Assembly: GCA_030265395.1 (NCBI GenBank)
Contig: JARFYF010000104.1
Span: forward strand, 65,903,608-65,967,607
Length of the DNA: 64,000 nt
From: Rhina ancylostomus
Lineage: Eukaryota
Direction: 5' to 3'
The notes under the pieces: generated by a model
The model's input: only the letters and a program-made list of their open reading frames with translations
Databases searched by the model: none
Told to the model about the DNA's origin: nothing
Made by a program: the position numbers and the translations under genes
In this document: piece after piece, positions 1-64,000 of the stretch
How the letters are laid out: each line of letters begins with the position of its first letter
How positions within the stretch are numbered: the stretch's first letter is position 1

Positions 1-359
1 CACCCCAGTCGTTCATTTGACTCTTGGACTTCAAACAAGTGTCTCGTGTCTTTATTCAGTGTAGCTAGCCGCTACAATATCTAGTATATTACACTCTCAA
101 TTTGGCATCTGATCGCCATGCAGCCACCATCTTGGGAAGGGTAGGCAATGTTATCAAATATTGAAACTATTCAGAGTAGGCAGATCACAATACCAATACT
201 GGTTAGATTGGCAGCATTGATAACAATACAGTTCATGGAAGATCAAATATTCAGAAGCAGAAAGCTCCCTCCCACTATTTAAAGGGATCATTAAAACCTT
301 GCAGGGTGGTTGTTGATTACTGCATGCTTTCAGTCACCCTGAGCTTCTAGACTTCTCTG

Positions 360-720
360 GAACCTTTTTCTCAAAAATTATACATCATTGATAAAATTTG
401 CAGCTAGATAGCATAGCACATTCAAAAGTCAGTATTCATAGTACTAGGCAAAGCATTCCAGTTATGTACAAGATTCACATTATGTGGATACCACAAGCAC
501 AAAAGGCCAAGAGGTTCTGACCCCTTAATGTCCGGTGGTGCTAGGGTCTTAAAACATGGTCCTTCCCCACAGTGCCATTTCGGTATTTATACCAAGCTTT
601 GGTCAGTTGCTCTGTACATAGCTGCACTTTGGAATGTACCAGTCACAACATTCGGTTGTGGACAGTTCCTGCCCTGGAAGTCCAGAAAGCTTTGGCAGAA
701 CAAAGGGCAACTTTTAGAAA
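360..720 (-). mobile_element. Tx1/L1-clade LINE 3' end relic
   Basis: Minus-strand translation across frameshifts gives KVALCSAK...LVHSKVQ, resembling the C-terminus of elasmobranch Tx1-like ORF2 (KDALWSARN...LAHSKVQDY) as I recall it; not aligned. Confidence 0.45.
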
Positions 721-731
721 TGAAAATAAAA

Positions 732-1090
732 TTGCAGATGCCAGAAATCTGAAATAACAATAGAAAATTCTGGAAACAATCAGTAGGTCAGGCAGCATCT
801 GTGGAAAGAGAAACAGTTAATGCTTCAAGTCAAAGACCTCAAATCAGAACATTCTGGAAGAATATAAGATGGCATTCAAGAGGAGGTTTGACTTGATGAC
901 ATGAGATTTCTGAGTCAATATTGAGGACTTCTAGGACTATTCCCCCCTGCCTGTATACCATTGTGGGTTAGGATGTACCCAGGAATTGTACAAGAGAACT
1001 GAAACATTAACTCTTCTTTACCGTCTCCATTGATGCAGCCTTAGCTGCTGAGTATCTCCAGCATTTTCTGTTTTATATTTTAGATTTTTA
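732..1090. repeat. Inverted pair of Penelope-type terminal repeat units with degenerate hammerhead motifs
   Basis: 732-852 (tgcagatg...aggtcaggcagcatctgtgga...atcagaac) and a reverse-complement-like copy at about 1000-1090 (gaaacattaac...gctgagtatctccagcattttctg). Confidence 0.65.
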
Positions 1091-1521
1091 ACATCTTGAT
1101 TGTGATGAAGGTGTCTGCAAGCTGTCGGATATGATTGTGTAATTCTATGGAACAGCTCTCCAATTTAGACACCAGTGGCCAGGTGTTGGTTAGAAGTCTC
1201 TGCAGGTTAACTGCTAACTTAACTGCTGCCCCACCATTGCCCCTTTCAAGATCCTTGATGTTTTCTGGGGTCACCAGTTTTACACTCAGATTCCATATCG
1301 TCCAGCAGCCTTCTAGTCTTCCTGTAGGTGACAGTCAGCAAACGGGATGCAGGGGCCTGAGAAGATGTTGCTGGAACTGGATGCAGGAAGTCCATCTGAG
1401 TTCAGCCTGACCCATCTGGTTTTGACCAGGTACGTTGCTGTGATGCTGTATCTGCAGGGTTGCTGATGTTACACTGCTTGGCCTCTTTTACTGTTTCAGT
1501 CAAGAAGCTGGATGTCAGTAA

Positions 1522-1742
1522 CAAAATAACTGCAGATACTGGAAGTCAAAAATAAAAACAAAAAATGCTGGAAACATTCAGAAGGTCAAGCAGCAACTGT
1601 GGGAAAAGAAATAATTAATGATTCACATCATAGACCCTTCATCAGAACAGTTTTGACAAAGGGTGCAGGACTTGAATTATTATATTCTCTTTCCACACAA
1701 GCTGTCTAACCTGCTGAGCTTTTCCAAAATTTTCTGTTTTAA
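1522..1742. repeat. Fold-back pair of Penelope-type repeat units
   Basis: The unit at 1522-1649 is followed directly by its diverged reverse complement at 1650-1742; the minus strand reads ttCTGATGAagggtc near 1634-1648. Confidence 0.7.
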
Positions 1743-4700
1743 TATATATGAGACTGGACATGGTGTCCAGTTTGCTGTCGACTCCGTTGGATAATCTACA
1801 TTTGATATTACTATCCAGACACGCTTGGTGGAAGGAGAACAGAAAACCCAGAGTGATGAGGTGACCAGAGTTGGTTCCATTTTATTTTACAGTTTCCATT
1901 GCTCACCTGTCAATGTACAATTGAATAAGTGAGAGAGGCTGAGGAAAAATTGCCGCAACCCCTCCCAATCAACTCAGAAGAACGTCACTTACACAGGAAA
2001 CCAGACTTACAAAGTTTGGAAACTATTTATAATGATGCTGAAAAACTCCATCAATCACACGGGAGTCATAAGAAACCTGAGCTTGAATTGGCTTAAGAGA
2101 GTCTATCAAATTTGAAACAGCCTGTTTCTTCAAATGATAAGCAGACAGCAAACCTGATCTATTCAGTCAGCCTGTTGCACTTACGTGCAACAAACTGAAT
2201 GGCTTAACACTAGTTCCTAGAAGCAAGGAACATTAACTCAGCTCTGGGCTTATTCAATAACAAGCACTGTTTCCTCAATCTTAGCTCTTTTCAGCTTTTT
2301 TTTCCATCATTCCAAACTAAATAATTAGCCTTTTAAGAAAACGTTTCTGCAGCTTGGAAACTAAATGGGGAAAAAAGACTGCAGAGTTCCTCTTGTTGAA
2401 TTAGGATTCAGTAGCAATGACTTTTACGTCTTCATCTTTTAAAAAAATTGACATTTCACGGAGAGATGATCATTAAGAGATTTGTCATTACTATAAATTC
2501 TATAACTGATATTTGCATGCCACTATCCTCATAGATTTTGAATGAAAACTAAAATATATTCATGGCACGTATAAGAAAAACGTATTGGCTTTCTCACCAC
2601 AACCAAAATTCTTCAGGTGATGAAGGGTTTCCAATTGCATGTTGAACAACCAAATAATTTTAGTCAACTTTTCAGTCAGCTGAGGTTTTTCATTTTTGGT
2701 TCTAGTGCACGATTAAAACCCCCAGTTGGAACTTTGACTGCATTCCAGCATTCAACAGAATCAGAATGTGTTATGAATAAACTCAGCTAAGGTGGCTCAG
2801 GATTGAAGAAGAATGAAGAACAGATCAGGAGATAGTGGTTTGTGGAGAGAGGGAGACTAGGGAACGGGCTATCCATCAGGGAAAAGAATTCAAGAGACTG
2901 GACATCCAAGAGTGAGTGAGTGTCAGGTCTAGTNNNNNNNNNNGCCAGGAATACTGGGCTTCACACAAGGGGAAAGATGGTTGAAGGGCTGGGGTATAAG
3001 TAGGACATGGATGATGACAAACATTTCCTGGAGAGCTAGGAATAACTCCACAGTCAGCACCGCCCCAGTGTTGGCTGAAACTTGAATTTCTGACTGCAGA
3101 TGATGGCACAGTTATTAGAGGATTTCTCACAAGTGAAAGAACAGCACCATATGGCACAGCTGCTGGGGTACATTAGGCAATCACTGCTTTGTCTTATACT
3201 GATGTGTTATGGTGGAAGCAGTCTGCTGAGCCCACCTCTGACAAAACCTCTTCTGTGGAATTTCAATTAGCAACCCAAAGGGTAGAGCGATTCCCCAAGT
3301 TAGGGAGAAGGGATTTAGGGCTGTTTCTAGGGTGTGGGGAACTTTCCAGAAAAGTAAATGCAGAAATAAAACAAAATCTGCTGGATTAAAAAAAACAATG
3401 AAAGCAAGTGTGGTGCAGCAAAAATTCTGTAACCATTAAAAAAAACATTTAATTTGCAATAACAAAGTTCTGGCACAAGTTAGAAGTTCATTCAAACCTG
3501 TGCTGACTTACATGCAGAAAATGTGGGTTTGTTGTGATACTGTTCTCCCGGAGCAAGAATAAGACTTGCATATGCTGCTGTATCTTCTTGATCCTTAAGA
3601 TGGCCTGGTTGGGAACACACAGTGTATTTTGGCGATAAAACTCTGAATATGGCTTTCTACCCTCCTCTATCACCTCAGTGCCACCTTAACCACACATGCC
3701 ATGTGCACCAGAAATCTTCATACCTGAAAGCAGTATGGAGTTCAACTGGAATTTTATTGAGAGTCCATCTTATCCTTGCCCTCTTTGTCTCACAGAACGA
3801 AAGACCTCTGAAGCAGTAAGAGGTGACTGGTGTACTGCTTGTTGGGAATTTACTCATTGAGGATCCTGATATGGAAAACAAGAAGGGATGAGATTTTTAA
3901 TGGAATGTGGAAAAAAATTGGACCAGAAATTCTGTCACATAGTGCAATGTCTTTATATTGGATGTGATAGTCCTTCTCTGAAAAAATTTTGTTAACTGTG
4001 ATTGTCAACTTTTGGCATGCATGGTGTGATATGGGAAACTGTAAGACAGTCTCCCTTGCATATGAGGTGCTTATGCATGGAGGTCACTTGATACATGTGG
4101 CAGTGACATGAATCGAAATCATGAAAAGCACATACCTCAACATAGGATCAAGTCTTTGTTGGTTGCTGAGAGTCTACCCCAGTGTTACTAAAAGGTATTT
4201 ATTTCCCACTTCTTGGTGGGGAACCCCAATATTAAAAGGTTCTGCTCAGCTCTAACAGATCAGCAGTGTGCTGCCAGCCAGAGGCCAGAGAAGATGCATA
4301 ATGGCCATTCTTAAAACCCATGCTGCTTTCTGGGATCATTTGTCTTTAAGCAGCTCCACCGGAGCAGCAGATAGTCCAGAAATCGTAGCTCTACAGCTCA
4401 CAACAGGTTGCACTTTGTGCTTTGCTTTCCCTTGCATGAAGCTGGCATAGGTCACCTGTGCAATGCCTGTTTAATGCATGTTTTTTCCTGCAGATGAAAT
4501 TTCTGTGTTCTGGTGTTTTTGTTAAAAAGTTTATGCATTTTCCATGTGGATTTCAATCACAAGTAAACATAAATAATGATCCTTAAACTTCAGTTAAGCT
4601 TGAGATCTGGCAATATATTAAAATATACTTAAAGTAAGAATTCAGTACTACACTTTTAAGATCAATTAAAGGTATTTAAAATGGAAAATGCATTGGCCAA

Positions 4701-5961
4701 GAGAATATGATAAAATGGCACCACACAGAGAATGTGTGCCAGTTTGTATTACTGTCACTAATGTGGGATTTGCTTGTCCTGACCTCGTGCAAGGACTTGA
4801 CACCCATTACAATGTTTCCTCATGTAAAAGCACACGTAACTTCAGGAGTGTTATGCACCAACTGATTCAAGCCTGTGCTCCTTCACGTCATGCCTCTACC
4901 TCTTAAAGAGATGAGCACTGAATCCAAACATGGTTGAATTCAACTTGCAGATTGGGAACAAATGACAGAAGTCAGCACAGACTCCAGGAGTGAGCACTTT
5001 GTTTCACTGACCCTGAGCTGGAGATCTTGGTGGTACACATTATGACCTGAAGGGAGTTCTTGCTTCATCTTCCCATGCTCATCCCATACCTTATGCACAC
5101 TACTGGCTCTTTGACCAAGGCAAGGATACCACACACATTCATTGCACCCACCAACATTTATCCCTTTTTTTTATTTTAGGAGAACGTCCCTTGCATCTGT
5201 TGTTTGGGAGATAGGGGTCCAACCATTCCCATAGGCTGAGTCATTTGGAGGAGAGGTTGCCAATATTCATGATGAGTAGTGATTTGGAAATCATTTGGAA
5301 ATAATGTGCTCATACCTAATCCTGTTCAAATGACCCAGCACCTTTACCCCACAGGTTCTTTCATCTTAAAAGATTCAGATAGTTTTAGCATCCCACTCTC
5401 ACTTGGCCCCGCCCCTCACCACAACTATCTTTCTCAATTCAGCTATCAAAGGGAAAACATCCAACTCGGCTCCGGTGGTGAGACAGTCCTGTTCAGAAGA
5501 GGAAGTGGAAGGCATGGCATCTCTGCTTCCGACACAAGCACCGCGGAGAAGGGTGGTTTTGCACATGCCCAGGAGTCAGATGATGAGGAGGGGGGAGCTG
5601 CAGACAGCTCCCTGGAAGGTGAACTTGTGCTTCAGTTCCACTCTAAGGAATTGTGGTGAGGTCAACCAGGGAGGATTAGCATGAATATTGAGATGCTTGA
5701 GGCACTGCCTGGTCTGCTTGAGACCCTGAATGAGATGAGTAGGAGCGTGGAAGTCCAGCTCCAGCATTGCACTCCACTTTGTGTGGAATATGAGGCCGTC
5801 CTTTCTGCTATGTAAGACGTGGCCAGCCCCTGTATCAAAAATCTAAGAGCCAAACGTTTTGTGGTGTCTGATAGCAAAGATCACACAGTCCTCTGCAGGA
5901 CTGGTTAGAGCCACCTAAGGTATGCTGCAGTTAAAGTCTCCGACTTGCCATCAATAGCTGT

Positions 5962-6102
5962 TGGTTTATTATTGTCACTTATACAGAGGTACAGTGAAAA
6001 ACTTATCTTGCATACTGTTCGTACGGATCAATTCATTACACAGTGCATTGAGGTAGAACAGGGTAAAAACAATAACAGAATACAGAGTAAAGTGTCACAG
6101 CT
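5962..6102 (-). mobile_element. Rex1/Babar LINE 3' end
   Basis: ttggtttattattgtcactt...ggtacagtgaaaaac is the reverse complement of the 3' tail at 22540-22625. Confidence 0.75.
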
Positions 6103-6549
6103 CCACTCTTTATCATGAGGGAATGCAGGAGTTAACAGCTTTTCTGAGAAAGTTGAAGACCTTTTATGCACTTTTTACATTGTTGTTTCGTTATAGCTAG
6201 CCTAAGGGTTATCTAAATGCACAAAGTTCCAAGGTATGCCACTATTCTTGCACTACATGTTTACAAAATATATATAAGGATCAATCTTATATAAAATTCA
6301 TCTTAAGATTTTCTAAAACTATCAGTTAATGTTTAATCATACCACAAATATTAAAAAAATTATTCCAAGTATAATTAGCAATGTGCTAATAGATGCCATG
6401 GCCTAAAGTCTACATTTTGAATCCATTGAATAATTTGTGAGTGGTGTATTTTATGTGTGAAGAATTAATACTAATTAAATAGAATATGCAATAGTTGTTT
6501 ATTGATATATATAACAAAATAGAGTTGCAAAAAAATTGCAGGATCACTA

Positions 6550-6617
6550 GCTTTCATAAGTCAGGGGATCGAGTTTAAGAGCCACAAGGTAATGATGCAG
6601 CTCTATAAAACTCTGGT
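6550..6617 (+). mobile_element. CR1 RT fragment running into a gap
   Basis: Translates to FISQGIEFKSHKVMMQLYKTL, a typical CR1 RT C-terminal motif. Confidence 0.75.
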
Positions 6618-6717
6618 NNNNNNNNNNNNNNNNNNNNNNNNNNNNNNNNNNNNNNNNNNNNNNNNNNNNNNNNNNNNNNNNNNNNNNNNNNNNNNNNNNN
6701 NNNNNNNNNNNNNNNNN

Positions 6718-6826
6718 ATGTAACTGCTCTGTGCAATGAACTGATCTGTACGAATGGTCTGCAAGTCAAGTTTTTCACTGTACCTCGGTACAAGTGAAAA
6801 TAATAAACCAATACCAACACCAATAC
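6718..6826 (+). mobile_element. Rex1/Babar LINE 3' end with (ACCAAT)n tail
   Basis: tttcactgtacctcggtacaagtgaaaataataaaccaataccaacaccaat; the same tail occurs at 22104-22180. Confidence 0.75.
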
Positions 6827-6859
6827 TCACTGAACTTTGCAACCTTTCCAAGGCGCCTG

Positions 6860-7320
6860 CCTTAACCCCCAGACTTCTGTTCCCTCTCCAGACTCCTGCA
6901 CCCCTCCTGGTCTCTCATTCATTCCCAGACATTTGATTCCACTCATAGACTCCTGCATGCACACTCCTAGTTTTCTGTCTTTACTCCCAAACACTGTACC
7001 CTCTCTTAGATACTTGTCTTTACTCCACTCTTAGATCGACTTCCAGACTCCTGCCTAATTCCAGAGACCAGACTTTAGTCTAGACTGCACCACCCACTCC
7101 CAGACAATTGCCTCTACTCCAGACCTTTGCAAACATTCCCAGATTTCCACACCTACTTCCAGGCTCTGATACACATTCCCAGATTGCTCCATGTGCTCCC
7201 AGAATCGTGCACATTTCCTGCAATCTTCGATCCACTCTTAAGCTCCTGCACCCACTCCTACAACCTTGCATCCTCTATCTTTTCCTCGTCTCTTCCATGC
7301 ACTCACAGACTTCTGCACTG
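6860..7320. repeat. Degenerate ~20-bp C-rich minisatellite
   Basis: Recurrent (c)ccagactcctgcacccact-like units with about 20-bp spacing, clearest at 7090-7215. Confidence 0.65.
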
Positions 7321-7997
7321 TTATTTGGGTTGAAGGCAGTTAGCTTCCCAAGCTTACAGAGATTTGAAATCTAGACAATGAACATAAATGGAAACTTAGT
7401 TCAGAGCTGAGTGAGAGACATGTATGGCAAGCTGCTAAATACAGGATGTGGGACATTCAGTTTTGACATTTTTTCTCCAATGTGTCCTCCCCAGGTTACG
7501 AACACCCAACTTCTGTACAGCCCATAGACACAAACAAGCGTTTGGGAGACCAACAGAATGGATTTGCATCTTCTGCCAGGCGGGAATGGGGCATTACTGC
7601 ATGGCGTCTCTCCCCACCCCACCCACTCATCGCCTGAGCTGCAGCAAGTGAGTTGAGCCAAGCAGAGCTGGGAGCGCTGAGCAAGTTCACTCACTCACTG
7701 AGTCAGTGAGGCCAGCTGGCGGCTGCTCTCCCCATGCCTGCTCACTTTTCCTTTGCAGCTATTTCTGTGATCCTCCCCGATGAAAACCCAATGAGATCTC
7801 AGTCCCTTGTCATTAGGTTCCACAGGTTTCCCTGTCGGTGAAGAATTAAAGGCTGCCTTCAGCTGACCTTTTACACCGAGCTATGTATTTCTTCCAAGTA
7901 CTTGAGAATGTCTATGGGAAGTGACTAATATCTGTTGTTCTTAAGATCAGCAAAACGATTCAAGGTGAGATGAGGAAAATTATTTTTGACTACTGAG

Positions 7998-8270
7998 TTC
8001 ATAGAATCATTGAATCATCGAGTTATATAGCATAGAAACAGGCCCTTCAGCCCAACTCATCCATGCCAAGATATCCATATGGGTTAGTCCCATTTGTTTG
8101 CTTTAGGCCCATATCCCTCTAAACCTTTTCTATCTATGTACCGGTCCAAATGTCTTTTAAACATGATAATTGTACCTGCCTCTATAGCCTCCTCCGGCAG
8201 CTTGTTCCATATACCCACCAAACTCTGTGTGAAAAAGTTGCCCCTCAGGCCCCTTTAAAAACTTCTCACC
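7998..8270 (-). mobile_element. CR1 3' fragment
   Basis: catagaatcat...gaaacaggcccttcagcccaac...cttgttccatatacccacca is the reverse complement of a CR1 3'UTR/RT end. Confidence 0.8.
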
Positions 8271-8670
8271 TGAAAGGTTTTACTCTTTGGAGAGAAGGAG
8301 GATGAGAGGAGACATGATAGAGGTGTACATGATAGAGGAATAGATAGACAGCCAGCACCTCTTTCCCAGGGGACCAATGCTCAACACAAGAGGGCATGGC
8401 TTTAAAGTATTGGGAGGGAAGTTCAAGGGAGATATCAAAGGAAGGTTTTTTACCCAGAGAGTGGTTGGGACATGGAATGTGCTGCCTGGGATGGTGGTGG
8501 AGGCAGGTACATTGGTCAAATTCGAGAGATCTTACTAGATAAGCATATGGAGGAATTTAAAATAGAGAGATACGTGGGAGGAAGGGGTTAGATAGTCTTA
8601 GGCGTGGTTTAAAGGTCGGCACAACATTGTGGGCCAAAGGTCCTGTATTGTGCTGTACTGTTCTATGTTC
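8271..8670 (+). mobile_element. CR1 3' fragment
   Basis: SLERRRMRGDMIEVY...FFTQRVVGTWNVLP; ends with a ttctatgttc tail. Confidence 0.85.
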
Positions 8671-9954
8671 ACAAAGCCATTCCATTACATTGTTCCAAAA
8701 ATTGCAAAAAAAATCACCGTACTCAAGTGTTCATGAATATCGAAATAAGGCACTTATTTAAATTCTACAGCTATTGTAAAGCACATTGTGACAATTTTTT
8801 GTTACTAGATTATATGTTGGTCTTGTTCAGAATGTATTTAAAAATGTGGTAAACAAAACAGGAGCCTAAGATTTGAAATTGGAACAGAACAAAAAAATAC
8901 ACTGATGAAGTTATTATACTTTATAGGAGTCGGAGTCTATTAAGGGAAAAAAAGAGCTCATTCACCTTTGAGTGTAGACTTTGACTCTTGGAAAGGGCAC
9001 ATTTGAGCAGTGAACCCTTTGGATGGAAGTATTAATTTATAACTGAGATTATTGAGGTTTCACTTTGAATCTGTTCCTGACAGATGGGATAAAATGTCCT
9101 TTATTTTGGAATACTGAATGGTAAAGTTTCTATAGCAGAGGTATTGCCTGTGCAACAAATATCCCTCCTTACATGTCCTGCATCGTCACTTGTGCTCAAC
9201 TATTGTTAGCTGAAGATTAATCTTTAAGTCCTACATTTTGTAGAAAGAGGCATTTGTGCTGACATCAGTCAGGTAGGCAGTCAACCTACGCAGGATCAAA
9301 TATTAAATTGCGGTTACACTATGTAAGCTAAGAACATTGTGGTAAATCTCAACCTAATACCTAGTATATTTGAGTTTATGACACAAAAATATGCCTTGCT
9401 CAGCAGTAATTGGACAGAACACACTAAGTTAGGACAAGGGAACATTAGTATGAGGTGTGGAAATGTCACACCTTTGTTGTATGAGGTTAAGTCAAAGCAT
9501 ATTGTCATACCTCTTTAGAACCCAGGATTAAGAGTACCTGATTCTATTGGTAAGCACAAAGAAACAGGAAAAGTATGTTTCACACAGCAACACTGGTGCC
9601 TTCACAGAACACCAACACACAAGATTTGTGCTAAGCCTGCTGAAGATAAATATATTCAAGAAAGAAGAAGTAGACAGAGAGCTGGATCTCCTTGGCTTTG
9701 ACAATTTCTGATGGAATATGACTGACATGAAACACTAATTCTGTTTCTCTCACCCCAAATTTCACCTGACCGAACAACTGCTTCCAGAACTTTGTTTATT
9801 TTCGTGTTTCCAGTACCAATAGAATTTTGCCTTTGCAATGGGATTTTAGAGGGGGCAGACAGTGCCTTGATTCTTTCAGAATTTACTCTCAATAACAGCA
9901 CCTTCAACAATGAAATACTACTTCATGCCTAGAAATAAGACCCCAGGTCATGTG

Positions 9955-10822
9955 AAAACTACAGATGCTGGAAGTCTAAAATAAAAACAGAATGCTGGAA
10001 ATACTCAGCAGGTCAGGCAGCATCTGTGGGAAGAGAAACACAGTTGATGTTTCAGGCTGGAAACAAACAAAGCTTGTTAAGTTGCAGGAAGGGTGGGGAG
10101 GTGGGATGAATCAGATATGGTAAAACCAGGTGACTAATTCTACAACTTCAGGTAATTTGATTTCTCTATCTGTGTCAGTCATCCATCTGTTGTAACTGGG
10201 TCAGCTTGTTTGTTTTTTACCTCCTTTTTCTCTTATTTTTCCTCTGGGAGTGGAGGACATGCCTTGCCTGACCTGCCTGTGATGTCTTTCTGATCTGCAT
10301 TTTACAAATCCTAAATTCTTTTGAGCTTGTTCTCTCTCTGACTGCTCCCATTCACTCACTGACCAGATAACCCTGTTTATAGTTTATCCCCATGGTCTCC
10401 CCAGTTTTACCCTAACAGTGACACCCCCCATCCCCCACCTCTCCCTGCAGTTCAACAAGTTTATTTTATCTCCTTCTCAGTTCAGACGAAGGGTCTCTGA
10501 CCTGAAATGTTAACTCTGCTTCTCTTCCCGCAGATATGGCCTGACCTGCTGACCTGTTGAGTATTTCCAGCATAAAACAATCTGCTGGAGTAATTCAGCG
10601 GGTTGAACAGCAACTGTGGGGGCCGGGGGGGGGGGGTGGGGTGGGGCAGGAACTGTCGATGTTTCGGGTCAAGACACTGCATCAGGACTGAAGATGGTGA
10701 GGGAAGATAGCCAGTATGGGGAGGAGAGGACGAGGAGTGAGACGGGGGCCATTGGGTGATAGTTGGACCAAGAAGGGGTGGAGGATAGTGGGCAGCTGGA
10801 ATATTTCCAGCACTTACTGTTA
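9955..10822. mobile_element. Composite Penelope-derived element with inverted terminal units and a nested, TSD-flanked unit (10573-10801)
   Basis: 9955-10100 and about 10430-10572 are inverted; TATTTCCAGCA is repeated at 10562-10572 and 10802-10812; hammerhead-like cores at 10478-10515 (+) and 10653-10690 (-). Confidence 0.7.
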
Positions 10823-12562
10823 ACGCAGGTTATGTACTTCAGTTTCTGAAAGAAGACAATGAAGAGTGCCTAGCCAGTGAGACAAGAATGATTTCTTAGA
10901 ATGATATTGACTTACCAACAGTTTCCCAATGACACAACATGCATTCATTAGTTTATTGATCCCAGTCAGTTTTTGATTTATGAACTGATTTGGAGCAGAA
11001 GTCAAAAGAATTAATACAATTGGTTCAAAGCGTAGAGGAATCGCAATTTACAACCATTTCAGCAGTGTTTGCTATTTACAATCTGCACAGTTGAGCTAAC
11101 TCCAGGTAAAGGTCCAATTTTATTTTTGGACTTAACATTGAAAGAGACTCAGGTGGTGGAGACCCAGGCCCTTAACTTGTGATACTCTTTTCTATGTGGT
11201 TAGATTTCCACTCAAAGCATGCTTGAATTTCTACTTGATGGCCTGATGGGAGTAGGATTTTTGTCTATGAAAGAATTGCCAGGAACTCAAGTGAATGGTG
11301 AAAGGTGAGGGTTTTTTTCCAGTGTTATTAGGAGGAAAACCCAGTGCTCAGGACATTAGGGCTGCCTGTGGAACTACAGAAGAGCACTCCAGATTCTCCT
11401 GGCAAATGAGGAAGCCATGAAAGTAATGAAAGCACATTCATTCCCCGAGCACCTTTTTGCTCAGCATTGTGGTAGAGTAGGAATTAGATCAGAACCCTAC
11501 TTTCATCATGGGCTATCACCAGCTACATGTTACCGTTAACACTCTATATCACCACACTCTTCCTCCCTCCCCTCCTCTCCCACTGGCACTGCTGAAAACC
11601 CATCAGTGTGAATGAGAAAATTCAGATTGCAGTGGGAGGTGTACCGTCACCATTTTAACCAAGAGACGTCTTGCTTCCAATGGGCAGGTGGGTTTAAAAT
11701 TAGGCTCAAATGCCTCTTTGCCGTGAACAGTTACTCATTATCTTTAAATCAATGAAGATGGTCAGAAGCTATAATGAATAAATTGGAAGGATATAATGTG
11801 AGGATAGATCAGAAGTTAAGAACCTTTTCAACACTGCTGCAAGACTCAACCCATGTTTAATTATTTCAGTTGAAAATATACAGTGTAACAGACATTCTAA
11901 CTTTGTCCACATTTATAGTACCAGATGGAGATTAGAATCTGGTGACAGATGTAATGAGAAAAGCCTCTGTACATAAATGAGATTAAAACTTAACAAGCGA
12001 CTTAATCTTACACCCACTGTGCAATAGGCTTTACTTCAAGATTTTGTGCTGACAATTGTGCTGACTCCTTACTACAAAAGGGGATGAGATCATGAGTCTC
12101 CTCCACAGAATTTGTTTGTGGAAAATATATAAACAAACCTGACATTTTTATCCATTATCCAGCTAGATTGGACAGAGCAAGGCCTGAATCTTAAATCCCC
12201 AAAATAGGTGGACTGTGATCATATCAGTGAAAAATTTGGAAAAGGAACCAAACCACTTCAAACCTTTTTAATAAAGGCAGGATGGAGAGGGTCAGGGGAT
12301 GTGAGGTGAAGGAGAAAAGGGAACAACCAGTCAGCTCTTGGGAAGGAGGTTGATAACTGTTATAATGAGGTTACCTACCTTTATCTTAAGCCATATTTGC
12401 CTCAAATTTCAGGCATGTCCTACTAGTGAAAGCTTTGGTGGCACACAAGGAGATGGGCTCTAGCATAATTTTCTGGGTATTGCCTATTTTGGGTACTGAA
12501 AATGTGCCTGAGGCTGGGTTCAGGGAAAGAGAGGGTATGGATGGATGGATAAGTGGATAGAT

Positions 12563-12860
12563 AGATATCTTTATTAGTCACATGTACATCAAATATCTTT
12601 ATTAGTCACATGTACATCAAAACACACAATGAAATGCATCTTTTGTGTAGAGTGTTCTGGGGGCAGCCCGCATGTGTCGCCACGCTTCCAGCACCAATAT
12701 AGCATGCCCATGACTTCCTAACCTGTACATCTTTGGAATGTGGGAGGAAACCCACGCAGACACGGGGAGAACATACAAACTCCTTATAGGCAGTGGCGGG
12801 AATTGAACCCGGGTCATTGGCACTGTAATAGCGTTATGCTAACCGCAACAGTACTATGGC
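12563..12860 (-). mobile_element. tRNA-derived HE1/V-SINE-like SINE
   Basis: Minus strand: tRNA head (gcggttagcat...gacccgggttcaattccc), V-type core (gtgggtttcctcccacattccaaag) and tail tttcattgtgtgttttgatgtacatgtgactaataaa; the last ~28 bp of the tail are tandemly duplicated. Confidence 0.85.
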
Positions 12861-13239
12861 TGGATAATTGGTGGCCAAAGGCCTAGTTAGACCTGTGGCT
12901 CTCTGAATGGGGTGGGTGCCAGTTATGGATGAGCAAGAGCCACACCAGCTGAATAGCGAAGGGCTGGGGTCTGGTGATTAGGGCAGGGATTGGCTACAGG
13001 GAGTTTGAAGACTGGCATTTTCAACATTGGTGGATGACATCAGGTACAGGCAGCTCTAATTATATAGTGAATTATGGAGCAGTAGAGTGAAACATCAGAG
13101 CCTCAGTTCAGGCAAATATGAGGCTTGGGAGTGAGATTAGAAATAGTAAGGAATAAAGGCAGGTCATTTGCTTACCTGGCAATCCTCATAGTCTGGCACT
13201 GCAGTGAAGACCATATTGTCCCAGGGCTATTCAATAATG

Positions 13240-13560
13240 ATTGCTCTCTGGACAACCTCATCCAAGTTCTCTCCACGACTCCCTTGTTCACCCCTCCCTC
13301 CCACCCCCCGGGAACTTTCCACTGCCCCTGCCATAGGTGCAACACCTGCCCCTACACCACCTCCTTCACCTCCATCCAGGGACCCAAGCAGTCCTTTCAG
13401 ATAAGACAGAGATTCACCTGCACCTCCCTTAATATCATTTAATGCATTCAGTGCTCCAGGTGTGGCCTCCTCTACATTGGTGAGGCCAAAGGCAGACTAG
13501 GTGATCATTTTGCAGAATACCTGCACTCTGTCTGTAACCACGAGCTACATCTTCTTGCTC
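13240..13560 (+). mobile_element. Penelope-like element GIY-YIG endonuclease relic
   Basis: PGTFHCPCHRCNTCP...FQIRQRFTCTSLNII*CIQCSRCGLLYIGEAKGRLGDHFAEY: Cys-rich linker followed by the GIY-YIG motif, with an in-frame stop. Confidence 0.85.
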
Positions 13561-13839
13561 CACCTCATCCAAGTTCTCTTGTAATGCTCCACTAGAGCAG
13601 GCATTGGCATCCTCCTAAGTCCCTCGGATGTGGAAATTGGGCCAGAGTTACAAGGGTGACAGGTTCAGAACCGGTTGGTTGAATTGCCATAGTGAAGTGA
13701 GAAATCTCAGAAATGGTAGTTATTACATTTCACACTGGAAAAAAAAATATTTTTGTTGCAAGAAATGTTAAGTGGCATGTAACATTCATACTATTTAAGT
13801 GCCAGGCAAAGATCAAATCCAATAAGAGGAAGTTTAACC

Positions 13840-14290
13840 ACCTGCCTGCCTACCTTTGACATTCAATGCATTACCATCCACAAGCCCCCACCATCGATAT
13901 CCTAGAGATCACCACTGACCAGAAACGTAACTGGACCGGCTACAAGAGCAAGTCGGATGCTGGCTATCCTTTGGTGAGTGTCTTATCTCCTGACATGCCA
14001 AGACCTTCCCAAGGCACAAATCAGTAGTGTAATATTCACCACTTACCTGGATGTGTGCAGACCCAACAACTCTTAAGAAGCTCAACTTCAAACAGGACAA
14101 AGCCNNNNNNNNNNCGCCTGATTAACAGGCACTCCATAAACTTTAGTTCCTTAGTCAATGGCATGCAGTGGTCGTAGTGAGTACTGTGTACAAAATGCAC
14201 AGCAGTTACTTGCCCAGATGACTCTGAAACAACTTCCAAAATGTGTGATCTCTACCATCAAGGACAATGGCAGCTGCTGCATGGAAACAC
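13840..14290 (+). mobile_element. Old CR1-group LINE RT C-terminal fragment
   Basis: caaggcacaaatcagtagtg...aatattcaccacttacctggatg...acaactcttaagaagctcaac corresponds to a degenerate YKAQVRS..EYSPLAW motif. Confidence 0.6.
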
Positions 14291-14434
14291 CAGCACTGGA
14301 CTAGGAAATATAACACCAGTTCTTCGTCTATATCACCTTCTGTTCTCCAACCACCACTGGACTCTCCTGAACCACTGTCAGAGTCCTCCTATCCTGTCTT
14401 CAGGATGTGCCAGTTCCCCTATCCCATATCCTCC

Positions 14435-14780
14435 TCTTGAACTTCTACAGAGGCTCTATAGAAAATATCCTGACAGGTTGCATCTCAGCCTGGTAATGGC
14501 AACTGCTCTGGGGACTGACAGAACCTGCAGAAAGTGGTAAATACTGCCCAATCCATTAAAGACCCATCACTTCCTTCCATCCAGTCCAGCTTTACAATGC
14601 ATTGCATCAGAAAGTGTAACAGTATCATCAAGGATGCCTGCCACCCTGGCCATTCCCTTTTCTCTCTTCTACTTTCGAGGAGAAGATACAGGACCTTGAA
14701 AGCCCGGACAACCAGTCTCAAGAACAGCTTCTTCCCCACTGCTATCAGATTTCTGAACTTCTTTCATATCCCCTTCCCGA
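14435..14780 (+). mobile_element. Rex1/Babar LINE RT C-terminus
   Basis: VNTAQSI...LPSI...IIKDACHPGHSLFSLLLSRRRYRTLKARTTSLKNSFFPTAIRFLN. Confidence 0.85.
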
Positions 14781-15479
14781 TGTTCTGCCATGTTCTTGAA
14801 CTCTTAATTCTTCCTCCCCCGTTATTCTCATTTTAGCATTTCTTTTTGCACTACTTCCATTTGTACCTGTCCTCTGCAGGAGCTCTTCTACTTCACAGTT
14901 ACATCTGATTTCTGTTCTAAACTTCAGTCTTGAGGAACAGGATATCAGGAAAAAATAGCTTCCCTATCTTCCCAACAGTAGCACCTCTGCACATACCTCC
15001 CCACCAGCTAAAATACAAGCAAAGTTATTCAAAAGGAATTCAGTTTTATGATGCAAATTGAGGTTTTCCCAATGTTTAGAGAGCACACAAAAGAAATGTA
15101 CGTTTTGAACTGTGGAACTCAGACCATTAGATTTGTAAAATCAAAAACTATGTATTTGTAGCTAGAAATAAAAGCAACAACAATAACAGTGATGTAATAT
15201 TACACTAAAAATAATTCAATATTTCTGATATTTTGGTATTATGAAGTGTCCAGGAAGAGTAAGAACCCAAATTAATCAAATGGACCGACAAATGTGAGCT
15301 TGAAAAAGATACACTTTACAAAATTTGCATGTTCCCTTAGGACCAGTGAGAACTTGACATGTTTATGTCTCTTTATTTTCATGACCTGCTTAATCAATAG
15401 GTAAAGGTCCTTATGATAGGTGGAAGCAAATGCGTTTTCTCCTTGAATCCCCATTGTCTTCGATTTTACCAGAGCTCAT

Positions 15480-15850
15480 TGATGTCAAACTTGATCATAT
15501 GCTGTTTCAAAGTCAAATGCAGTCACTCTTACCTCACCTCGAGAATTCAGCTCTTCTGACTAAGGTTGTAAGGAGGCATACAGCAGAGTAATCCTGGCAT
15601 AACCCAAACCCAGCACCAGCGAGCAGCTTATTGAGTAAGGTATTACTTGATTGCACTATTGACTGCCTCTTCCATCAGTTTGATGAAGGTTAAAAGTAAG
15701 CTGATGAGGCAGTAATTAGTTGGATTGGAGTTGTCTTTTTTGCAAACAGGATGTATGTGAGCCATGTTTCACATGGGTGGTTGCCAATATTGTTGCTGCA
15801 TCAGAACAGTATGGCTACAGATGTAGCTGATTGTAGAGCACGGTTTAGGG
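15480..15850 (-). mobile_element. Old CR1-group LINE fragment
   Basis: Reverse complement resembles the copy at 58280-58450 (cttgatcatatgctgtttc...gtcaaatgcagtcactcttacctcacctc). Confidence 0.45.
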
Positions 15851-17224
15851 TGCTATTCTTCTGCTATAATGTAAAATACTCCAAGTTCTCCCTAAGTCGC
15901 ATGTTATCGTAATATTGCCACTAGGTCAATATCCTGGAATTTTCTATTTTAACACCATTATGAGAACTCTACAGACACAAGGGCTGTTGAAGGAGGAAGT
16001 CCATCATTATTTACCAGAGACAGCTAACAAGGGACAACAAATCCAGTGGTGTCAAGAATCATTCACATTACCAAGAACAAATAAATAAAAATTCTCAAGG
16101 TTGTACCTTTACCTGGGTACTGATATTTGGCACTGATATTTGGTATATTTCAGAATATATTAAATAAATCATTATTGATCACCAGTTATCATCAATTCTG
16201 GTAAACTTCAACATTTGGATGATGTCTAGCTCCAGCAGCTCTTGCTTTCACAGAGAATATGCTAAATATTTGGTTCACAGCGCATGTATCAAGGTCATAA
16301 TAAATAGCCTAAATGGTGATGGTAAATGTTTTCCATGTCCTTTTTATAGTACCTTTACAAACTCTATGAAGTGTGCAGCACTGAATTGCCCTGATGTTCT
16401 AGCTGAGGCATAATCACTCATTTACAAAGTTCTAACTTGATGGGACATATCTTGTCTGAGGCTGCTTGCATGAAACATGCCATATCACAGTGGCTGTATG
16501 CTGTACACTGTTGCCAGCTTCATTGACTTCAATGAAACTGAATTTAAGAAGTGGAATACAACCCAAAAATGAATTTCTATCTCAATCTCTTTGTTTTATA
16601 TTCTCTGCCCATATTTATAAACCAAGTGCCTTTCTATTCACCTTGCAACCTTGCACTGCTGCCTTTAAGGATTGTGTATATTGAACACTATGATTTCTCT
16701 GCTCATCTACACTTTTCAAAACAATGCCACTAATTTTTTATATTAGTTCTCCAAAGTGCATAACTTCACATTGAACTCCATTTGCCATGCTTACTTTCCA
16801 ACAATGTACTCAGAAATTTCCATGTAATACTGTGACAATTTTTTTGGATTTGGAACTTTATTACCATTTTTATGTCTTGCATGTCCCTTAATTAAAAACA
16901 GAAAATGTTAAACAAAACTCTTTAGCTCTGCCAACATCTTGTTTGATTTCCAACATGCATAGTTCTTTCAAATTTTCATCTCTATCACTCCTTCATCATT
17001 GGTTTTCCACAAAAATGTCTGAGGAGTATTTTGATACCACGCTGGGATCAAACAAACCACAACAGAAGCTTGAGCAGTAGGATTTTGTGGAGATTTATAT
17101 TTTAAATACAACAACTCTTTAGCACCTTTTGGCATAATCTGAGCAGTACAATACAACATCTATGGGTTTTCTTGGTTGTGGTACTTGTAGGCTATTTATG
17201 AAGTACCAATATTGGAATTTTTTA

Positions 17225-17460
17225 CTTTTGACAACAAAGATCACCCCATGAAGGTGAAATTCTTCTGGTTTACCCCTCAAGAAGGAGGCGAACTCACCAC
17301 CTTATTCTGCCCATCATGTTTCACTCAGGCAACAACGTCAATGTCAAAGTGCTTGAGTTCCTGGACGACAGCCTCCATGGGATTCAGGCCTGTCCCTGTC
17401 TGGCCTGTTTGTGAGGGTGCTCGTGTTCCACGTCCCGAACCTTCACGTGAGTGAAAGTTG
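17225..17460 (-). mobile_element. RTE-clade LINE AP-endonuclease N-terminal relic
   Basis: Across frames: FGTWNTSTL...DRP...ELKHFDIDVVA(LSET)...GKPEE...HGVIFVVK, matching the APE motifs WNVR..L, DIAALSET and HGVGF. Confidence 0.75.
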
Positions 17461-18199
17461 CCTTCTTTTAATGTGGGATAGCTGTTGTCCACCAGTAACC
17501 ACATAGACTTCACAGAGCAAAGACTTGATCCAATGGCTAGAGGTTCCAAGACAATTGGAGACTGGACACCACTGCATGTACATTATCACATTATCCCCAC
17601 ATGTCCTCCAGGATTTTTCAGCCTTGGGAGAAATTCTGTTCTCCATCACTGAGTGGTTTTCTCTCAGCAACAGGTCAAGCAGATGATAGCAGGCATGCAC
17701 TGTGGTGCCTGGCTTTCTTTGCCACCCCCCTGCATCCCTTCCAACTTTCCAGCTGCTGGCAACACAGCCAAGATCCAATCCCAGTCTCCCGAACATCTCC
17801 CAGAAAAACCTTGGGGGGGGGAGAGGTGAGGGGGGGATAACTGTCCACTGAGTATCAGGAGATTGAAGTTTCCCAGTATTCAAACCAGATTGTGAATTCT
17901 TTTACCTTGGGACCACTGTCTCTGGCGCTGTCCCGAAACTCATTGCCATCTCATTCACTGATACACACGAGACAATGGGCCACACAGTCAATACCTGCAA
18001 AGCAAAGATTCTTTTCCAACCTGCCCCTGCTGTACGACACCACTATGCAATACTTCCCACATCTTGAAAGCCACCTTTCAATAAAGGCAGACATCAGTAA
18101 TAAAACTCTCTGTAGCCTTTGTTTGCTAGTTATCTAGCTGTATGAGAAAAATGAATGTTTACGGATCAAGACCTCAAACCTAGAACAAAGCTGGGTTTA

Positions 18200-18730
18200 A
18201 TTGGTAGCAATGATCCCTGACCTCCTGTATACTTCTGAGATATAGGCTACCTGTAGCAGGTATCTCAAAGTACTGGAGAGCTACCACCAATGTTATCACT
18301 GCAAAATCCTCTGGATCTATTTACAAATTAAGCACTCTTATGTCAGTGCTCTCTCCCAGGCCAACATCTTTAGCACTGAGGAGAAAACTACCTTCAGTTG
18401 GGAGTGAAGGCCAGGCCATACCATTTGCATGCCTGTCACTGGATTCCTGAAACAAACACTCTGTACTGAGCTCCATCATTACCAGGTAGACAGAGGAAAG
18501 GAATCAAGGATATTTCTTAAGTTTTCTTGAAAAATTGCAGCATCCGCACTGACATGGGAAAAGAAGAATGTGGCTTGGCACTGAGAACACTGAGTACAAT
18601 TTATTGGGAGCTCACAACAGCACAATTGGCATAAGGAGCACATCGCCTTCAAATGATCTACATGCATGCCCTGTCCCCATCATGCATCTCACACCCCTTG
18701 AGTTCCACATTGACCTCATCAGTCACTCTA
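18200..18730 (+). mobile_element. RTE-clade LINE RT C-terminal relic
   Basis: LLYTSEI*ATCSRYLKVLESYHQCYHCKILWI resembles RTE LLYGSETW...LERFHQRCLRKIL. Confidence 0.7.
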
Positions 18731-20188
18731 GACCCAAAGGACTGGAGTGGAAGTAAGACATCCCTGATCCTGAAGGACTGCTTAAGAGGAAGAAATATTA
18801 TTATAATAATCCCATTTAGTACCTATGGATGGTATAAGATCTTTCAGCACAGCTTTGTGAAGTATGTAAGTAGCTCTGAGAAACCTCTTTGTAGTTAATC
18901 ATGTTTGCCTTAATAAAACTGTCATTTTAAGTTGGCCTGGTACCAACAACTTTATACATCAATACAGGGAGCAAGGACATTGAAGGATTAATGTCCTTGC
19001 CAAGGTGAGCTGCTGATTTCAGTCAGCTATCAGGACAGGGTTAGACAGAGAGGAAGGATAACTCAGTAGGTGAATGACTAGGCTACTTTTCTAATAGAGA
19101 GCTCAGAAATAAATCATTCAATCAAGCATCAAGACTAATAATAGCTTAAGATGATTTCAAAATGCCAGGTACATGCCTACTGCTATCTTTATGCTGCATC
19201 TCTTCATGCACTGAGAGACAGGACACTACAGTATAATTGGTAAATCAACTCCCACACTACAGTTAGGAGCTTGATTTAAGCTTAAATAAAATAGAAACAG
19301 CATCTTTCTCCAAATGCTGCCTGATGTGTTGAGTATTTACAGAAATTTCTGTTTTATTTTGGGCTACATTTCACAGGGTTCAGAAAATCCAGCAGCTGAA
19401 GGAAGATGGATGATCTTGGCTCAACCAGCTCTGAGTTTCTATGGTTGGTGGTCAGAGCTGCAGGAGTACTTCCCCCAAAAATCCAAGCACACCAGTCAAG
19501 AACCAGTGAAGACAGGTGGGAGTTTGTTTGTGATATTGGAATCATAAATGCATATCACTGTAATTAAAAGCATTCAAATTAAGTTTTATCAAAATTTAAA
19601 TTTTTGTTCTTAATACTGGAAGCATCTCATGAATAATCCTTCTTCTCTCAGAACTTTTCCAAAAGGGCTTTCTTGAGTTGATTCTCCTCTTCCTCATTTC
19701 AACTGACCCAGAAAGTTGGGCTTATAACATAGCATCACAGGAGATTCNNNNNNNNNNNNNNNNNNNNNNNNNNNNNNNNNNNNNNNNNNNNNNNNNNNNN
19801 NNNNNNNNNNNNNNNNNNNNNNNNNNNNNNNNNNNNNNNNNNNNNNNNNNNNNNNNNNNNNNNNNNNNNNNNNNNNNNNNNNNNNNNNNNNNNNNNNNNN
19901 NNNNNNNNNNNNNNNNNNNNNNNNNNNNNNNNNNNNNNNNNNNNNNNNNNNNNNNNNNNNNNNNNNNNNNNNNNNNNNNNNNNNNNNNNNNNNNNNNNNN
20001 NNNNNNNNNNNNNNNNNNNNNNNNNNNNNNNNNNNNNNNNNNNNNNNNNNNNNNNNNNNNNNNNNNNNNNNNNNNNNNNNNNNNNNNNNNNNNNNNNNNN
20101 NNNNNNNNNNNNNNNNNNNNNNNNNNNNNNNNNNNNNNNNNNNNNNNNNNNNNNNNNNNNNNNNNNNNNNNNNNNNNNNNNNNNNNNN

Positions 20189-20440
20189 CAATGAATTCCA
20201 CAGATTGACCACCGTCTGGCTAAAGAAATTCCTCCTCATCTCAGTTCTAAAGGGATGCCCTTTTATTCTGAGGCTGTACCCTCTGGTCCTAGACTCTCCC
20301 ACAACTGGAAACACCCTCTCCATGTCCACTCTATCCAGGCCTTTCAATATTCAATAGGTTTCAATGAGATCCCTTCTCATCCTTCTAAACTCCAGCGAGT
20401 ACAGGTCGAGAGCCCTCGAACGCTCCTCATACATTAACCA
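20189..20440 (-). mobile_element. CR1 RT C-terminal fragment
   Basis: MKGLDRVDMERVFPVVGESRTRGYSLRIKGHPFRTEMRRNFFSQTVVNLWNSL. Confidence 0.9.
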
Positions 20441-20904
20441 AATGTCTGGCTCTAATTTTGAGGCTATGTCCTCTTAGCCTGGACACCTACAACTGATGAA
20501 ATGGCTTTTTCATCCTACAAACTCCTCCAATATTTTTAAACACCTCAATTAGTTCTCTGCTTAATTTTCAATACATGAGGAAACATAATAATTGTAATAT
20601 AATTGAGGGATCAAGATATTCTTTGTGATGATCAGGATGCCCTTCACTTGAAGTAATTGGTTCAAGGAATACGCAGTGAAATAAATTAACTTTATTATGT
20701 CTACAATTGCAGTAGAACTTTGGTGTTAAATAATAAGGAAAAACCTTGGCAAGGTTTAAAAAAAGTAGTAAAATTATTATCTGTTAGAATTGCAGACAGA
20801 ACAGTTAGATTGTATTTTAACAGTGCTCTTAATTCAAGTTCTGTCTTACTCCTTTCAACCATGGTGATGAACAACACTATGTCCTTTGGGACTTTGCTAC
20901 TTCA

Positions 20905-22625
20905 CCTTTAATCACAGTGCTGGTCTGAGGAAATAGATGAGTTTCTACTCAACTGGTTTGAGTCGGTAGACTGGTCCCCAGTCAAAGACTCAGTTGCCAG
21001 CCTAGGTGAGTATGTCACCACTGTCACGGACTTTATCAGCAAGTGTGTTGAGGACTGTGTACCAAAGATGACAATTTGGGTGTTCCCAAACCGGAAAGTG
21101 TAGATAAACTGGGAAATACACTCCTTACTGATGTCCAGGACTGTGGCATTCAAATCAGGTGACAAGAGACAATACTAGTTCAATATTAAGTCCCAAACCA
21201 GTCTTCAGTTGTGGCAGGGCTTATATGCTATAACGGGCTACAAAACGAAGACGGGCAGCAAGGCCGACAACAGCACATCCCTTCCTGATGAGCCTAACAC
21301 ATTCTATGCATGTTTTGTCAGAAGGGGATTAGAATGTCACCACCCTTCGCTACAGCCTCCAGTGCAGCTGAACCCATAGTCATCACTGCAGACATAAGAT
21401 CAGTCTTCTGGAGAGTGAACCTNNNNNNNNNNNNNNNNNNNNNNNNNNNNNNNNNNNNNNNNNNNNNNNNNNNNNNNNNNNNNNNNNNNNNNNNNNNNNN
21501 NNNNNNNNNNNNNNNNNNNNNNNNNNNNNNNNNNNNNNNNNNNNNNNNNNNNNNNNNNNNNNNNNNNNNNNNNNNNNNNNNNNNNNNNNNNNNNNNNNNN
21601 NNNNNNNNNNNNNNNNNNNNNNNNNNNNNNNNNNNNNNNNNNNNNNNNNNNNNNNNNNNNNNNNNNNNNNNNNNNNNNNNNNNNNNNNNNNNNNNNNNNN
21701 NNNNNNNNNNNNNNNNNNNNNNNNNNNNNNNNNNNNNNNNNNNNNNNNNNNNNNNNNNNNNNNNNNNNNNNNNNNNNNNNNNNNNNNNNNNNNNNNNNNN
21801 NNNNNNNNNNNNNNNNNNNNNNNNNNNNNNNNNNNNNNNNNNNNNNNNNNNNNNNNNNNNNNNNNNNNNNNNNNNNNNNNNNNNNNNNNNNNNNNNNNNN
21901 NNNNNNNNNNNNNNNNNNNNNNNNNNNNNNNNNNNNNNNNNNNNNNNNNNNNNNNNNNNNNNNNNNNNNNNNNNNNNNNNNNNNNNNNNNNNNNNNNNNN
22001 NNNNNNNNNNNNNNNNNNNNNNNNNNNNNNNNNNNNNNNNNNNNNNNNNNNNNNNNNNNNNNNNNNNNNNNNNNNNNNNNNNNNNNNNNNNNNNNNNNNN
22101 NNNGTACGATTGGTTTGTAAGACAAGCTTTTCACTGTACCTCAGTACAAGTGACAATAATAAACCAATACCAATACCAATTGTGGACATAGCTCAGCACA
22201 TCACAGAAACCAGCCTTCCCTCCATGGACTCTGTCTATACTTGTCGCTGCCTGGGTAAAGCAGACGACATAATCAAAGACCCCACCCACCCCGGATATTC
22301 TTTCTCCTCGCCCCTCCCATTGGGTAGAATATACAAATGCCTGAAAGCTTAAGGCTCAAGGATAGCTTCTATCCTGCTGTCATAAGATAATAGAACGGTC
22401 CCCTAGTACGATAAGGTGGACTCTTGACCTCACAGTCTACTTTGTTATGGCCTTGCACCTTATTGTCTACCTGTAACTGTAACACTTTATTCTGCGCTCT
22501 GTTATTGTTTTACCTTGTACTACCTCAATGCACTATTGTAATGAATTGATCTGTATGGACGTCATGCAAGAAAGTTTTTCACTGTACCTCTATACATGTG
22601 ACATAAACCAATATGAAATAAACCA
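20905..22625 (+). mobile_element. 5'-truncated Rex1/Babar LINE, gapped, with a second Rex 3' end (22104-22180) nested inside
   Basis: WSEEIDEFLLNWFESVDWS...VTDFISKCVEDCVPK...FPN at 20920-21095; IAQHITETSLPS...IIKDPTHPG at 22185-22350; two separate tttcactgtacctc...aaaccaat tails. Confidence 0.85.
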
Positions 22626-25600
22626 ACTCACTATTTTACCAGTTAACAGGAATATCATTATTGCAGGAGAATTGTTCAGAGCTGGATCTTCCCAAAGTTA
22701 ATCAGCCAGTCCATTATGAATAGAGATCGAGCTTCCTCGCATAACGCATCAATAATGCAGGTGCATTCTACAAGATTAGTGATCAGGCCAAAATTACTAT
22801 GTACCAACTTAAAACTATGGATATAGACTTTATGAAGATCTGAAATGAATGCAAAGTGAAACAGAATGAAACTTCTCGTCACAAAGAGTCTTGCTTCATT
22901 TGTTTCTGCTGTCAGATTGGATGTTGATTCCTATTGTATTTATACTGCAAGCCAGGTTTATTGAGTCTATGGATATATTGATGTACTTTGAATATTATGA
23001 GTATACTTCTGAATATCATGGACTTGTTACATAATTTTTAAATACACCTTTGTGACATGCAAGATATCTCACTACATGCAGAGCAATTAATTTCACGCTG
23101 TCATTACAGTTTTCCATTAATGCATTTTAAGATAAGAAATATGAATACCAGGGCATTTTGTTATCCTCATCAGCCCTACAGACAGCTATTATATAGGGGG
23201 AAAGAATTTTCACTACATCACTTTCTTATCTCTATTTACAGCAAAGGTTGAACTGATACACACAGATTTTAAACACAAGATTATTTAACTCATCAATCAT
23301 AATATCCTGATGTAAAAGATTTTCATTTCTTTTATTAACTGCTTCCAATTTTGTTTCATCATGTCAAATTTTTGATCCCAGTTTATCTCATATATAGATT
23401 AAACACCTATTTTCATGGATTCTAAAATGTTCTCTCACATGCCATTCAGTGAATCTGTTGCCATTCAACTTTTCAGAGGGAGGTTGTCTTGAGCTGCGTC
23501 TGATGCAAGGAATTCCTCTGCATAAAAGACGCACTGCTGTTCATTTGTAATATACCCTCTNNNNNNNNNNNNNNNNNNNNNNNNNNNNNNNNNNNNNNNN
23601 NNNNNNNNNNNNNNNNNNNNNNNNNNNNNNNNNNNNNNNNNNNNNNNNNNNNNNNNNNNNNNNNNNNNNNNNNNNNNNNNNNNNNNNNNNNNNNNNNNNN
23701 NNNNNNNNNNNNNNNNNNNNNNNNNNNNNNNNNNNNNNNNNNNNNNNNNNNNNNNNNNNNNNNNNNNNNNNNNNNNNNNNNNNNNNNNNNNNNNNNNNNN
23801 NNNNNNNNNNNNNNNNNNNNNNNNNNNNNNNNNNNNNNNNNNNNNNNNNNNNNNNNNNNNNNNNNNNNNNNNNNNNNNNNNNNNNNNNNNNNNNNNNNNN
23901 NNNNNNNNNNNNNNNNNNNNNNNNNNNNNNNNNNNNNNNNNNNNNNNNNNNNNNNNNNNNNNNNNNNNNNNNNNNNNNNNNNNNNNNNNNNNNNNNNNNN
24001 NNNNNNNNNNNNNNNNNNNNNNNNNNNNNNNNNNNNNNNNNNNNNNNNNNNNNNNNNNNNNNNNNNNNNNNNNNNNNNNNNNNNNNNNNNNNNNNNNNNN
24101 NNNNNNNNNNNNNNNNNNNNNNNNNNNNNNNNNNNNNNNNNNNNNNNNNNNNNNNNNNNNNNNNNNNNNNNNNNNNNNNNNNNNNNNNNNNNNNNNNNNN
24201 NNNNNNNNNNNNNNNNNNNNNNNNNNNNNNNNNNNNNNNNNNNNNNNNNNNNNNNNNNNNNNNNNNNNNNNNNNNNNNNNNNNNNNNNNCCAAAAATCTT
24301 CATGCCACAAGGAATGACAATATTTCATTTCTCACTTCAATGTGTGGGGCTCCTGAACAAAATGACAATATGGAACACCATAAAGAAGTTGAAATATGCC
24401 ATGTTAGGGAACTCATATCAAAGCATTGATAACCAATTGTTAGGAAATCTGCTCCGTTTTAACATCCCAGGTCAAGCCCGATGAATGTCATCCATTTTAG
24501 CACATTACTAGGATGCTCATCACAACAATTCACATCTGTTAAATAAATGAGATGTACAGCTTGAGCCAGGAGTATGAAATTTCTTTAAAGGTACTTCTTG
24601 TGTATCACTAGTACAGAAAGAAAATTCTTACACCTTTGACTCATTGAACTTGCTCTTTCATTTTGATACTCATGGCAATTTCTGGTCTAATTCACCTTTT
24701 TAATAACTGTTAATTTAAAATAATTACTTATTTGGCAATTATGTGTGACTAGTGCACTACATAACAAGTGCAGAACATCTGTGTTCTCCTGAACATTTTA
24801 ACCTTTCAGATGGTATTTTTTTGCCTTCAAGGTTGTTATTAATGACTTATGTACCCTTCTTAAGTCATTTTGTTCACTTGTACTTCTTTTCAACTTATTT
24901 GCAATTGTCAATCTAAATTACTTTGATAAATGCAGTTAATTTATATAGCAGTGACAAGAAGGTGTATGTTAATAGTATTGATTGGATTTACATAGTAGTA
25001 GCCTTTCATTTTAATATTAGGGGAGGTGATTTCTATAGATGAATTCAAAATGAAAAGCTATTTTTATCCTAATAACTTTGGCTGATATTTGGAATGCTGA
25101 AATAGGGAATTTCAAACCAATTTGGCTGTCACCTAATTTTAATTAGTTTTCTGCCTCTTGTGCAGTGTAAAATCTGTGTATTCATGCGCTATCCATTCAT
25201 TATGACCATAATAACACACAGCATGACTAATCTGTCCATCAACAGGAAATTAGCCACATTAACTTTACATACCAGTATTCACTTCGATTTTCATACTTTA
25301 TTAGATATGGTGGAGGACTTGAATACTCACAATAATTGCATGAACACATATGCTCCAACCCCAATTAACTCATCAGTCGATACCATGAGTTATTTTAGCT
25401 TCATTTTCTGGCAGTTTTTTTTCCTGAGTGCTAATGGAGGGCAGATGCTCTTGAAGGTTTACCTCATGCATGGAATGATAGAGTTTAGATCTGTGGTGTG
25501 TGACCCATATTGCTAATTATTGTTAATACTGAAAATACCATCCTCCTGAAGTTTAAGCAGCATCCTGTCTTTTGAACTACAATTAATCTCACATTACTTG

Positions 25601-28044
25601 GCAAGAGTTTTTGTTTTCTCTTTGGCATTAATGGATTCTGTTGGAAGGTACTGATAGTGATGTCCACATGGTCACTTCGCCAGTAAATATTTGGTGTCCA
25701 GGTACTTCCTAAAAAACTGCCACTTGGTAAATTTAGCAGAAAAATATTGACACTGGTTAAGCTACATAAAGACATTCCACACTAAGTTTGTGAGAGAGGA
25801 CACACGGAGAGAGTTTCAACAGATGAAACTTCACCCACATCAGTAGTAGGGACCCTGAGCACATTATCATTTTTGAAGGCATGTTGCACTACTGGAAGAA
25901 TCTTCCTCTCATTGAGCCCAAGTGATCCTACAGCTGTTCTCGAAGAAGAACCAGGGAAAGTTAATAAGCTTACATTAAGTGCCAGCTAGATTGAGATTCC
26001 CATGTAATGGGCACAAATGAGAAGATCCCCAAATTTCCTGACAGCTGTTTGCCAGTGTTTCACAGATTATTAGACTCATTATGGAGAAAGTAAAGGAGTT
26101 TTCCTTCTGCAGCTCCATAAATTTATCAGAACTACAGCAAAAAACCTAGCTGGAGAACCACCAAACAAATTCCCACTAATTAGGTTTACTTTCATAAGAA
26201 GAGTAGATTATTCCTTGTGGCATGAAGATTTTTGANNNNNNNNNNNNNNNNNNNNNNNNNNNNNNNNNNNNNNNNNNNNNNNNNNNNNNNNNNNNNNNNN
26301 NNNNNNNNNNNNNNNNNNNNNNNNNNNNNNNNNNNATTGATGTTTAAGGGAGACACAGCTGCAACTGCAATATGTGGGCTGGAAAGGGAAAGATTGAAGG
26401 AGAAGATCAGAGATGGCCCAGTATGGGAGCATGTGCATTGGGAGGAGCAGGCAGAGTAACAATCTCCTTACTGAACAATCATCTAACAAATGTGTATACC
26501 TGCATTCATGGATATGAACATATGTTCACTCCACAAGGCCAAAGGTGGTTGTGTGCACCCTTCCAATTTAAATTCCCATGCAATTCCTGGCCAGATTTGT
26601 GATTGGGATGATGAGAAGAGTGCTGTTTCCAGCCTGTCATCCAAACTCATTGTCTGTGTTCTCTGCCCAGCCAAACTTATCCTCTCTGGGGCAGAGGGTG
26701 GACCTCACTGGTTCTTTGTACCCTCAAAGTCAGTGGCAAGATCTCAGAGGCAATTGGGCCTCAGCTAGCGTCACACACGAGCCCTCCCTTCAAACACCCC
26801 AACTTCGCCTTGTGACAAAGCTGTCCTAGATTTTAACCATCTTTAAATCTTTCTGATATTCAGGGTTGTGCAAATTATTAGAATTGAAATAAATAATTTC
26901 AAAATATTTTCTAAATAATTAAGAGAATAAAAAATAAAATGCATACAAAAGCTCATAAATAATTTAAAAAATAAACCAAAATTTTATGTTTTCAACAATT
27001 GATTTACCTCCTCCTTTTCTGCCTATGGGATTTCCCATTCTGTGCTAGATATGACCTGCTGTGGTGTAGCAGAAGCAATTCTCCAAATAATTCTGAGAAA
27101 TCCCAACACAACAATGTCCTGCCAATGGATTCCATGTGGAGTGCAGTGAGAGTGACAGATGAAGCACCATCTGTCACTCAGTAATTCTAAGACTTTCACA
27201 TTTGACCGTGCATGTGGGGATGTCCAAGACTGACTGAAGCTTCATCAGGTGAAGCGGATAATTTCAGGCGGAACCACCAAGTCCAGTTAAGCATGATTTT
27301 TCTGATTGCCTTATTCAGGAATATATGGAATGAATTTTGCTTACAGCAGCATGCATGGAAATGTTTCAAATTTCATGGAGCATTTTAGAAAATGCCGATT
27401 CAGGCGAATTATAATTACTGTAAAATAAACTGTTGGTTGTGTCAGGAAGGTGGTAGTGTCAGTATTTTGAACAATTGAGCTTGAAGAGATTTTTTATCTG
27501 GAGCTCTTTTGTGATTTTGTGGATATTTGGGAACTAAATTGGGCTATGTAATTCTGTGGTTACATAAGCAATGAAAATATAATCATTTGACGTGCATGTT
27601 CTTATGATGGGAAACACACAGAATTTTCTTGTATGGACATGTGAATGGCTTGTGGCTGCTGGTAACATGCTATAGAGGAAGATTATAAGATCAATCAATG
27701 TGCATTGCTGATTTTATACTGCAATTCCAATATGGATCTACACTCTCAAGCCAGCATCATCCATCTTAAACTTGGATATCTGAACAACAGTAGTAAATGT
27801 AATGACAAGCACTCTCTGTCACCCCAAGCACAATTTAAAGCAATCACAATTATTTCTCCTGGCTGCTGGTGCAATGATTTTAGAAGTTTCCAGTATGGTT
27901 AATGTTTGAATACTCTAGAGGGATTGGTCTTGAACTTCATTTTAGCTCATGTAAATCTTGTGCTGAAATACTATCTTCCAGAGATGAGCAAGCTGGCAAC
28001 TGAACAGGAAAAGAGACCTCACAGGGCAAGATAAGCTGCTAGGA

Positions 28045-28287
28045 TAAGGAAGAGAGGGAAGAGGAGGAGGAGGAAGAGGAAGAGGAAGAGGAAGAGGAAG
28101 AGGAAGAGGAAGAGGAANNNNNNNNNNNNNNNNNNNNNNNNNNNNNNNNNNNNNNNNNNNNNNNNNNNNNNNNNNNNNNNNNNNNNNNNNNNNNNNNNNN
28201 NNNNNNNNNNNNNNNNNGGAAGAGGCGGCGGACGAGGAGGCGGCCGAGGAGGAGGCGGAGGAGGAGGAGGAGGAGGAGGAGGAGGAG
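28045..28287. repeat. Polypurine microsatellite (GAGGAA)n/(GAG)n spanning a gap
   Basis: Directly visible tandem repeats on both sides of the 28118-28217 gap. Confidence 0.95.
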
Positions 28288-29459
28288 AAAACTATCAGCA
28301 GTGGGCCACATCCACCAACAGTCTTCAGGATGCAATTCTCTTGTTTCAATGTCAGCAAGAACCATAGCTTGAGACAGCTTTCCTTCACAAAATTGATTGA
28401 AATACGTTAACTGCTCCAGTCATAAAGTGTCAAGATAGGGCAAGGGCAGTATTGTTAGTGACTGTCAAGGTAACCGTGTGATTGGTTCTTTTATGAATGC
28501 TGCTGGAGATAATTGAGGCATTCATGTGAAGCACTCGGTAGCATGTATTTAATGTCCTGACTACAAGACAATGAATGGATGCAAGTGAATTATTCCCTGC
28601 AATTGTCAAACAGTTAGTCAATGTAACTGTGGCCTCTGGAACTTAGAACTCTGGATCAAGTCAGCATAAGTTCATTTTTATATGAGTTTCTTTTTCTTTA
28701 TAAGATACAGTTACAAATAATTTGTGTTTTATGCTCCATAGATAAACTGAGCATGATATACTGTAGATTACTTGGAAAACTATTGAGCATCCGGTGTTAA
28801 AAATTAAATGATTTGTGAGTATTGTGAGTTCTGATGACTGTGTAATTGCCTCTGTAACTTTAAATACCCGATATCCAGTATATCCACAGAATTACTGTAT
28901 TGTCTACAGATTTTATCAAAATTCATACAAAATATAATGTTCATGAATGATGCTGATTTTTCTTTATATCATCAGAATAATTAATTGATAATGTCTACAG
29001 TGGAAATACTACATACAGGAATTTTTCTTTCAATTCATCATAACTTTATTCATTTTGTGATTTTATTCCCTTTCTTAATTTTCCCTGAATCTTTATTTTT
29101 ATTGCCTTACTACATCCTGCTGATTGGTTTACTCAATTTCATTCACTTTCATTCCCCGAGCCATTATTTCCTGTGAAATGGGCTGTAGATAAGACTTATT
29201 TTTATTTAAGAGCAAAGGAGCTGAGGAAAAACTGAATTTGTAAATTTATCATTTTATCCACAGCATATGTGAAGCACATTTTTTGTTTCTGTACAGCTTT
29301 ATAGACTACACTCTGTCATACTGGCACTATAGTAAGTCACACAGAACATAATAGACCATCCATTATCCAAATTCTTATTAACTGTAATCATGAATTCATG
29401 TTGAATGTGTCTTTGTGGGAGAATATGTAGATAATAGTAATCACATTATAAATAGGTTT

Positions 29460-30110
29460 AAAGCAAATACAGCAAGTGATAAATATTATAAATGAAAATG
29501 GCGAAGTAAAATAGAAAAACTTTTAGTGAATCAAGAAGGGATCTAGCACAGATAAACAGGATGAAAAGATTGGCCAAAAAAACATATGAATAAACAGTGG
29601 CAGGTGTTGGTAGTTTGGATACAAAGCAAGCATTTTCCCATAAGGAGAACAGAGAGCACAGCCAAAGCCAGAGTTGCTTGCATGAGATGAAGAAAACAGA
29701 TAATAAATTAAAACAGTAAAAATAAAGCTTATAACAAATATTACATCCAGAATGCAGTAAATAAATGAAGCAGGAAGCAGAGAAAAGAGAACAGGAAGAA
29801 ATTATAAATATTTCAGACAAAGAAAGAATAGGAGAAAAGATTTGTCAGTAATATTTAAAGAACATGTAAAAATACCTTTATATATAAAAGGCGAAGGATA
29901 GTTAAAGCAATAAAGAGCTCACTTAGGGACAAGGTGCAAATATTCTTGTGGACATAGAGGAAACAATAGAAGTACTGAAGGAGGACAGTGCATTTGTTTT
30001 CAAAAGAAGAACACAAGACTAGTCTTGTGGCAAAGGGGAATGGACTGGAAGTATTGCATCTGATAAAACTAGACACATACTGAGGGGCCAAAAAGGCTAA
30101 TTGTATTTGT
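29460..30110 (+). mobile_element. Highly decayed CR1 ORF2 fragment
   Basis: A-rich strand; RRDLAQINRMKRLAKK resembles the CR1 endonuclease-RT linker; many stops. Confidence 0.5.
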
Positions 30111-30369
30111 TAACAAGTCACCAAGTCAGTAGCAATAATCGGTATTTATACAGAGCTTGTAACATAGTAAGGCACATCAATGTGCTTCACAGAATCAGAG
30201 AACATGAGGAGGCAGACACTCTCACAAGATATAAGAATCATCCAGGTGAGCGCTTGAATTGTCAGATATAGAAGGCTATGGACCAAGTGCTGGTAAATGG
30301 GATTAATATAGATGGGTACTTGATGGCTGGCATAAACATGATGGGCTGAAAGGCTGCTTTTGTTCTTTG

Positions 30370-30910
30370 TGACTCTGACTAAAATTTGGTTAAGGAATTG
30401 GATTTCAAGCCAAGTTAAAAGAGGAATGAAATCCAACGAGTCTGAGGGCTGGTTTAGGCAAGAAAATGCAGAACTTAGGGCCGAGGCAGCTAAACCAATG
30501 CAATAAATAACGTAGTGATGATGGGAATGATCATAAGCCCATGACCGGAGGAGTGCAGATAGTTCAGAGACACAGAGGAGTGTGGGACATAGAGTAACAG
30601 TAGAGCAAGAACATGGACAGATTTGAAGGCAAGAACGAGAATACTGAAGACATTGCTTAACTGGGAGACAAGCACAGGGTGGTGAGTTCATAGAACTTGT
30701 TGTAATTTAGGCCTCAAGAATCAGTTTTGCAAATCTCAGATTTTCATAAAGTCCACTGAGGACAGTTGGCCAAAGTCCATTGGCATGGTCAAGCCGAGAG
30801 GCAATGATGGCGTGGATAAGGGTTTTGCCACAGTGAGCCAAGAAGTGGGTTGTTGGGGAATGCTATGGAGGTGGGAAAAAGCAGTCTCGATAATAAGGTT
30901 CCCATTCATC
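30370..30910 (-). mobile_element. Old L2-like LINE fragment
   Basis: Purine-rich plus strand (gatttgaaggcaagaacgagaat..., gtcaagccgagagg...) as expected for the antisense of an L2 3' region; likely continues at 31350-31700. Confidence 0.45.
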
Positions 30911-30921
30911 AAGCGGTCAAT

Positions 30922-31352
30922 TAAGATAAGATAAGATGTACATCGAAACACACAGTGAAATACATCTTTTGCGTAGAGTGTTCTGGAGGCAGTCCGCAAG
31001 TGCCGCCATGCTTCCAGTGGCAACATAGCATGCCGACAACTTCCTAACACGTAAGTCTTTGGAATGTGGGAGGAAACCGGAGCACCCGGAGGAAACCCAC
31101 ACAGACATGGGGAGAATGTACAAACTCCTTANNNNNNNNNNNNNNNNNNNNNNNNNNNNNNNNNNNNNNNNNNNNNNNNNNNNNNNNNNNNNNNNNNNNN
31201 NNNNNNNNNNNNNNNNNNNNNNNNNNNNNNNACCCGGAGGAAACCCACACAGACATGGGGAGAATGTACAAACTCCTTACAGACAGTGGCTGGAATTGAA
31301 CCTGGGTCTTTGGGGCTGTAATAGTGTTACGCTAACTGCTACACTACCATAC
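30922..31352 (-). mobile_element. HE1/V-SINE-like SINE (gap with duplicated flanks inside)
   Basis: Same family as 12563-12860, with a (TAAGA)n tail; 31084-31131 is repeated at 31232-31279. Confidence 0.85.
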
Positions 31353-32194
31353 CTGTCCTGTTATGACCCCAAGCTTCTAAATTGTTTTGGTAAGTTTCAG
31401 ATAGAATTTACAGAGAAGGATGGAGAAGGAGAACAAAATCAAAGTTTTTGTCTTTGCAGGACATACCTCCTTGTCCAGTACTGGATGTCAATCACCAATT
31501 TGACAATTGACAGATGATGGAAATATCAAGAGAGTTGATAATGAAGTGGAAACTTGCAAAGGCTTTTTGGATGATATTGTTCAGGGGCAGCACAGAGATA
31601 AGGAACAAGCGGGAGCCAAGGTAAAGGGGCTGCGAGTGGAAATTGTAGGTGGAGATAAGGTTTGTTGTTGTGGCAAGTGTGTAAGGCTGTAGTGTACTTT
31701 TTGACTGTAGATCCTAGCTCTAATTGGTGCGGAAGTATCATGTGAAGTAATGAGTGAGGGTCGCAGTGTAGTTGTTGGGAGGCAAGTTTTGACATCGTTT
31801 TCACTGACCTTATCTCTGTGTATGAGGCCATTAAACTTCTGGCAGCTCATCTCTTTGACTGATCACATTGATTTTGTTTATTATCTCCTCCCACTATTGC
31901 ATGACCACCTGCCTAGAGAAGCTCCTGCCGACCTATGAGAAATGGCCTCTTCTCTTATCACCTTCTTGTCAATTTAGACCTCCTGAGACACAGCTGAAAA
32001 TCAAGTGTGTCTGCTCTTGCATCTTTTCCATGAAGGTGCCAGGTCCTCCATATGATGCCCTGTCAGTTTTACCATTAAGATTTTCTCTTCATGAGGTGCA
32101 ATCAACAGTGGTTTATCTTTTGACTAATATGAGCAAATTAACCCTTACATTGTCACTAAGAAAGAAACAGCAGGGTTACTACACACTGAATTCA

Positions 32195-33205
32195 TCATTC
32201 ATAGGGTCATACAGCATGGAAACAGCCCAGTGGCCCAACTGGGCCATGCCAGCCAAGACGCTCATCCAAGCTAATCCCACTTGCCCACGTTTGGCCCATA
32301 TCTTTCTAAGCCTTTCATCTCCATGTACCTGTCCAACTGTCTTTTAAAAGTTGTTATTGTACCTACCCCAACCACTTCCTCTGGCAGCTCATTCCATATA
32401 CACATCATCTGTGTAAAAAAAGTTGCCCCACTAGTTCCTATTAAATCTTTCCTCTCTCACCTTAACCCTATGCCCTTTAGTTCTTGATGCCCTAACCCTG
32501 GGTAAAAGACTGAGTGCATTCACCCTATCTATGTCCCTCATGATTTTATGCACCACTATAACATCGCTTATCTCCTACGCTCCAAGGAAAAAAAAGGTCC
32601 TCGTCTGCCCCACCTTTCCCTATCCTTGCAAGTCTTTCCTGTACTCTTTCCAGTTTAATAGCATCTTTCCTGGAGCAGGGTGACCAAAACTGAACACAAT
32701 ACTCCAAGTGTAGTATTACCAACATCTTGCAACATAACCTCTCAGCTTTTATACTCAATGTCCTGACTAATGAAGGCCAGCATACCAAAAGCCTTTATCA
32801 CTAACCTGTCTACCTGTGTCTCCACTTTCAGGGAAACCATGTAGCTGAACTGCAAGGTCCCTCTGTTCTACAACACTCCCAGGGCCCTACATTTACTGTG
32901 GAAGTTCTACTTGATTTGACTTTCCAAAATGCAACACGTTGCATTTATCTGAATTAAACTCCATTTGCTGCTCCTTGGTCCACTTACCCAGCTGATCAAG
33001 ATCCCCTGTAATTTTTGATAACCTTCTTCATTGTCAACGATACCAACTATTTTAGTGTCATCTGTAAACTTACTAACCATTGCTTGTACATTCTCACCCA
33101 AATCGTTGACATAGATAACAAACAACAAAGGGCCCAGCACTGACCCCTGGGGAACACCATTAGTCTAAGGCCTCTGGTCCTTAAAATAACCTTCCAGCAT
33201 TAGTC
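32195..33205 (-). mobile_element. CR1 RT plus 3'UTR, internally deleted
   Basis: GVPQGSVLGPLLFVIYVNDL...SKFTDDTKI; HLEYCVQFWSP. Confidence 0.92.
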
Positions 33206-34374
33206 TCTTGTGTCTCTAATTTATTACCATTCTCTCCATGGATCTAAAATCTTTCTTCAGTGTTGTCTTTCTCCTTGCTTCTGGTAATTTCTTGTCTCTT
33301 TCAGTCTGCATCCTTCTATCTTATGATCTACACGAGCTTTTTGCTGGAGGTTAAATCAAATAACTTCAAAAAATTCATATTAAGCCAATTGACAGAGGAT
33401 CCTGGAACATGTGCAAAATATATATATATAGTTTTTATCTGTGTTCAATCTGAACTTAATTTTCTTGTGAACAATCAATGACATACATGCTAATACAAAA
33501 CATTGCATGCCATTTTTTTTTACATCTTCTTGTCTTCAGAGTCAATTTTCAAAATCTTAAGCATTCCATCTAATTATTTACAAACCCTTCAAATTGGCAG
33601 ATGGGTCCTGCAATATAAAAACTTATATTTGATCCACATTGACTGTGCAAAGTATCTACACTGCTTTTGGGCAGTACGTTTATTAAATCCAGCTTTTCAC
33701 ATTACTTATATTTCCACCAGTTTCCTTCTTTGCATCTAGCCTCCAACTAAGAAAGCCAGCATATGAAACTCTAAAAACTCCAGTGATTGTGTTACTTTGG
33801 CATTCATAGGTACAGCCATTAAGGCAAAACTGAGTGAGTAGAATCTTCATTTGCTTTTTCTTTCAAGCATGGCAGAAGTTTTCACCAGAAACTAAGGAGT
33901 TACAGAATGCAATTTGGTACAGAAAAAGCATGTTGGCACATAAAGTTTCACACCAAAGCAAATCTTGCTGTGAGATGAAACTGCAGAGTGCTCAATAATT
34001 AATGTCAGGTGGACTGGGAAAAATGTCATCAATCCAAAAAAAAAGCTATGAAAGCAATGAATTAGCACTAATTATTGTACATTGTTCTCAATTAAATAAA
34101 CAATTGGCTTTGGTAGAAAGATAATGTTTTAATTAATGCAGCACAAATATTGCAAATTATAGTACTCAAATATTGAATGAACAGTTTTTAAAGCATTGAC
34201 TTAAGATGTGATTTAAACCCATAGAACAGATGCTGGCATGCTGTAATGGTTGTTAACAAGCTAGACACATGTAGCAACTTTCATATAACAACTACCACAA
34301 AAAATTGTGGGTATTAAGCAGTTAATGAAAGAGGAACTTGCTGGAGCTGCCTGTGGCATGGCTGAAACAGTTGC

Positions 34375-34980
34375 CCTTCAGATAGTTATTAAAGATTGGG
34401 GGAAGTGGTAAAACAAGTGGATAGGGAGCAAGTTCCATGAGTGCAGGAGATTAATGACTGTAGCATCTGCTTTTGGATCTGAAAGAGGGTAAAATGAATA
34501 ATAGACTAGTACATTCTGAGACACTGAGAGAAGAAAGATTTCTGGGTAAAGAAATTTGGAAATGAGAAGATTGAAATCAATGTAATAGGAGAGGGAACCA
34601 TAACGTGTGAGTGACAATATGGGAATCCAGGTGTTCATTAATATGTTTGGGATAGGAGTGAAAAATCTATAGATGGATATACCCTTATGTGGTGGGTCAT
34701 AGGAACCTAATGTAAGGAGAATTGAAGAAATCAAGTTTTGAGTGGAAGATGAAGACAAAGTGTATGAGTGAGGTAGAGAGGTTGGTGGGTGATACTTGGA
34801 ATGCTGGCAGGCTGCAGTAGGAGTAACTATGCTGGAACAATGATGATGAGGTAATAATGAATATGAGAAATATAATAGAATTAAACTGGCACAGGCTTGG
34901 GTAGACTTTAAAAAAAATTGTATTTGTGTAATCAAGGATCAAAAGTACAAGACAAATGGAAAATGCAGCTGGAGCGGAAG
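34375..34980 (+). mobile_element. Decayed CR1 endonuclease-region fragment
   Basis: Purine-rich; gcagtaggagtaactatg...ataatag...gtagactttaa resembles the GV.YR...IIMGDFN region; heavily degraded. Confidence 0.4.
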
Positions 34981-35529
34981 GATAATATTTTTTTTTGTTT
35001 TTATCTATGAAAATGCCAGAAAAGATCAATTGTTAATCACTGGATTGTTTAGTTCTGGTTTTTTTTTTTTCAGTACTGTGCAGTCCAAGTTGATTTTTGG
35101 TGACATAAGTCATGATAGTGTTCATTACTGGGTGAAGTTGCACTCATTACGAATTCTTGGTTGCAATCCACCCTAACACATCTTAAATTTCACCAACATT
35201 AGACGTGCTCATAAGAATATTAATCAAGGGCAATGAACATTTTTGCCTTTAACAACATAAGTTGGAGTTCAAAACTCCATGCAGTAACAGCCATGGAACA
35301 ATATCAGAACTAGGAGTATAGCACATTATATTTTTGCTTTACTTATGATTTAAAACAACATTCTTCTGATATTGGGACATTTCATAGGGTCGTATTGAAC
35401 CAACTGTTCAAATACCCCCAAAAGTCGATAGTATTCAACAACCACAAGAAAGTCTCTGTTGCAGTATTTAGCTGCTGAGTTACCCTGTCAATGCCCAGCT
35501 CACTGGTAACACTGCTGCAGCACTCCATT

Positions 35530-35787
35530 ACTGGATGCTCCCAGATAGGTATGGCAGGTTGCACAATCTCCCAGGTGAGGGCTGCCACCACACAGAACTG
35601 AGGAAGGATAGTCTCGGGGTCAGGATAGTCCTCCTCTGTAGAGTATTGCCGAGAGAGAGAGAGCATCGGGCTTCCTGTTCTTGGACCCAGGACGATATGT
35701 TAGTGTAAATTGGAACCTGCCAAAGAATAATGCCCACCGTGCCTGACGGGAATTCAGGCGTTTTGCAGTCCGTATATATTCCAGGTT
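35530..35787 (-). mobile_element. Ty3/Gypsy (sushi/chromovirus-like) pol relic, RNase H C-terminus
   Basis: Minus strand from the gap edge: [44 protein letters not shown], then a (CT)n frameshift into [17 protein letters not shown]. Confidence 0.9.
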
Positions 35788-35964
35788 NNNNNNNNNNNNN
35801 NNNNNNNNNNNNNNNNNNNNNNNNNNNNNNNNNNNNNNNNNNNNNNNNNNNNNNNNNNNNNNNNNNNNNNNNNNNNNNNNNNNNNNNAGCTCAGAGAAAG
35901 CACATCACAATATATTGTTCAGTACTTTTTTTTAATTTATGCACTTTTCAGGTTTTGGGGATTT

Positions 35965-37000
35965 CATCCCAGACTGCATTTATTGCCTGTTACTATTTCC
36001 TAGCGAGAAGGTGGTGGTGAGCCATCTTGAATCGCAGCAATCCTCCTGGTGAAGGTACTCCCATGATGCTTTTCATTGGGGAGTTCCGTGATGTAGGCCC
36101 AATCACAATGAAGCAACAGCAAAATATTTTCTAATCAGGAATACTTCAAAATATTTTCAAACTTGGTGGGGAACCTACGATGTTCCCCATGTTCTCATGG
36201 GCATGTTCTCATGCACCTACTGCCCTTCAGCTTCTCAGCGACAGAAGTCTCAGGTTTGGGAGTTATTTGGGTAGCCTGGGTGAAGAACTGCAGTGTAATT
36301 AAGCTGCAAGGTACCGGTGGTGGAATTATTTAAAGTTTATGGTGGATATGGTGCTAATAAAGTCCTGGATAATACCACACTTCCTGAATGTTGATGGAGT
36401 TGCATTCATTCAGACAAGTGGAGAATACTCCATCACCCACTTGATGTGTCTAGTAGATGGTGGAAAACCTTCATGGTGTCAGGCTACGAGTCATTTGCCA
36501 CAGGATGCCCAGCATCTCATCTGCCTGTAATGGTTCAGCTGAGTTTCTGATCAATGGTGACACACAAGATACTGACACTGGAGAACTCAGTGATGGCAAT
36601 GCTCTTGAATAACAAGGGTAGGTGCATAGATTCTCTCTTGTGGCAGATGGTCATCACCTGGCCCTTGTGTGGCACAAATATTATATCGCTTATCAGTCTG
36701 TGCCTGAATTTGTCTAGATATTTTCTGAGGAATTGAAAATAGAACTGAATATTGTTTCGTCATCATGGAGCAACCCCACTTCTGACCTTATAATGGAGGA
36801 AGATTATCAATGAAGCAGTTGAAGACAGCTAAGCCTAGGATGCTGTGCTGAGGAATTCCAACAGTGATCAGCAGGGACTGCGATGACTGGATTCCAAAAC
36901 CACAGCTATCTTTGTTTCAGGTAAAACTCCAGTCCTTGATGCCCATTGAATTCAGCTTTATCAGGACTCCTTGAAACTGCACTGCATCGATTGCTAGCCT
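35965..37000 (-). mobile_element. Old CR1-group LINE (RT and 3'UTR)
   Basis: gagaaggtggtggtgagccatcttgaatcgcagca is the reverse complement of the 3'UTR at 62880-62980; ttcagacaagtggagaatactccatcac encodes VMEYSPLV on the minus strand. Confidence 0.7.
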
Positions 37001-37132
37001 TGATATCAAGACCATTGGATCTGGAGTTACATAGAGGCATGACAAATTTCAATATAGGTTTTTGCAACATTCTGTTACCATAACTGTGAATAGCTATTCT
37101 CAAAAGAAAATCCAGTTTCATTTAATCAAAGA

Positions 37133-37420
37133 GATGGCACAGTGGCACAGCTAGCTCACTGCACCAGAGACCCAGGTTCAATCTTAACCACAGGCGCTGT
37201 CTGTGTGGAGCTTCTCCCTGTGACTGGTGGGTTTCCTCCGGGTGCTTCACTTTCCTCTCACATCCCTAAGACTTAGAGATTGGTAGGCTAATTGGCCACT
37301 GTGAATTGCTCCTAGTGTGCAGGCAAGTAGTACAAACTGAGGAGGCATTGATGAGAATGTGGGGAGAATAATAAAAAAACAAATAGCATCAATGTAGGAT
37401 AAGTGGAAATGGCTACCTGT
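37133..37420 (+). mobile_element. V-SINE/HE1-like SINE
   Basis: tggcacagtggcacag...gacccaggttcaatc (A/B boxes) followed by gggtttcctccgggtgct. Confidence 0.75.
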
Positions 37421-38024
37421 GATTGCTGATGGTGGGCAGGCTAGGTGAGTGGTGAAGCAGCTCAATGCTGAGAGGCAGTGCTCGGGACAGTATGCTGGCC
37501 AGCACAGTGTATGCAAGCTATTGTTATGGATTGGCACCAGCTGCTCCATATGTTGACAGACTGCCCAGATCTTACATCCTCTCTCATCAGCTCCTGTTGG
37601 ATGTGATGGAAGCTGCTGTCTCTCCATCTCTTTGTGGTTCCTGGCCATCGAGCTTGTTACCATGGAGAAATCTCCAGACATCTCCAGAAGCTGGCCAGAC
37701 AATTCATTTTAAGCCATTGAACCAATAGACTGTTCCAAGTTACAATTATACGGAAGAACCGTTAAATCTCAGTGGTAAAAGTATAATATTTCTCTCTGTT
37801 CAAAAGAACTGGGTGTGGAAGAATTGGATTGCAACCTTGCACTAGCAATTACTTCTGACCAACACTATCTCCCCCAATCCCTGTTGCATTTAATCCTTTG
37901 GATAAAGAAAGGCTCCTTGAGAATGGACAGCAATGAACTAATGATTCATCTTACCGTGCAATCTGGCTTATATTCCTCAACCTTTTGTGGGACGGCCTCC
38001 TTCAGAAGTTGTTGTTATAGGTAG

Positions 38025-38228
38025 AGGTATCAAGATGATAATGTAGTAAATTTGATCAGCAAGTTTGCTGACGCCACTAAGATTGGAGGTGTAGTGGACA
38101 GTGAGGAAGGCTTTCAAAGCTTGCAGAGGGATCTGAACCAAATGGAAGAACGGCCAGAAAATGGTAGATGGAATTTAATGCAGACAAGTGTGAGGTGTTG
38201 CATTTTGGAAGGACAAATCAAGGTAGGA
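38025..38228 (+). mobile_element. CR1 RT fragment running into a gap
   Basis: ISKFADATKIGGVVDSEEGFQSLQRDL; MEFNADKCEVLHFG. Confidence 0.92.
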
Positions 38229-41049
38229 NNNNNNNNNNNNNNNNNNNNNNNNNNNNNNNNNNNNNNNNNNNNNNNNNNNNNNNNNNNNNNNNNNNNNNNN
38301 NNNNNNNNNNNNNNNNNNNNNNNNNNNNNNNNNNNNNNNNNNNNNNNNNNNNNNNNNNNNNNNNNNNNNNNNNNNNNNNNNNNNNNNNNNNNNNNNNNNN
38401 NNNNNNNNNNNNNNNNNNNNNNNNNNNNNNNNNNNNNNNNNNNNNNNNNNNNNNNNNNNNNNNNNNNNNNNNNNNNNNNNNNNNNNNNNNNNNNNNNNNN
38501 NNNNNNNNNNNNNNNNNNNNNNNNNNNNNNNNNNNNNNNNNNNNNNNNNNNNNNNNNNNNNNNNNNNNNNNNNNNNNNNNNNNNNNNNNNNNNNNNNNNN
38601 NNNNNNNNNNNNNNNNNNNNNNNNNNNNNNNNNNNNNNNNNNNNNNNNNNNNNNNNNNNNNNNNNNNNNNNNNNNNNNNNNNNNNNNNNNNNNNNNNNNN
38701 NNNNNNNNNNNNNNNNNNNNNNNNNNNNNNNNNNNNTCTGAATATCAAAGAGTTGGTATCTGTACTGAACTTTAGTGCCGTGATACTAGGAACTGTGAAG
38801 GCCATGTTTCAGCATTTCTTTCAGAGTGTAAAATACACTCACTCTGTTGGACTCTTTTTTTTAAAGACTAATTTCCTGCTTTATTGAGAGGCCACAAGTT
38901 GCCCTTTGTTCTAAATATCATGGATTTTCTTGCACTAATATTTTACTGCTCTAAAAAAATTGAGCAATCTAGCTTCCAGGCAAATGAGTTTATTAAAAAG
39001 ATTTAAACAAGTAAAAAATAGAGCATGATGAGAATAGGCTACAGGTTGCAATAAAGCCTATAATGTTCTGTGAGCGTGAATTATATTTTGTTCTTAAAGA
39101 TATACAATACTGAAGACTTGAGAGACATTTGTGCTTATTGCTTGCTACCATTCACATCATAGTGCTGTTGCTGGCTCTCACACCGCTTGAAGCTCTTTCT
39201 GGAGAGAACAGTATGACAGCTGTGTCATGATATCTTTCACATGTGTGAAAAACCAGGAAGGCACAAATTCTGCAGAAACAAATTTGAATGAATTCCTTTA
39301 GAGAAGTTTTGGGAATGCCCAGTGAGGTCTGGTTCTTAATGGTTTATATTCAGTCTGTTCTGGAAAGCATCTCACGATAAGAGCTATCAAGAAATATTCA
39401 ACTGATGTTCTTGTTTTCATCTCAATACAGTTAATTACGACATTCCAGAGGTGATATCATCACCAACATTTAGAATAAGAGAATGCAATATATTTATAAA
39501 TTGCTAATGATAGTGAGGTTAAAATAAGTTTTTGTAAATATTTCCATACGCCCTTAGGCCTCCTACTCTTGTATTATGGTGGCTGATAAACTTAATCCTG
39601 GCAGATAATTTCTTATTGTGTACAAGATGAGCAGAGAAAATTTTCAAAGTTAATTCAGATGTTAACCATTAGTGGTAGTTTGATGTTATGGTCAAAACCA
39701 ACAGCTTTCAGCAGTTATATGACGCGTGTCATTGGCTGAAGAGTCTGCCTTAAATCAGATGATTGTAAGCTCAAGATCTAAATAAAAAATTAGAATCTAT
39801 GACACAAAAGGAGGCCATTTAGCCCATCCAGTCTTTGTTGGTCACACGTTAAGTTGACCATCAGTCCAGAATTGAAGGTACACTACATTGTTGGAAATGC
39901 CATTCTGTAATATTATACGTTAAACTGAGCAGGAAGTAAAGGAATATAAAGGTAGAAGCCCTGATAAAAGAGATGCAGTGTTGGAAGTCCATGGAGTTTA
40001 AACAGGGAAGTAGTAAAAATTTAAAATGTAAAAAATATTTTAAAGAACTAATCCAGGGGCAGAATTATAGGCCTGTCAGGCAGGAATAGTAATGTGACTG
40101 TAAGCTGGGAGAATATGGTGCATGTAACGTTAAGGCAAACCAATGGAGAGATTTGAATTTGAGGAATGCGTTTTTGAAGTCAGTTTAATGCAGGGAGCCA
40201 ATGAAGTTGGAAAAGAACAGGATGATGGGCATGTGTCACTGTGTGAGAAGATCCAAGCTACAATATTCCAGACTAATTTAAGCTGATGACTGGAGTTGAG
40301 TATGAAGCTAAAATAGGATAAAATTTAATTCCCTGAATATGAAAGTCCCATATGGCATTCAATAATTTTACATTTGAGTGCATGCACTTTAGGTCCAAAT
40401 CTTACTCACTGTTTCTCTTTCGCACCTCTCTGTTCCATACATTTGAGGCGGATGAAATACTTCAAGCTTGGCTTCTGTGCAACAGTGTCTACAGTCTGGA
40501 GACATGACTAATGACTCTCTTGGTGTGTAATGGCAACGCTGCAAAGGATGGCTGAGACTACAAGCCAAAATGTCCTCCTTTTATACAAAAAAGTGTGAAT
40601 GATTCTGTTCCTTTGAAGAGTTTAATGGCTGTTAATCAAAATGTCATCTGAGTAAATTTTCCTCCAGGCAACAAAATCCAATTTCATTACTGGGTACTTA
40701 GGAAAACCATTTAATCACAAAGCATGGACTCTAAAACATCCTACATACTTAGTAAAATGCCAAAGAACCAGTTATCTGCTAAATGTATATAATGCTGTAT
40801 AGCTGAGCTGATTAGCTATAAGGTGCATGACTATTACGAGTATAGAAATGGAAAAAAAAACATTAACTTACTCACAGAGAAAGCATTACTTGGATTTTAA
40901 TACTGACTGCAAAATCAACCAATCCACAAGGTAACCTTAAATGGCCTGTTCACCCATTGATTAGATTCAGTTGTTACTTGATAGTTGCACTGCTTCTTAA
41001 AGTGATGCTTGTATTCATAGAATATCTCAGTATACTCTGCAGTCTTCAA

Positions 41050-41245
41050 GCCAATTAAGTACCTTTGGTCTGTAGGAAATGCAGCAACCAATTTGTACAC
41101 AGCATACTCCCACAAGCACTAATGAAATAGGGAACCAGATCATTTGTTTTACATTTTGGTAGCGGGATAAATGTTGGCCAGAGTTCCAATGAGAACTTCT
41201 TTGATCTTCTGGTCAGTGTTGTAGAATCCTCATGGATAATGTTGG
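41050..41245 (-). mobile_element. Deu-domain SINE relic (SacSINE1/AmnSINE1-like)
   Basis: gtaggaaatgcagcaaccaatttgtacacagcatactcccacaa...gggataaatgttggccag resembles the antisense Deu core as I recall it. Confidence 0.55.
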
Positions 41246-41389
41246 TAACATTTACTTTAGTAGTTTTGAATAACATTCTTTTGCTTGCTCTGTATCTGAC
41301 ATTAACTAATTTATTTTAAATGGATAAATGCAGCTGTTAAAATACCAAGTAAAGGAATGTGAACTGAATGTACTAAGATGGGATGAGAA

Positions 41390-41830
41390 AATCCAGCAAT
41401 AAGGATAGATTAGAGAAGCTGGGACTGTTCTGTTTGGAGGAGAAATGGCTAAGGGGGTATTTGATAGAAGTACAGAAAGTGATGATGGGTCTGGACAGAG
41501 TAGATAGTGGAAGGTTCTTCTCATTGATGGAGGGGTCAAGGATTAAAAGTCACTGGTATGAAAATAAAGGGGAAAAGGATTACTAGTGACATAATGACAA
41601 AGATTTTTATGCAGGGTGTTTGGAATCTGCAATGCACTGTCCCTGGATGTGGTGGAGGCAGGTTCCATTCTAGCTTTCAGGAGAGATTTAGATAAATATA
41701 TGGTGAAGAAGTATTTGTAAGACTATGGAGAAAAGACCAAGGTGGTGGAACTAGAGTGTTACTCTGGGTGATAATTGACACAGAACTGATGGGACAATTG
41801 TCGTCCTTCTGTGCTATAACTATTCCATGT
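41390..41830 (+). mobile_element. CR1 3' fragment
   Basis: DRLEKLGLFCLEEKWLRGYLIEVQKVMMGLDRVD; 3'UTR ending ccttctgtgctataactattccatg. Confidence 0.85.
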
Positions 41831-41869
41831 GCCGTGAACTGCTAGTATCAACGACACTTATTTATCAGG

Positions 41870-42393
41870 TGTTATGAGAAAGGTTCTTTTGGGATCTTAA
41901 AGGTAAAAGGTATCTGGACACACAGTCTTTGTACTTCAAAAGGAGGATTTTATTCACAAAGACTGACACGGGAGCAGAATGTGAAGGAACAGATGCACAC
42001 TCGCATTAGGATAATCGCGAAACGCGGGGAGCGTCGCAACAGGGGTGAAGGACACACACGCTCAAACATACACACACACGCACACAAGCGCGCGCGCGCA
42101 CGCACGCAACGAACTGGTATAAGTAATCACAGAACAAACAAAATACATTTTCTGGATGCCCCCCCCCTCCGAAACGGGACAAATAACAACTCTATGCTAC
42201 TGCAAATCGACTCAGGACGCTCCAAGACCCCTGTGGAAGTGCACCTCTCACCTGTGGTTTCGACCCCAGCAGCAATCGGAAAAGACGGCGAGCTGCTCAC
42301 GTGTATCATATTTTATAGGGTTGTAGCGGGGTGGAGCCTGCTCAGGTGAGACAAGCCAATGATTCAGGTTCAAGAACAAAGGTGGGTTATGGG
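41870..42393 (-). repeat. ERV 3' LTR, distal part (partial U3, R, U5), minus orientation
   Basis: Minus strand has TATAAAA (42311-42317), AATAAA (41949-41954) and ends ...cataaCA; 42176-42393 is a direct repeat of 45424-45633 (roughly 85-90% by eye). Confidence 0.88.
42052..42108. repeat. Alternating purine-pyrimidine (CA)n/(CG)n tract within the LTR
   Basis: acacacacgc...cacacacacgcacacaagcgcgcgcgcgcacgcacgca. Confidence 0.9.
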
Positions 42394-43850
42394 TGGTACA
42401 TCGCGGACTGGGCCGAATCCGGTCCAGAAGGAGTCAGACGCCTCCACTAACAGGTTATGTCCTATCCCCAGTCTCAGGTCCCACCCCGGACATACCAGAG
42501 ATCAAGACCTTTCCCCTATGCTGGGGCCAACCGTTCGACTCCCTCAACCCTGAACAGAAGCTGCACGCCTGGTTCACGGACGGCTCCAGCCGCTGGAAAA
42601 ACAGGAAGCAACATTGGAAAGCTGCGGCACTTCATCCCGCCACGCAGAAAAAATAACAAAAGAGGGAGCGGGAGGATCGAGTCACTTGACTGAGCTCGCG
42701 ACGGTAGCACTCACTTTACGGGACACCACCGGGCCAGTCCACATCTATACCGACTCTTGAGCAGTGGCCAAGGGTATGGCGGTGTGGATGGCACGGTGGC
42801 ACGAGACGGGGTGGGAAATTCACGGGCGACCCCTCTGGGGAGAGGAACATACTGGTGCTACATCTGGGACCAAGTTGCCCAGAGACAGATATCAGTCCAC
42901 CACATGGATGCTCATACCCACAAGAATACTCAGGAGGCCATATATAATGCCGTTATGGACCAGGCTTCCCAGATATGCTACACCACTGTCACCCTGGAGG
43001 AACCCGCCCTCAGCGCCCTCGCCGCATAGGCACACTGTAAGACCGGTCACCTCGGGGCTGAAGGTACACGGGGCTGAGAAGAGCAGTTTGGGGTTGCCCT
43101 TACGGTCGATCAGTGTAAAACAACTGTCACAAATTGCCCCACCTGCCAGCAGGTAAAACCACGAGACTGGCCAGCAGGGCCACCGGGTCATATTCCCAGG
43201 TGGCACGGGAGCGTGTCCCGTATGGCAAATAGACTATATCGGACTTCTCCCACGCCACAATAAAAAACAGTACGCTCTTATGATGGTGGATACATACTCG
43301 GGTATCCTTGTGGCAGTGCCGTGTGAGAGGGCCGATCAGAACAGTACCATCAAAGGATTGCAGCACCTCTCCTCCATCTATGAAGACCCATGGGAGGTGC
43401 AATCCAACCAAGGCTCACATTTCACGGAGGCTAAGGTACAAAACTCGGAGGTGCAGGCGGGGATCTCGTGGCTGTTCCATATCCCCTACCATCCCCAGGC
43501 ATCCGGCCTGATAGAACGAAACAACAGCCTGCTGAAAGAAACCATACGCACGGTGACGCCCTCCCGCAAATTGCAGTGGTGGTTGGGTGTGCTGCAGCAG
43601 GCCGTCGGTCAGCTCAACACATGGCCCACTGGCCAAGGGGGGTTCCCCATTATCCTGCCATCCCCACTGGCCGCCACCCAACCTGCGAGATCCCGAACCC
43701 CATGAGACTGAGGACTCCGGGAGATTCTGGGTCCGACAGCAACGGGGTCCCCCTCAGAAGGGGGAAATCGTCGCGCGGGGCCCCAGGAACGCTCGTTGGG
43801 TTGTGATCCCAGGTCAAACTAACATCTCCTGCCTTCATTGACAAAACCTG
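42394..43850 (+). pseudogene. pol: Retroviral pol remnant: tether end, RNase H, integrase
   Basis: WYIADWAESGPEGVRRLH; WGQPFDSL...AWFTDGSSR...WKAAALHP; EL; HIYTDS*AVAKG; HMDAH; zinc finger HCKTGH...CPTC; WQIDYIG; VDTYSG; QSNQGSHFT; HIPYHPQASGLIERNNSLLK. Several stops and frameshifts. Confidence 0.93.
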
Positions 43851-43866
43851 ATCCGCCAAGAATGAG

Positions 43867-43899
43867 TTTCTCCCTCCCCCCAACCCTACAGGACGATGG
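43867..43899 (+). promoter_or_regulatory. Probable env splice acceptor and start context
   Basis: Polypyrimidine tract tttctccctccccccaacccta, then CAG (43889-43891), then ATG at 43896 in the context acgATGG. Confidence 0.6.
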
Positions 43900-45117
43900 C
43901 GCTACTCCTCCTCCTCGCTGTGATGATCGGCATCAGAGAGTCTACGAACACCTTCCTCCGCGTCGCGTACGAATTCGCCAACACTTCCAATCAGTCAGAC
44001 TGCTGGATCTGCCTCCAAAGCCCAGCACACGCCGGAGAAGCTTTCCCACTTACAGCGATTCCCTTCGATGATCTCCAAATGAACTGCCTACACAGACTTG
44101 TTATGCTTGTCGGGTTCAGTCTATCAGTTTGGTGGGGGGGGGCGGTAATCCCCCACCACTCTCCTATCCATTACAGAATATTTCTTCCAGTGATTCCCGA
44201 TGGGGTGGGTGCTTCGGAAGCTGGAATTTCCCTTCTTACAATTTGAGCTCAACCCGAGTCCCGACCCTCAGAATGACCCCGCAGCCATCCAGTCGGCCGA
44301 GAGAATGTTGGTGCAGACTCCAAAACGACCACACTTCCACTTTTCCAGTCGGCTACAGTGATTGCGAGAGCAACTGGTACCTAGGGGCCACAGTGGCCAC
44401 CGTCAGAGGTGCGGCCAAGCTGGGAGCTCCCTGGACCCTGAATGGCATCCACTGGGTCTGCGGCAATGTGCCTACCCCTGGCTCCCCACGAGCTGGTACG
44501 GTTGCTGCTTCCCAGCGTTTGTAGTGTCCTATATCCACGCACTCGATGACCTCGGGGAGCACGAAGCATACAGCGGCCACCCACACAGAAGATCCATCAC
44601 AGCATTGTAAAGGTTCTGGATGATTTCTTTTCCCATGTATGGCACAGCTCGACTGTCCAGTGAAGTCATAAGGATGACCAGTGCGCTCCAGACCATGGCT
44701 GACGAAACCAAAATGTCACTGCAACGTACCAGGTATGCCCTGACCCAGTCAACAGTGGAGCTGGCTGCCGTCAGGCTGATGGCCCTTCAGAACAGGATGA
44801 CCGTGGACTACTTGCTCGCTGCAGAAGGTGGAACCTGTGCAATGGTTGGGAAGGAGTGCTGCACCTGTATCCCAGATGCATCCAGCAACATCACGAACCT
44901 GGCTGCTCACATTGGGGACTCGGTAACTAAAATTCAAAAGGCAAGAGGCCAGCTCCTCCAGCAAGACACCTCATGGGGAAACATGCCGTTTGGGTCTCTG
45001 GGGGGATGGTGGGCAACTATCGCCCATTGGGCCACCACCCTCATTTTAGTCGTAATAGCGATCTGCATTTTGTGCTGTGCATGCCAACTTATTAGAACCA
45101 CTTCTGCCTTCCACTAA
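43896..45117 (+). pseudogene. env: Retroviral env remnant, gamma-type
   Basis: Signal peptide MALLLLLAVMIG; CWIC; WVCG...AYPWLPTSWYGCC; HRR/SI cleavage-like site; ISD LQNRMTVDYLLAAEGGTC; CX6CC (CAMVGKECC); TM helix TLILVVIAICILCC. Frameshifts in SU and a stop at 44608-44610. Confidence 0.93.
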
Positions 45118-45198
45118 GCACTGCGCACTGACAAGTTTTTTTCTCTTCTGTTAGCTGAGTTGTTGCTATCACCATGATGAGCAATTGGTATAGCTTCT

Positions 45199-45209
45199 GA
45201 GGGGTAGAA
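45199..45209 (+). promoter_or_regulatory. Polypurine tract
   Basis: gaggggtagaa immediately precedes the LTR start TGTAGTATG at 45210. Confidence 0.8.
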
Positions 45210-45323
45210 TGTAGTATGAAAGGCCAGGGGTCAGATGACAGAGACAACACTACTGACCCCCATGTTCAGATGATAGCATTGCCTGACGGGTTGGAAGCTA
45301 TACCACTGTCAATCAAGGGTCCG
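45210..45323 (+). repeat. ERV 3' LTR U3 start, plus orientation, cut by a gap
   Basis: Inverted copy of 45675-45786, about 9 mismatches in 112 bp by eye. Confidence 0.9.
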
Positions 45324-45423
45324 NNNNNNNNNNNNNNNNNNNNNNNNNNNNNNNNNNNNNNNNNNNNNNNNNNNNNNNNNNNNNNNNNNNNNNNNNNNNN
45401 NNNNNNNNNNNNNNNNNNNNNNN

Positions 45424-45786
45424 GGGACAAACAACGGCTCTACACTACTGGGAATCTACTCAGGACGGTCCTAGACCCCTGTGGAAGTGCACCCTCTCAC
45501 CTCTGGTCTCGACCCCAGCAGCAATCAGAAAAGAGGGCAAGCTGCCCACATGTACCATCTTTTATAGGGGTGGAGCCCGCTCAGGTGAGACAACCCAATG
45601 ATTCAGGGTCAAGAACAAAGGTGTGTTAATGGGCCAATCCTCAGGTGTATTCTTTGATGGGTGGGGCGGAGCCAGACCCTTGATTGACAGTGGTATAGCT
45701 TCCGACCTGCTAGGCAGTACTATTATCTGACCATGGGGGTAAGTAGTGTTGTCTCTGTCATCTGACCCCTGGCCTTTCATACTACA
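45424..45786 (-). repeat. ERV 5' LTR (U3 and start of R), minus orientation
   Basis: Minus strand starts TGTAGTATG; GC box ggggcggag at about 45663-45671, CCAAT motifs, TATAAAA at 45560-45566. Confidence 0.9.
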
Positions 45787-46544
45787 TCAGGTAGTAGGAT
45801 ATGTATTACTGATGGAAAATGATTGGAGACTCTCGCAAACCCAATTTGCCTATATGCGTTGCTTACAATCAGCTACCCTCTTCCCTTAGAGAGAGACTGG
45901 AATAATTTTGTGGCTGTGCACTCACAGAAGTGAACCTCACCAGTATGTATCTGGAATGTGGAAAACATATGATTTTCCATGTGTCCATGCCCAAAATTCT
46001 AATAAGTATTGTGCCTATGCAAAGCTCCTTGTCAGGAACAAAACCAAAATGAGTCCTAATATAAATTGGAGATTGCATTCCACATTACTGCCATGTGTGC
46101 CTTTCTTTTGGAAATCAGGCTTAGTTCATATTTGTACTGTTTGTTCTGACCTTGTCATTGTGGCTGGCCTGCAACATGTTCTTGCTGTGTTAATCTAAGA
46201 ACGTTTGGTTTCTTCCAAGTTGTTGTTGATATAGAGATTCCCTATCATATTGTCTGGTCATTTAAAAAAGTATGTATATAAGCAGAAAAAGCACAAGACT
46301 CACTGAATATTTGAAATATATGGTGGGATTACCAAGATCTGTGTCGAAGATAATTGTGGATATGGCAAGCAATTGGTCATTGGTTCCCTAGAGGGGTGAA
46401 ATCAGCTAGATTCCTGTCTTTGCTACATGCAAGATTGAGTTCAGATGTAATCCAGTCCTCTCTAAGTTCAGGAATGAAATTGATGACCTGGGAATGACAC
46501 TGACTGCTCTGGTTTTATGCCAATAAATGATCAAAATAAATGAA

Positions 46545-46830
46545 GAAAAAATTTGCATTTGTATAGCACATTTTATAATTTTAAGACAACTCAAAGCATA
46601 ATACAGACAATTAAATACACTTTTATGACCTAATAGCTGTTGTAACATATGGAAATAAGGCAGTCTTTCTATTCACAGCAGATGTCACAAAAAAATGGAA
46701 TAATTTTTAAAAATAAATATAGTTTACTTTAGGTCTTGCCTGAGGGACAAGCATCAACTAGGCCTTTGTGATTTGCACCATGGGACATTCCATTTGCAAC
46801 TTGAAGTGCTGACTCTTCTCAAACAGTGCA
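46545..46830 (-). mobile_element. Deu-type SINE relic
   Basis: aatttgcatttgtatagcacattt (antisense tail) followed by a degenerate core similar to 41050-41245; a similar tail occurs on the plus strand at 48720-48790. Confidence 0.45.
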
Positions 46831-47822
46831 CAAGTAGCCAGCTGGATCACCCTGTGCATGGTAAATCTGACTGATATTGTTGTCACTAGAAGCAGTTTGA
46901 AAGGAACCAGAAGCATAAACATTTAAGCCCACAGTGTCCTTCACTCTAACAGACACTATGGTGCAGGCACAGGAGCATATTGCTTCCAACATTTATTTCT
47001 ATTCCAATTATCGCTCCAAAATTTTGCTGCAGAGTAGTGACTCTTTTCCTTTTGTAGCACTGTCCATTTATTCACTGTTCCTTTGTAAGGTTAAGGTATG
47101 ATGGTCTGTTCATGAAAACCCTCCTGCTGTAAAACTTAGTCTATAAGTGCCTTGGCAACATACAAGGGATAAATTCTTACTTTAATAGAGGAGAATGCTG
47201 CTTATTAATCACAGTTGTTGTAGGCACCTGACCGATATGGCATCTTGTGCATTCTGCTGATTTACACTTTGCATCATATGTGTTAAATCCGAAAACAGCT
47301 GAGATATATTGCAATTTCTTCCCCATTATGTGCTGAATGCCAAGCAATCCAAGGCAAACATAAATCCCTGAGGGCTGCAAAGAGGGAAATATAGTCTCTA
47401 CATTTTTTTCAAATATTGCTGTGTGATCCAACATATCCAACGAAAAGCTAAACCATAAAGATGCTTGCGTTTTGACAAGATGAACTTTTATTGCAAACAT
47501 TTGTCTAAAGCTGCTTCAGTTTTAAGGACAAAGTATATGCACATAATGAATCGAGTCATTTGGGGATTGGGCAGGAAAGTGACCTTGAGTTAAAGGATCA
47601 ACCATGATCTTATTAAATGGCAGAGCAGACTCAGAGGCGTATAGCTACTCCTGGTTCAAATATAGAATATATATTATATTCTTATGAGTTTCAGATAGCT
47701 TATGGTGAACAACCATGATGGAACTGAATTTTTAGCTGAGTGATGTTGAACATTTCCCCAATTTCTGTGGTTCTAACAAATATTAATGCCAAACATATGA
47801 TAGAAGAAGTCATGAAATTCAG

Positions 47823-47986
47823 TTCAGAATCTGAATCAGAATCAGGTTTATTATCACTGACATATGTTGTGAAATTTGTTGTTTTGTGGCAGCAGTACAA
47901 CGCAAGGCACAAAAATTACTATAAGTTACAAAATAAATAGTGCAAAAGAGGAATAATGAGGTAGTGTTCATGGACCGCTCAGAAAT
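47823..47986 (-). mobile_element. LINE 3' end with (CTGATT)n tail, Rex-like
   Basis: tcagaatctgaatcagaatcaggtttattatcactgacatatg. Confidence 0.6.
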
Positions 47987-50900
47987 GCAGTTTCTAAATG
48001 CACATATTGTGTCAGGAATGGGAATGTTCTATTATCATTATCATAAGATTATCAATACTGCCAAGAATATCCTTTTGGAGAGATGAGTGGTGCGATTGCA
48101 GGATAAGGCTGGGACTGACATTTGAATCTCTGTATCTATGTGTCTGCATTATATTTTATTGTGTGCTATTTTGAATCCAAGCACATGTTTCAAATCATTA
48201 ACTTATTTTCAAAATTTCTCCTTATTCCAAAACTTGATGGAAACTTTTTTCACTGAACTTGCCCAGCCTTTTCAATAGACTTCTGTTGTAGGCTTTGTTG
48301 TTCTCTTTCCAGTAAATGTGTCATTCAGTCTCATAGGCTGGCCCATTGGAACAGCCAATTCAGCCTCAATGATACACATTCGACTTATACCTTTCCGTTC
48401 AGTCTGAGTGCAGTTACCAGAAATATAAGGAATATTGGCATAAATCAGTGACTCATTTCTGGTCCCAGAAGCTGTGAACTTGAATTATTTCACCTATTAT
48501 CTTTGTACAACTTTTTGCCATAAGCATTAAAACAATTTAAATTCTGGTTATTGGTTTCTCTGCAAATTTAAACCTCCGTTCCATTTGCAGTGCTTCAGTA
48601 ACAAAAACTAGTATTTATATGGTGACTTTTTATGATAACTTACTTTGCAAAAATTGGCAGCTGTATTTAAAACTTTACAACTTGATTACATTTCACAAAG
48701 TGTCTCACTGGCTGGTAAGCACTTTGACATGTCTTGAAGTAGTATAGGGTGCTATATAAATGTAAATCTCCTTTTCTTCTTTCTTTCCTTCCTAATGTGG
48801 CAAAATGCCATGGTATTCCTTCTAAATTTGACACTAAGCCACTGAAGGCAATGATAGGACAGATGAACAAAATCTAGATTTTAGTGAGGGGTTTTAAGGA
48901 AGAGATAAGAATAGTAAAATTAGGGAGGGAATTCTGAAGATAAGGGCCAAGCTAAGTGGAAACACAAGTCTTTCATCCACCTATGATTGAACATTAAAAC
49001 AAAGTCAGTTTTTGTTTAAGTGTGATCAGAAAACTAGATTGGCACTTTAAAATGCTAGGGAAATTTGAAAAAGCCACTTTAGATTGCAGAAAGATTCTGA
49101 AAAATGCCAATTTTGATGAGCTGGCTAATTAATTTCATCTTAAGCATTGTCATGCCGGAACTGATTGCAGTCGCAGTAAATTCAATTATTTCACCATCTG
49201 GAGTAATGTCATTAAAAGTATGGAACTAAAATGATAGAGAATCACAATCCTGTTTCAACATTTTCCTTCTGTTTAGTTTTTCTCACTATTTTCTGTTCTT
49301 TCCCGTTGGCTCTGAAAGCTTTAATATTAATTTTATTTTCTTCACCTAATCTATCAGGTAAAGTTTTCAAATTAGCTATCAGTTTAACAAATGGAAAATT
49401 CTGCATGTTCACTTGCAGGATAGGATTTTCAAATTGCACTTTGGTTACACACAATTCCCCTTTCCAATGAATTTTCCATAACATGCACTCATAACCAGCT
49501 TTCTTATTCCCAGTAGCATTCATTTTACTGGCTGAAAACCAATTTTGAAAAATGAAGCTGGTCACATGCAGCGTGAATCATAAAAGTAAACATCTGTTTA
49601 CTTCGAAAGACAGAACCACTTTTGCTGAGTTTTGCCAACCTTTATTAAATATTCCCTTCAGTGTATAAACACTGAGGTGATGATGACCCTCTGGAACAAA
49701 GTTTCATGCAAAGTATTACTCCATTTGTCCTTTTAAATGCCACATTGGATATTTCCCACCTGATACCTGAGATTTAACAATTCAGAGTCCATGAAAATGA
49801 TTTGCACCAACCACCCAATGATGTCTGGACACAGGGAATGATCCCAGAATACCAACAAGCAGGCCAAAGGTCCACCTGATATTGGGCCTTCAATCTCGCT
49901 TAAATCAAACCAGCATTCTGAAGACACATGCTTCTAAGATCAAAAATTAAAATTAAGTTTCTGAGGGAATGTTATGAAGAAATACGTTTATTGTACTGAC
50001 TCAAAGTGGCAGGGTGTAAACATCCCCACAATCCCATTTGTTGAGATTGTAATTTCTGTTGGACTGGGGAGTTTCCAGTAGAAACCAGCCACTTCCAGGA
50101 AGGACTCAAATGTAAAATAAATCAGCTTAAGTTTTTTTCGTTGGCTGATGCAAGGTAATGAAACAGAACTCATGTGCCAGTAACAAAATCAGAAAGGAGA
50201 TTAAAAATTAAGCTAAATATAATCCCTATTAATTAAACCAAACAACATAGGGAAGGGAGAAACAAAACTGAGTGTGTCTAATGAGCACTCCTAAAGACGT
50301 ACAAAGAGTTTCTTCCACACAAGGGGAGTTAAAAGAATTTTAGAACCATGATGTGACTAGAATGATTTGCTTTTACTTGAGCTGTCTAAAAGTTCCCATA
50401 TTAAGCATACAAAAATCACTTACTTTCTCAACAGGTACAGTTAGTTATTTTGGATCAGTTTCTTAAGCAGAGGTTTAAACAGTAAGTCATCTCTGCTGAA
50501 GCATAGCAATTTATTGAAACCAACAGACTTGAAATGTATATTGGCAAGTTATTACTAAATGCTGATGGGCTGATAATTACAATGTTGTGATTGGATTCAT
50601 TCACCCAGCAAAGTTTAAATTTAGTCTGAAATTCAGCTTCTACTTGTCAGCTGATCTGTGAGTGCCAAAATAAACATATACTCATTGCTTAGGCTGGTCT
50701 TTCTTTGTGCTAGGACAATCATATCTTTTGTCAATATAAAACTGTTAATACTAGCTGCCAATGAACCTCAAAAGCAGTTGGTGCTTATACCTCCATTATT
50801 TAATGCTTGTCCCTTTCAGCACAGCTTACTAATTTGGATTATGATCACTCTGATTATTGTCTGGATTTTGCTGACATTATTGTAGACTGTGAAACTGGAA

Positions 50901-51703
50901 ACAATGCTGGGAATTCAGTGCATGCATTGTTTTAGACAGAATCTCAGAATTACTGACAGTGATTCTAAGTGCTTACATAGACAGTCAAATTGTTTTACAT
51001 AATGAAGGGAAAACAGTGATATGATGGGAACTTGAGCTAGCAAACTATTTTTGCTGTTTAATATCCAGTTTGGCTTTAATTTGTAAGGGTAAGCAAAATG
51101 GTAAACAGTAATAAATGCTAATATTAACAAACTATTCTAAAATAAGCTAATTTTACATAAGTGAATTGTAATTCTCTGATAAATATTTCAAAATACACTG
51201 CATTTTAAAATATAACATTTAAATTGTTGTGTGTTTATGTTCTAGTCTTTATTTTGTGTTCTATAAAATGCTGAAAGTTTCTCTTTCCTGATTTGCCATC
51301 TGAGAAAAATCCTCAATGTGGCTGATATTCAGCCAGCTTGATGACACCGACATTACTGGGTGTCAGGGAGCACTGGTATCAGATAGAAACTGAGACCGGA
51401 AAAGAGAAGTCCACCTCATAGAGATAACTAGTTCTTTGTGGGCAAAATCCACACATTAATGTGGCTCTAAATAAACTTATAACTAGATTTGGACCTTTGT
51501 CAAAATAATAGACCAAAGAAATTAATACTAAAACTTGTTACTAACATTACAAACTATATGTTTCACTGTACTTCTGCTCATTCATGTATATGCAGTATGT
51601 GCTCTTTTATGTACATATATTTTGGCAATGTTGCTGAGGTCCATTACTAGAGCAGTTATATTAATCTGGTTCACTATTGCCTTCCATCCTTACCTGGTCT
51701 AGC

Positions 51704-51910
51704 AGGCATGGTAGTGTAGTGGTTAGCGTAATGCTTTACAGTGCCAGCGACCTGGGTTCAATTCCCACCGCTGTCTGGAAGAAGCTTGTAAGTTCTCCCT
51801 GTGTCCGCGTGAGTTTCCTCTGGGTGCTCCATTTTCCTCCCACATTCTAAAGATGTGCAGGTTAGGAAGTTGTGAGCATGCTATGTTATCTTATTTTATC
51901 TTATCTTATA
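51704..51910 (+). mobile_element. HE1/V-SINE-like SINE, internally deleted
   Basis: ggcatggtagtgtagtggttagcgtaa...ctgggttcaattccc; (TCTTA)n tail. Confidence 0.85.
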
Positions 51911-52471
51911 TGACTCCAGAATTACCCCATGTGTTTGAGTCTTAAATGCTCTGAAGTGGCCTAGCAAACCATTCAGTTGAACAATTATCCTTACCAATAT
52001 CTTCTCAAGGATAATTAAAGAGTAGAATGAATGTTGGCCTTGCCAGCAATGCCCAGAATAATAGTAAAAAAAGTTACATTAGACTTCAGGATCTGAACTT
52101 TACCATCTTTTCATCATTCTTCACATCTCAAAAATAGCTGTAAATCAGGAATTGGAAGGAAGGAGGAACTCAGGAAAATTAAGATTACCAGGAAAGTGGC
52201 ACTGTGCAATTTGTTGGACCTGCAGGCTGACAAGTCTCTGAGCTGTTGATGAATTTTGTCTTAGGTTTTATAAAGAAGCACTAGTGAGATAGATAATACA
52301 TTTGTTTTAAATTTTGTAAAATCCGCTAGATTTGAGAGGGGTTCTATTACATTAAAAATACTAATTGTAGATAAACAAAGAAACAAGGGACTGAAGATGC
52401 TAGAATCTAGATGGAAAACACAATGCTGGAGGAACTCAGCAGGCCAGGCAGCATCCATGGAGGAAAGCAGG

Positions 52472-52509
52472 CAGTCAACATTTCGGGTCAGGACCCTTCT
52501 TCAGGACTG
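52472..52509 (-). ncRNA. Minimal type I hammerhead ribozyme motif within a Penelope-type unit (about 52375-52510)
   Basis: Minus strand: CAGUC-CUGAAGA-AGGGUCCUGACCC-GAAA-UGUU-GACUG, i.e. stem I CAGUC/GACUG, intact CUGANGA and GAAA core, stem II hairpin, vestigial stem III. Confidence 0.75.
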
Positions 52510-52569
52510 ATCAAGGGAAAACTTGCTTGAGCTATCAAACTATTTTTTGTAGATCTTTTATTTAAAAAT

Positions 52570-54110
52570 GAAGGGAGATGGAAATCAGGAAACTTCACAT
52601 TTGTCATAGGGAAGACTTTAGAAGCTGGTATGAAAGACGTTACAGCAGGACACTTCAAAAAATTCAGGGTAATCAAGCAAAGTGAAGAAGGTTTTGTGAA
52701 AGGAAAATCATGTTTGGCCAATTTATTGAAATTATTTGAATAAGTATCATGTGCTGTGGACTAATGGGAACTAGTGGATAGCTTTTGGCATTTGATAAAG
52801 TGCTACAGCAAAGATTATGAGGGACAATGCAAGTTCATGGTGTGATAATATAATGGCAGGGACACAAAATTGGCTGGTTAATAGGAGACAGGAAGGAGGC
52901 ATAAATGGGTCTTTTTCTCCTTGGAAAAAATGTAACAAATGGGATCAGTGTTGGAGCCTTAACATTTTACAATTATTTTAAAGATTTGGATGAAGACACT
53001 GAATGTATGGTTGCTAAATTTGCTGACAACACGAAGATGGATTGGAGAGTAAGTTGTGAAGACGACAGTAAGGAGTAAGGATGTGGATAGGTTAAGTAAG
53101 TAGGCAAAGATCTGTCAAATGGAGATAATGTAGGCACAAGAAAGAGTGCAGATGCTGGAAATCTGGAGCAACACACAAAATGTTGAAAGAACTCAACGGG
53201 TCAGGCAGCACCTATGGAGGGAAATGGACAGTTAACTTTTCGGGTCAAGACCCTTCTTCAGGACTTGGAGACACAAGAAAGAAAGACTGCAGATGCTGGA
53301 AATCTGGAGAGATGCACAAAATGTTGGAGGAAATCAGTGAGTCAGGCAGTATCTATGAAGAGAAATGGACAATTAATGTTTTGGGTTGGAGCCTTCTTCA
53401 GGACAGATGTAGGAAAATGTGGAAATGTCCAGTTTGGCAGAAAAAATAAAGAAAGATACATATTATCTAAATGGTGAAAGATTGCAGAGCTTTAAGGAGT
53501 GGGATCTGGGTGTCCTACTGCATGATCTGCCAAAGGTTTTCACATCAGTACAGTAAGTAATTTGGAAATTTATTGTTGGGGAAGTTAACACATAAGTAGT
53601 GAGGTTATGCTTCAATTATGTAGACCATTGGTAAGAACACACCTGAAATATTGTTTAAGGTTTTGGTCACCATACTTAAGAAAGGATGTTAATGTATTGG
53701 AAGCAGTTCAGGGAAAGTTTGTTTGATGCTTGCAGGAATGGGTAGGTTATCAAATGAGGAAATGTAGTACTGACTAGACATTCTAGATCTTAGAAAGATG
53801 AGAGTGGACTTGATTGAAATGTATAAAATCCTACAGGGCCTTGATATGCTGTATGTGGAGAAGATTTTTGCTTTTTTGGAAGAATAAGTTTAAAAATAAG
53901 GTTTAAAACAGATGAGGCAATATTTTTTCTCTCTCAGAAGGTCATGAGTCTTTGGAACTCTTTTCCTCAAAGGGTGGTGAAGCAGAGTCTTTGAATGTAT
54001 TTGAAGAGGTAGATAGATTCACGATAAGCAAGTTAGTGAAAGGTTACTGTAGGTAGCTGGGAACGTGGAGTTGAGGTTGCAATCAGATCAGTTAGGTTCT
54101 TAAATGATGG
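52570..54110 (+). mobile_element. Old CR1 ORF2 RT region
   Basis: GFVKGKSCLANLL; MVAKFADNTKM; RPLVRTHLKYC...WSPYLRKD; interrupted at 53135-53406. Confidence 0.88.
53135..53406 (-). mobile_element. Tandem dimer of a ~136-bp hammerhead-bearing unit inserted in CR1
   Basis: Units at 53135-53271 and 53272-53406; ATGTAGG duplicated at 53128-53134 and 53407-53413; minus-strand core agucCUGAAGAagggucuugacccGAAAaguuaacu at 53230-53265. Confidence 0.8.
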
Positions 54111-54204
54111 TGTCACAATGTTGATCCAGAGCAAACTCAGAACCCAAATGTGGCACACTGATACAAGACTGGAGTCAGGATACTTCCTCAGGACAAACAC
54201 AGGC
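54111..54204. mobile_element. Possible Gypsy-type LTR edge next to a gap
   Basis: Abrupt switch from CR1 3'UTR sequence to TGTCAC...agaacccaaatg; the other end is lost in the gap. Confidence 0.35.
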
Positions 54205-54349
54205 NNNNNNNNNNNNNNNNNNNNNNNNNNNNNNNNNNNNNNNNNNNNNNNNNNNNNNNNNNNNNNNNNNNNNNNNNNNNNNNNNNNNNNNNNNNNNNNN
54301 NNNNNNNNNNNNNNNNNNNNNNNNNNNNNNNNNNNNNNNNNNNNNNNNN

Positions 54350-54508
54350 GATACATTAGACAGGTTCAAGAGATTGTTGGATAGGCATATGGAAGAATGT
54401 GGGATAGAGGGATATGCGGGACGAAATGGTTAGATAGTGTGAGGTATGGTTTGATGGGCGGCACAGCATGGTGGGCCAAAGGGCCTGTATTGTTCTATGG
54501 TTCTATGA
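54350..54508 (+). mobile_element. CR1 3' end
   Basis: ggcacagcatggtgggccaaagggcctgtattgttctatggttctatg, same family as 8271-8670. Confidence 0.8.
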
Positions 54509-55564
54509 TCTCTGTCAGGAATCATGTCCAACGCTGCAACTTAATGTCATCAATTTTAATAAAATCTAGCATTAGATGTAAAACCTGCATCAAAAATGTT
54601 CTATTACAATAGATTCAGGAGGAAGACTCTAGCCATCTGTAAAATCTCTGCTCTTTTTCTGGCAGGAAATTAGAATCTGAGTGGAAATATTGAATTCAGT
54701 TGAACTGCCTTCCGTTTGGATTATCCAAAGGCATATCCAGCATTCAGCTTTGTCAAACTTCATTAGCATTAGGAAGGTGGATTAGTGAAATGTAACATTG
54801 CAATCATAACAGGCAACACCATACATCCTACTTCCTCGTCAAGATTACAAAATTAAAGAAATCAGCTGTACCTCTTGCAAAAAAATCAATCATATTTATC
54901 ACTTCATTTTACTGTCATAAGAATTTTACAAAATAAATTTACAAAAATCTATGATGATAGAAAATAATGTATTGTGCTCACAAAATGACATAATCAAAAC
55001 TATAGGCTGCATGAATATTTAACAACATGAATGACTACATGGAATAAATAATTCCAGGAATTCTGCAGTAATGTGCAGTATTGTACTGTGTGTATCTCCA
55101 TTGTGATAAAAAGGGTAGATCCAAAATGGATCTTGCAACACAAAACTGGACATCTATGAGGGGTTGTAGGCCATTATTCCATCAGAATCTATAACCTTAT
55201 GGCCCAGAATTTCTCTCATTCCCTCATTCACTGGGCCAGATCAAACTTAGTCAACAGTTCCAAAGAGAACTAACAGCGATCAGAAGTTGACAGCTCAGCA
55301 AGGCTTGGACTTCCACATGCATACAGTCAAACACAGGAGCTTAAGACAAGGCAAAGGTCAGCTGATTGCACAATGGACCCCCTGGTCCGAGGTTGTATGC
55401 ACCTTCAAGCCCAAGGCTGGATCACTGATGCATTGAGATGGGACAGATGGATTTCACAGCAGTCAGTCAGCTTTACACCAAGTCTGGCTTGTGAAAGAAC
55501 CATAACTTTATTTATTTAAATAGGATCATTGCCCTGTGAGAAAGGTAAGTGATTCATTTAGTTT

Positions 55565-55885
55565 TAGAATCACGGTGCATGGAAAAAGGCCCTTTGGTCC
55601 ATCTAGTCTACACCGACTATCAACCATCCATTTCATTCTCCCCACGTTCCTATCAACACCCCCAGATTCTACCATTCACCCATACAACACTGATCAATTT
55701 ACAGTGGCTATTAACCCTACCAACTCGCATGTCTTTAGGATGTGGAAGGAAACTGGAGCAACCAGAGGACACTAGGGTGAACATGCAAACTACACACAGA
55801 CAGCACCTGAGATTGAGACTAAGACTAAACCCAGATCACTGGAGCTGTGAGGCAATAGCTGTACTAGCTGTGCCATTGTGCAGCC
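55565..55885 (-). mobile_element. HE1-like SINE with CR1-derived tail
   Basis: ggaaaaaggccctttggtcc (CR1-like tail), gtctttaggatgtggaaggaaactggagca (V core) and a tRNA-like head at the right end. Confidence 0.75.
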
Positions 55886-56489
55886 TGTTTTTAATTATTT
55901 TCCAGCAATTTAAGGTGTTTTGAAATACACTTACTTTTACTTATTAAATAATTTCATTATTCTATTGAAAAAATTCCATCTATTTCAGTAGTTTTGAAAT
56001 GGTTTCAAGTATCAAAGATTTAAAAATAACTGAAAGGCCTGTGGTGAGCTGTCAAAGGCCATCAGGAGAATCTTGGGTGGAGTCGCCAAAACTGATGCTT
56101 GAGACCTGTTCACAGTATGCAACCTGCTCTACCCGATAGGATGCCTCTCATTGTACGGAGGGACCCTTCTCAGCTGATCCTTCCTATCTGGAGCAGGATA
56201 GTGTGAATGGGTTCCCAGAGACTAGTTTGGTGAGCTGGCTGGATCCAAGATGATTCCTTCTATTACTTTCCAGCTGGGGGATCAATTCAGATCAATAAAG
56301 AGTTCAGAAGGATGTGCCAATTGTAGTATCAAGCTAATCCAGAGACAAGGGTGTAACCTATTGAAGTTGCAACATCGAGATGGATGCTAAACAGTATAGT
56401 AGCTTTCAGTAGATAGAGTTAAGTAATCCTGCAACAGAGTGATCAGATTAAGGCTCTATACTCGTGCAACATAAATGATACTGATCTAT

Positions 56490-57745
56490 TAAAAAGCTAT
56501 CTTGGATTGAAAATTGGTTGACCAACAGAATGCAGGAACAAATTGGTCTTTTACGAGTTGGTAGATGGTAACTAGAGGGGGACACAGATCAGGGCTGGGG
56601 CCTCAGTTACTCATAAAATATATTAATGATTTGGATAAGTGACTAGAAAGTAATATTTTGAAGTTGCTGATGACACTAAACTGGGTGGGGTTGTGAATTG
56701 TGATGCAAAGAGGCTTCAACATGAACAACAGGCAAGAACAGTATAAAGAGGCTAAGTGTAAAGTTCGGATAAACAGAAAGGAGGCAAATTACTTAAATGG
56801 TGTTAGATTGGGGAGTGTACAAAGAGACTTGCACACCAAACATTGAATGCAATCATGCAGGTGCAGCAAGCTGTTAAGAAGGTAAATGATATATTAGCCT
56901 TCTTTGCATAGAGGAACAAAGATATCTTGTTATAAATACAAGTGGTGAGACCACTCTTGAAGTAATTTTGGTCTCCCTACCTAAGAAAGTATAAACTTGT
57001 CTTTGAGGGAGGGCAATGAATGATCACCAAGCTAAACCCTGCAATGCTTGGACTGCCATGTGAGGAGTGGTTAGCTTGACTCGGTTTGTATTATCTAAAG
57101 TTTAGCAGAATGAGAGGAGATTTCATTGATGTATACAACATTCTGGCAAGGATAGATGCAGAAAGATAGTTCCTCTGGCTGGGGTGTCTAGACTGAAGGG
57201 TTATAACCACAGAGAGTAATAGATTCAACAGGATCTTCACCCATTTATACTAATTCTATATTAATCCCTTCTTTTTATTCTCCTCTCAGTTCCAACCCCC
57301 CTCACCCTACAAATACTCCACCTCAATTCTCTCCACTTGCCCAGACACCAGAGACAATTTACAGTGGTCAATTAACATACCGGCTCACATGTCTTTGAGA
57401 TGTGGTAGGAAACCAGAGCACCTATGAAAACCCATGAGATCACAGAGAGTACATGTGAACTCCATACAGGCAACACCCAATGTCAGGATTGAACCTTGGT
57501 CTCCAGCTCTACTAGCCGTGCCACTGTGCCACTCAAGAAGCTATTCAACTATGCCAAATTTCACAACTTCAAAATCACTAATCCACAATGAGGATGGGAT
57601 TCAAAACAACACATGCAAGGCATAATGGATTAGCAGCCAATTGCTTTAACCTGTTAGCCACCTCCTCTCTTCAAAATGGGTGTTTGATAGTCAGCGTGGA
57701 CTTGGTGGGCCATAGGTCCTTTTCTATGTTGTATCTCTCAATGAC
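56490..57745 (+). mobile_element. Old CR1 RT and 3'UTR, interrupted by a minus-strand SINE at about 57235-57535
   Basis: IYINDLD...ADDTKLGG; gtggtgagaccactcttgaag; SINE core atgtctttgagatgtggtaggaaaccagagca. Confidence 0.8.
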
Positions 57746-57747
57746 AT

Positions 57748-58018
57748 GAAAGGAGGCCATTTGGCCCATCAAGTCGATACCAGTTCTAAGGGCAATCCCA
57801 GCAACCCCACTCACTTACCCTGTTCTTTCATACTTGCCCTTTAGCATGCCAAATTAACCCAGCAACCTACACGTAGGAGGAAACCGAAGCACCTGGAGGA
57901 ATGCCACTTGGTCAAAGAGAGAAGGTGCAAACTCCACACAGATAGCACCCAAGATCAGGATTTAACCTAGGTCACTGAGTTGTGAGGCAGTGGCTCTACC
58001 AGCTACACCACTTTGCTG
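57748..58018 (-). mobile_element. HE1-like SINE
   Basis: ggaggccatttggcccatc tail, ggaggaaaccgaagcacctggagg core, gtgcaaactccacacaga. Confidence 0.7.
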
Positions 58019-58279
58019 CTTTCTCAGGTTACAGGGTAAGAAATTTAGGACTGAGATGAGGAAAGGTTTCTTTACTTAAGTGATGGTAAATATGAGGAAC
58101 CCACCTGGCTGAATATATATGAGAGAGTTTTAGATTTCTAGATGCAAAAGACACTAAGGGGCATGAGGAGAGAGCAGGAATATGGCATTGAGTTAAATGA
58201 TCACCCATGGTTGCATTAAAGTGTGCAGCAGTTTGAAAGGTGGAATCGCCCTGTTTTCTACATCTCCATTTGTAAGAAT

Positions 58280-59960
58280 TTGCAACCAGTAGAGCTGAGC
58301 TTTTCTTTCCACTGTCATTGAATCCACCTACTCCATGTGATATCAAGAAGTGGCTCAGACTACTTGATATCAAGAAAAACAGCACCAGACAATATCCCAT
58401 CAGTAGTATTGAAGATGTCCCTCCAGAACAAGCCATGCCTTTAGGCAAGCTGTTCCAATATAGTTACAATAATGGCGTCTCCTTGACAATGTGAAAATTT
58501 GCCCATTGATAGCTTGTCCAAAAATGCAGGACTAATCCAGTCTGACTAATTACTGCCCAATCAATCTGTCTTCAACAATTAGCAAAGTAATGCAAAATGA
58601 TATTGGAAGTGTTCTCAGACAACACTTATGATTATCAAAAGTGACCAGTGTAACATTGACTTTGCCAGGACCAGACCTCACTCATCACAGGCTTGGCACA
58701 AACCCTGTATGGACCAAAGAGCTGATCTCGAGAGGTCAGTTGTGAGTGATTGCCCTTGACATTAAAGCATGAATTGACCAAATGCAGTATCACGTTAAAA
58801 CTGGGACTGATGATCAAGGGACAAACTCTCCACTGGCTAGAGTCATATCTCACACCAAGGAAAAGATGCTTGTTGGAGGACAATCATCTCAGCTCCAGGA
58901 CAACACAGCAGGAGTTCCTGAGGGCAATGTCCTAGGCCTGACCACCTTCTGTCGCTTCATTCCTTCCTTCCATCATAGAGTCAGAAATGAAAATGTACAC
59001 TGACAATTGCATTATGTTTAATTCCATTCACAATTCCTCAGCAATTAAAGCCCCTTGTATCTGCTTGCAGAAAGACTGGTCAATATTCAGGCTTGGACTG
59101 ATAAGTGCCCCACAAGTGCCAGGTAATGACCATCTCCACCATGTTTGTCTGTGAATTGTGTTATAATCGCCAGTGCCCCGGGATCTACCTGCGTAAATAC
59201 TGAGACTACAAGAGTAGTTTAGATGCTGGATATCCTATTGAATAATTTCCATATGCCCAATCAAATACAACTCCAACAACACTGAAAAAGCTCAATACAA
59301 AGCAGGAATAGGCAAGGACATGCAGATAGAAAATAATGTGGAAGAATACAATGAAACATTAGAAAAGCTAAGCATTTTTTGAAATAGTGAGAGATTGAAA
59401 GGTGTTGTTCAGACACCCATGGGTGTCCTGGTACACAAGTCACTGAAAGTTAACACACCAGGCTATTAGGAAGCAAATGGTATGTTGACCTTTAGAGCAA
59501 GAGACTATGAATACAAAAGTAAAAACACCTTACTACAATTATTTATGACCATAGTGAAACTGCACTTGAAGTATTGTGTATATCTCTGGTCTCTCTAATT
59601 AAGGAATGAGGAAGGATATGCTTGTGATAGAAGTACAATAATAAGACTCACTGGATTGATTCCTGTGATGGCATTTTTGTCCTTTGTGGATATCTTAAGC
59701 AGAGAGAACCATTACTATCCCTGGAAGAATGAGAGATGATCTCATTGAAATATGAAAACTTCTTATGAGGTTCTGCAGTCTCTACTTCTAGAAGTGTATC
59801 TCTACTTCTTATGGTGTTTGGTAGGTTAGAAGCACATACAATGTTTCCCCTGGCTGGAGGGACTAAAAGCAGAGATCAAGCCTCATTCGAGTCAGTTATT
59901 CAGGGATGAGATGAGAAGAGTNNNNNNNNNTCTTTGGAATTCTCTACCCAACACAGCTGC
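58280..59960 (+). mobile_element. Cluster of decayed CR1-group LINE fragments
   Basis: AGVPEGNVLG (GVPQGSVLG-like) and YTDN (FADD-like) at 58900-59010; VKLHLKYCV at 59550-59590. Confidence 0.7.
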
Positions 59961-60380
59961 GGAGGCAAATCCAAAAAACTGAGACATTGTAAATGTGAAA
60001 TAAAAATAGAAAATGCTGAAAAAATCTTAGCAGGCCAGGCAGCAAATGTGGAAAGAGAAGCTGAAATATTAACTGTTTCTCTTAACTGATCAGCCATATA
60101 TTATTGGATGGTGAATTCCTGCTTCAAGCTTTTATGTTCTTAAGCCTCATGATTTTAAGGGCTCAATGTTATCAAGATGCATCTAAATCCAAGATTTATT
60201 TTGCTGAAGTGAAATTACCATGAATATTTATTCCTGAGTCCACTTTCAAGGTATACAAAACTACACGATCTATCTCCGTATGTCAGTCCTTATTTCTATC
60301 TGTATCACTGGCCTAGCCTAGTGTGCCATGGCATTCACCCATCCTGTCCCCTCTTCCCAGGCTGCAGGCATTAAACATTT

Positions 60381-61080
60381 TGAAAAGGATCTATACAATC
60401 CTCAGAGAGTAATGCCCCTTTGCTGTGCCTCCCTCTAGAGATCTTTTTATAAAGCAGACACAAACATTACAATTCATGCCCTGAAGATTCAAACATTTGG
60501 ATTTGAAGAACCATAATCTTGGATTATTTAAAATAAAATTCTTGGTCCAAGTTTCCTCATACTAATACCAATTTCTGCCAAACCTATTTAGTTCCGCTCA
60601 TAGATGAAGAATCTGTGGCTTCTGCTTTGTGTAAAACAAAAGGATATTGATCAAGAATTCCAAAGATGTGAAACAAATGGTGAAATTGAAATATCATCAC
60701 TGCAAAAGGCAAAATAAAGGAGTAAAAATTCTTTAATACTGCAGTGACAAACACACTACCATAATAGAAGAGAGTTCCAAATAGACTTGAAATGAGGAAT
60801 ATGTAATAAATATTCTGACAGTTTATATCATCCAGGGTTTCACATACACAACCCCAAACAACACCCATTATTCTGCGCTCTTCCATGAAAATTGAGAACA
60901 GCTTTAGGAAATCTGGAACACAAATTCCATTTTAGACAATCCAAGATTTCAGTTCTACAAATCCAAAAGTTTGAATCTTAAAGGCATGAATCCTGATAAC
61001 TTTTTTTGTCCAGCGTATAGAGAAAGGGAAGCAGAGCAAAGGAACATTGCAATCTGTTGATTGCGAACTATCCTCTTCAG
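60381..61080. repeat. Long imperfect inverted repeat (arms about 60381-60575 and 60888-61080)
   Basis: attcatgccctgaagattcaaacatttggatttgaagaaccataatcttggatt matches the reverse complement of aatccaagatttcagttctacaaatccaaaagtttgaatcttaaaggcatgaat; similarity extends both ways. Confidence 0.85.
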
Positions 61081-62829
61081 AAGCCGACTGTAATTTAAAA
61101 ACTTTAATGTTGCCTTTGAGATACTGAAACACTCAGACCCTGAGGATGGATAGCATTTATCAGAACTTATTGAGAGAGACTAGGGTGGGGACTGGTGAGA
61201 AACTGATTCTTTGTAAGGCAGTTAATAGGCACTGTGAATGTGTCATTTGAGCTAGAACTTGAACACAGATTAAAAAGGGATGATAGAGGATATATGGCAA
61301 TTACACACCCATTACTTTAACCTTAGCATCTCGGTTATTAAAAATAAGCTTTGGTGTTGTCTACACAACAGAAACCTGGCACTAGGGAGTTAATGTAGTT
61401 TTAGATGCAAAAATTCCTACTTTATCATCAATGTGATTTATGAGAAAATAGCAATCCAAGTAAACTATGTAAACCCCATTTAAATATTTGATAATATTCC
61501 ACTTGAAATGTCTCATAGATGTGTAGAATCATGGTAAAACTTGGGAGTAAGGAACTGATTGAAGGATGTTCAGGGACTATTTTGTTTGTTCTTCATCAAG
61601 AGGCAAACTTCGCGTGGGTTTAACATCTGAACATTTTTATTAACCAACACCAGCCCGCTNNNNNNNNNNNNNNNNNNNNNNNNNNNNNNNNNNNNNNNNN
61701 NNNNNNNNNNNNNNNNNNNNNNNNNNNNNNNNNNNNNNNNNNNNNNNNNNNNNNNNNNNGAACATTTTATTAACCAACACCAGACTAGCTTGCTTTCCTC
61801 TCTTTTTACAGCAACTTCCTGTTCCCCCATGTGAACCCTTGCATTGCCTACTGGGAACTGTAGTTCTTTATCATAACTAAATAATAATACGGGGATGAGG
61901 GACATTATTCTAGGGCTCACTGTTGGCACCCCTTATGTTTCCAACTTGCATAATTAACCCACTTCTAGAATGAAAACGTCTGTTAAATGTGTGCTGTATA
62001 ATTACAACTGGAACACAGAATTCAAAGAAAGGCTCGAAAGCTAGTCTGTGAGCTAAATTTTAATGACCTGTCAGTTGGATGATAAAGTGACAACGAAATT
62101 CAATTCATAGAAGTCTTAGTTGAAGTATTTTGGGGAGAGCAAATTCGGCAAGGCAATGTGTAGCAGGTCTAGGAAGTATAGGGGAACCAAGATCCTGGAT
62201 GTGTATAACAGGTAACAAAACTAATTTTTCCAATTTCACATCCTAGCAAAGTTTTGCGTATCATCTGCAGATACTTAGGGGCTTTTATTTTCTGTTTTGC
62301 CCAACAGTGTAAAGTGGATTGTAGTCGTTTTCCATAAATAGACATATTGTATTTGATTGGATGACAACATATGATCCATTGTGTCTAGAGTGTATAGTCA
62401 GACCAGCTGGAGAACTCCATGTGTACACTGGTTCAGTGCTGGGTTTTACAAACAAGCCACTACTTCTTGATATTTACTATTGATAACTGATATATTTATT
62501 AAGGCTCAACAAAGTGGAAATGTGGATGAAAAACTGAGAGACTGAATTTTGTGCAGGGCAAGGAAAATCTTACAAATGCTACTGAAGGGCAGCACCAGTT
62601 TCAGAAGTAAGGCAACATTTTGAGGCATTAGTAGTCTAATATTGGTAGCAGTTATCCCCAGGTTATAAGCCAATGACTGATTAGCCATGCGCAATAGATC
62701 CTGATGGAGCTGTGATACTGTGAGAGTATACCAACAGTGTTGGTGAGAAAAGTGGTGGCTACCTCCGAGTATATACTGGTAAACATGAGCACAGGAGAGA
62801 ATAAACTGCCAAACTGTGCACCAGAGGAA

Positions 62830-63000
62830 GAAGTACCGTGAAAACTCCCTCCCTAACACATTGCTAGGGAGAGAGTCCTTGTTTCACGGACTGCAGTGAT
62901 TCAAGAAGGCAGCTCACCACCACTTTCCCAAGGACAACTAGAGATGGGCAATTAAATGTTGGGTCATCTGTGAAACCCATGTTCATTGAATTAAGAGAAA
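62830..63000 (+). mobile_element. CR1-group LINE 3'UTR
   Basis: ggactgcagtgattcaagaaggcagctcaccaccac...gatgggcaattaaatg; related copies at about 15920-16080 and 51920-52070. Confidence 0.7.
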
Positions 63001-64000
63001 ACCAGAGTATGATCAGCAAAGAATCTTTGGTTGTCTGAAAACAGTGATGAGGAAACTCACAACAGTTTAGCAACATAGGAAGCACACTAGAAAACACAAC
63101 AAAGATGGTTTAGTGAGTCAGAATGTATGCCAATCAAGCACCAAAATACTATAACTTCTAGCACATATCAGTGACATCATTTGTTCAATGGAAATGAGAA
63201 CAGAAGAAGAAAGCAAGGTGACTTTCTTTTCATATCAGGAACCTAGAAGTTCTCAACAAAGATTTAAAATCCTTTGCTTTGTAGATTGAGGGCTGAAAGA
63301 CCTTTTTTACTGACAATAATTATGCAGAAGTACATGCAAATGCAGGGAAGGCAGAGATACTCAAGGAGGAAATTCATGAAAGCAATCCTCTGTTGAGATT
63401 GGACCAGAAACATGCAATTTGCCAACATGCCAAAAAGCAATCAATGTGTCTTTTACAGAGGTGGTAAAGAATTAAAAGATCACTTTAATCCAGCACTTTA
63501 GATGTAACAGAAAGCTACAAGCTTGGAACATGAAGTCAAAAGCACAGTGAGAGCCAACTAGTGACTATATTGTAACATTGAAGAATCTTTCTTTACATCA
63601 CAAAATTGGAGAGCTTCTTAACAGAGCCCTAAGGGGTAAATTGATCTGTAGATTGACTGATTAATGAGAAGCTTCTGTCCTGATTTCTCAGTGTGTCTGA
63701 ACCAACATTTGTAAAAGCCTGTCAAATAGAACCTCAATGGAGATGGCAGCATTAGATTCAAAAGTGTGTTGTCTACCCTAAATGTTCAGTGCTGTACACA
63801 TTGCACAGACCAATGTGATTAAATGCTGTTAAAGAGAATGGAATATGTTTAAATATTCTGGCAATCATTCAAAACAACAGTGGAAATTCAAAACAGTGAA
63901 GGATTATAAATGCCAAATAAAGAGTCACATTTCAGCAGCTTTCAAGTCAAAGACCAAACCAAAGATAAAGCCAGATGTTTACTCTAAATTTGATGGTCGG

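Follow-up and report, generated by a model that had tools for sequence, protein, structure and literature searches.

The window, that is, the whole 64,000-nucleotide stretch of Rhina ancylostomus DNA analysed here, holds at 41870..45786 what is very probably a dead, likely internally inverted copy of a high-copy class III (ERV-L/S-type) endogenous retrovirus (ERV) with a gamma-type env and a 5-bp target-site duplication (TSD). The outer LTR ends of the element read TG...CA and are bordered by TCAGG (41865..41869 and 45787..45791), and in runs X3 and X4, from two other organisms, single contigs connect 41863 directly to 45786, omitting 3922 nt that equal the assembled element plus one TSD copy. 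This empty site confirms the element boundaries and, together with the exact 5-bp repeats flanking 6 of 8 paralogous LTR loci, argues against a chance repeat, so that the 5-bp TSD proposed in an earlier, sequence-only reading of this DNA was borne out. The locus thus unites LTRs with TG...CA ends, a TSD and an empty pre-insertion site, as expected of a provirus. In run X2, from organism B, contigs overlap the LTR ends by just 26 and 29 letters, below the calling bar of 31 letters, and the insertion is likely common to the window genome and this organism. As the insertion is apparently present in one related organism and missing from two, whose flanks differ from the window by 6.7%, the presence or absence of such loci could possibly mark host phylogeny.

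Within the element, the strands are opposed: the LTR ends bordering host DNA are on the minus strand, whereas pol (RNase H-integrase), env, the polypurine tract (PPT) and a U3 start lie on the plus strand. The left end is a 3' LTR (41870..42393, minus) that ends ...ACA at 41870 and, collinear with complete LTRs of paralogs (L021 and L046, for example), lacks its first ~153 nt; its TATA (42312-42317) and AATAAA (41949-41954) signals were detected on the minus strand only. At 42393..42394, with one shared base, the LTR gives way to plus-strand pol, followed by env, by the PPT (45199..45209), a motif found identically ahead of the paralogs' 3' LTR, and by the first 114 nt of an LTR (45210..45323), which are 92% identical (103/112) to the minus-strand LTR start and run up to a 100-N assembly gap (45324..45423) whose size is probably not real. 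Beyond the gap stand the first 363 nt of the 5' LTR (45424..45786, minus), recognised from the sequence and from paralogous LTRs, starting with TGT at 45786 and with a TATA at 45561-45566. The plus-strand U3 piece (LTR 1-114) corresponds to the part absent from the left LTR, which restarts at ~154. The opposite LTR strands with the internal inversion, the gap and the size of the family had been overlooked in the sequence-only reading.

We consider the locus likely to be a minus-strand provirus whose pol-env block was inverted after insertion. Since both U3 starts are present and the flipped block includes the PPT, the inversion would postdate the completion of reverse transcription, and its likely cause would be break repair at about one base of microhomology. 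Judging from the layout of paralog L025, the second breakpoint likely falls inside the gap, which possibly also hides PBS-gag-pro-RT; these parts are not visible at the locus itself, and the Ser primer site and YIDD discussed below come from paralogs. A search for the reciprocal junction gave 9 pattern matches vs 4 for a control pattern, with 0 in family context. The 113-nt inverted repeat 45209/45675 was also considered as an LTR-internal hairpin or MITE, a reading that was dropped because the repeat consists of two LTR starts facing opposite ways. The inversion is a single-locus curiosity, which nevertheless cautions that LTR orientation may mislead annotation.

It is very unlikely that the provirus is an ordinary collinear one whose opposed orientation was produced by the assembly. 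Admittedly, the assembly comprises 65,984 contigs, a 100-N gap lies within the element, and of 40 scored matches none of the 39 others spans the junction; however, the junction stands in gap-free sequence ~2.9 kb away from the gap, and a contig from run X1 (a separate Logan assembly, which may represent the assembly's own sample and was compared at contig level) covers 42351-42550 across the junction with 0 differences, reaching 44 letters to one side and about 156 to the other, at a depth of 11.3 vs 6.4-6.7 in the flanks. Quite unlikely, too, is a chimera, formed not by in-place inversion of one provirus but by part of another provirus entering the first, or recombining into it, in opposite orientation. 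Such an origin would fit the difference between the two LTRs, which at 10% (32/320; 8.4% without CpG transitions; K2P 0.108) matches the level seen among paralogs and is larger than the 6.7% by which the flanks differ from those of the empty-site organisms, and also the state of the left LTR, which departs from the column majority at 19 positions, against 10 for the right LTR, and is among the most diverged rows. Yet there is a single TSD and a single empty site, the U3 piece beside the PPT complements the portion missing from the left LTR, and the 25 non-CpG differences over 298 sites are within sampling error of 6.7% (by estimate ~20 expected, SD ~4). The LTR tree is star-like, with the two LTRs of the locus not resolved as sisters, and is powerless for or against a chimera because it has no supported branch. 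Inversion in place remains our preferred reading. An absolute age was also computed, but the shark rate of 2.2e-10 assumed in PMC4422223 turns the K2P value into about 245 Myr, which is hard to reconcile with the flank difference, and the dating was abandoned.

The 3' part of pol (42394..43830, plus) comprises the end of the connection domain, RNase H and integrase (IN), distributed over three frames with frameshifts and in-frame stops, and all motifs listed in the sequence-only reading were found there on the plus strand: WYI..GPEG..RLH, WG.PFD..AWFTDGS, WKAAALHP, YTDS.AVA.G, WQIDYIG and HIPYHPQASGLIER. A Pfam scan, in which 2 of 10 pieces of the element rose above curated cut-offs, matched IN to rve (E=1.7e-10), and the best PDB matches were foamy integrases. 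The IN zinc finger reads HX4HX28CX2C through one in-frame stop, and in the core (frame 43202-43612) the second catalytic position is not Asp. Rows from the window, Hemitrygon and caecilian have a core spacing of X57, those from Xenopus and mouse X58; the published ERV-L/XtERV-S reference has YIDD, HX4HX28CX2C and DX58DX35E, and MLV has X56 (Table 2, PMC8278194). Searches with two dUTPase domains hit the mouse control but gave 0 matches across the window and 39 loci. Searching for homologs of near length with the IN core yielded no match, and IMG/VR returned just one spurious 13-residue match.

By sequence comparison, the pol is class III and groups apart from class I (gamma/epsilon). Grouping with epsilon/gamma retroviruses had been named beforehand as the result that would overturn a class III assignment; union with class I rows, labelled via YVDD and not by name, was rejected (p-AU 2.5e-6). 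In the trees, which are quick searches over rows without named HERV-L, HERV-S, SnRV or foamy sequences and with the other labels taken from motifs and host names, window IN and paralog RT grouped with Hypanus and Hemitrygon sequences (SH-aLRT 99), and this stingray-window clade sits within a 17-row group at support 100 (82 for the 16-row group without the outlier P0055). Markers of ERV-L/S are present, namely YIDD (paralogs L025 and L028), HX4HX28CX2C, the 5-bp TSD and TGT...ACA ends; the ERV-L proper combination of a dUTPase after IN and an absent env was not found. Paralogs with a Ser primer site, no dUTPase and a gamma-type env bear out the ERV-S-like profile suggested earlier.

The env at the locus (43896..45117, 1222 nt, plus) is short and spread over several frames with in-frame stops. 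It runs from a hydrophobic signal-like N-terminus through CWIC (residue 36), an ISD-like stretch and CX6CC to a C-terminal hydrophobic anchor, and matches Pfam TLV_coat (E=9e-7), in agreement with the gamma-type env first noted; with CXXC, ISD and CX6CC together, it is a class I (gamma-type) env. The locus yields no protein in its present state, and its LTRs could at most act as cis-elements. The sequencing runs listed as carrying the locus include no RNA dataset, and a Pfam scan of 116 frames of at least 72 aa in the window outside the element revealed no host gene and one RT fragment only.

The family is large, with at least 150 integrase matches (150 scored of 1493 candidates), at least 150 env-TM matches (150 scored of 955 candidates) and, for the LTR, 40 scored of 1074 candidates; all copies seen are decayed. 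Paralog L025 preserves the complete order LTR-PBS-gag-pro-RT-RNaseH-IN-env-PPT-LTR. PBS-like sites occur in 4 of 19 loci scanned, that of L025 matching the 3' end of the genome's own tRNA-Ser(TGA) at 18/18 positions and the three others with 1-3 mismatches, and the paralog gag has an MHR-like motif without a Cys-His box. Because env is retained in many copies (env DNA in 13 of 20 retrieved 9.9-kb loci), the family would have expanded in a burst, probably through envelope-mediated reinfection.

It is unlikely that the pol, although class III, belongs on the snakehead-retrovirus (SnRV-like) branch and not with ERV-L/S. Published chondrichthyan class III ERVs are mostly termed SnRV-related (PMC4422223; bioRxiv 2021.11.23.469661), the test did not reject P0055 as sister (p-AU 0.41), and the group lacking P0055 reaches only the 82 given above; but HX4HX28CX2C and YIDD agree with what Table 2 of PMC8278194 gives for ERV-L/XtERV-S, bit scores of the Hemitrygon relative are 649-787 with the Xenopus, mouse and dUTPase-bearing rows vs 442 with P0055, and the family has a Ser primer site and a short simple genome with no room for accessory genes. 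Host co-option of the env as a syncytin-like gene is extremely improbable: a TM piece with ISD, CX6CC and anchor (44611-45117, plus) is open over 168 codons, but the env as a whole is broken across frames with stops, and among the 150 scored TM matches of 955 candidates there is no stop-free frame of whole-env length, the one match listed at 3089 codons having a frame that passes through N gaps. We retain a decayed ERV-L/S-type provirus as the most plausible description.

HERV-S of humans has a Ser primer site, which in the window family is seen in paralogs. According to PMC4724089, HERV-S (HERVS/HERV18) resembles the family in its class III pol, whose 3' end lacks a dUTPase, and in its class I env; it differs in host class and is likened by description, so both common ancestry and convergence are possible. 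The pairing of a class III pol with a class I env is also published for XtERV-S of Xenopus tropicalis (PMC8278194), which shares ERV-L-like gag-pol, YIDD, HX4HX28CX2C, a Ser primer site, TGT...ACA LTRs of ~700 nt, a 5-bp TSD, ISD, CX6CC and a CWIC near the SU N-terminus (40-43 vs 36 in the window env). Unlike it, the window family has D-X57 instead of D-X58 spacing and decayed copies throughout; identity to X. tropicalis P0204, which its DYRGLN and DTG motifs suggest to be XtERV-S-like, is ~40% in amino acids, and a sister relation was rejected (p-AU 0.01, for a group defined after tree inspection). According to bioRxiv 10.1101/2021.11.23.469661, ERV-SA.a-Ppe, from a screen with 6 cartilaginous fish, likewise joins a class III pol to a gamma-type env and is termed SnRV-related there; compared by description, it may be the same family, a relative or unrelated, and "Ppe" probably denotes the sawfish Pristis pectinata. 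Given these precedents, and with clade III in the majority among chondrichthyan ERV RT loci (2843 vs 2018 of clade I; PMC11089739), the novelty suggested in the sequence-only reading was overstated.

ERV-L (HERV-L, MuERV-L) shares the pol motifs, the 5-bp TSD and a gag MHR-like motif without a Cys-His box, but typically lacks env and encodes a dUTPase after IN, whereas the window family has env and no dUTPase. Skate ERV entries in the accessible part of PMC6001957 (4 of 5 as protein) are unlike the family by eye. Searches of the literature outside subscription journals turned up no account of an ERV-L/S family from rays, and the family, set beside ERV-SA.a-Ppe by description only, is probably uncatalogued. 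It adds a large family to the class III retrovirus record of cartilaginous fish and a further case of a class III backbone with a class I envelope; its importance is modest, with no new mechanism or living gene indicated. The nearest named sequences are from stingrays, Hypanus sabinus LOC132402424 and LOC132395025 and the Hemitrygon akajei gag-pol-like P0190, with an identity of 76% across 79 IN residues and of 59% across the RNase H region; they are annotated merely as uncharacterized proteins and likened from pol, P0190 sharing the absent dUTPase and the D-X57 spacing. Their stingray hosts make the elasmobranch origin proposed in the sequence-only reading plausible and a ray likely. We tentatively entertain, as a possibility short of an even chance, that the window family, Hypanus and Hemitrygon sequences make up a single clade, unnamed and ray-wide, of class III elements that carry env, lack a dUTPase and are Ser-primed, apart from XtERV-S and the white-shark class III element. 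If true, the HERV-S body plan would exist in cartilaginous fish, and env may be ancestral in the ERV-L/S lineage.

All pol motifs listed in the sequence-only reading are present at 41870-45786, on the plus strand and in three frames with in-frame stops, and the env motifs were likewise recovered, namely CWIC (residue 36), an ISD-like stretch and CX6CC, plus an anchor, in an env of 1222 nt. Among ten pieces scanned, the integrase (IN) core (rve, E=1.7e-10) and the env transmembrane (TM) piece (TLV_coat, E=9e-7) passed the Pfam cut-offs; the latter matched PDB ectodomains of syncytin-1, MLV and filovirus GP2, as expected for a gamma-type TM, and in the ESM Atlas it matched TLV_coat clusters at 0.93-0.94. 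The 5-bp target-site duplication (TSD), TCAGG, flanks the TG...CA ends on both sides. Overlooked, however, was that the LTR ends lie on the strand opposite to pol-env. In the outer repeats, TATA and AATAAA are confined to the minus strand, and paralogous LTRs begin with the sequence read leftwards from 45786 and finish with that finishing at 41870; the host-facing ends are thus those of a minus-strand provirus. By comparison with the paralogous LTRs, 45786-45424 (minus) represents positions 1-363 of the 5' LTR, and 42393-41870 (minus) the remainder of the 3' LTR beginning at about position 154. The block between them reads on the plus strand through the connection-domain end, RNase H, IN, env, polypurine tract (PPT) and LTR positions 1-114, directly followed by 100 N. 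A (CA)n/(CG)n microsatellite occupies 42059-42116 within the LTR, and comparable simple repeats occur in the paralogous LTRs, which vary from 626 to 765 nt. Furthermore, the window holds LINE-type RT fragments, with an RVT_1 hit, at 32910-33164 (minus) and 38025-38228 (plus), of which the second resembles the ends of shark and ray LINEs of the CR1-like type.

Contigs of four sequencing runs from four organisms (X1-X4, four of 13 runs listed) were compared over 41000-46600. X3 and X4 (organisms C and D) each have a contig linking 41863 directly to 45786, which is the empty site, the skipped 3922 nt being the element as assembled and one TSD copy; their flanks differ from the window at 103/1538 and 102/1522 letters, respectively (6.7%). 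Despite this empty site, family contigs of X3 and X4 pile up on the element, and the family therefore occurs in at least four related organisms. X2 contigs (organism B), with flanks differing at 44/1735 letters (2.5%), enter the LTR ends from both sides by 26 and 29 letters and stop where those of X1 do, and no empty-site joint was seen among the contigs listed over this interval. Organism B likely shares the insertion, although such overlaps fall below the 31-letter bar of the mapping. Given these LTR-end contigs and the empty site, the insertion, which C and D lack, is probably older than the split from organism B.

The U3 start within the inner block is the portion absent from the left LTR, a pattern consistent with an inversion whose breakpoints lie in pol and U3. 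The visible strand-switch junction, at which the two sides have one base in common, is spanned by none of the 39 other scored matches; a 200-nt X1 contig bridges it without a difference, which argues against an assembler error, even though X1 may derive from the assembled sample itself and hence represent no second individual. A pattern search for the second breakpoint did not find it. Since the primer site and the matching pol position lie about 3.4 kb apart in the paralogous locus L025, gag-pro-RT may be hidden in the 100-N gap, and a deletion is not required. The inversion would most likely have followed reverse transcription, as the element has two U3 starts and the flipped block includes the PPT. 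Speaking against an in-place inversion, the two LTRs differ at 32/320 sites (K2P 0.108; 8.4% without CpG transitions), exceeding the flank difference to the empty-site organisms, and a 15-row LTR tree had no supported branch. CpG decay, sampling error or lineage sorting can explain this, and a chimeric origin of the locus seems improbable. Elsewhere, the short contig L006 (191-2506) carries minus-strand pol-env followed head-to-head by a plus-strand inter-gene/env piece, which is either a further case of inversion or a fold-back in the assembly.

Searches of the source genome, in which related subfamilies were counted too and every count is a minimum, gave at least 150 scored IN matches of 1493 candidates (best listed paralog 79% identical), at least 150 TM matches of 955 candidates (best listed 84%), and at least 1074 LTR candidates, of which the 40 that were scored lay at 86-90%, the window itself aside. 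Env DNA was found in 13 of the 20 loci examined at 9.9 kb, several env-less ones having large gaps or greater distance, and none of the 150 scored TM matches (of 955) has a stop-free frame of whole env length. L025 contains both LTRs, primer site, gag, DTG protease, YIDD RT, RNase H, IN, env and PPT, all broken; its gag has an MHR-like motif without a Cys-His box, and its primer site is identical at 18/18 positions to the 3' end plus CCA of the genome's own tRNA-Ser(TGA). Two dUTPase domains had no match in the window and 39 loci, while a mouse control matched. In L030 (5253-9029), an LTR and primer site are followed within ~270 nt by late RNase H, IN, env and LTR; this internally deleted copy may represent a form that keeps env but is non-autonomous. 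The same genome also has class III elements of greater divergence (L035-L038; 46-56% IN identity), with related PPT or pol motifs, which are further subfamilies.

The family belongs to class III. In an RT-to-IN tree (25 rows hand-picked from 335 stored proteins; quick search, LG+G4), where the window IN and an RT piece of paralog L027 were separate partial rows, it grouped with Hypanus (95) and Hemitrygon (99), nested in a 17-row group (100) including a Xenopus tropicalis pol with XtERV-S motifs and a mouse multi-copy, dUTPase-bearing pol, which stands for a cluster with a Mus musculus member and was taken as MuERV-L-like. A 63-row IN tree repeated the Hemitrygon link (95), with weak deep support. 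Joining the family with five YVDD class I rows was rejected (AU 2.5e-6); a grouping of this kind was what the sequence-only reading had named as refuting its class III call, which stands. Among groups chosen post hoc from the tree, union with the Xenopus (0.01) or Carcharodon row was rejected, and that with the mouse row (0.34) or outlier row P0055 (0.41) was not. The Carcharodon carcharias class III pol (P0254) groups with a killifish element at 100, away from the ray clade, so that no fewer than two class III lineages exist in elasmobranchs; here, transfer between host classes is possible. The closest named proteins come from the stingrays Hypanus sabinus and Hemitrygon akajei, followed by bichir, turtles, seahorse and amphibians, and on this basis the host would be an elasmobranch, probably a batoid; none of the 116 window frames scanned, all outside the element, matched a host gene.

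As for novelty, a class III pol combined with a class I env is already published, and among the papers listed by literature searches none dealt with an ERV-L/S family of rays. One study (bioRxiv 10.1101/2021.11.23.469661) reports gamma-type env ERVs from six cartilaginous fish as well as ERV-SA.a-Ppe, whose pol is class III and whose env is class I; the study's data set may already include the family. Others report 2843 clade III versus 2018 clade I RT loci in six chondrichthyans (PMC11089739), an SnRV-like, env-bearing lineage in elephant shark (PMC4422223), and a clade Huo taking in class III (PMC6001957), whose skate entries, in the part seen and judged by eye, do not resemble the family. 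The element is like any decayed simple provirus in function. Of the suggested env-bearing L/S-like lineage, class III pol and env were borne out, and the L/S sub-branch is likely, the tree rows being stand-ins rather than named HERV-L, HERV-S, SnRV or foamy sequences. ERV-L proper is ruled out by the presence of env and absence of dUTPase. In XtERV-S, an ERV-L-like gag-pol goes with a TM of class I, CWIC lies at 40-43, the primer site is of the Ser type, and the TGT..ACA LTRs, 705 bp long, come with a 5-bp TSD (PMC8278194; repeated in PMC10536682). HERVS has a class I env and no dUTPase, and every credible class III env identified in that study was class I (PMC4724089). The family shares this HERV-S/XtERV-S profile.

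Follow-up and report, generated by a model that had tools for sequence, protein, structure and literature searches.

Within a 64,000-nt window of the Rhina ancylostomus genome (contig JARFYF010000104.1; all coordinates refer to this stretch), an old and decayed class III-like endogenous retrovirus (ERV) contains a 2.9-kb block of pol, env, polypurine tract (PPT) and U3 start that is flipped relative to its own long terminal repeats (LTRs). A single chromosomal inversion after insertion is the likely origin of this arrangement, and the locus itself is likely an inert relic. The opposed orientations claimed by a previous, sequence-only reading are present in the assembly: the outer LTRs face the minus strand and share one target-site duplication (TSD), whereas pol, env, PPT and a U3 start face plus. 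Of the post-insertion inversion put forward in that reading, the single insertion, the flipped block and the breaks in U3 and pol were borne out; the flip more probably took place in the animal than in the assembly.

The whole element occupies 41870–45786 (3917 nt), its LTR ends reading TGT…ACA on the minus strand. It is bordered by the TSD TCAGG, whose left copy (41865–41869) is evident from the sequence and from an empty-site contig and whose right copy (45787–45791) is evident from the sequence. For comparison, contigs of four of the 13 sequencing runs found (X1 to X4; likeness 86) were placed on the window, drawing in thousands of paralogous contigs; all four runs consist of contigs and are uninformative on strand or RNA level. 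The nine others are small-share runs, and the 13 include no listed RNA run, which has no bearing on expression. One X4 contig, from a related species (organism D), links 41863 to 45786. As the 3922 nt it skips equal the element (3917 nt) plus one TSD (5 nt), organism D carries the empty site; given the TSD pair and this empty orthologous site, 41870–45786 is a single insertion. Organisms A and B carry both LTR ends at the same site and organism C the left end, as judged from flank contigs that enter the LTR for 26 and 29 nt (the bridging threshold being 31 letters).

Outside CpG, the two LTRs differ at 23 of 299 sites (7.7%), compatible with the distance of the flanks to the empty-site species (103/1558 or 6.6%; p 0.26); over all sites the LTR distance (33/323 or 10.2%) exceeds this flank yardstick (p 0.009). 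A 10-nt indel, and probably another of 28 nt, further separate the pair and could reflect two subfamilies. The rate given in PMC4422223 is an assumed value for a distant species. The flanks of the locus are unique, an empty-site outgroup is present and the junction is defined. Outside the element, 42 open reading frames (ORFs) of at least 90 amino acids gave one sub-cutoff Pfam match, and the element may still be intronic between shorter exons. Neither an Rfam match nor a tRNA was found.

A blastn search of 41001–46500 against the window returned, as non-self match pairs, the direct and the inverted LTR repeats and no others. In the direct repeat, 45424–45633 matches 42176–42393 (84.1% over 220 columns). 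Repeat comparison and sequence motifs define the left (3′) LTR (41870–42396, minus strand), which lacks its first ~122 nt and comprises the end of U3, a long R and the ACA end (41872–41870), with a CAAT box at 42360–42356, a TATA box (TATAAAA) at 42317–42311 and a polyA signal (AATAAA) at 41954–41949. At its edge (41870), each of X1 and X2 has ~42 contigs that continue into unlike flanks. The right (5′) LTR (45424–45786, minus strand) starts with TGT at 45786 and contains the whole U3, a TATA box (TATAAAA, 45566–45560) and the start of R; its remainder, including a polyA signal of its own, would fall in the adjoining gap (45324–45423), AATAAA being visible in the left LTR alone. The overlapping parts show 23 differences over 208 sites, which ruled out a solo LTR assembled twice.

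The U3 start missing from the left LTR, said to lie flipped at 45210–45323, is indeed found there on the plus strand: an inverted repeat (45209–45321 versus 45787–45675; 92.0% over 113 nt) places LTR positions 1–114, with a second TGT start at 45210, directly before the gap. X2 and X4 contigs carry unlike flanks before 45210. The left LTR takes up again at position ~123, 8 nt beyond the end of the flipped piece. Both pieces are similarly distant from the right LTR (flipped U3, 10/114; left LTR, 23/208; Fisher p 0.57), as expected for two halves of one LTR.

Between these LTR pieces, homology, Pfam and motif searches delineate a decayed 3′ part of pol (42394–43705, plus strand), comprising the end of the reverse transcriptase (RT) connection region, RNase H and integrase, and broken by several stops and frameshifts. 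Its homology to P0001, an ERV pol protein of a batoid (Hypanus sabinus LOC132402424), runs over 42382–43498 on the plus strand in two frames; across 54% of the integrase ORF the identity to P0001 is 75%, and the alignment extends along the entire pol remnant. In tblastn, P0001 matches from residue 231 on, the visible sequence containing no RT. The next match of P0001 is P0003, likewise a batoid ERV pol protein (Narcine bancroftii). A PDB search with P0001 ranked an MLV-type RT best and a foamy virus integrase second, which does not settle the class. The integrase zinc finger, HX4HX28CX2C, lies at 43033–43146 (an internal stop being read as X), and the integrase core (Pfam rve, E 1.7e-10; 43157–43702, plus strand) has catalytic spacings of 57 and 35, with Asn instead of an acidic residue at the second position. 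No dUTPase match followed the integrase in any of the 10 frames scanned; the integrase frame ends at 43705 and env starts at 43896.

Pfam and motif matches identify the latter as a decayed gamma-type env with a membrane anchor (43896–45117, plus strand) and with stops in all three frames. It includes CWIC (44001), an immunosuppressive domain (ISD)-like QNRMTVD (44788) and CX6CC (44836), and its TM part matches TLV_coat (E 9e-07; 44611–45114, plus strand). No standard furin site was found in the three env frames scanned. A PPT (45199–45209, plus strand; 10 of 11 purines) immediately precedes the flipped U3 start.

The left junction had been described as lying in contiguous rather than gapped sequence, which holds: it sits in a gap-free 6.6-kb contig, the nearest gaps being 38229–38736 and 45324–45423. 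Its position can be refined to a 4-nt overlap, GTGG (42393–42396), that fits both LTR U3 on the minus strand and pol on the plus strand; the length of 4 nt is inferred for a left LTR of the short-U3 type. In two paralogous X2 contigs the match starts at 42393. The second breakpoint is predicted within the 100-N gap at 45324–45423, whose N count does not give its true size, because the flanks overlap at two of the seven 100-N gaps in the window. With 15 gaps in 64 kb the assembly is fragmented, and a second contig (24290–26235) is orientation-ambiguous, both of its ends bearing a 25-nt inverted duplicate.

In the inversion we favour, the 3′ LTR would have been broken near its position 123 and pol where the RT connection region ends, with rejoining through 4-nt inverted microhomology, either by end-joining or by template-switch repair. 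Under this model the second junction would sit in the gap, together with what is left of RT, pro, gag, the primer-binding site (PBS) and the remaining 5′ LTR. Under standard reverse transcription, a split 3′ U3 could not have given rise to a whole 5′ U3, so the flip should postdate integration.

Neither break lies at an LTR end, where autointegration requires one, and a whole 5′ U3 beside a split 3′ U3 is not expected from a rearranged RNA template. An inversion during reverse transcription, before integration, thus appears extremely improbable, even though such a route is conceivable for internally inverted HIV proviruses, which form a scored class of defective provirus (PMC11014653). An L1-mediated retrocopy with 5′ inversion was ruled out by the intact LTR ends, the 5-bp TSD and the lack of a poly(A) tail.

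Two family members might also have contributed, either as a plus-strand provirus that landed within one on the minus strand, after which a deletion ran from host 3′ U3 to guest pol, or through ectopic conversion or recombination importing part of another copy. The 10.2% divergence of the LTR pair, its one or two indels and the ample coverage of both LTR-distinguishing segments by family contigs (X1 depth 884 at 42321 and 1749 at 45650) would accord with such an origin. It requires two events, however, and explains neither why the flipped U3 stops at most 8 nt from the left LTR break nor why both halves are equally distant from the right LTR. The visible junction offers nothing in favour of the nested proviruses that the sequence-only reading had named as its alternative: it shows no LTR end and no second TSD, and the left inner boundary is mid-pol, the right one falling in the gap. 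Overall, we regard an origin from two members as distinctly unlikely.

Weightier, though still on the unlikely side, is an artefact of assembly or library: a provirus collinear on the minus strand, in which a chimeric read or gap-filling fused the left LTR to pol via 4 nt and thereby flipped the block. The second breakpoint is concealed in an unsized gap, the assembly contains the other orientation-ambiguous contig, and the family is high-copy, with 3413 X1 contigs on the stretch and depths of 286–3090 in LTR bins versus 6.7 in the flanks. The chimeras of strand-displacement amplification are mainly inverted joins via complementarity of 2–21 nt (PMC1855051), and a library of that kind could yield such a join. 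In addition, contigs of left-type LTR continuing collinearly into U3 (42389 to 45657) occur at depth 27 in X1 and at about single-copy depth (6.3) in X2; these may be paralogues or the same locus unflipped. The junction at 42393–42396 was bridged by none of the 32 pieces listed of 15,238, and no strand-changing joint was among the 15 listed of 111; at this coverage, the contigs neither confirm nor refute it.

Against an artefact, the junction lies within a contig, and graph assemblers usually require repeated read support for joins of this kind. Likewise, the contig ends 8 nt short of the re-entry point without overlap, while the flanks of other gaps overlap by 25–48 nt. At nine of 13 sites, hand-picked from 40 shown of 1155 and spanning left LTR, pol, env and right LTR, the window's own letter occurs at about single-copy depth in X1 (4–10 versus 6.4–6.7 in the flanks). 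The block thus looks like a real individual copy rather than a collapsed average, and its private letters should have let the assembler track this copy. Counting the other way, against the inversion, an internal X1 contig that is identical to the window reaches a depth of 12.7, twice that of the flank.

If the inversion is real, pol and env lie antisense to the 5′ LTR promoter by geometry, and the flip would have stripped them of a sense promoter from their own LTRs. The earlier suggestion of LTR transcripts antisense to pol and env holds to this extent: on the minus strand, downstream of the TATA box at 45566, no AATAAA or ATTAAA occurs within 41954–45323 before the left LTR signal; antisense RNA and piRNAs from the locus are hypothetical. 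Transcription would first have to pass the polyA signal of the right LTR, which is expected in the gap. We consider it very unlikely that a germline inversion created a self-contained antisense unit, in which the 5′ LTR drives an env/integrase-antisense RNA, terminating at the polyA signal of the 3′ LTR and supplying piRNAs directed at the tens of internal family copies. Were this true, it would represent a way for a cartilaginous fish to gain ERV immunity with neither host promoter nor cluster, possibly common to at least two species. Most likely, the flip is a neutral decay event of little import, as old proviruses decay through deletion and rearrangement and this would be one such case, or an assembly slip.

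Antisense ERV sequence is a known source of piRNAs. Tirant of Drosophila likewise has its coding sequence antisense in a Pol II transcript, from flamenco or host 3′ UTRs (PMC13226689), and koala and chicken ERVs, in a review (PMC11599104), provide antisense insertions of the same geometry that seed piRNAs. For Tirant, the promoter behind the antisense RNA belongs to a host gene or cluster, and its piRNAs were measured, whereas here the promoter would be the element's own LTR. A real and transcribed flip would mean that a single inversion rewired a virus's own promoter against its family, where Tirant uses a host transcript or cluster. A literature search, with most subscription journals outside its reach, turned up no account of an antisense source formed by an ERV that faces opposite to its own LTRs.

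The anatomy, judged without RT, is like that of a class III-like ERV with a gamma-type env, resembling XtERV-S and ERV-S, both of them class III ERVs whose env is of class I (gamma-type; PMC8278194). Shared with these are TGT…ACA LTRs of ~650–700 nt whose first half includes TATA and whose polyA signal lies close to the end, a 5-bp TSD (here TCAGG), the integrase finger HX4HX28CX2C (HX3HX29 in foamy viruses and HX3HX32 in MLV; PMC8278194) and a short env with N-terminal CWIC, a QNR-type ISD and CX6CC. The 190 nt between integrase and env leave no space for a dUTPase, an arrangement like that of ERV-S but different from XtERV-S and from ERV-L. For the integrase core, the spacing of 57/35 compares with DX58DX35E, 58 being the value of ERV-L and XtERV-S and 56 that of MLV (PMC8278194). 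Viral and metagenome contig collections contained no loci of this family. In contrast to XtERV-S and ERV-S, the ORFs are broken and the internal block is inverted, with RT, gag and PBS outside the visible sequence; P0001 is an open 605-aa frame that includes the RT connection region missing here. In its inverted internal segment, the provirus parallels the defective HIV-1 proviruses described in PMC11014653; those inversions are somatic and recent, whereas the present element is germline and old and has one break within an LTR.

The element at 41870–45786 carries its termini on one strand and its interior on the other. A minus-strand TGT start at 45786 and ACA end at 41870 are bordered by a common target-site duplication (TSD) TCAGG (41865–41869 and 45787–45791), and both the right, 5′ LTR (45424–45786) and the left, 3′ LTR (41870–42396) harbor a minus-strand TATAAAA (45566 and 42317, respectively), with an AATAAA on the same strand at 41954. 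The block between them encodes on the plus strand an integrase core (Pfam rve, E = 1.7e-10; 10 frames scanned) and an env TM (TLV_coat, E = 9e-07; 10 frames scanned), and contains a PPT (45199–45209) and a second TGT LTR start (45210). Comparison of 41001–46500 against the window (blastn) yielded two non-self match pairs: a direct repeat of 45424–45633 with 42176–42393 (84.1%, 220 columns) and an inverted repeat of 45209–45321 with 45787–45675 (92.0%, 113 nt), the latter representing the flipped U3 start. The LTR, TSD, pol, env, PPT and U3 orientations described in the sequence-only reading were thereby recovered, and the left junction lies, as it had claimed, in contiguous, gap-free sequence. 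The layout of block against LTRs is real in the assembly and sits inside a single, well-defined old insertion. As for base composition, the left LTR (41870–42393) is CpG-rich (observed/expected 0.88 vs. 0.14 in the flanks), partly owing to a (CG)n/(CA)n run near 42059–42116; in the part common to both LTRs, eight CpGs are kept on the left and four on the right.

The site was compared across species using contigs of four public runs (X1–X4, from organisms A–D, respectively) out of 13 runs found. One X4 contig connects 41863 with 45786, and the skipped 3922 nt equal the element (3917 nt) plus one TSD, revealing an empty site in organism D. Opposite to this pattern, flank contigs of X1 and X2 enter the left LTR end by 26 nt and the right by 29 nt (short of the 31 letters set as bridging rule), and those of X3 enter the left end, so that the insertion is likely common to organisms A, B and C. 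Flanks showed zero differences from X1 over 896 and 843 nt, and distances of 44/1735 (2.5%) to organism B and 103/1558 (6.6%) to organism D. The many contigs with unlike flanks that end at 41870 and 45210 independently confirm the LTR boundaries. The ERV family abounds in each of the four organisms, including D, which is without this insertion. Outside CpG, the distance between the LTRs (23/299) is compatible with the age ceiling that organism D, with its empty site, provides (p = 0.26), unlike the total distance (33/323; p = 0.009); the two LTRs also differ by a 10-nt indel.

At the left junction, pol similarity begins at 42393 (based on two paralogous X2 contigs), and LTR similarity is readable up to 42396, provided that the left LTR is without a 28-nt U3 segment of the right one. 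Under this short-U3 reading, pol and LTR overlap by 4 nt (GTGG), and 8 nt are left over between the flipped U3, which spans LTR positions 1–114, and the point at which the left LTR picks up again (position 123); under a long-U3 reading, the left LTR picks up at about position 154. Both LTR halves are equally distant from the right LTR (10/114 and 23/208; p = 0.57), and a chimera of two elements is improbable. The simplest history would be a single inversion after insertion, its ends presumably rejoined via the 4-nt inverted overlap, and we regard a real post-insertion inversion as the somewhat favored explanation. Because the 5′ LTR has its whole U3, standard reverse transcription dictates that the flip postdates integration; an event before integration is thus extremely improbable. 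Most likely, this is a dead provirus whose interior was inverted, with neutral effect, after it had inserted.

That an assembly or library artefact produced the flipped layout is less likely, yet a serious contender. The predicted second breakpoint falls inside a 100-N gap (45324–45423), one of seven such among the 15 gaps in the window; at two of the seven the flanks overlap, implying that 100 N denotes no size. These overlaps comprise 48 nt (exact) within 31084–31279 and 25 nt (96%) within 61629–61783, so that the true sizes of these two gaps may be negative. Another window contig (24290–26235; 1.9 kb, between two gaps), also in keeping with an artefact, begins and ends with 25 nt that are perfect inverted duplicates of each other (24291–24315 and 26210–26234). 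Its two ORFs of at least 90 aa have no Pfam match; it is either another assembly piece of ambiguous orientation or a non-coding element bounded by terminal inverted repeats. Strand-displacement amplification is reported to yield chimeras mainly as inverted joins via 2–21 nt (PMC1855051), a route that may or may not pertain to the library and assembler used here. None of the 32 longest or deepest pieces listed (of 15,238) bridged the left junction and none of the 15 longest or deepest joints (of 111) changed strand, each a blank either way. One listed joint, 42389 to 45657, has left-type LTR continuing collinearly into U3 (depth 27 in X1, 6.3 in X2). It may stem from this locus unflipped, i.e. 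from a misassembly here, or from a small short-U3 subfamily, in which case the present LTRs would be different subtypes.

Depth for the window's private letters was read at 13 sites chosen by eye among 40 listed variant rows of 1155. In X1 it was 4–10 at nine sites, 0 at two and >20 at two, compared with a flank depth of 6.4–6.7; in X2, 4–10 at five, 0 at five and >15 at three. This residual depth, which may contain third letters, suggests that the block is a genuine single copy. At 43614–43912, one X1 contig matches the window without a difference at a depth of 12.7, twice that of the flanks, reflecting either a second near-identical copy or depth noise.

Should the flip be real, the TATA of the right LTR would face the block in minus orientation, antisense to both integrase and env; that LTR's own polyA signal, together with a further, unsized stretch of sequence, should however lie in the gap, upstream of the block. 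Up to the left LTR signal, the block's minus strand contains neither AATAAA nor ATTAAA, and five ATG frames exceed 50 aa (longest, 99 aa). All four runs consist of contigs, from which strand and RNA level are not readable. Inserted in flamenco or in the 3′ UTRs of host genes, antisense ERV fragments do seed piRNAs (PMC13226689, PMC11599104); that this provirus would be a self-antisense piRNA source seems very doubtful.

Among longer proteins, the integrase ORF best matched P0001, a Hypanus sabinus ERV pol protein (LOC132402424; 75% identity, 54% of the query; two matches from 200 candidates). Among P0001's own 11 matches, the next was a Narcine bancroftii protein, and a weaker, marsupial one had a dUTPase domain. 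These matches make a ray the likely host. As P0001 aligned only from residue 231 on, with shifting frames and stops, the visible pol begins at the RT connection end and is broken. The env (43896–45117), which has stops in each of its three frames, contains CWIC, a QNR-type ISD and CX6CC.

Gamma-type env ERVs are already known from six cartilaginous fish (bioRxiv 10.1101/2021.11.23.469661), ERVs of sharks have been described (PMC4422223), and class III falls within clade Huo, present in all major vertebrate groups (PMC6001957). Among the papers listed in literature searches, no title or abstract opening concerned an ERV whose interior is flipped relative to its LTRs, nor did those shown in a further listing mention stingray. 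Defective HIV proviruses with an internal inversion form a routinely recognized class (PMC11014653). Inferred from TATA and AATAAA positions, the LTR R region would be long (>300 nt) and U5 ~60 nt, a spacing similar to that of the XtERV-S LTR. With XtERV-S (PMC8278194) the element further shares TGT...ACA termini, a 5-bp TSD, an HX4HX28CX2C finger and the CWIC, QNR-type ISD and CX6CC of env and, like ERV-S (PMC8278194), it is without room for a dUTPase. By its sequence features, and with RT outside the visible sequence, it would work like an ERV-S-type element.
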